The notes under the pieces: model-generated
Told to the model about the DNA's origin: nothing
Database searches by the model: none
What the model saw: the letters and a program-made list of their open reading frames with translations, nothing else
From: Armatimonadota bacterium
Lineage (GTDB): Bacteria > Cloacimonadota > Cloacimonadia > Cloacimonadales > TCS61
Assembly: GCA_030612605.1 (NCBI GenBank)
Contig: JAUWNO010000001.1
Span: 1-24,370, forward strand
Length of the DNA: 24,370 bases
Direction of reading: 5' to 3'
Made by a program: the position numbers and the translations under genes
Part shown: positions 1 through 24,370 of the stretch, piece by piece
Numbering within the stretch: the first letter of the stretch is position 1
How the letters are laid out: the number at the start of each line of letters is the position of its first letter

Positions 1-19
1 CAAAAAAAGGAGTAATTTT

Positions 20-1273
20 ATGGATAATATTGCGGTTCTGGGTTGTATGTTCGGTGAAGAAGCAAAAGCAAAAATCGTCGATGATTAAGCAGCCAATGCA
101 GATATTGTTGTTAGATTTCAAGGTGGAAACAACGCAGGACATACAATTATCCTGAACTCAAAAAAATATATTTTCAAGCTCGTTCCATCAGGAATTTTGT
201 CCCCGGATAAAATGTGTGCTATTGGAAGCGGTTTAGTAGTTGATCCTTTTCGGCTTTTAGAAGAAATGCAGGTTTTAGAAACCAATGGCGTTTCATTTAA
301 AAACAGATTCTTCATTGATCCGCGCACTCAAATTGTTCTTCCTCTTCATAAAGAACTGGATGCGAAAAATGAATCCAATTCTCAGCAGACAAAAATCGGC
401 ACAACCAAAAGAGGAATCGGTCCCTGTTATACAGATATGATCGCTCGCTTCGGAATCAGATTCTCCGACCTCTTTGACAAAGAATACCTCCAAAAAAGAC
501 TGCAAAATCTTTATTCCTTTCATAATCTTAGTTTGGATAAAATCGAAGAAACTACAAATAGTTTGATTGCTGTTGGTGAAAAACTTAAACCATTTATGAA
601 GCAAATACCTTATGTACTGAATGAGCTTTCAAAACAGAAAAAAAGAATTCTATTCGAAGGTGCTCAAGGTTCACTTTTAGATATTGTTTTTGGAACGTAT
701 CCTTTTGTTACATCGTCTCATACGATATCCGGAAGTATCTCGATCGGATGCGGATTTTCGCCTAATAAAATAGACAAAATTGTGGGAGTGTATAAAAGTT
801 ATTTCACCAGAGTTGGAGAGGGACCTTTTCCTACAGAATTGAATAATGAGATTGGAGACCAAATCCGAAAACAGGGAAATGAATATGGCTCGGTAACTGG
901 AAGACCGCGTCGCTGCGGCTGGTTTGATGCAGTTGCCGCAAAATTTACTGCTATGATAAATGGAGTCGATGAAATCGCTTTTACGCTGCTGGATGTACTT
1001 TCCGGTTTAAAAACAATAAAAATTTGCACCAAGTATAAATATAATGACGAATTCTTGGAAGAATTTCCATACAGCACAAATGTTTTAAAGAGCATTATGC
1101 CGGAATATATCGAACTTCCCGGATGGAACGAAGATATTTCCAATATAAAAGATTTTGAACAATTACCAGAAAATGCTCAGAAATATGTTATAAAAATCGA
1201 AGAACTTCTGGACACAAAAATTTCAATTCTTTCTGTCGGTCCGGAAAGGAGCCAGACAATTTTTAGAAAATAG
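20..1273 (+). CDS. purA: Adenylosuccinate synthetase, interrupted by an in-frame TAA at 86-88 (sequence error or pseudogene)
   Basis: ATG at 20 after AAGGAG. Reading in frame gives [41 protein letters not shown], continuous with the 197..1273 ORF, which carries the PurA motifs GTTKRGIGP, FEGAQG, YPFVTSS, TRVGEGPFPTE and GSVTGRPRRCGWFD. Confidence 0.93.
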
Positions 1274-1276
1274 AAA

Positions 1277-2431
1277 ATGGAAATCATAATAAAAGAAGTC
1301 TCAAATAACCGAGAACTGAAAAAGTTCATCTCATTTCCATATAAACTTTATGCAGGAAACAAATATTGGATCCCGCCCTTAATATCTGAGGAGATGAGCA
1401 TACTTCGCAAAGATAAAAATCCGGCTTTTGATTTCTGCGAAGCCAAATACTGGCTTGCCATCAAAGATGGAAAAGTGGTGGGAAGAATTGCCTGTATTAT
1501 AAATTCACGGTACATTGAAAAATGGAAAAATAAATACGCTCGTTTTGGCTGGGTCGATTTTATCGATGATGAAAATGTCTCAAAAGCTCTATTCGATAAA
1601 ATGGAAACGTGGGCAAGAGAGATGGGAATGACTGCAGTTCACGGTCCTCTCGGTTTTACCGACCTTGATCCTGAAGGAATGCTGATCGAGGGTTTCGATG
1701 AACTTGGCACTATTGCCACAATTTACAATTATCCTTATTATCCTGAGCATCTTAAAAAGCACGGATATAAAAAGGACATCGATTGGGTAGAATTTGAAGT
1801 TGACGTTCCGGAAAAATTTCCGGAAAAAATCAAGCGAATTGCAGCAATTGTGAAGAGGAAAAACAAATTACATATTTTAGATGCAAAAAAGAAAAAGGAT
1901 CTCATTCCTTATACAAAAGAAATATTTTGTGTGATTAATGAAGCTTATGAACCACTTTACGGTGTGGTTCCTCTAACAGAAAAGCAAATTGAAAAATATA
2001 TTAAACAGTATTTTGGAATGATCAGTCCTGAATTTGTTTCAATAATTCTGGATGAACAAGATAAGATCGCAGGTTTTGGAATTACCATGCCATCTATGTC
2101 CAAAGCTTTCCAAAAGGCAAAGGGAAAACTTTTCCCATTCGGTTTTTTCCATATCCTGAAAGCTATGAAAAACAACGACCGAGCAGATATGTATCTTGTG
2201 GCAGTTAGACCGGATTTACAAGGAAAAGGAGTGAACTCTCTTTTATTCAATGAATTCTTTAAGGTTTTTGTTAACAAAAAAATAATGAAAACTGAAACAA
2301 ATCCGGAATTGGAAAGCAATACCAGGGTTCAAGCTCAATGGAAATTTTTTGAGCGTAGACAGCATAAAAGAAGACGATGTTATATTAAAAAATTGAAAAA
2401 ACTGAAAGTTGGAAAAAAAATAAGCCACTAA
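1277..2431 (+). CDS. GNAT-fold N-acetyltransferase-like protein (YghO-like family)
   Basis: 384-aa ORF with VVGRIA, GPLGFTDLDPEGML, TIYNYPYY and a C-terminal acetyl-CoA-binding-like DLQGKG; 3 nt downstream of purA. Confidence 0.75.
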   Translation: MEIIIKEVSNNRELKKFISFPYKLYAGNKYWIPPLISEEMSILRKDKNPAFDFCEAKYWLAIKDGKVVGRIACIINSRYIEKWKNKYARFGWVDFIDDENVSKALFDKMETWAREMGMTAVHGPLGFTDLDPEGMLIEGFDELGTIATIYNYPYYPEHLKKHGYKKDIDWVEFEVDVPEKFPEKIKRIAAIVKRKNKLHILDAKKKKDLIPYTKEIFCVINEAYEPLYGVVPLTEKQIEKYIKQYFGMISPEFVSIILDEQDKIAGFGITMPSMSKAFQKAKGKLFPFGFFHILKAMKNNDRADMYLVAVRPDLQGKGVNSLLFNEFFKVFVNKKIMKTETNPELESNTRVQAQWKFFERRQHKRRRCYIKKLKKLKVGKKISH

Positions 2432-2451
2432 GTGCACCCCGATACAGTTTA

Positions 2452-2480
2452 CCCCGTCCCGAATGCTTTCGGGACTGGGG
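2452..2480. repeat. GC-rich REP-like hairpin (CCCC-GTCCCGAA-tgct-TTCGGGAC-t-GGGG); possible terminator
   Basis: 8-bp perfect inner stem 2456-2463/2468-2475 plus outer CCCC/GGGG, 20 nt after the GNAT stop. Confidence 0.65.
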
Positions 2481-2671
2481 TCGTCCCGCCTTACGGGGCA
2501 GGCGAAGTAACACTAAGAAAATGATAAATTACAAATTTTTATTTAAACTACTCGTTCCCACAGTGCCATGCGGCATCGTATGGAAGCCTTTATGGTAATG
2601 CAATATATTTTTTGTGTATTTCGTGGGTTATTGAATTGGTTGGAAAAAAATAATAAAAAAGGAAAGATGAC

Positions 2672-3259
2672 ATGGAAATTGTTAAGACCGTTATCCTGGC
2701 AATTGCTGCATATTTTATTGGTTCAATTTCATTTAGTTACATCATAACCAAAAAAACAACAGGTAAAGACATTAGAGATGTGAAAGTAAAAAATGCAGGA
2801 GCTCTTAACGTTTTTGTAAGTGTAGGTTCTTTAATGGGAATAATTGTTTGCCTGCTGGATATAATAAAAACATTAATTATTGTTCTGGTTGCTCAACTTT
2901 GGGGTTTAAATCTTGTTCATTCAATCGTTGCCGCTTCTTTTGGAATAATCGGTCATTGTTTTCCCATTTATTACAATTTTTATGGAGGGAAAGGAGCAAG
3001 TACGGTTGTAGGAATATTGATTTATTACATTCCTTTAGAGCTGTTGATTTGTATCATTCCAGCAGCGATAATTGCTTTTCTGATACACAGACCAGGATTT
3101 GCACCAGTATTTTTTATACCTTTCTCACCTCTTGCTGCTTATATTTCACACAAATCTTTAACACTGGTAAATGCTTTAATCTACATTGTATTTCTTACCA
3201 GCGTGCTCAATGCTATCATTTACTTCACTAAAAGAGATCGGCGAATATTTGCAGAATAA
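2672..3259 (+). CDS. plsY: Glycerol-3-phosphate acyltransferase PlsY-like membrane protein (divergent motif 1)
   Basis: 195-aa hydrophobic ORF with YFIGSISF, GKDIR, NAGALN, LLDIIK and GHCFPIYYNFYGGKG. Confidence 0.75.
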   Translation: MEIVKTVILAIAAYFIGSISFSYIITKKTTGKDIRDVKVKNAGALNVFVSVGSLMGIIVCLLDIIKTLIIVLVAQLWGLNLVHSIVAASFGIIGHCFPIYYNFYGGKGASTVVGILIYYIPLELLICIIPAAIIAFLIHRPGFAPVFFIPFSPLAAYISHKSLTLVNALIYIVFLTSVLNAIIYFTKRDRRIFAE

Positions 3260-3428
3260 TAGATTCTATTTAAGAAGAAAAAGCTAATAAAAACTTTATG
3301 CCATTAAATTTACAGCAAATAGTTCTTGACATTAGAAATGGAAATTTCAACTTGTTTCAGCCATGTAACATGGTTTAATATAAAGAGTTATGAAATAGAT
3401 AGATGGTTTTGTATAGAAGGAGAATTTG

Positions 3429-3566
3429 ATGAAAAGAACGTATCAACCTCATAATAGAAAAAGACGGAATAAGCACGGGTTCCGCCTTAGAATGCTTACT
3501 AAATCCGGCAGGAAAGTCTTAGCTAGAAGAAGAGCTAAGGGGAGAACACGTCTTACTGTTAGCTAA
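3429..3566 (+). CDS. rpmH: 50S ribosomal protein L34 (not in the ORF track)
   Basis: Manual translation [45 protein letters not shown] (45 aa), preceded by AAGGAG; its TAA abuts the rnpA ATG. Confidence 0.98.
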
Positions 3567-3890
3567 ATGAAATTTATTACTTCCAATAAAGATTATCAAA
3601 GCATTTTCATAGATAACAAAAAAAATGAATGTAACCTTTTTATTTTCTTATATCAGGAAAATTCAGCGAATAATGTGCTCGAAGTGGGAATCATTGCCGG
3701 CAAAAAAATCGGAAATGCAGTTATCCGCAATAAAGTTAAAAGACGTATAAAATCTTTTGTGCGAGAGAATAAAGATTCATTGCCTTCAAACCTGAAAGTG
3801 GTAATAATCGCAAAAGAGAAAGCTGGAAATGCTACCTGGTTGGAATTTAAGGAAGAATTAACAAGATTGTTTAGTCTGATAAATCATTGA
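3567..3890 (+). CDS. rnpA: Ribonuclease P protein component
   Basis: [22 protein letters not shown] (RNR-type motif) and canonical position after rpmH. Confidence 0.95.
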
Positions 3891-4108
3891 TGAAAATATT
3901 TAATACTATTTTTTTAGGGATAATTTGGCTCTATCGGAAATTAATATCTCCTATCTTGCCGGAAACTTGTCGTTTCACACCCAGTTGCAGCCAATATTCA
4001 TTTCAGGCATTTAAAAAATATTCGTTTTTTAAAGCCCTGAAATTATCAATCTTCAGAATTTTAAAATGTCATCCTTTTCATGCTGGTGGACACGATCCGC
4101 TTCCTTAA
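3890..4108 (+). CDS. yidD: Membrane protein insertion efficiency factor YidD
   Basis: [34 protein letters not shown]; the ATG at 3890 overlaps the rnpA TGA. Confidence 0.95.
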
Positions 4109-4316
4109 GAAATAGTTAGACGCAAATGAAAAATATTAGACAGGATTAACAGGAAAAAACAAGGAAAAATGAATATCCAATATCCAACAAGGAATGATAA
4201 AGGATGAAGGAAAAAGTCAGTGAAAGTCTGTGGCAAAAAAATAAAGACTAAAAAAATAATTTGTGTAATTCGTGGATAAAAAACTCAGCGTCAAAATAAA
4301 TTTGGAGAAATAATTA

Positions 4317-5924
4317 ATGGAAAAAAAGACCATTTTAGCCTTATTATTAATCCTGGCTGTTTTCTGGATCAGTAGCGAACTATTCTGGAAAAACAAGCAG
4401 CAAATACCGGTTCAGCCTCCATCTGTTACAAAACCTGCGGAACAAACCACAGAAACAATTCCTGAAAAAAGTACGGAACCAATTCAAACAAAGCCGGAAT
4501 TTTCGGATGTGCCGGCAACTGAAATTATTTCTGATATTGAGATCAATAATGAAATAATTTTGGAAGACGAGTTGATGAAAATCGTTTTCAGTAACAGGGG
4601 TGGAGTAATCTTAAAAATTGAATTGAAAGATTATTTTCTTTCCGATAAAACAACTCTTGTTAACCTGATTCCTGAAGATCAAACTGCCCTGAATATTTCT
4701 CTTCAATCTAAAAGTGGAATTTCTCAAAATCTTGCAAATACTGTTTTTCAATATGAAAAATTCGAAAATTCAGTCAGCTTTTCCATCCAAACAGAAAAAG
4801 GAAAAATTGATAAAAAATATACTCTCTTAGAAAATTACCAGCTTGATTTTGAAATTAATGTGGAAAGTACGGAAGAACTTGCAAACTATACAGTTTCATT
4901 GGATAGCGGAATTGCAGATACTGAAGAATATCTGAAAATGAAAAAGCGTGATTATAAAGTCGTAAGCCAGATGGATAACTCTATTGTGAAATACACTTTA
5001 TCCAAACTCAAAGAGAAAAAAGAGATTTCAGGGAAAATCGATTGGGCAGCAATCCGCTCCAAATATTTTGTGATGGGAATCATTCCCAATGAGTTGATCG
5101 ATTTGAATAAGTTGCTTGCATTTCAGAACAATGAAAGTCCTGCCATAAAGCTGTCTGTAGATGTAAACCGTTTTAATTTCTCACATCAATACAAGCTCTA
5201 TCTGGGACCTTTGATAAATAAATATTTAACTGTTTGGAAAAATGGTTTCACCAAAGTTCAGGAAGGACAGGGATTGCTAAAGCCAATTAGTGATATTTTC
5301 GTCTGGTTCTTGCAAATATTAGATAAAATCATTCCAAATTATGGAATCAATATTATCCTTTTTTCCTTAGTTTTAAAAATCATTCTTTACCCATTAACTC
5401 ACAAAAGTTTTGAATCCAGCACTAAGATGCAGAAAATCCAACCTTTGATGAGAGAAGTCCAAACAAAATACAAATCAGATCCAAAAACGATGCAAGCTGA
5501 ATTGAAAAAACTTTATAAGGAACACGGTGCAAGCCCTTTGGGTGGATGTTTGCCAATGCTGTTGCAGATGCCTGTTTTCTTTGCTCTTTATCCCATTCTG
5601 CGATATTCCATCGAACTCAGACAAACCCCTTTCCTCTGGCTTCCAGACCTTTCTGAACCTGATCCGTACATTATTCTGCCAATTGTTATGGCTGTTTTCA
5701 TGTTCATCCAACAAAAACTGATGACTCCTTCCAGACAAGCTCTGGATGAAATGGATGATAAACAGAAAGCTCAAATGCAAAGCCAGAAAATGATGATGTA
5801 TTTCATGCCCATAATGATGTTCTTCCTCTTTAAATCTTTCCCCTCAGGATTGGTTCTCTACTGGACTGTTTTCAATATTATGTCCATTTTCCAACAACGA
5901 ATTATTAAGAAAAAATTCAAATAA
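4317..5924 (+). CDS. yidC: Membrane protein insertase YidC
   Basis: N-terminal TM, periplasmic domain with FSNRGG, then NYGINIILFS..KIILYPLT, KMQKIQP, GGCLPMLLQMPVFFALY, FLWLPDLSEPDPY and GLVLYW. Confidence 0.97.
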   Translation: MEKKTILALLLILAVFWISSELFWKNKQQIPVQPPSVTKPAEQTTETIPEKSTEPIQTKPEFSDVPATEIISDIEINNEIILEDELMKIVFSNRGGVILKIELKDYFLSDKTTLVNLIPEDQTALNISLQSKSGISQNLANTVFQYEKFENSVSFSIQTEKGKIDKKYTLLENYQLDFEINVESTEELANYTVSLDSGIADTEEYLKMKKRDYKVVSQMDNSIVKYTLSKLKEKKEISGKIDWAAIRSKYFVMGIIPNELIDLNKLLAFQNNESPAIKLSVDVNRFNFSHQYKLYLGPLINKYLTVWKNGFTKVQEGQGLLKPISDIFVWFLQILDKIIPNYGINIILFSLVLKIILYPLTHKSFESSTKMQKIQPLMREVQTKYKSDPKTMQAELKKLYKEHGASPLGGCLPMLLQMPVFFALYPILRYSIELRQTPFLWLPDLSEPDPYIILPIVMAVFMFIQQKLMTPSRQALDEMDDKQKAQMQSQKMMMYFMPIMMFFLFKSFPSGLVLYWTVFNIMSIFQQRIIKKKFK

Positions 5925-5933
5925 GGTACTCTA

Positions 5934-6662
5934 ATGAAAATTATAGAAAAAGAAGGTAAATCTACTTCGGAGATAATTGCCAACTTTATGCAGGAATATA
6001 AAATGGACCTGGATAATTTCAAATTTGAAGTTATTAAAAAAGGCTCTCCGGGATTTCTGCATTTGTTTGGCTCCACTCCAACAAAAATACGCTTTCTCGT
6101 TCCTGATGTGCAGGAACAATTAAGGAATTATACTGAAACACTTTTGAGCATGATGAATGTTTCTTCTTCCAATATTGATATAACCTATAAAGATAAAGCA
6201 TATTTCGTTGATATAACCGGAGTAGATAATGCCGGTTTTATTATTGGAAAGGAAGCAAAACTTCTTGATAGCATTCAGCATCTTTTGAACCAGATGATAA
6301 GTAAACAGGAGAAGAAACAACTTCGTGTGAAAGTGGATGTAGATAAATACCGGGAAAGGCGAAAAATCGCTCTTCTGGGAAAAGTGAAAAACGCAGCAGA
6401 AAAGGTGAAAAAAAGAGGGAAAAGCATTACCCTGGAACCACTTCATGCTGCTAATAGAAGGATTGTTCATCAGTTTATAGAACGTGATAAAAAAGTGCGC
6501 ACCATGACAATTGGTGAAGGCGAATTCAAGCGAGTTGTAATCTTTCCTGCTTCCGAAAATAAACCTAACCTGGATAAACCGGAACAAAAAAATCAGCAAC
6601 GAACCAGTCTTCGTTACTCTACGCCACGGCAGGCAAAACAAACAAAATCCAACAAAAAATAA
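5934..6662 (+). CDS. jag: Jag/EloR (KhpB) RNA-binding protein with Jag_N, KH and R3H domains
   Basis: IIGKEAKLLDSIQHLL (KH), VDVDKYRERRK, LEPLHAANRRIVHQ (R3H), GEGEFKRVVI; follows yidC. Confidence 0.93.
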   Translation: MKIIEKEGKSTSEIIANFMQEYKMDLDNFKFEVIKKGSPGFLHLFGSTPTKIRFLVPDVQEQLRNYTETLLSMMNVSSSNIDITYKDKAYFVDITGVDNAGFIIGKEAKLLDSIQHLLNQMISKQEKKQLRVKVDVDKYRERRKIALLGKVKNAAEKVKKRGKSITLEPLHAANRRIVHQFIERDKKVRTMTIGEGEFKRVVIFPASENKPNLDKPEQKNQQRTSLRYSTPRQAKQTKSNKK

Positions 6663-6758
6663 AAAGTTCGTTGTTGTTAGTGTTTGTTAGTTGCTAAAAA
6701 ATCTTTTGCAGGTTGAAAGGTTCTGGGTTCTGGGTTAATGGATTAGGTGGCTAAATAG

Positions 6759-7562
6759 ATGCAGCAAATCCAAATCGGAAAAATTCTTTGTGCTGTCGTT
6801 TCTGCTGGAAATTATTGGGCAGATGCTGGTGCTGCTATGGGAGTTCTTCCCAGAACTTTGTGGAAGAAATTCTTAGATGTAGATGAAAAAAACCGAATTA
6901 AATTAGAATTAAACTCTCTTTTGCTCCAATTTGATGGGAAGAATATTCTCATTGATACAGGCATTGGAAATAAACTCACAAATAAATTAAGAAAAATTTA
7001 TCATCCTTCTGATTTCAAACTGCTGGAAAATCTCTCTAAACTTGGAATCTCGCGGCAAAATATAAATTTCGTGATTCTCACACATCTCCATTTTGATCAT
7101 GCTGGTGGAGTAACCTCTATTTTTAATGAGAAAAAAGAACTGACCTTTCCCAATGCTGTTCATCTTATTCAGAGAAAAGATTGGGATATTGCCAAAGATC
7201 CTGATGAGCTTAACAAAGCTTCATACAATTTTTCTGCTGACCTCGAACTGCTTGAACAGACTGGAAATTATAAACTTCTGGATGGTGACTTTTTTTTAAC
7301 TCCGGAAATTGAATTGATTTTAGTTGGGGGTCATACTGAGGGAATGCAGATTGTGAAAATCGAAAGTGAAGATAACCTGGCATATTATGCGGGAGATATT
7401 ATTCCACTGGATGCGCATCAACACCTGATTGTAACCACATCTTATGATGTTTGCAGAAGAGAAACCGTTGCTATTAAAAAGAAAGTTTTGCAGGAACTCA
7501 AAGACAAAAAAGGTGTTTTATTTTTACCTCACGATGCAAAGAAGAAGATTATTAAATTTTGA
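6759..7562 (+). CDS. Metallo-beta-lactamase-fold hydrolase (YtnP/AHL-lactonase-like)
   Basis: ILIDTGIG, THLHFDHAGG, GGHTEGMQ, GDIIP and PHD motifs. Confidence 0.88.
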   Translation: MQQIQIGKILCAVVSAGNYWADAGAAMGVLPRTLWKKFLDVDEKNRIKLELNSLLLQFDGKNILIDTGIGNKLTNKLRKIYHPSDFKLLENLSKLGISRQNINFVILTHLHFDHAGGVTSIFNEKKELTFPNAVHLIQRKDWDIAKDPDELNKASYNFSADLELLEQTGNYKLLDGDFFLTPEIELILVGGHTEGMQIVKIESEDNLAYYAGDIIPLDAHQHLIVTTSYDVCRRETVAIKKKVLQELKDKKGVLFLPHDAKKKIIKF

Positions 7563-7593
7563 AAACCTCATCTATAAATAATCCACCTTTTTC

Positions 7594-7763
7594 AGACTTG
7601 ACTTAATAACTCAGCTTGCTGAGGAATTGAGTTAAGAATGAAAAAGTAATCAGCAATTCTTATTCTCAGACATGACTTATTCCGTTAGTAATTGAGTTAA
7701 GAATGAAAACGTAATCCGCAATTCTTAAGTCAATTCCACCTGCGGCGTTTTTAACTCAAGTCT
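7594..7763. repeat. MITE-like palindromic element with 13-bp terminal inverted repeats and an internal 38-bp direct repeat
   Basis: AGACTTGACTTAA (7594-7606) versus TTAACTCAAGTCT (7751-7763): inverted, 1 mismatch. Direct repeats 7625-7662 and 7690-7727 match at 36/38. Hairpin 7690-7735 has 15-bp arms with 1 mismatch. Confidence 0.6.
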
Positions 7764-7791
7764 TGCTTAGTGAGCACAAGCTTCTACTCTA

Positions 7792-7846
7792 TCATTCTCG
7801 TGAAAGCTTGTCCTCAACTTGATTGGGGACGGGAATCTACAAAAAA
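7792..7846 (+). repeat. Dispersed ~55-bp repeat (TCATTC..GGGAATC core with inserted hairpin); inverted copy at 11579-11634
   Basis: tcattctcgtgaaagcttgtcctcaacttgattggggacgggaatctacaaaaaa matches the reverse complement of 11579-11633 with about 4 differences. Confidence 0.85.
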
Positions 7847-7852
7847 TGGATT

Positions 7853-7924
7853 TTATAATGTTTGGCGTGTGCGGTGCTCTTCCTGCTTTTCTTCTTGCTT
7901 GGCTGCACGAGCTGTTTGTTAGGC
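7853..7924 (-). mobile_element. Putative attC site (downstream end of cassette), with R' degenerate
   Basis: Minus strand reads TGA-TTCTGT-GCCTAAC (R''-type RYYYAAC, 6 nt after the stop)-AAACA-GCTCGTGCAGCC...GCACACGC-CAAAC-ATTATAA (GTT core changed to ATT). Confidence 0.55.
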
Positions 7925-7930
7925 ACAGAA

Positions 7931-9475
7931 TCATTTCAATAATAACATTTTTTTCGATAGTAACACACCTTCATCAGTTTTTATTCGATACAAATAAATA
8001 CCTGATGATACCTGATTTTGAAAGTTATCGGTTCCGTCCCAAATAATGGGCATTTGATTTTGACAGTTAAAGGTTCTGATCTTTTCTCCCTTGATATTGA
8101 ATATCTCAATAACAGGATTTGCGATAGTAACAGATAAATCGTAACTGATTGTTGTTCCTGAACTGCGACCGGCTCCTGACGGTTTGAAAGGATTTGGGTG
8201 ATTTGTAAGAATGTATTTTACTAAACTAATTTCTTCATTTGTTGAACTACCTCCGGAAAGACCATAAAGAGTAGCAGAATTTACTATAGTTGGATGATCA
8301 CCATCGTTTAGCAAAATTTCGTCTTCACCATCATTATTGAAGTCACCAATATTGCAGAAGTATTTGTTTGCATTATGTATTATATCAGGATTTGTGTCAA
8401 AACTATCTGAACCATAAAGTATATTAATAATACCTGTTCCCGAATTATAATATAAAATGTCTTCATACTCATCATTATTAATATTTGTGTATTCTAAATA
8501 ACCTGATAATGTATAATCTAGATTTAAAATACAATTCTGATTTCCTAAAAAAATTCCTACAGGTGATATAATAACATCTTCAAAGCCATCATTATTAATA
8601 TCTCCTTTGGCATAACCAATTTTATGTGTTCCTCCTAAAATAAAAGTTTCATCTGAGACAAAATCCGGTATAGTATCAATCTCAATTCCTCCGAGATAAA
8701 CCTCTAAAAAGACAGGATCACTCATTGTTTCATCTCTACTTACAATTAAATCGTCAAATCCATCTCCGTTAATATCACCAACTGCTCTAAATCTACCAAA
8801 TTCATCCAAAACATTTCCTTGTATCTGGAAATCAGGAGTCGTGCTAAGTTCTTCACCACCCAGAAAAATCTGAACCAAACCATTCCAGTTGTAGGATGGT
8901 CCTTCTCCCCAAGTTAACAAATCATCAAATCCATCTCCGTTAAAATCATAGCCACCGTTAAAACCTTTATAGTTTAGACCTGTAGGATCTGGAATATAGT
9001 CTTCACCTTGCAGAATAATTTCAGGGTCAAGATCAATTTCTTCTCCTCCAAAGCATATATAGACATCACCAGGATCAAATGAATTTGTACATACAGAATA
9101 TACAATATCTTTATAACCATCATCATTTAGATCTCCACCCCAAGAAATCGCATCACTACCAAAAGGAACTTCTATTTCAAAATTATATGTAGTATCTGGA
9201 ATCTCATTTCCCATAAAAAATTGGAATCTATAAGGATCACCAGGATACCAATGAATAAAATCATCATAGCCATCATTATTCAGATCGCTACCATCGCTGT
9301 TTAAATTGACACACCTAAAGATTACTTCTCCAGGAATTTCCCAAGTAACAATTTCTTCTAATGTGTCTTGTGCATGCAGAAAGGAAAAAGGAAAAAGGTA
9401 AAAGGCAAAAGTAACAAAAATCAAAATAGATATTTTTTTTTTCGATAAATCGGAATTTAACAAAGTTTTTAACAT
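7931..9475 (-). CDS. Secreted FG-GAP (integrin-alpha-like beta-propeller) repeat protein with C-terminal FlgD-Ig/T9SS-type-A-like sorting domain
   Basis: Start placed at ATG 9475 (GGAGG RBS, signal peptide ending LHA-QD). Repeated DLNNDGYDD / GDLNDDGYKDI / DFNGDGFDDL / GDINGDGFDDL / GDINNDGFEDV / GDFNNDGEDEI motifs. C-terminus NHPNPF..TTISY..IFNIKGEKIR..WDG..SSGIYLYRI..KKMLLLK. Confidence 0.88.
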   Translation of the reverse strand: MLKTLLNSDLSKKKISILIFVTFAFYLFPFSFLHAQDTLEEIVTWEIPGEVIFRCVNLNSDGSDLNNDGYDDFIHWYPGDPYRFQFFMGNEIPDTTYNFEIEVPFGSDAISWGGDLNDDGYKDIVYSVCTNSFDPGDVYICFGGEEIDLDPEIILQGEDYIPDPTGLNYKGFNGGYDFNGDGFDDLLTWGEGPSYNWNGLVQIFLGGEELSTTPDFQIQGNVLDEFGRFRAVGDINGDGFDDLIVSRDETMSDPVFLEVYLGGIEIDTIPDFVSDETFILGGTHKIGYAKGDINNDGFEDVIISPVGIFLGNQNCILNLDYTLSGYLEYTNINNDEYEDILYYNSGTGIINILYGSDSFDTNPDIIHNANKYFCNIGDFNNDGEDEILLNDGDHPTIVNSATLYGLSGGSSTNEEISLVKYILTNHPNPFKPSGAGRSSGTTISYDLSVTIANPVIEIFNIKGEKIRTFNCQNQMPIIWDGTDNFQNQVSSGIYLYRIKTDEGVLLSKKMLLLK

Positions 9476-9570
9476 AATAACCTCCGTTTTATTAACACCC
9501 TCTATATACATATCCCCAAAATCATCAAAATGTGACTTCACCACTCGATATTTTTTTCACTTTCTGCTGT

Positions 9571-9634
9571 GCCTAACATCTATATGCCACGCCAATTATT
9601 TTATGGCGTCTAACCAACCTATAGTTACAACGTT
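9571..9634 (-). mobile_element. Putative attC-like site (upstream end of cassette) ending in GTTAGGC
   Basis: Minus strand reads AACG-TTGTA-ACTATAGG...ACGCCA-9nt-TGGCGT-GG-CATATAG-AT-GTTAGGC, an imperfect hairpin with a GTTRRRY core. Its flank is the exact complement of the 7917-7928 core. Confidence 0.55.
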
Positions 9635-9673
9635 TTATGGTGTGACAATTTTAATAAATTATTTATCATACAA

Positions 9674-11386
9674 CTACTCATTTTGATTTTCCAATCTCAG
9701 CTTTCCTGAATTAACCGAATTATACCTCCACTCCGGAATAAAAAAAGCAGCTTTCTCATCATAAGGTCTGTATCTTCGGAAATTGATTTTCATTTCTTTT
9801 GTGTCTTCATTAAATCCGATTTCATTTAAAGGAATCTTAATTTCAACCATCCAGCTATTATCGAAAATCCTGGTTTGAACCTCAAAATTCCCATTCCACT
9901 CTTTATCATATTTATTCTCTTTCAAATCTGTTCTCATATCCCAGATCGCTTCATTGGGATTAACATAAAATTGATAAATTACGTTTCCATCAGCAGATAA
10001 TAAAAATCCCATAGAATCATCATAATAAACATCCTCATCTCTGCCTGTAAAATCAGCTTTCAGGCTGTCTGTATTTTCCTCTGTGCAAATGGTTGCGATA
10101 TAAAGAAATTCGTCATTATGCAGAAAGAAGACCTGCGTTTTATCTAAATTGGAAAGCTCCCCTTCTTCGTCTCCGAACTCATCAACAACAAATGCTCCTT
10201 TCTTTTCTTTCTTAGTAATCATACCATCAATTTCTGGAATCTTCTTAACTTCTGTACTTTGGATTATCCTGGTGATATTCAATGGTTTTTCATATATGAA
10301 TTGCTTTTCTCTTCCGAATGGATAAACAAATTTCAGGATAGGAAGAGGGAAAAAGTTTCCTTGTTTGATAATAATTAATTCCGTTTTCAGAGTATCTCCG
10401 GGTTGGATGGAAACAGGAATTACAGATTCATAAACTATCCAGTTTTCTTTTATTAGAATTTCTATGTTTTCATTAATGGTTTTTTCAGTATCATTATAAA
10501 TGCTGATTTCAATATTTAATTCATCTGGTTTGGAATCATCCTCAGTTCTGCTTTTCGTTTGAATAAATTTTTTGCGAATATTATAAGAGAGTTGCTCTTC
10601 CTCAATTGTAACAAGGTCTTTAGCAAACATATTTCCGGATTTTATGAGAGAAGTGTGAATTTTATCTGCTTCCACTTTGCACCACAGATATTGATAGAAA
10701 ATTCCCAGCTCGTCATTTTCTGCCGGCATTCCACCACCTGAACTGCCCACCAGATAATATTCGATTCCATCAATTTCATTGTACGCATATTGATGCCAGT
10801 GTCCTGTGAAAACAGCATCGACATTATACTCTTTAAATAAATCATGCATGAAATCTTCATTTCCCTCTGCAACCGCATTTGCCCAAAATGGTTTATGCAT
10901 GAAAACATAAATATTGGTTTTATCTTTATTCATTTGCAGGTCTTCTGTGAACCATTCAATCTGGATTTCATCCATTTCATCATAGTTGGAAACTGTAGAA
11001 TTATCTAAAATAATGAAATGTGTGTTTCCATAATCAAATGAATAATACGGGTCATTTCCGGTTTTCTCTGTAAATGTTTTTGCTGATGCTTCATCATAAA
11101 TATCGTGATTCCCCGGTATGTAATAAACAGGACATTCAAAAATTTTCATTGTTTCCATAGGAACGTCCCAATCGCTCAGAATTCGTCCGTCTTCAACTAA
11201 ATCTCCCACAGTGACCACAAAATCCGGACGAAGATTGCTCATCTCTTTCACTACCAATTCAAAAGCTTCCTGGTCTGCTCCACCGGTTCTGTCACCTAAA
11301 ATAGCAAAGTGAAAATTGTCTTCTGCGATTAACGTGAATGTTAATAATAAGATAATAAATATTATTATAATTTTAAAATTTCTCAT
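9674..11386 (-). CDS. Secreted calcineurin-like metallophosphoesterase with C-terminal CBM9-like sugar-binding domain
   Basis: Signal peptide; ILGDRTG, VGDLVE, PGNHD, FMHKP and TGHWH motifs; C-terminal T-V-F-H-D-FLYIA..D..YYDDSMGFL..YQFYVNP..W-VEIKIP..INFRR pattern typical of CBM9-like domains. Confidence 0.8.
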   Translation of the reverse strand: MRNFKIIIIFIILLLTFTLIAEDNFHFAILGDRTGGADQEAFELVVKEMSNLRPDFVVTVGDLVEDGRILSDWDVPMETMKIFECPVYYIPGNHDIYDEASAKTFTEKTGNDPYYSFDYGNTHFIILDNSTVSNYDEMDEIQIEWFTEDLQMNKDKTNIYVFMHKPFWANAVAEGNEDFMHDLFKEYNVDAVFTGHWHQYAYNEIDGIEYYLVGSSGGGMPAENDELGIFYQYLWCKVEADKIHTSLIKSGNMFAKDLVTIEEEQLSYNIRKKFIQTKSRTEDDSKPDELNIEISIYNDTEKTINENIEILIKENWIVYESVIPVSIQPGDTLKTELIIIKQGNFFPLPILKFVYPFGREKQFIYEKPLNITRIIQSTEVKKIPEIDGMITKKEKKGAFVVDEFGDEEGELSNLDKTQVFFLHNDEFLYIATICTEENTDSLKADFTGRDEDVYYDDSMGFLLSADGNVIYQFYVNPNEAIWDMRTDLKENKYDKEWNGNFEVQTRIFDNSWMVEIKIPLNEIGFNEDTKEMKINFRRYRPYDEKAAFFIPEWRYNSVNSGKLRLENQNE

Positions 11387-11430
11387 ATAAGCTCCCCTAA
11401 AAAAAACTTGAGTTCTCCCGCTTCCTGCCT

Positions 11431-11457
11431 GTCATTCCCACGAAAGTGGGAATCTAC
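11431..11457 (+). repeat. ATTCCC-N8-GGGAAT palindromic repeat (dRS3-like, GTCATTCCCACGAAAGTGGGAATC)
   Basis: Perfect stem ATTCCCAC/GTGGGAAT with a GAAA loop. Confidence 0.8.
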
Positions 11458-11547
11458 GAAAAGAGAACAGAAAATAGTTTCCTGCTTTTTTAGCTTGTTC
11501 CCAAACTTTTAACCCGTTGAATAACAGGTCTGTTCGGGAATACAATG

Positions 11548-11573
11548 CGTTACGAAAGAGGACTTTCGTAACG
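11548..11573. repeat. Palindrome CGTTACGAAAG-agga-CTTTCGTAACG
   Basis: Perfect 11-bp inverted repeat with a 4-nt loop. Confidence 0.75.
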
Positions 11574-11578
11574 AGCAA

Positions 11579-11634
11579 TTTTTTGTGGATTCCCGTCCCC
11601 AATCAAGTTGAGGACAAACTTTCACAGGAATGAC
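11579..11634 (-). repeat. Second, inverted copy of the 7792-7846 repeat
   Basis: Reverse complement reads gtcattcctgtgaaagtttgtcctcaacttgattggggacgggaatccacaaaaaa. Confidence 0.85.
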
Positions 11635-11642
11635 AATAAGTT

Positions 11643-11680
11643 AAAACTTCGGAAGCCTTTAAAGACTTCCGAAGCTTTTT
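11643..11680. terminator. Hairpin CTTCGGAAG-10nt-CTTCCGAAG flanked by A/T tracts; REP-like and/or intrinsic terminator of the SBP gene
   Basis: Perfect 9-bp stem 11647-11655/11666-11674 with AAAA and TTTTT flanks, about 12 nt after the SBP stop. Confidence 0.55.
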
Positions 11681-11691
11681 ACTGATTCCTC

Positions 11692-12441
11692 TTAAACTCC
11701 CCGCTTTTTCAAAATCTTATCAAAAGTCCCGTCTTCTTTTATCTTGTCTAAAGCAGCCTGTAATTTCTTAACAACCGCATCAGAAGTATTTTTATTGATG
11801 GCAAGATAATATCCGCCTTTGGTGAGTTCTTCCAGGATAAATACTCCATTGATAACTTCTTCTGGTTTAAAGCCGGCTTCCTTTACAATATAACTTGCAG
11901 TTACATCCGGCATGGGCCACAAATCGATCTCTTTGTTCATCAGCTTTTCAAAATTGGCTTTGTTGTTTTCAGACACGATTAACTGCTCATCAATCTCGAA
12001 ACCTTTAGATTTGAAAAAGCTTTCCCGTGCATCACCCGGAGTGATCCCGATTTTGTACTTTTCCATTTCTTCTAAAGCTAAGATTTCAATATCCTCTCTT
12101 TCTGCCAGAACAAAAACTGAATAATTCGTGGGAGCAATTGTTCCCACCCATTTGAAAAGTTCTTCCCTGTCCGGTCTGCGGCTTGTTGAAAATAAGATGC
12201 AATTTTTTGTGCTCAGAGCAGTTTCATAAGATTCTTTCCAGGGATGAACCTGAACCTCATAAGATATTCCTGCTTCGGTTAAAATGGCTTTCACAACCTC
12301 TGTTGATAAGCCAGCTATTTCTCCATCCTTTGTAAAATTAAAAGGTGGAAATTCCTCTGTTAACACCACAAGATGCTGTTTGGCGCATGACAAAATAAGC
12401 ACCATGCAAAGTAACAGAACAAATTTAATTCCTGCTTTCAT
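11692..12441 (-). CDS. Family-3 (amino-acid-type) extracellular solute-binding lipoprotein
   Basis: Start placed at ATG 12441 (GGAGG RBS, lipobox LILSC). Motifs TEEFPPFNF, GEIAGLSTEVVKAIL, PWK, RREELFKWVG and LQAALDKIKEDGTFDKILKK. Confidence 0.88.
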   Translation of the reverse strand: MKAGIKFVLLLCMVLILSCAKQHLVVLTEEFPPFNFTKDGEIAGLSTEVVKAILTEAGISYEVQVHPWKESYETALSTKNCILFSTSRRPDREELFKWVGTIAPTNYSVFVLAEREDIEILALEEMEKYKIGITPGDARESFFKSKGFEIDEQLIVSENNKANFEKLMNKEIDLWPMPDVTASYIVKEAGFKPEEVINGVFILEELTKGGYYLAINKNTSDAVVKKLQAALDKIKEDGTFDKILKKRGV

Positions 12442-12690
12442 TTTTTCCCTCCGTTTTTTTTCTCCAACTATTTTGGATTTTTTTCTTTCTTTTTTACTCC
12501 CAAAACTTTCTGTCCAGACTACGATATTGCACAGCTTCGCTGATGTAGATATTGGAAAGAACTTCCGTAGAAATACCGAAAAGCCAACTCGGGCTTCCAC
12601 TTATAGAGTTAAAAAATACAATCAGTCCGAATACTGAATATTTTTAACACAATGTCCCTGACTGTCCACTTAAAAAACAGGTTAGTCCAA

Positions 12691-12828
12691 TTATTTTTTC
12701 TTCGGCGGCGGCGGCGGCGGCGGCGGCTTTATACGATCTGGTGGTGGACTAACATTCCGTCCTTTGTTAACTCCTTCTCGAATTATCGTAGATCTAGGTG
12801 GTGGTGGATTTGATTCTTTCTTTCCCAT
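12691..12828 (-). CDS. 45-aa proline-rich basic micropeptide (not in the ORF track)
   Basis: GGAGG RBS 6 nt before ATG 12828. Translation MGKKESNPPPPRSTIIREGVNKGRNVSPPPDRIKPPPPPPPPKKK*. Overlaps the last 35 nt of the upstream DUF6338-like gene. Confidence 0.6.
   Translation of the reverse strand: MGKKESNPPPPRSTIIREGVNKGRNVSPPPDRIKPPPPPPPPKKK
12703..12726. repeat. (CGG)8 / (CCG)8 trinucleotide microsatellite encoding Pro8
   Basis: Eight perfect CGG units read directly. Confidence 0.95.
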
Positions 12829-13453
12829 TTTTTACCTCCCACGTTTTTTTCATAAATTCAACCATTTTAACTTCTTTCACATCGACCATTATTGAATTTA
12901 AACCTGTTAGTTGAATTTCTCCTTTTTCTTTGCCTTTCTCATCAGAATCAAGCCATGAGGCTTGTACGAGGACAAAATGTCCTTTTTCTGAATCCGATGG
13001 CCATTCTTTTACCCAACCATAAAGCCGTCTCTCACCGTCCAAATGAAGGACAATATATGTCTCATTATCTTTATCTAGAAACGTTCCGAACCATTCAGAA
13101 GGATATGAAGTTTCCTTAGTAATGTTCCAATTTCGTAGTTTTGTGTGAACTTTATCGTTATTAGCGTAATAAGAAAAAATAATTCCAAATAGTATAGCAA
13201 CAGCTATAGACCAAATTAAGTTAGAATATGAATTCCAGTTAAATAAAGGCAATTTGTTTCCAATCAAGAACATCAATTCTTTGAATAGATAAACAAACCC
13301 CTGTATAAAAATTGTAAAAATAAGAGCTTGCACAACTCTCTCAAATTGAGACGGCTTTGGGAATGAGGTTAAACCATAAAAAATCCAAGCCGCTACAAAT
13401 CCTGGAAATAAATATTGAAATAATGTAACAAGGTCTTTTGATAAAGATTCCAT
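12794..13453 (-). CDS. DUF6338-like membrane protein
   Basis: N-terminal YLFPGFVAAW..F, ERVVQALIF, three TM segments, then PSEW..F, YIVLHL.GERRLYGW...WP.....GHF-L..A.WL; recalled as the DUF6338 pattern. Confidence 0.7.
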   Translation of the reverse strand: MESLSKDLVTLFQYLFPGFVAAWIFYGLTSFPKPSQFERVVQALIFTIFIQGFVYLFKELMFLIGNKLPLFNWNSYSNLIWSIAVAILFGIIFSYYANNDKVHTKLRNWNITKETSYPSEWFGTFLDKDNETYIVLHLDGERRLYGWVKEWPSDSEKGHFVLVQASWLDSDEKGKEKGEIQLTGLNSIMVDVKEVKMVEFMKKTWEVKNGKERIKSTTT

Positions 13454-13637
13454 TTGTAATTTTACCTCTATTATTCAACTTTGTTAATGCTAATATACAT
13501 TATGCTGCTTGTTTATGCAGTATAGGAATAATCATCTAATATGACTTAATTAATAAACTACTTAACTTATTGAACAACATACAAAAAAATCGAATCATTT
13601 TCTATGTCAATATTATTTCCTGTAACATTTTTAAAAT

Positions 13638-15176
13638 TTATTCCCAAAATTTCCTGTCCAAACTCCGATATTGAACTGCTTCGCTGACGTGAGCTACTGT
13701 TATATTTTCACTTTCTTCCAGATCAGCAATTGTACGGGAAACCTTTAAAATTCTATCATAAGCCCTGGCAGAAAGTCCCATCTTATCCATTGCCATTTTG
13801 AGCACATTTTTACTTTCATCATCCAATTGGCAATATTTTCTTATCTGTTTGGGATTCATCTGGGAATTACTGTAAATTTTTTCAACTGCAAATCTTTCCA
13901 ATTGGATGTCTCGTGATATATTCACTCTTTGCCTGATACTTTCGGATTTCTCTCCGGTTGGAAGTCCGCTGAGTTCTTCATATTTCACAGCAGGAACTTC
14001 CATGTGAATATCGATCCTATCCAGAAGCGGACCGGAAATCCGGGAGCGATATCTTTGAATATTGGCAATCGGACATGAACAAGTGTGTCCTTCCACATTG
14101 CTGCCGAAATATCCACACGGACAAGGATTCATGGAAGCAACCATCATAAACTTAGCAGGAAATTCCAGGCTTTGAGTAGCTCGTGAAATAGTTACAACCT
14201 CATCTTCAAGCGGCTGGCGAAGAACTTCCAACACAGATTTTTTAAATTCCGGCAATTCATCCAAAAAGAGAACTCCATTATGAGATAAAGATACTTCTCC
14301 GGGTTTGGGATAACTTCCACCGCCAATCAGGGCAACATCGCTAATTGTGTGATGCGGAGAACGAAACGGACGACTGGTTACAACTCCCTTTCTGCTACCG
14401 ATCAAACCTGCAACAGAATGTATTTTGGTGGTCTCCAAAGATTCTTCCAAAGTCAATCCCGGCAGAATTGTAGGAATACGTCGGGCTAACATTGTTTTCC
14501 CAGAACCTGGGGGACCGAGCATAAGCACATTATGTCCGCCTGCTGCTGCTACTTCCAAAGCTCTTTTCACATGAAACTGCCCTTTCACATCATACATATC
14601 AACCGGACTTTCATTCAGTTGAGCAAAAATTTCCTTTTTATCTACTTTGACAGGTTCAATCTCGATCTTTCCTTCCAGAAAGTTCACAACTTCATTCAAC
14701 GAAGTTGCGGGAAAAACATTTAATTCTTCAATAATAGCAGCTTCTTTTGCGTTCTCATAGGGAAGAATAAGACCATCCAGTTCATCTTTCCAGCAAGCTA
14801 TGGCAACCGGCAGAACTCCACGAACAGGTCGCAAATTGCCGTCTAAAGATAGTTCTCCTATAAAAGCATATCTTTCCATTTTATTTGATTTCATCTGGTG
14901 CAAAGCTAAAACTAAAGCTAATGAAGTGGGAAGGTCCAATGCCACGCCATCTTTTTTAATATCTGCAGGAGCGAGATTAACAGTATATCTGTGGGTCGGA
15001 AACCTGAAACCGGAATTCTTAATTGCTGCTGAAACTCTATCCCGGCTTTCTTTCACAGAATTGGATGGTAATCCTACAATGTTAAATTTGTACAATCCAC
15101 CTTTAACATCTGCTTCCACAATGATCTGCTCAGCATCGATTCCCTGAATTGCATACGAAATTGTTCTGCCGTACAT
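13638..15176 (-). CDS. comM: YifB/ComM family Mg-chelatase-like AAA+ ATPase
   Basis: Start placed at ATG 15176 (AAGGAG RBS). Motifs VGLPSNSVKESRDRV, VNLAPADIKK, GELSLDG, GPPGSGKTMLARR, RPFRSPHH, LFLDELPEF, SMNPCPCG, ISGPLLDRID and SARAYDRILKVSRTIADL. Confidence 0.95.
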   Translation of the reverse strand: MYGRTISYAIQGIDAEQIIVEADVKGGLYKFNIVGLPSNSVKESRDRVSAAIKNSGFRFPTHRYTVNLAPADIKKDGVALDLPTSLALVLALHQMKSNKMERYAFIGELSLDGNLRPVRGVLPVAIACWKDELDGLILPYENAKEAAIIEELNVFPATSLNEVVNFLEGKIEIEPVKVDKKEIFAQLNESPVDMYDVKGQFHVKRALEVAAAGGHNVLMLGPPGSGKTMLARRIPTILPGLTLEESLETTKIHSVAGLIGSRKGVVTSRPFRSPHHTISDVALIGGGSYPKPGEVSLSHNGVLFLDELPEFKKSVLEVLRQPLEDEVVTISRATQSLEFPAKFMMVASMNPCPCGYFGSNVEGHTCSCPIANIQRYRSRISGPLLDRIDIHMEVPAVKYEELSGLPTGEKSESIRQRVNISRDIQLERFAVEKIYSNSQMNPKQIRKYCQLDDESKNVLKMAMDKMGLSARAYDRILKVSRTIADLEESENITVAHVSEAVQYRSLDRKFWE

Positions 15177-15244
15177 AAATGCTCCTTTAATTTGCATCAA
15201 CCGTGTTGATGCTTAAAATATCACGGATATTTTACTCCAAATTC

Positions 15245-15276
15245 AACCTTTCCGAAGGTTCGAAACCTTCGCAAGA
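15245..15276. repeat. Hairpin CGAAGGTT-cga-AACCTTCG, related to the 11643-11680 palindrome
   Basis: 8-bp perfect stem 15253-15260/15264-15271 between the lamin-tail gene and comM. Confidence 0.55.
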
Positions 15277-15284
15277 TTTAATAT

Positions 15285-17684
15285 TTATTTCCCAATCACA
15301 ACAGTAGTTTTCTTTGCATATACTTTTTCAGATTCGCGTGAAGTTGCTTCCATCAAAACAATGTAAACTCCGATGGAAAGATTCCTGCTGTTATCTCCTC
15401 TCCCATCCCAGATCAAATCTCCTTCGCTCGCTTGTAGAGTTTGATCAACTAATTTTTTTACTAGCCTTCCTTTCAAATCAAAAATCCGGATTGTAACACG
15501 ACTCAGTTTTTCCGGTAATTTAAAGCTGAAAATTGTCCTTTCACTCTGATATGGTGAGAATGGATTGGGATTCACAGAAAGCTTCACATTAGATGGTAAG
15601 ACTTGAACAAAAATACTGTTTTGAGTTCCCGGAGTACACACATTAACCGCAGGTCCCCAGTTCTCTGGATTCGCAATTATTCCGGGATTTACCCTCTCGA
15701 TGGAAACTCCTTTCAAATCATCATTCCAATCCGAAATATAGAAGAAACTTTCAATCTGGTTATCGCATTCATCAATGATAGAAATTTGTTCTCCATTATT
15801 GGAAAGAGAACCAAGTCCGGTAAAAATAGGAATATCTTCCAAATCGTAATTTGATTGTAAAAACTGAATATCTTCGTTGGAATTTGTTATCAAAATATAC
15901 TCATTCTCTGAAAATGGAATAGAAATAGTATCTTCATCTACAATAAGAAAAAACTCCTCCAATGCAAATATAAAATCGTTTATTTTCAATTCCAGCCATT
16001 CCGGTTCTTCTTCATTGGGATTGTACATAATTTCGTTAACTACAAAAGGAAGAGCATTATTATTATAAAAGCTAAAATCAATATTATTGTATTCATTCAA
16101 ATCTTCAATTGAAATTATTTCATATTTAAATGTTGTGTAACCTATTGGAGTAATATCTGTTAAGAATATAAAAAGAAGCGAATCTAAAATTGCAATTTCC
16201 TGCTGATAAATTTCAGTTTCAGAAATATCGTCATCTAAAATGGTCGAGCAAATAAAAACTGCATCTGTAATATTTTCCAGACCAATATTTTTAATAATAA
16301 CAGAATGTTCGATCTGGTTTTGCTGAACTTCGAAGCTATCAGCAACAAGCTCTAAATCTTTTTCTGCAGGTAACACACTGTTCTGAAAAGTTGGAGTTGC
16401 ACCCATGCTATCCTGGCAAACATCCCAAACAATATTTTCATCGCTGAACGGATTGACTCTTTCGATAGAAAAATTCGTTGGGCAATTGTTTCCTTCATAA
16501 GATGTAGAATCGAATTTTGTTTCGTACTGATCTACCAATTTGAGACTTTCTTCTGTATTATTCAAAGCAGTCCAACTTTCCGCTTCTACTATTTTATCAG
16601 GATTTGTTTCAGGATAGATTTCCAAGAGTAAATTTGGGTCTTGGCACACAACCATAAAATCTTGAGAATCAATAGAGCCGGAAAAGCTGATTTGACCGCC
16701 CGATGCATCGATTATTGCGAAGTTATCCACAAGATATCCACTTGCAGAACGATTGAAAATTTCAATCCATTCCTGATTGCTCACAGCAGGCTTAAACATT
16801 ACTTCATTCAAAACCAGAGGAGAACTTCCAATTAAAATTGAACTTGATGCCGAGTTGTTCTCTAAGTTGTTATCAAAAAGATAGTTAACTGTTATTTCGA
16901 CATTATAATAACCTGCAGAGAATGAACCAAGCTCACAGGAAAAAGCAATATAACTTTCAGGCAGAATCTCTGGTAAATCATAAACGTTGAAAACACTATT
17001 ATTAATGGTGATTTCCAAGCTTGCTGTTGAGTTATCCACAATTTCTGTGGATAAATTGAAAACCTCTGTTTCCAACCATAAGATGCCCTCTATTTCAGTA
17101 ATATTCAGCTCATAAATTGCCAGATCTATCGGATATATATTCGGTTCTCCGGGAGTTGGATTTTCACATTCAAAAAAATCAATCTCGCAATTATCAGAAT
17201 CCTCTCCATCATGTTTTCGAGCGAGAGTATTTCCGCTACTTACGTCAGGAGCAAAATATTGACCCGGAGAAGAAATATCATCAGGAAGATTATTTGAATT
17301 TGGCGAGTCATATAAAACTGTATCAGTATAAATTGCATCAGCAGATACTATCCTGATCCCATCGGTTGCAGTTCCACCATTTTGAAAAACTAAGGTTGTT
17401 GTTATATCTGTATTTGGAACAAATTCTTCACCAATTAAAATGAAGCTGTCCGGTTCAATTATTATCTCTGGGAAAGTAAAAACATCGTCAAAGCTTGTTC
17501 CTGCTTTCTGGATTATCCAGTTTTCCAGATTTACCGCTTGTTCTCCTGCATTATAAAGCTCAATCCATTCATAACCTGTATCTGCTCCTGTTGGATCGTA
17601 TAATACTTCATTTATTACGATATTTTGAGATAATAAGAATGAAAAAATACTAAACATAAAAAGAAAATAAATAATTCTTTTCAT
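15285..17684 (-). CDS. Secreted protein with three lamin-tail domains, Ig/CARDB-like linkers and a C-terminal FlgD-Ig/T9SS-like domain
   Basis: Signal peptide; IVINEVLYDP..EWIELYN, LVLNEVMFKP..EWIEIFN and FVVNEIMYNP..EWLEL; C-terminal PNPFSP..IFDLKGRLVK..WDGRGD..GVYIV. Confidence 0.85.
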   Translation of the reverse strand: MKRIIYFLFMFSIFSFLLSQNIVINEVLYDPTGADTGYEWIELYNAGEQAVNLENWIIQKAGTSFDDVFTFPEIIIEPDSFILIGEEFVPNTDITTTLVFQNGGTATDGIRIVSADAIYTDTVLYDSPNSNNLPDDISSPGQYFAPDVSSGNTLARKHDGEDSDNCEIDFFECENPTPGEPNIYPIDLAIYELNITEIEGILWLETEVFNLSTEIVDNSTASLEITINNSVFNVYDLPEILPESYIAFSCELGSFSAGYYNVEITVNYLFDNNLENNSASSSILIGSSPLVLNEVMFKPAVSNQEWIEIFNRSASGYLVDNFAIIDASGGQISFSGSIDSQDFMVVCQDPNLLLEIYPETNPDKIVEAESWTALNNTEESLKLVDQYETKFDSTSYEGNNCPTNFSIERVNPFSDENIVWDVCQDSMGATPTFQNSVLPAEKDLELVADSFEVQQNQIEHSVIIKNIGLENITDAVFICSTILDDDISETEIYQQEIAILDSLLFIFLTDITPIGYTTFKYEIISIEDLNEYNNIDFSFYNNNALPFVVNEIMYNPNEEEPEWLELKINDFIFALEEFFLIVDEDTISIPFSENEYILITNSNEDIQFLQSNYDLEDIPIFTGLGSLSNNGEQISIIDECDNQIESFFYISDWNDDLKGVSIERVNPGIIANPENWGPAVNVCTPGTQNSIFVQVLPSNVKLSVNPNPFSPYQSERTIFSFKLPEKLSRVTIRIFDLKGRLVKKLVDQTLQASEGDLIWDGRGDNSRNLSIGVYIVLMEATSRESEKVYAKKTTVVIGK

Positions 17685-17932
17685 ATCATTTCCTTCAGAC
17701 GAAAATTTAATATTTCGTCTTTATTGACCGCATAAGATACAATAACAAAAAGAACTGACGCCCATTAGTGCCAATAAATAATTTCTCTGAAATCCTAAAT
17801 AGTGTAAATTTTGTGTCTCGTTGAACGCTGAGGAGACCATAAATACCTTGTTAATAACTAAAAAATCCTCAATTTACTAAACTTTGGAGGATTGTGCGAA
17901 AAAATCTTCATTAATTTACAGGCAACAACTTA

Positions 17933-18250
17933 CTAGAGTATTTTAATACCTGTTTCAAATATTTCTTTGGCAAGAGGATTTTCTTTTGTAAAATCTTTTG
18001 GATTAAACGGTAAAACCTCAATATCACTGCTTATACCAAGCGTAATTCTTCTAATCTTGCTTCGGTCTTTAATTCTAATCCCTTCAAAAACATTGGAAAC
18101 AATTGCTAAATCGATATCGCTCCATTTACTGTTTGTTCCATTTGCATAGCTCCCAAAAAGAAAAACACTTTGTATTTGGAAATTTTCTTTATTTAGCGCA
18201 GTTATGTAGTTATCGATTATTTTTCTAACTCTATCCGGTAAACCAGCCAT
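17933..18250 (-). CDS. Minimal nucleotidyltransferase (MNT; MntA-like antitoxin)
   Basis: LFGSYANG....WSDIDLAIV motif; 105 aa; overlaps the HEPN gene. Confidence 0.9.
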   Translation of the reverse strand: MAGLPDRVRKIIDNYITALNKENFQIQSVFLFGSYANGTNSKWSDIDLAIVSNVFEGIRIKDRSKIRRITLGISSDIEVLPFNPKDFTKENPLAKEIFETGIKIL

Positions 18251-18618
18251 TGATGAAACTCCTTTATCTTATTAAAAAACTTCTTCGTATATTCTTCTGT
18301 ACACAATTCGTAGAAATCCTGTTTATAATCAGGATAACGTACTTCCAAATTAAAATCATTTACTTCATCAAGGAATATCTTATCTTCCTGCGTTAATTGT
18401 AACCTGCCTATTTCTGCTAATTTTACAAGGTTATGAATTTTCGGTGGAATTCTATTATTGCTGTTTTGAACATATATTGCCTTAAGTACTTTTTCCAATA
18501 CCAGATGACCAATAAATAAACACCAAGCATATTTGCCTGAATCAAATAAGCTTTCTGCAATTTCCAAATCACGATTAGCACTTTTCAGCCAATATCCAAT
18601 ATGTTCTTTAATCGTCAT
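18217..18618 (-). CDS. HEPN domain protein (putative HepT-like toxin)
   Basis: W...A..DL..AE.LF..GKY.W.LF..HL..EK.LKA, PPKIHNL and RYPD; 133 aa. Confidence 0.9.
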   Translation of the reverse strand: MTIKEHIGYWLKSANRDLEIAESLFDSGKYAWCLFIGHLVLEKVLKAIYVQNSNNRIPPKIHNLVKLAEIGRLQLTQEDKIFLDEVNDFNLEVRYPDYKQDFYELCTEEYTKKFFNKIKEFHQWLVYRIELEK

Positions 18619-18695
18619 TGATCTTTCTCCGGTTTATTGTTCTGTTTTTTCTTATTTTTTTATCCCTTTTTCTCTTAAGAAATTCATTTTTTCTG

Positions 18696-20222
18696 TCAAT
18701 GTTTAAATATCTCTTCAATAATATCTGAAGGAATGATCGATGCCGGCTTCCTGGTTTGTGCCAGTTTCTCTGCTGTTTTTCCCATCAGAAAAGAAGCAGA
18801 TATTGCAGCATCTCTAAGAGACAATTTCTGTCCTAAAAAAGAAACTATAATGCCGGCAAGAACATCTCCGCTTCCGCCTGTGGAAAGCCCATCATTTCCA
18901 GAAATATCAAAAATAAATTCTTTTCCATCAGTAAAAATCGTGGTGGCGCTTTTCAGTAAAACACAACATTTATATCTTTGGGTAAATTCTTCTAATGCTT
19001 TGAGAGGATCAGCTAAAATTTCTGGAATCGATTTATGGGAAAGCCTGGCAAATTCTCCAATATGAGGTGTGAAAATAAACGGTTTATTGATAATTAGTTT
19101 TAAAATATCTTCATTTTCAGATAATATGTTCAAAGCATCAGCATCCAGAATTGCAGGTTTTTCCCAATTCTGCAAAACAAAATTTATCAGCTCTTTTGCT
19201 TTGGGAGTCGTGCCCATTCCAGGTCCAATCAGAAGAGCATCCATTGAGGAAAGTTTTTTAGAAAAATCATCTAACCCCTCTGTTTCTGGTTTTCCAGAAA
19301 CATCTCCCCTTACAAAGGGGAGCTCGGGAATTGAATAGGTCATAACTTCCAGAAGTTGGGTTTCAAAAATCAGGCTCATCTCTTTTGGATGAAAGAGTGT
19401 TATTAATCCTGCTCCGGAACGCAATGCTGCTCTGCATGCCATAATTGCTGCTCCAGAAAAACCGGGAGAGCCGGCAATAATTCCTACCCTTCCATATTGT
19501 CCTTTATGGGAAAGAGGAAACCGTTTTGGATATTTCACATTCTGGTCGGTAATAAGTTTTGCTTTAGGAGGAAACTTTTTATAGACTTCGTTTGGAATTC
19601 CAATATCAATTACTCTTACGATTCCGCTTTTTTCTCTGCCTTTTTCTATAAAATGTCCATATTTAAAAGCAGCCATTGTCAGTGTGTAATCTGCATTTAC
19701 AGCAACTTCTGCTTGTCCGGTATTCGCATCGACTCCACTGGCAATATCAATGGCAACAACTAGCTTGCCGGAGTTATTTATCTTATCAATTATGTCTGCT
19801 CTCCATCCTCGCACAGCTCCCTGTAAACCAATACCGAAAATGGCATCTACAATTAAATCAAACTCCGAAAGATTATTCAGTTCTTCAGTATTCTCAACAC
19901 TTACAATTTCAATTTGAAGTTCTTCACAAGATTTGTAATTTTCGAAAGTTTCAGGACTCATTTTGTCGGTGTTTCCAAGCAAGAAAACTTTTGGATGATA
20001 TTTCCAATTTTTTAGATAACGAGCAATAACAAAACCATCTCCCCCGTTATTGCCGCTACCGCAAAAAACAGCTATTTTGCTTTCCGGTTTCAAAATTTCA
20101 TCATGTAGGAATTCACTACATCCTTTGCCTGCTTTTTCCATTAATTTTTTGCCGGGAATACCGATTTTTTCAATTGTATATTTATCTAAAAAATACATCT
20201 CTTCACGTGAAAGGATATACAT
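18696..20222 (-). CDS. nnr: Bifunctional NAD(P)H-hydrate epimerase/dehydratase (NnrE-NnrD)
   Basis: LMEKAG, CGSGNNGGDGFVIARYL, VDAIFGIG, IDIASG, HKGQYG..GS.GFSGAA, IGPGMG, LDADAL, TPHIGEF, LLKS and GGSGDVLAG. Confidence 0.96.
   Translation of the reverse strand: MYILSREEMYFLDKYTIEKIGIPGKKLMEKAGKGCSEFLHDEILKPESKIAVFCGSGNNGGDGFVIARYLKNWKYHPKVFLLGNTDKMSPETFENYKSCEELQIEIVSVENTEELNNLSEFDLIVDAIFGIGLQGAVRGWRADIIDKINNSGKLVVAIDIASGVDANTGQAEVAVNADYTLTMAAFKYGHFIEKGREKSGIVRVIDIGIPNEVYKKFPPKAKLITDQNVKYPKRFPLSHKGQYGRVGIIAGSPGFSGAAIMACRAALRSGAGLITLFHPKEMSLIFETQLLEVMTYSIPELPFVRGDVSGKPETEGLDDFSKKLSSMDALLIGPGMGTTPKAKELINFVLQNWEKPAILDADALNILSENEDILKLIINKPFIFTPHIGEFARLSHKSIPEILADPLKALEEFTQRYKCCVLLKSATTIFTDGKEFIFDISGNDGLSTGGSGDVLAGIIVSFLGQKLSLRDAAISASFLMGKTAEKLAQTRKPASIIPSDIIEEIFKH
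19273..19322. repeat. Double-hairpin repeat inserted in frame in nnr
   Basis: TGTTTCTGG-tttt-CCAGAAACA (19281-19302) and CTCCCCTT-aca-AAGGGGAG (19304-19322), both perfect stems. Confidence 0.7.
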
Positions 20223-20315
20223 CTTATTCCTCCGATAAAATTATTTTAAAAGTTGAGTCTTAAGTAGAACTATACAAAGCACAAATCCTGCAGGGATGAT
20301 ATTTTTTTTGATGCT

Positions 20316-21755
20316 TTATATAATAAAAAATAATAAATATAAAGATACTCCTGTTACAAAACCCCAAATAGCTGCTTTTCCAGCACCTTTAGATTTTGTA
20401 GGTTTAATATCATTCCAAACAATGTATAGAATTAAACCAATAATTGGGAAAAGAAAGCATAAAATACCTAATTTTCCAATTGATTCATCATCTATCGGGG
20501 TTATGTTTCTCTGGATATGTTGTGATTTTTCAGGAAGTATTATCTCAAAAATTGAGCCCTTGATAGAGCTTTCCAGAACGCGAATCTTGCCATGGTGGTA
20601 TTCTTCGATGATTCTTTTTGCTAAACTAAGCCCCAATCCCCAGCCGCGCTGCTTGGTTGTGATGCCGGGATTGAAAATATTTTTATACATAGATTTTGAC
20701 ATTCCAATACCTTCATCGCTGATTTGGATATAGATTTTATCTTTTTTACTAAAGGCTTTAATAGTGATTTGCCCTTTTCTATTTTGCATCGCGTCAATAC
20801 TGTTTTTTATGATATTCTCCAAAGTCCACTTTATCAGGTCCGGATCGATTTTGATTTCTTTATTTTCAATCTCACTCTCAAACTTAATAGTTATTTTTTT
20901 AGAAATACTTGGCAATCTTCTTTTAAAAAGTTCTACAGTTTCCAAGATTGTATCATGCAGATTCGTTTTCTGATGAATCAATATTGAACCGACTTTCCCA
21001 AACCTGGAAGCAATTTTATTAAGCCTGTCAATGTCTGCATTCATACATCGCAGTATTTCCTGCATTTTCGGATCATCTTTCTTTTCCTGTAATTTCAAAG
21101 AAAGAATATTCAGCCATCCTCCCAAAGAAGATAAAGGAGTTCCGAACTGATGTGCTGTTTCTTTTGCCAAACCTACCCAGATGATATCACGTTCATTTTT
21201 CTTAAGAATTATCACTCCATAAATTCCCAACAATAAAAAAATTAAAAAAAGTCCAGTCCCGATATAAGGCATCAATTTTAATTCTATTAATGTTTTGGAA
21301 TCACCAAAATAAACAAAGCTGTGAACTTTTTCGTCTTCCACATTGAATTTCAGCGGAATTACATTTTTTTGTGATTCCATCTTCCTGACCATTTTCAGAA
21401 GAACCTTTTGCTGTTTCGAATCTAATTCTGAAAATCTTTTCTTTTCAATATCTATATTTTCCCACGAAAAAGGAATTTTCAGACTATCAACGAGAATAAT
21501 CGGGTAATCGATTCTGGGAATGATTTCTTCCATAAAATATTGGAATAGAAAACGTTCCAGGTTCACACTTGCCGGTAAACTCAGGAATTTTGAATAAAGG
21601 TCCGGAACCACCTGAACATCTTTGCGAATATTGGTGAGAAGTATATTTGTGTAAATGATGAAAAACATCAAGATAAGTAAGCTTCCAACCACAAAATAAA
21701 TTTTTAGAAATCTATTTTTTCTACTCGTTTTTTTTTGCAATATCCCAGATTTCAT
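20316..21755 (-). CDS. Membrane sensor histidine kinase with an extra 70-aa C-terminal two-TM tail
   Basis: Two N-terminal TMs, H-box KETAHQFGTPLSSL, N-box ENIIKNSIDAM, G1 DEGIGM, F/G2 FNPGITTKQRGWGLGL; hydrophobic tail after FEIILPE. Confidence 0.92.
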   Translation of the reverse strand: MKSGILQKKTSRKNRFLKIYFVVGSLLILMFFIIYTNILLTNIRKDVQVVPDLYSKFLSLPASVNLERFLFQYFMEEIIPRIDYPIILVDSLKIPFSWENIDIEKKRFSELDSKQQKVLLKMVRKMESQKNVIPLKFNVEDEKVHSFVYFGDSKTLIELKLMPYIGTGLFLIFLLLGIYGVIILKKNERDIIWVGLAKETAHQFGTPLSSLGGWLNILSLKLQEKKDDPKMQEILRCMNADIDRLNKIASRFGKVGSILIHQKTNLHDTILETVELFKRRLPSISKKITIKFESEIENKEIKIDPDLIKWTLENIIKNSIDAMQNRKGQITIKAFSKKDKIYIQISDEGIGMSKSMYKNIFNPGITTKQRGWGLGLSLAKRIIEEYHHGKIRVLESSIKGSIFEIILPEKSQHIQRNITPIDDESIGKLGILCFLFPIIGLILYIVWNDIKPTKSKGAGKAAIWGFVTGVSLYLLFFII

Positions 21756-22494
21756 CTAATTTCTCCAAACTGCTTTCAAGCATATTTTTTCCGTTTTTTC
21801 TGAAGTGCTCTTCGATTTTTCTAAAACGTGTTTCAAATTTTTTTATAGTTCTTTTAAGGGCAGATTCGCTATCAAATCCCAATTTGCGAGAAATATTCAC
21901 AATCGAGAAAAGCATATCTCCGAGTTCATCTTGCATATTTTCTATGTCATCATTTTTCAAAGCTTCTTCAAATTCAGAAATTTCTTCTTTGAGTTTCTCG
22001 ATTGCAGGCATCACGTTGGGCCAATCAAATCCAACAGAAGCAGCTTTCTCCTGCATTCTTTGGGCTATTATCAATGCCGGCATTGTTCTGGGAATTCCGT
22101 CAATCGCTGATGTGCGTGAGTGTTTTTTCTCTTCAAATTTTATCCTTTCCCAATTCATTTTAACGCCGTAGGCATCCGTGGCATGCCCGTCGGCAAAAAC
22201 ATGAGGATGACGACGAATAAGTTTCTCGTTTATTTTTTTAAGAATATCTTCCAGCTCAAACCTGTCATTCTCTTTTGCTATTTGCGCCTGCATGATGATA
22301 TGAAGCAAAATATCGCCAAGTTCTTCAGCGAGATGTTCATAATTTTTGTTTTCAATTGCTTCGATGGATTCATAGAGTTCTTCAATGAAATTGGGAATCA
22401 AAGACTCATGAGTCTGTTTAATATCCCAGGGACAGCCCTTTTCAGGATCACGAAGTTTTTCGATGATTTCAACTAACCTGTCAAATTCCTTCAT
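21721..22494 (-). CDS. mazG: Nucleoside triphosphate pyrophosphohydrolase MazG (two-domain)
   Basis: LRDPEKGCPWD..QTHESL, EELGDILL, KLIRRHPHVF, GFDWP, DELGDMLF and KFETRF. Confidence 0.96.
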   Translation of the reverse strand: MKEFDRLVEIIEKLRDPEKGCPWDIKQTHESLIPNFIEELYESIEAIENKNYEHLAEELGDILLHIIMQAQIAKENDRFELEDILKKINEKLIRRHPHVFADGHATDAYGVKMNWERIKFEEKKHSRTSAIDGIPRTMPALIIAQRMQEKAASVGFDWPNVMPAIEKLKEEISEFEEALKNDDIENMQDELGDMLFSIVNISRKLGFDSESALKRTIKKFETRFRKIEEHFRKNGKNMLESSLEKLDEIWDIAKKNE

Positions 22495-23407
22495 CTGTTT
22501 CCTCTTTTACGGCAATTTCTCGTTCCCATCTTCTTTCTATTATCCTGTTCCTGATTTTCTTTCGGATAACTCCAATGATCAGAATCAAAGGCAAAACACC
22601 CCAGATAATTCCGGTTGAAGCCAATAATATTTCTGCTCTAAAATGGGTTTTGGAATACTCCTCAAAAAAGGCAGAGAAGTCTTTTGGCGTAAAGTAAAAA
22701 CTTTTCAGGAATGCAGAATCGAAATTCCTGTTTGGAAAAGAATTTTCCCATAACCTATAAAATTCCTTTCTTCTGTGATTGTAAAGATATTTTACTGCCA
22801 AGCCGGATTTAGCATAAAAACTTTCCCATTCAATCCGGTTTTTGGGATAATTATATTTCATTCTCTCTAAGGTGCGTGTATTTCCTAAAATATAATTCTT
22901 TATGAAATTGAATTCTCTATCTATTCCCAAATCATTGGAAAAATAAACAGCCATTCCCTCATTAAACCAGAGTGGCGGATTCTTCCAGAAATGATTCACA
23001 AAATGATGAATATATTCGTGCAACAGAATTCTGCGAAGCGCTGTCAGGCTTTTTAGATTTTTAGGATTTTTTATGTAGATAGTTTTATTACGATTGTTGT
23101 AAAATGCCAAACTGAATTCCATTATTTTCGAGCTTTTATCGATCCATTTTAGATATTCTTTTTCATCTGGAGCGATTACGACCACCACAGGAATATCTAA
23201 ATATGCACCTGCTTTTTTCTGAAAATCCTGAATATCATCATCAAATATTGAAGCAATATTTTGTGCTACTTGCAGGTCTTTATTATCAGCAAAAAGAAGA
23301 ATATTTTCATAAGTAATTTTTTCATATTTTATAGTACTCGGAAACAAATTGATAGAAAAAAGGAAAATTAATATAAGACTGTTAATTAAAAGTTTAGAGG
23401 GATTCGT
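22481..23407 (-). CDS. Peptidase MA-like (gluzincin-type) membrane-anchored protein; start uncertain (TTG 23347 or ACG 23407)
   Basis: LLHEYIH and PLWFNEGMAVY motifs, C-terminal TM. The frame stays open upstream of 23347 and encodes a signal-peptide-like stretch. Confidence 0.75.
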   Translation of the reverse strand, partial: TNPSKLLINSLILIFLFSINLFPSTIKYEKITYENILLFADNKDLQVAQNIASIFDDDIQDFQKKAGAYLDIPVVVVIAPDEKEYLKWIDKSSKIMEFSLAFYNNRNKTIYIKNPKNLKSLTALRRILLHEYIHHFVNHFWKNPPLWFNEGMAVYFSNDLGIDREFNFIKNYILGNTRTLERMKYNYPKNRIEWESFYAKSGLAVKYLYNHRRKEFYRLWENSFPNRNFDSAFLKSFYFTPKDFSAFFEEYSKTHFRAEILLASTGIIWGVLPLILIIGVIRKKIRNRIIERRWEREIAVKEETDEGI

Positions 23408-23408
23408 G

Positions 23409-23786
23409 CTATTCTCCAGCGAGTCTTTTTTTAATCAGCTCGTTTAGTTTATTGATGTCGAAAGGTTTGAAAACAACATCCTGCAAACCATCTTTTTTGG
23501 ATTTCACAACAATGTGTTCCGGGTCATAACCGAAACCTGTCATCATGATTATAGGCAGGTTTTCGTCGTATTCTTTTGTACGCGAATAGAGTTCATATCC
23601 ATCCATATCCGGCATAGCAATATCTGTGAGCAGAAGATCGATTCCTCCTTCCATGATAATGCTTAAAGCTTCATAACCGCCACTGCTACAGATGACTTCA
23701 ATATCTTTGTAACTCTCTTCCAATTCCATCTTAAGAAATTCTGTTACGGATTTTTCATCATCTACAATTAATATTTTTGAAATCAT
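23409..23786 (-). CDS. Stand-alone response regulator receiver domain
   Basis: ILIVDDE, LLLTDIAMPDMDG, IIMMTG and VFKPF; no output domain. Confidence 0.93.
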   Translation of the reverse strand: MISKILIVDDEKSVTEFLKMELEESYKDIEVICSSGGYEALSIIMEGGIDLLLTDIAMPDMDGYELYSRTKEYDENLPIIMMTGFGYDPEHIVVKSKKDGLQDVVFKPFDINKLNELIKKRLAGE

Positions 23787-23802
23787 AACCTTTCCTGTTT
23801 AA

Positions 23803-23907
23803 AGCATTTTAGCATTTCAGCATTTTAGCATTTCAGCATTTCAGCATTTTAGCATTTTAGCACTTAGCATTTAGCATTTTAGCATTTCAGCATTTAGCAT
23901 TTTAGCA
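23803..23907. repeat. Tandem 7-8-bp repeat AGCATTT(T/C), 13 full units plus a partial
   Basis: Units read directly; one unit is AGCACTT and three are 7 bp. Confidence 0.95.
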
Positions 23908-24056
23908 ATATTATTGGGGATGGATACTGAAGCTCTTCTAATCTGGTTTGTAATCCCCCACAATTCTTCTTTTGGAAAATCTTTAGTAACTTGATAAATC
24001 TCTAAAACAAATTTATTCGCTTTTTCCAAAACTTTTATTTTCTGTAATTCTCTCAT
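23871..24056 (-). pseudogene. Truncated four-helix-bundle (S23/23S-IVS-protein-like) gene
   Basis: MRELQKIKVLEKANKFVLEIYQVTKDFPKEELWGITNQIRRASVSIPNNIA matches the N-terminal half of the family, then runs into the tandem repeat and stops at 61 aa. Confidence 0.85.
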
Positions 24057-24070
24057 TATATTCTTCTAAG

Positions 24071-24137
24071 AGCTAACTGGCTAACAAGCTAATGGCTAAC
24101 CAGCTAAAGGCTAACAAGCTAACGGCTAACCAGCTAA
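24071..24137. repeat. Tandem GCTAA-core repeat, 9 units with ~15-bp higher-order periodicity
   Basis: agctaact ggctaaca agctaat ggctaacc agctaaa ggctaaca agctaac ggctaacc agctaaa. Confidence 0.9.
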
Positions 24138-24370
24138 ATTCTACAAATTTTACAAATTCCTTCGTTTATTTTTAAGAATGACTTTTTAAAAATCTCATTA
24201 ATTTTTTCAAGTTTATTTTTTTTAAGATGCTGATAAATTATCCGGCGTTCTGCATACTGATTCTTTTCATGAGCCAAATATTCGTTATCCTTATATTCAA
24301 TATCAAATTCAGAAAAATGCGTTTGTTTCCCATCTTTAGTAATTTTTATAAGCATTCCATTTTTTATTTC
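24134..24370 (-). CDS. 3' end of an unidentified CDS running off the window edge
   Basis: Frame is open from the window end (EIKNG-MLIKITKDG...) to a stop at 24134; same strand as its neighbours; no motif recognised. Confidence 0.45.
   Translation of the reverse strand, partial: EIKNGMLIKITKDGKQTHFSEFDIEYKDNEYLAHEKNQYAERRIIYQHLKKNKLEKINEIFKKSFLKINEGICKICRI

Follow-up and report, generated by a model that had tools for sequence, protein, structure and literature searches.

A T9SS-type cargo gene of a Cloacimonadota bacterium as a probable cassette of an integron-like recombination system

Integrons are generally considered to need an additional domain of the integrase, IntI, that reads the extrahelical bases of folded attC sites, and an insertion of roughly 40 residues in IntI reads such folded sites. 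Sedentary chromosomal integrons include a 'reverse' type in which the integrase is co-oriented with the cassettes, as in Treponema denticola. The pdif (Xer) modules of Acinetobacter plasmids lie between 28-bp duplex XerC/XerD sites (11-6-11), which are of the same kind at both ends and inverted. Sites of the attC type without a nearby integrase have been described as CALIN and SALIN (Cury et al. 2016; IntegronFinder 2.0, PMC9024848), a SALIN having one attC and a CALIN two or more by the IntegronFinder model, with no integrase within 4 kb. Among the simple tyrosine recombinases an 'integron-like' subgroup has been recognised (Smyshlyaev et al. 2021, PMC8138268), and that study assigns neither function nor sites to those of its members that lack the insertion (PMC8138268). 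Integrons are reported to be nearly absent from the Bacteroidota/FCB group (PMC9024848).

The locus described here lies in a window of 24,370 nucleotides, the whole stretch of DNA that was analysed. From sequence comparison we think it likely that its FG-GAP/T9SS gene is a mobile cassette, and that it belongs to an integron-like system of site-specific recombination that spans the lineage, probably a family of the Cloacimonadota. The cassette starts at TTA right behind an attI-like entry site, which we call E2, and ends in an attC-like site of about 69 nt, which we call E3. No description of such a cassette system was found in the literature searched.

As in chromosomal integrons, complete platforms have a recombinase gene, then an attI-like entry site and then co-oriented cassettes, each with a terminal structured imperfect palindrome of attC-like kind; the predicted crossover lies beside a TTA core, cassettes start with bases that can pair with the first arm of their own site, and content varies among strains. 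Unlike in integrons, the candidate recombinase has no IntI-specific insertion and is paired with a dead paralogue, the core of E3 is ATTA rather than GTTRRRY, its purine-rich loop is conserved where that of attC varies, and the R-box complementarity extends over 10-12 nt rather than 7. The entry sites are also multi-copy and mostly orphan, and the cassettes are scattered in arrays of one to four, many of them large (0.5-1.1 kaa T9SS cargo, or multi-gene). The window resembles a SALIN in having a single attC-like site, as recognised by a lineage model, and no integrase in reach, but differs from CALIN and SALIN alike in that an identifiable attI-like entry site adjoins the cassette. With pdif modules the system shares discrete gene units between inverted recombination sites and, probably, Xer-type recombinases acting in trans; unlike theirs, its ends differ from one another (E2 versus E3), measure 60-105 nt and include one with a covarying hairpin, and no 11-6-11 dyad was seen on reading the junctions.

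The cassette and its two ends

Table 1. Features of the cassette locus and its upstream neighbour (positions within the window)
Feature	Position	Strand	Detail
TTA at distal junction	7856..7858	minus	conserved chromosomal flank comes next
E3, attC-like site, ~69 nt	7857..7926	minus	first arm is the downstream core
Gene cassette, ~1.72 kb	7859..9576	minus	101-nt leader, ORF and E3; boundaries from E2/E3 conservation
R'' arm CTGTGCCTAACA, first arm of E3	7917..7928	minus	complementary to cassette start
Cargo gene, 514 aa	7931..9475	minus	signal peptide, FG-GAP/VCBS repeats, putative T9SS type A C-terminal sorting domain
Cassette leader	9476..9576	minus	RBS GGAGG at 9481-9485 on plus strand
Cassette-start arm TGTTAGGCACAG	9567..9578	minus	exact reverse complement of 7917-7928
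E2, attI-like entry site	9571..9676	minus	core 9571-9632; E2 sites measure 60-105 nt
GTTA junction	9574..9577	minus	E2 conservation ends, cassette starts
Metallophosphoesterase gene	9674..11386	minus	Pfam Metallophos, 62 bits

A sequence-only reading had taken the gene for a solitary integron-like cassette bracketed by a perfect 12-bp inverted pair, and its direct observations are confirmed in part: TGTTAGGCACAG stands at 7917-7928 and is matched by a perfect reverse complement at 9567-9578, the coding (minus) strand has GTTAGGC (9577-9571) upstream of the gene, and GCCTAAC (7924-7918, minus strand) begins 6 nt past the TGA stop (7933-7931) of the 514-aa ORF. The 12-mer is found at these two positions only in the whole 2.8-Mb assembly. 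Taken alone the pair does not exceed chance: at distances within 2.5 kb the window contains 15 perfect inverted pairs of 12 nt, compared with 17.7 +/- 6.4 in dinucleotide shuffles. It owes its meaning to the fact that one arm abuts the conserved end of E2 and the other is the first arm of E3, and it is one case of a family-wide rule. The start of the window cassette is complementary to its own R'' at 10/10 positions; across 18 site pairs, 86 of 126 variable positions match compared with 56 +/- 4.8 on permutation (P<1e-5), and 53 compared with 28.8 expected once the commonest class is left out. Complementarity of 9-11 nt is seen individually in C44, C589, G014:C38, G016:C11, G015:C82 and G049:C93. 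Cassette starts are thus complementary to the first arm of their own E3, over 10-12 nt, as a rule of the family, and the integron-type anatomy proposed for this gene stands. We infer that the crossover falls between the G and the TTA of the E2/cassette junction, and that the cassette-start arm is the future R' arm of a circular form.

E3 runs from R'' (..CCTAAC) through a 3-nt spacer, a stem, the purine-rich loop AAGCAAGAAGAAAAGCAGGAAGA, the returning stem and CCAAAC to ATT(A). The window copy scores 63.2 bits (E about 1e-12 to 1e-14) with a covariance model, CM R1, built from 18 other E3 copies with this one left out, and one E3 is found in the 24-kb contig with the lineage covariance model, in keeping with the solitary cassette first described. 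In the window, neither Rfam at its gathering thresholds nor a tRNA scan gave a match. Across the family the stem covaries and carries a bulged base, with 91.9% of cells paired, compensatory changes in 7 of the 9 pairs and none of 500 shuffles equally good. The R'' of the window, GCCTAAC, fits RYYYAAC; the R' of the family, ATTA, does not fit GTTRRRY. The sequence-only reading had explained the ATT at 7859-7857 as an R' decayed from GTT, but ATT is nearly invariant across the E3 family, the base ahead of TTA being A, and as the family consensus it is therefore not decay.

Also not confirmed is the earlier statement that each core stands at the end of a hairpin of 60-70 bp: E2 has only a 6-bp inner hairpin, and the window E3 folds at -4.1 kcal/mol (z = +0.97), no better than shuffles. 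The window copy makes 4 of the 9 consensus stem pairs, its left arm belonging to subfamily 1 and its right arm to subfamily 2. The idea that the cassette is immobilised therefore loses its original reason, R' decay, yet may still hold on another: because two subfamilies are combined in the stem of its E3, the cassette is probably now hard to excise. This chimera is likely to have arisen by recombination through the conserved loop with a resident terminal site.

The core of E2 reads GTAAC-TATAGG-TTGGTTAG, a 6-bp hairpin and then GGCATATAGATGTTA, with a decayed upstream hairpin at 9633-9676 that runs from the stop codon of the metallophosphoesterase gene. The whole site scores 62.7 bits with an nhmmer profile of 6 copies. 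Information content drops from 2.0 to about 0.1 bit directly past the TTA, so that conservation ends at GTTA. The upstream core is best read not as the remains of a preceding attC but as the crossover end of this distinct attI-like site; E2 as the attC of an upstream cassette was rejected, with no cognate start for any of the 7 copies in the genome.

The cargo protein matches the Pfam models FG-GAP_3 (46.4 bits) and FG-GAP (44.1 bits), both over cut-off, and its tail reaches 22.4 bits with TIGR04183 Por_Secre_tail, for which the cut-off is 23. Its C-terminus is a KKMLLLK-type motif common to many cassettes. The gene has its own ribosome-binding site as previously noted, GGAGG lying 5 nt ahead of the ATG, and the leader sequence is conserved where metagenome contigs L194, L195, L196 and L200 carry homologous cassettes. 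A scan of 7560-9700 for sigma-70 promoters and terminators gave nothing above shuffles.

Sites and cassettes in related genomes

Of the 62 genomes of the family 44 contain E3, a single genome having as many as 78 sites, and E2 has matches in 21 of the 62, including the 7 copies in the window's own genome (G000). Many E3 sites follow genes that end in a T9SS tail, which supports the earlier suggestion of cassette shuffling in the lineage, here for T9SS-secreted proteins.

At the locus itself, contig G014:C66 from the same genus is 91% identical over 1.9 kb, through both E2 and the metallophosphoesterase gene, which are kept together in G014. The homology ends at 9574, and a different gene of 180 aa comes next, standing behind the same E2 and carrying its own E3. 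G016:C29 shares the flank with the window, yet has a different terminal site and cassette. In run X2 one contig ends exactly at 9574, and contigs with other E3 copies (four runs) diverge at 7855/7856. Homologous cassettes with the identical start, TTA then GGCACA, lie behind different upstream sites in metagenome contigs L194, L195, L197 and L198. Cassette content behind this E2 therefore varies among genomes of the genus. The sequence-only reading had looked to relatives for an empty site; they hold a different cassette or terminal site, and neither the empty-site joint (9574 to 7856) nor a circle junction was seen in contigs of four cold-seep/sediment runs over 6600-11800, where non-source cover is patchy. 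Metagenome contig L210, whose gene tail is 96% identical, was set aside, as it diverges inside the gene and looks chimeric.

A 56-nt inverted repeat (7792-7847 and 11578-11633) was considered as the transposon ends or inversion sites of the segment and rejected because it is an independent MITE-like repeat: G015 lacks it here, G014 has it in inverted orientation, and other copies lie apart from any E2 or E3.

Candidate recombinases and competing explanations

As first reported, there is no integrase in the window, and no recombinase gene of any kind was found there or on the contig. Elsewhere in the same genome, contig C341 carries a predicted active-type Xer/IntI-like tyrosine recombinase of 359 aa (P0001) together with a catalytically dead paralogue, which is conserved and has lost both catalytic arginines. 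The best models for P0001 are XerA/integron-integrase and IntI, just under their cut-offs. It reaches 212.7 bits to TIGR02249 (cut-off 265) and 135.6 to PRK15417 (cut-off 435). In this it is like the 'integron-like' subgroup, but unlike the insertion-free members described there (PMC8138268) it is tied to cassettes and sites. Alignment finds no counterpart in P0001 of residues 180-246 of VchIntIA (2A3V), and the enzyme is without the roughly 40-residue IntI insertion.

G049:C93 shows a complete platform, consisting of the dead paralogue, the active-type recombinase, E2 and three cassettes, each with a terminal E3; the pair with E2 also occurs in G000:C341, G053:C3 and G017:C337. In all four, E2 lies 50-70 nt 3' of the short recombinase and cassettes begin directly after its GTTA, and the adjoining enzyme is not an IntI. 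About one third of all E2 copies have this spacing from a tyrosine recombinase gene or remnant, while some two thirds, the window copy among them, have no adjoining recombinase gene; the metallophosphoesterase gene here occupies the place that the recombinase genes hold in complete platforms. E3 is present in 21 of the 22 genomes with a long short-type recombinase compared with 23 of the 40 without, although related genomes are not independent, and several E3-bearing genomes have neither type of recombinase.

On these grounds, namely adjacency to E2 and co-occurrence, the pair encoded on C341 is most likely the recombinase, acting in trans. In the proposed reaction the two ends of the cassette would join in a circular intermediate, the start pairing with the R'' arm so that the folded E3 is complete, and a tyrosine recombinase would exchange strands between E3 and E2 just ahead of TTA, after its G or A. 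The dead paralogue could allow only a single exchange of strands, which is also how integrons work. We tentatively suggest, short of calling it probable, that this is integron-type capture without the IntI-specific domain, in which a heteromeric Xer-like pair, one member dead, joins a folded ATTA-core attC-like site to a multi-copy attI-like site. It may be the main cassette engine of the Cloacimonadota, perhaps of the wider FCB group, trafficking large T9SS surface proteins and defence genes.

The explanation to be weighed most carefully against this is that of an ordinary integron cassette, with E3 the lineage-specific attC of a canonical IntI that is missing from the assembly or lost, E2 no more than a preferred target of a secondary or attI-like kind, and the short pair serving some other function. 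IntI recognises attC structure and not sequence, and canonical IntI genes do occur in 5 of the 62 genomes: G015, G003, G013 and G046 have matches over the TIGR02249 cut-off (416-447 bits) and G053 has a partial one. That in G015:C71, from the same genus, is intact with its IntI-specific region, and in G053:C175 E3 lies directly behind intI, beginning 10 nt past its stop codon. However, the search for an IntI in the window's own genome, to which the sequence-only reading had pointed, gave none over cut-off anywhere in the 81%-complete assembly of G000 and led to the non-IntI candidate on C341. Canonical IntI is likewise not found in E3-rich, 91-98% complete G030, G048, G050, G056 and G058, which include the E3-richest near-complete genomes, whereas G003 has IntI and no E3, and four of the five IntI genes have no adjoining E3 array. 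Arrays begin at E2 beside the short pair, and the base ahead of TTA in E3 is A, compared with the conserved G of GTTRRRY. We therefore regard a canonical IntI as an unlikely source of this cassette, if one that deserves attention.

Far less probable, and already disfavoured, is that E2 and E3 are dispersed intergenic repeats of a REP- or terminator-like kind, the 12-bp pair a coincidence and the gene ordinary chromosomal DNA. Chance does predict a 12-nt inverted pair within 2.5 kb in so AT-rich a window, E3 is invariably placed behind a stop codon, like a terminator, and many copies are singletons that lack a matching start for several kb around. Against this, the start/arm complementarity is systematic and covaries across cassettes, the conservation boundaries are sharp to the single base, locus content in relatives changes exactly at those boundaries, cassette homologues appear in different contexts, and the E3 stem has no T-run behind it. 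A small transposon carrying the gene, bounded by inverted repeats of 7-10 bp and duplicating a TA or TTA target, would account for the inverted termini GGCACAG and CTGTGCC bordered by TTA and TAA; but such 'terminal repeats' vary by cassette (GGCACAG, GCAGCAA, TGTGAAA, ACACCAA and others), unlike those of any transposon family, E3 belongs to the variable unit while lying outside the inverted termini, and no transposase is present, so that this reading is scarcely credible.

Cassettes of integron anatomy thus occur in 44 of the 62 genomes of one family, in arrays that begin beside a short recombinase pair without the IntI domain. If the short pair is the enzyme, single-site gene capture would have been solved in a second way; the system would also provide a natural test of the need for the IntI domain, and an exchange route for surface (T9SS) proteins and defence genes in uncultured anaerobes. 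If a canonical IntI is the enzyme, E3 would still define a new family of attC sites, marked by the ATTA core and by an entry site that is separate and multi-copy. A recombinase-plus-site architecture in the Bacteroidota genome UKL13-3 was compared for cassettes with start/arm complementarity and gave matches at chance level only, and the claim is therefore confined to this family; the UKL13-3 architecture is present in three copies, in which conservation ends at CATTA.

The cassette and its boundary sites

The source genome, G000, is a draft of 593 contigs (2.8 Mb, 34% G+C, 81% complete), one of which (C351) the window represents completely. By its YidC protein the genome appears to belong to Cloacimonadota. 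The sequence-only reading had placed the cassette's cargo gene between a perfect 12-nt inverted pair, and we found the pair as described, TGTTAGGCACAG being answered by its exact complement and the pair occurring nowhere else in the assembly. When considered alone the pair is unremarkable, since the window contains 15 perfect inverted pairs of this length at distances of up to 2.5 kb, compared with 17.7 +/- 6.4 in shuffles. It is, however, a single case of a family rule. At successive sites we compared the 7 nt after the upstream TTA with the 7 nt before the TAA of the next E3, the attC-like repeat of this system. Over 18 site pairs 86 of 126 positions were complementary, against 56 +/- 4.8 with arms permuted (P<1e-5), and 53 against 28.8 +/- 4.3 when the commonest sequence class was left out. 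The start words that covary are distinct: GGCACAG in the window, TGTGAAA in a three-gene cassette (C44), ACACCAA, GCAGAAA, TCGGCAA, GTAGCAA and GCAACAGC. Such start/arm complementarity is the signature of integron cassettes, in which the start completes the R-box of the cassette's own attC upon circularisation.

Features of the window and of two other contigs
Feature	Position	Strand	Description
Cassette	7859-9576	minus	
Cargo gene	7931-9475	minus	514 aa; GGAGG 5 nt ahead of ATG; FG-GAP repeats and T9SS-type tail
Inverted pair	7917-7928 / 9567-9578		12 nt
E3	7857-7926	minus	attC-like repeat
Segment around E3	7856-7953		multi-copy within genus
E2	9571-9676	minus	attI-like site
Inverted repeat	7792-7847 / 11578-11633	plus / minus	56 nt, 93%
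MITE-like unit	11488-11635		~148 nt; contains the 56-nt repeat
Tandem copies	7622-7727		two of 41 nt (93%), 65 nt apart
MBL-fold gene 3' end	7356-7572		duplicated in two genomes of the genus
Direct repeat	12493-12546 / 13637-13690		54 nt, 85%
Second variable island	between the two 54-nt repeat copies		att-like flanks
Jag/KhpB-MBL intergenic repeat	6634-6707		multi-copy
Tandem arrays	23786-23895, 24064-24138		8-nt and 15-nt units
Recombinase pair (L008/L009)	G000:C341:7458-9640		before E2
Canonical intI (L234)	G053:C175:1-1100		possibly frameshifted

Aligned copies of E3 run from a variable arm ending in CTAAC through a 3-nt spacer, a stem and a conserved purine-rich loop to the returning stem, which carries one bulged base and is followed by CCAAAC and ATTA, where similarity stops. 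The stem sequences are wholly different among subfamilies (CAGCT/AGCTG, CGTGT/ACACG, AGCCT/AGGCT, ACACT/AGTGT) but pairing is kept, with 91.9% of cells paired and double changes at 7 of 9 pairs. The covariation score was 0.519 compared with 0.247 for shuffles, none of 500 being as good, and slid controls collapsed. Trained on 18 copies, the window copy left out, a covariance model scored the window site at 63.2 bits, placing it fifth of about 20 in G000 and alone in its contig. The same model found E3 in 44 of the 62 genomes of this probable Cloacimonadota family, with a maximum of 78 in one genome; on one contig (G024:C13) four sites lie within 9 kb.

The sequence ending at 9571, the entry-type site E2, was seen to be recurrent when a second contig (C498) was read. 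There are seven copies in G000 (using a profile made from six) and BLAST places E2 in 21 of the 62 family genomes. Its core reads GTAAC-TATAGG-TTGGTTAG, a short variable hairpin and then GGCATAnAnATGTTA, usually with a long hairpin ahead. In 29 distinct copies, information content drops from 2.0 bits at TTA to ~0.1 bit one base on. A full-length tyrosine recombinase gene ends 50-70 nt before E2 in G000:C341, G049:C93, G053:C3 and G017:C337, and before about eight further copies the C-terminal part of such a gene remains. All other copies are orphans, including that of the window, which starts at the stop codon of the metallophosphoesterase gene. The platform on G049:C93 is complete and reads in one direction throughout: a 278-aa paralogue, a 378-aa recombinase and E2, followed by cassettes comprising a 1124-aa gene with E3, a 903-aa gene with E3, and three genes with a weak E3, the start/arm matches being 9-11 nt.

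Evidence for movement of the unit, and the state of the window copy

Comparison with genomes of the same genus, and with metagenome contigs, provides evidence that the unit is mobile. One relative (G014:C66) is 91% identical across the metallophosphoesterase gene and E2, but homology ends at 9574, the A of GTTA, and behind E2 stands an unrelated gene of 180 aa with an E3 of its own, the arm of which agrees with the start of that cassette at 8 of 10 positions. Another (G016:C29) shares the distal flank with the window, whereas the terminal site and upstream gene differ. Homologues of the cassette on four metagenome contigs (60-67% amino acid identity) share its left boundary, TTA|GGCACA, and its leader, but lie behind different sites (..CCATTA|, ..GCATTA|, ..CCGTTA| and an E3), and the DNA past their ATTA| also differs. 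Other E3 copies occur on contigs from four sequencing runs, and these contigs part from the window at 7855/7856.

The sequence-only reading also held the cassette to be locked, on the grounds that ATT at its end was a decayed GTT. These grounds fall away, as ATT is nearly invariant across the E3 family, yet poor excision is possible for a different reason, namely that the stem of the window E3 is chimeric. Both arms belong to subfamily 1 in homologous cassettes, whereas here the left arm is of subfamily 1 and the right of subfamily 2. The site makes 4 of 9 consensus pairs compared with 7-9 in most copies, and as a single strand it folds no better than shuffled sequence. Since the arms come from two subfamilies, and the terminal site of G016 is similar to the right arm and its flank, the chimera probably arose by recombination with the resident terminal site through the conserved loop. 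If folding is required, then the window cassette would be a poor substrate.

Candidate recombinases

The candidate P0001 (359 aa, on G000:C341) has the complete catalytic set. On the XerA/integron-integrase model it reaches 216.9 bits, where the cut-off is 220, and on TIGR02249 it reaches 212.7 bits, where the cut-off is 265. Aligned to VchIntIA (2A3V), it leaves chain residues 180-246, which contain the IntI-specific domain, without a counterpart; archaeal XerA aligns with it end to end. In its upstream neighbour, the paralogue P0002, the first catalytic arginine is replaced by T or S and the second by K, and because these substitutions recur in another genus (G049) P0002 looks like a conserved non-catalytic partner. 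The arrangement before E2, in which a paralogue lacking both catalytic arginines lies directly upstream of the active recombinase, is found in at least G049, G010, G046, G060, G053 and G017.

A real rival is that canonical IntI, acting in trans, is the enzyme. Canonical IntI genes (416-447 bits) occur in 5 of the 62 family genomes, and that of G015, from the same genus, is intact with its IntI-specific region. On G053:C175 an E3 begins 10 nt past the intI stop codon, as if that gene were itself cassette-borne. However, four of the five genes have no E3 array beside them, the E3-richest, near-complete family genomes have no canonical IntI, and G003 has IntI without E3. We therefore favour the short pair P0001/P0002 as the enzyme, whilst keeping IntI as the rival. 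E3 is present in 21 of 22 genomes with a long short-type enzyme compared with 23 of 40 without, counts that include related, and so non-independent, genomes.

In its anatomy the system corresponds to a sedentary, co-oriented integron, but it departs from the definition in several respects. The recombinase lacks the IntI domain and has an apparently dead partner, ATTA serves as the core, the loop is conserved and the R-box long, the entry site exists in many copies, most of them orphans, and the cassettes are scattered, with many being large. Our literature search found no paper describing such an E2/E3 cassette system.

In Bacteroidetes bacterium UKL13-3 (CP012155.1) a related recombinase gene is present three times on the chromosome (L118, L121, L122). 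Behind each copy come a long hairpin, a box of the CTATAAGCTAGTTA type and a segment that stays conserved as far as CATTA; the layout is that of E2, although the phylum is different.

Neighbouring repeats and variable islands

The 56-nt inverted repeat encloses the metallophosphoesterase gene, E2 and the cassette. The MITE-like unit to which it belongs has a nested hairpin and a GTTACGAAAG/CTTTCGTAAC hairpin, is missing at the same spot in G015:C50, is inverted in G014:C66, and has family members in 12 of the 62 genomes. Substitutions in its outer stem preserve G-U pairs on just one of the strands, a possible sign of an RNA. The 41-nt tandem copies, each with a TAAGAAT..ATTCTTA hairpin, lie in the 368 nt that separate the MBL-fold gene from the cassette. 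The end of this hydrolase gene is duplicated around ~1.7 kb of extra DNA in G016:C29 and G014:C99, which suggests an integrative element targeting it. The 54-nt direct repeat copies the 3' end of a comM-like gene and encloses a DUF6338 gene in G000 but a 463-aa P-loop gene in G014:C66. The short Jag/KhpB-MBL intergenic stretch has dozens of matches across all three same-genus genomes, and the arrays near the contig end are built from AGCATTTY and GGCTAACNAGCTAAN.

Follow-up and report, generated by a model that had tools for sequence, protein, structure and literature searches.

A basic polyproline microprotein encoded beside the DUF6338 membrane protein forms with it a mobile two-gene unit in many bacterial phyla

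We analysed a 24,370-nt stretch of DNA (the window) in which a gene for a DUF6338 membrane protein is followed, on the minus strand, by a short ORF for a basic polyproline microprotein (Table 1). The initial annotation had described this ORF as 45 codons long, preceded by a strong Shine-Dalgarno sequence and overlapping a DUF6338-like gene by 35 nt, and both the ORF list and the sequence agree with that description. The shared nucleotides are 12794-12828, where the microprotein is read in the +1 frame. Its product, MGKKESNPPPPRSTIIREGVNKGRNVSPPPDRIKPPPPPPPPKKK, carries Pro tracts P4, P3 and P8 and has Lys-rich ends; the three tracts, the basic ends and the absence of the ORF from the gene calls had all been noted initially, and the sequence matches in every detail. 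The GGGAGG motif coincides with the Trp-Glu-Val codons of DUF6338, and W205 and E206, whose codons make up the motif, hardly vary among the aligned DUF6338 homologues. Since both the Shine-Dalgarno sequence and the start codon lie inside the upstream ORF, translation of the microprotein is probably coupled to that of DUF6338. A promoter scan 5′ of the DUF6338 gene returned 3 sites against a shuffled expectation of 4.9, and we claim no promoter for this gene, as the sites do not exceed that expectation and the best of them leaves no leader. The terminator-like hairpin past the microprotein gene has a weak T tail. The assembly comprises 2.81 Mb at 34.5% G+C in 593 contigs; DUF6338 is single-copy in it, and an efp gene was found.

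Table 1. Features of the DUF6338-microprotein locus and its surroundings, in coordinates of the window.
Feature	Position	Strand	Evidence and remarks
DUF6338 gene, 219 aa	12794..13453	minus	ORF list; Pfam PF19865, E 5e-11
Basic polyproline microprotein gene, 45 aa	12691..12828	minus	ORF list, homologues; absent from gene calls
Shine-Dalgarno GGGAGG	12835..12840	minus	Read from sequence; 6 nt 5′ of the microprotein ATG
Perfect (CCG)8 repeat (codes for P8)	12703..12726	minus	TRF
Terminator-like hairpin, candidate	12579..12598	minus	Pattern scan; ~95 nt past the microprotein stop, within the insert
comM/YifB Mg-chelatase-like ATPase gene	13638..15200	minus	Pfam Mg_chelatase, E 2.6e-95; proteins 98% identical in sister genomes; 3′ end is the insertion site
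Unique part of the insert (module and flanks)	12547..13636		blastn against G003; absent from sister species
Left direct repeat	12493..12546		54 nt, 85% identity; displaced non-coding comM 3′ end
Right direct repeat	13637..13690		Present 3′ end of comM, VSEAVQYRSLDRKFWE-stop

The polyproline tract stands out within its own genome. P8 is the longest in-frame run of Pro codons in the 2.81-Mb assembly, and (CCG)8 is the longest perfect trinucleotide repeat; CCG accounts for 23% of the Pro codons in the long ORFs of the assembly. In homologues the tract equivalent to P8 is written in mixed Pro codons. A search of the genome with the peptide profile found the window ORF and no other place (E 1.3e-14), and no further Pro-rich micro-ORFs of the microprotein type were found in this genome.

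Genome and metagenome collections supplied 160 loci with relatives of DUF6338, and at each of them the sequence on both sides of the DUF6338 stop was translated. The DUF6338 gene was intact in 155 of them, and 7 of these were on contigs ending within 130 nt of the stop, which left 148 evaluable loci. At 147 of the 148 (the exception is L036) a Pro-rich ORF of 26-56 aa follows the DUF6338 gene on the same strand, either directly 3′ of its stop or overlapping it. The initial annotation had suggested looking for a small Pro-rich ORF beside homologous DUF6338 genes; its near-constant presence there, Lys-ended and fixed in position, bears out the suggestion that the two genes form a genuine module. 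The peptide-bearing loci belong to at least seven phyla, with hosts in Desulfobacterota, Bacteroidota, Planctomycetota, Nitrospirota, Spirochaetota and the Alpha-, Beta- and Gammaproteobacteria, among them Vibrio cholerae, Serratia, Enterobacter and Stutzerimonas. An alignment of 93 non-identical peptides (A3) gave the consensus M-x-K-K-x-S-N-P-P-P-P...G-x-N-x-G-x-N-V-N-P-P-P-P-x-x-V-K/R-P(6-12)-K/R-K/R, with a start conserved as M-G/S-K-K. The microprotein of the window fits the pattern N-PPPP...N-V-N-PPP...K/R-P(n)-K/R-K/R and is 44-70% identical to the 92 others.

The placement of the peptide ORF relative to its neighbour varies. Measured from the end of the DUF6338 stop, its start ranges from 65 nt upstream to 49 nt downstream; the two ORFs overlap at 107 of 140 loci and are often separated by a gap at the rest, and the peptide is read, relative to DUF6338, in frame +1 at 110 of these loci, in frame 0 at 16 and in frame +2 at 14. 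The variable offset and the use of all three relative frames indicate that the microprotein is an independent cistron rather than a frameshifted tail of DUF6338. These data bear on the trivial explanation that a frameshift or homopolymer error in a metagenome assembly has broken one gene in two, or that the ORF arose by chance. An A6 run does stand at the junction, immediately 5′ of the microprotein ATG (12829-12834), the assembly is fragmented, and rare true fusions of the two proteins exist (see below). However, a TAA directly precedes the ATG in the +1 frame, the homologues keep two separate ORFs at the offsets and in the frames just given, and the peptide has a conserved start of its own. 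We therefore rejected a frameshift or fusion reading of the window locus, and consider an artefact of either kind scarcely credible.

The composition of the peptide is also constrained. Its conserved Pro columns are 92-100% Pro, with CCA, CCG, CCT and CCC all in use, and N7, K4 and N27 are each more than 90% conserved. In every close pair of peptides pN was lower than pS; with a mean pS of 0.72 the synonymous sites have reached saturation, and only the direction of this difference was used. Some DUF6338 proteins end in a 'KNGKE-IKSTT' tail, which is the MGKK-SNPPPP DNA read in the other frame, and since the peptide is unchanged where DUF6338 stops earlier, the peptide frame appears to be the selected one. 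These data demonstrate selection on the amino acids of the peptide, and the 45-codon ORF is, judging by its homologues, a true gene and a near-constant partner of DUF6338 across many phyla. It has nevertheless been almost never called as a gene: in a collection of 5.8 billion protein clusters the peptide profile found 54 entries, all unnamed, as against at least 973 relatives of DUF6338 (the closest among the matches listed being 55-82% identical). A look-up of the microprotein in the ESM Atlas gave one match (0.79), to an unnamed cluster.

Homologues of the microprotein are produced in vivo. Proteomics of P. stutzeri ATCC 14405 revealed three novel Pro-rich peptides of 36-47 aa, SEP1, SEP5 and SEP2, encoded directly 3′ of a DUF6338 gene and sequenced by mass spectrometry with 98-100% coverage from 44-114 spectra (PMC10433244). 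The peptides were abundant, predicted to be cytoplasmic and found unprocessed, whereas the DUF6338 membrane protein itself went undetected; in the authors' view the peptides lack conservation outside P. stutzeri and may be products of de novo genes (PMC10433244). Among the papers searched, this study alone mentions DUF6338. We found that SEP5 matches the family profile (probability 94%, E 1.4e-7), and SEP2 matches it weakly. Through SEP5, thus, one member of the family is known as a stable, unprocessed peptide in vivo, and the mass-spectrometric evidence for production pertains to the P. stutzeri homologues only. A literature search covering polyproline, EF-P, toxin-antitoxin systems and integron cassettes found nothing on the DUF6338-microprotein module.

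Runs of three or more Pro stall ribosomes when EF-P is lacking, and a role in ribosome stalling had been among the ideas raised initially. The small ORF might, accordingly, act in cis only, with pausing on the Pro tracts tuning the stability or expression of the mRNA and with a functionless product; the length of P8, unmatched by any other Pro run in the genome, would fit such a role. However, the ORF lies downstream of DUF6338, the only other gene, and so cannot attenuate it. In addition, K4, N7, N27, the Lys/Arg end and the length of the peptide are all conserved, homologues accumulate as full-length peptides, and both tandem paralogues and in-frame fusions occur. Conservation outside the prolines, together with the full-length homologues in P. 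stutzeri, makes a purely stalling role unlikely, and we regard an ORF with a functionless product as highly improbable.

The DUF6338 protein of the window scored 43 bits against Pfam DUF6338 (PF19865; cut-off 26.5), its residues 7-203 aligning with positions 7-202 of the 205-position profile. Its AlphaFold2 model (pLDDT 91.3, built on 87 sequences) has membrane helices at residues 2-28, 36-65 and 75-99, next a short amphipathic helix, and then a C-terminal domain (residues ~114-206) with a helix and a bent sheet of about 5-6 strands (120-200). This domain matched Sm/LSm structures in Foldseek (E 3.6e-5, TM 0.69-0.76); dozens of Sm, LSm and Hfq chains, including archaeal and eukaryotic Sm/LSm, were among its matches, and against 6ppv_A the VIA Z was 9.6, with an rmsd of 1.9 Å over 68 residues. 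DUF6338 thus models as three membrane helices joined to an Sm/LSm-fold domain, the assignment being by fold; a profile search of the PDB sequences with DUF6338 gave no match. The segment past helix 3 is rich in Lys and Arg which, by the positive-inside rule, would place the Sm-like domain in the cytoplasm, and we infer an inner-membrane protein with its N-terminus out and its C-terminus in. Scans of both proteins against PADLOC, PHROGs and NCBIfam gave no usable match and pointed to no toxin, antitoxin or defence family. The family scans also gave a weak AgrC match (E 0.025), which fell far short of the cut-off and was set aside.

The Sm-like domain carries a set of invariant aromatic residues: W121, F122, F125, Y145, W147, W151, F160, W167 and F200. 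Aromatic-rich surfaces are typical of polyproline-II binders such as SH3, WW, GYF, EVH1 and profilin, and by this analogy the invariant aromatics offer a lead toward polyproline-II binding. The 45 residues of the microprotein include no signal, leader or hydrophobic segment and, having no signal sequence, it would be expected in the cytoplasm, in the same compartment as the Sm-like domain. There the microprotein may bind the aromatic-rich domain as a polyproline-II ligand or regulatory subunit, and its binding would control the action of the DUF6338 membrane protein. Synthesis of the microprotein would probably need EF-P at the P4, P3 and P8 tracts, in which case its supply would track translation capacity. 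Prediction of a complex between DUF6338 and the peptide, both entered as alignments, gave a score of 0.02, which counts neither for nor against their association.

Nature has also joined the two proteins in one chain. In two in-frame fusions among the longer relatives, P0137 (the same on 12 contigs, which come from several samples) and P0128 (on one contig), the DUF6338 chain runs into a peptide-like C-terminal tail that reads ...NPSPP...GNPPP...RPPPPPPPPAKK. In the model of P0137 the terminal poly-Pro has a pLDDT of 81-85, compared with ~55 for the linker, a weak hint that is compatible with docking of the tract and also with its mere stiffness. The dosage of the peptide varies, with five tandem paralogues in Serratia and three in P. 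stutzeri.

The fusions bear as well on the possibility that the peptide is an exported proline-rich antimicrobial, with DUF6338 as its exporter or immunity protein. The peptide is cationic, proline-rich and mostly 40-55 aa long, and an antimicrobial role has been raised for proline-rich small proteins by the authors of the P. stutzeri study (PMC10433244). Yet, beyond the missing signal or leader peptide and hydrophobic segment, no transporter recurred among 150 neighbours and no protease or modification gene was linked to the module; the fusions put the tail at the cytoplasmic end of the membrane protein, and the P. stutzeri peptides are both predicted to be cytoplasmic and found unprocessed. 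An exported antimicrobial is, in our estimate, very unlikely.

The module had been judged accessory from the window, and comparison with sister species substantiates this. The sister species G003, whose ComM protein is 98% identical to that of the window (DNA ~92%), has an empty site, at which one 54-nt copy of the comM end joins comM to the region upstream of a solute-binding-protein gene. In blastn, positions 11620-12546 and 13637-15300 of the window correspond to adjoining, overlapping stretches of the G003 sequence (L163, 3931-3005 and 3058-1368), and in the window the insert is flanked by two 54-nt copies of the comM end. In the left copy the reading ISEAVQYRSLDRKFWE-stop is preserved. 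The two copies differ by 8 substitutions, 7 of them synonymous and one a Val/Ile exchange, indicating that they evolved, in different lineages, as coding ends of comM, and that the displacement is recent. Aligned with the comM ends of three sister genomes, the copies both lie within genus-level variation (3 versus 5 mismatches to G003). No integrase or other recombinase is encoded in the 1.09-kb insert, which may have moved in any of several ways: an integrase may have acted in trans, a circle with a foreign comM end may have entered by a single crossover, or the insert may be the remnant of a larger island.

Two further sister genomes carry other genes at the same comM site. In G001 the site is occupied by an NTPase of the KAP family, which aligns over its full length with PDC-S20, a candidate defence family of PADLOC (E 8e-125), and in G002 by an unknown 223-aa gene with a SocA/Panacea-like fragment. 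The different cargo marks the junction downstream of comM as a variable accessory hotspot in the genus. A search of 40 related genomes with the window protein found no DUF6338 homologue.

Mobility of the pair is also evident elsewhere. In V. cholerae ATCC 14035 (L030) the pair makes up exactly one integron cassette. On its 5′ side is a 123-nt VCR-type repeat that ends with GTTAGCC 14 nt before the DUF6338 ATG, and a second repeat of this type begins at the peptide stop. The repeats on either side have RYYYAAC/GTTRRRY ends, as is usual for VCR-type attC sites. The module of the window is bounded by comM-end repeats instead of attC, and the 144 nt past the peptide gene contain no significant hairpin (z -1.3). 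At about 10 other loci direct repeats of 17-435 nt surround the module. The nearest neighbours in 75+75 loci include no recurrent family, so the DUF6338-peptide unit is autonomous; most of them are housekeeping genes. A minority are of defence type: a ThsB_TIR gene is a neighbour at 5 of 75 loci, and DruA, DrmC, Old, AbiLi, PycTIR and restriction-modification genes at 1-2 loci each; transposases and an integrase are also found among the neighbours. The module occurs on 1 of 72,556 plasmids and on 31 IMG/VR contigs, and no homologue of it was found in 50,697 GenBank phage genomes. The pair is, thus, a self-contained, horizontally mobile two-gene unit.

Toxin/antitoxin-like, anti-phage and EF-P or stress-sensing roles had been put forward initially. 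The cassette-like mobility and the landing sites favour addiction, a stress response or phage defence, and the module may provide a conditional membrane-acting accessory function of this kind. Against the partner model stand the lack of a match to any known toxin or defence family, the mostly housekeeping neighbours, the absence of phage carriage in GenBank and the single plasmid match. Taken as a whole, a model in which the peptide is a cytoplasmic partner of the Sm-like domain in a membrane-acting accessory role seems to us evenly poised between right and wrong. A further reading, in which a membrane-anchored Sm-type ring is restrained by an EF-P-limited polyproline microprotein in a mobile addiction or anti-phage module of a new class, is rather unlikely; here the supply of peptide would report translation capacity, and its failure would cause the cell to permeabilise or arrest itself.

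Similar observations could be explained by a strict toxin/antitoxin or abortive-infection pair, in which the membrane protein would act as a toxin, forming a pore or depolarising the cell, perhaps as an Sm-type ring, and the polyproline peptide would be its antitoxin, hard to translate and presumably short-lived. A drop in translation or in EF-P activity, for example upon phage takeover, would then free the toxin. The unit is indeed two-gene, probably translationally coupled, and autonomous, and its V. cholerae version is an integron cassette; two-gene cassettes of V. cholerae integrons are typically toxin-antitoxin pairs. The PDC-S20 candidate defence gene and the SocA/Panacea-like gene at the same comM site, the defence-type neighbours at other loci, and the abundance of the P. 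stutzeri peptides next to an undetected membrane protein point in the same direction. However, neither protein matches a toxin or antitoxin family, the fusion of a supposed toxin and antitoxin in one chain would be unusual for such pairs, the good detection of the P. stutzeri peptides is not suggestive of rapid turnover, and most neighbours are not defence genes. We regard a strict toxin/antitoxin pair as possible but doubtful.

Through an ancient and strongly constrained peptide family, a domain of unknown function becomes a defined two-component system that is open to direct tests. Few natural polyproline products of bacteria would be as extreme as the microprotein, and in DUF6338 the Sm fold would be put to an unusual use in a membrane-bound protein. 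The window in turn provides a clean natural experiment: across it and its sister species, the comM hotspot is seen empty, filled with the module and filled with other cargo.

Several known systems share features with the module. Like integrative islands that restore the 3′ end of their target gene, the insert of the window sits at the 3′ end of comM between 54-nt copies of it, and comM stays intact since the copies differ almost only synonymously; in contrast to such islands, the 1.1-kb insert has no integrase or recombinase gene. The toxin-antitoxin cassettes of V. cholerae integrons are likewise compact coupled pairs filling one cassette, whereas the DUF6338 module has the large gene first and the small one second, and lacks a known toxin or antitoxin domain. 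With EF-P-dependent stalling motifs the microprotein shares PPP and longer runs. Arrest peptides, however, lie upstream of the gene that they regulate, while the microprotein ORF lies downstream and has a conserved, stable product. Sm, LSm and Hfq proteins have their fold in common with residues ~114-206 of the predicted DUF6338 model (Z 9.6-8, TM 0.7), which differs from them in being anchored in the membrane by three helices. Eukaryotic SmB carries proline-rich tails, which the natural DUF6338-peptide fusions resemble.

The closest counterpart is the DUF6338/SEP operon of P. stutzeri, which is known by expression only, and the window locus is a further member of this kind, with a conserved pairing that has been unrecognised in the literature. 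As in the window, the ORFs directly 3′ of the DUF6338 gene in that operon are short and encode basic Pro-rich peptides with PPPP(P)K(K/R) at the end; there are three in tandem where the window has one. S. stutzeri JZ20 (L032) carries a clear homologue of the window peptide. The peptides of the P. stutzeri operon were called species-restricted by their discoverers (PMC10433244), whereas the family described here spans many phyla.

The junction 3′ of comM, where the module is inserted in the window, is a variable hotspot in the genus. The corresponding junction of one sister genome, G001, carries a KAP-NTPase gene that matches PADLOC PDC-S20 (E 8e-125), that of G002 carries a 223-aa gene together with a SocA/Panacea-like gene, and that of G003 is an empty site.

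The ORF listed for the solute-binding protein (302 aa, GTG start) extends across the displaced copy of the comM 3′ end; translation probably begins at the internal MKAGIKFVLLLCMVLILSC, which is a signal of the lipoprotein type. For comM, the listed TTG probably lies too far 5′ of the true start; comM ORFs of the sister genomes start at MYGRTISY, 8 codons inside the listed ORF. A perfect-dyad region, whose 18-nt arms are 89% complementary and enclose no loop, separates the solute-binding-protein gene from the next one and is probably a bidirectional terminator. Dense short tandem repeats were also noted close to the window end.

The longest proline tract of the peptide, P8, is encoded in this 34.5% G+C genome by an uninterrupted (CCG)8 microsatellite, whereas its counterparts in homologues use mixed Pro codons. 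This codon pattern suggests recent slippage, and the tract length may vary in the population.

Features discussed, with their positions
Feature	Location	Copies
P8 microsatellite	window 12703-12726	
Solute-binding protein, listed ORF	window 11692-12600 (-)	
comM, listed ORF	window 13638-15200 (-)	
Dyad	window 11641-11679	
Dense tandem repeats	window 23803-24159	
AGCATTTT-type units	within window 23803-24159	13.5
15-nt AGCTAAnGGCTAACA units	within window 23803-24159	4.4
G001 cargo	L164:96-1487	
G002 cargo	L167:1221-2208	
Closest homologous module	L083:139-1368	
P0137, natural single-chain fusion	L168:2922-3668	
P0128, natural single-chain fusion	L171:4001-4780	
Five S. quinivorans peptide genes	L051, about 130-700 nt past DUF6338 stop	
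88-codon ORF	L030:101-367	
VCR-type attC repeats bounding V. cholerae pair	L030:379-510 and 1257-1383	

The closest homologue of the module encodes a DUF6338 protein about 77-78% identical to that of the window; a Druantia DruA gene lies directly upstream of this homologous module. P0137 and P0128 each join DUF6338 to a peptide-like polyproline tail, the former in identical copies on 12 contigs. In Serratia quinivorans, one DUF6338 gene is followed by five tandem paralogous Pro-rich peptide genes. In Vibrio cholerae ATCC 14035, the two genes for DUF6338 and the peptide take up exactly one integron cassette; an 88-codon ORF occupies the cassette before it.
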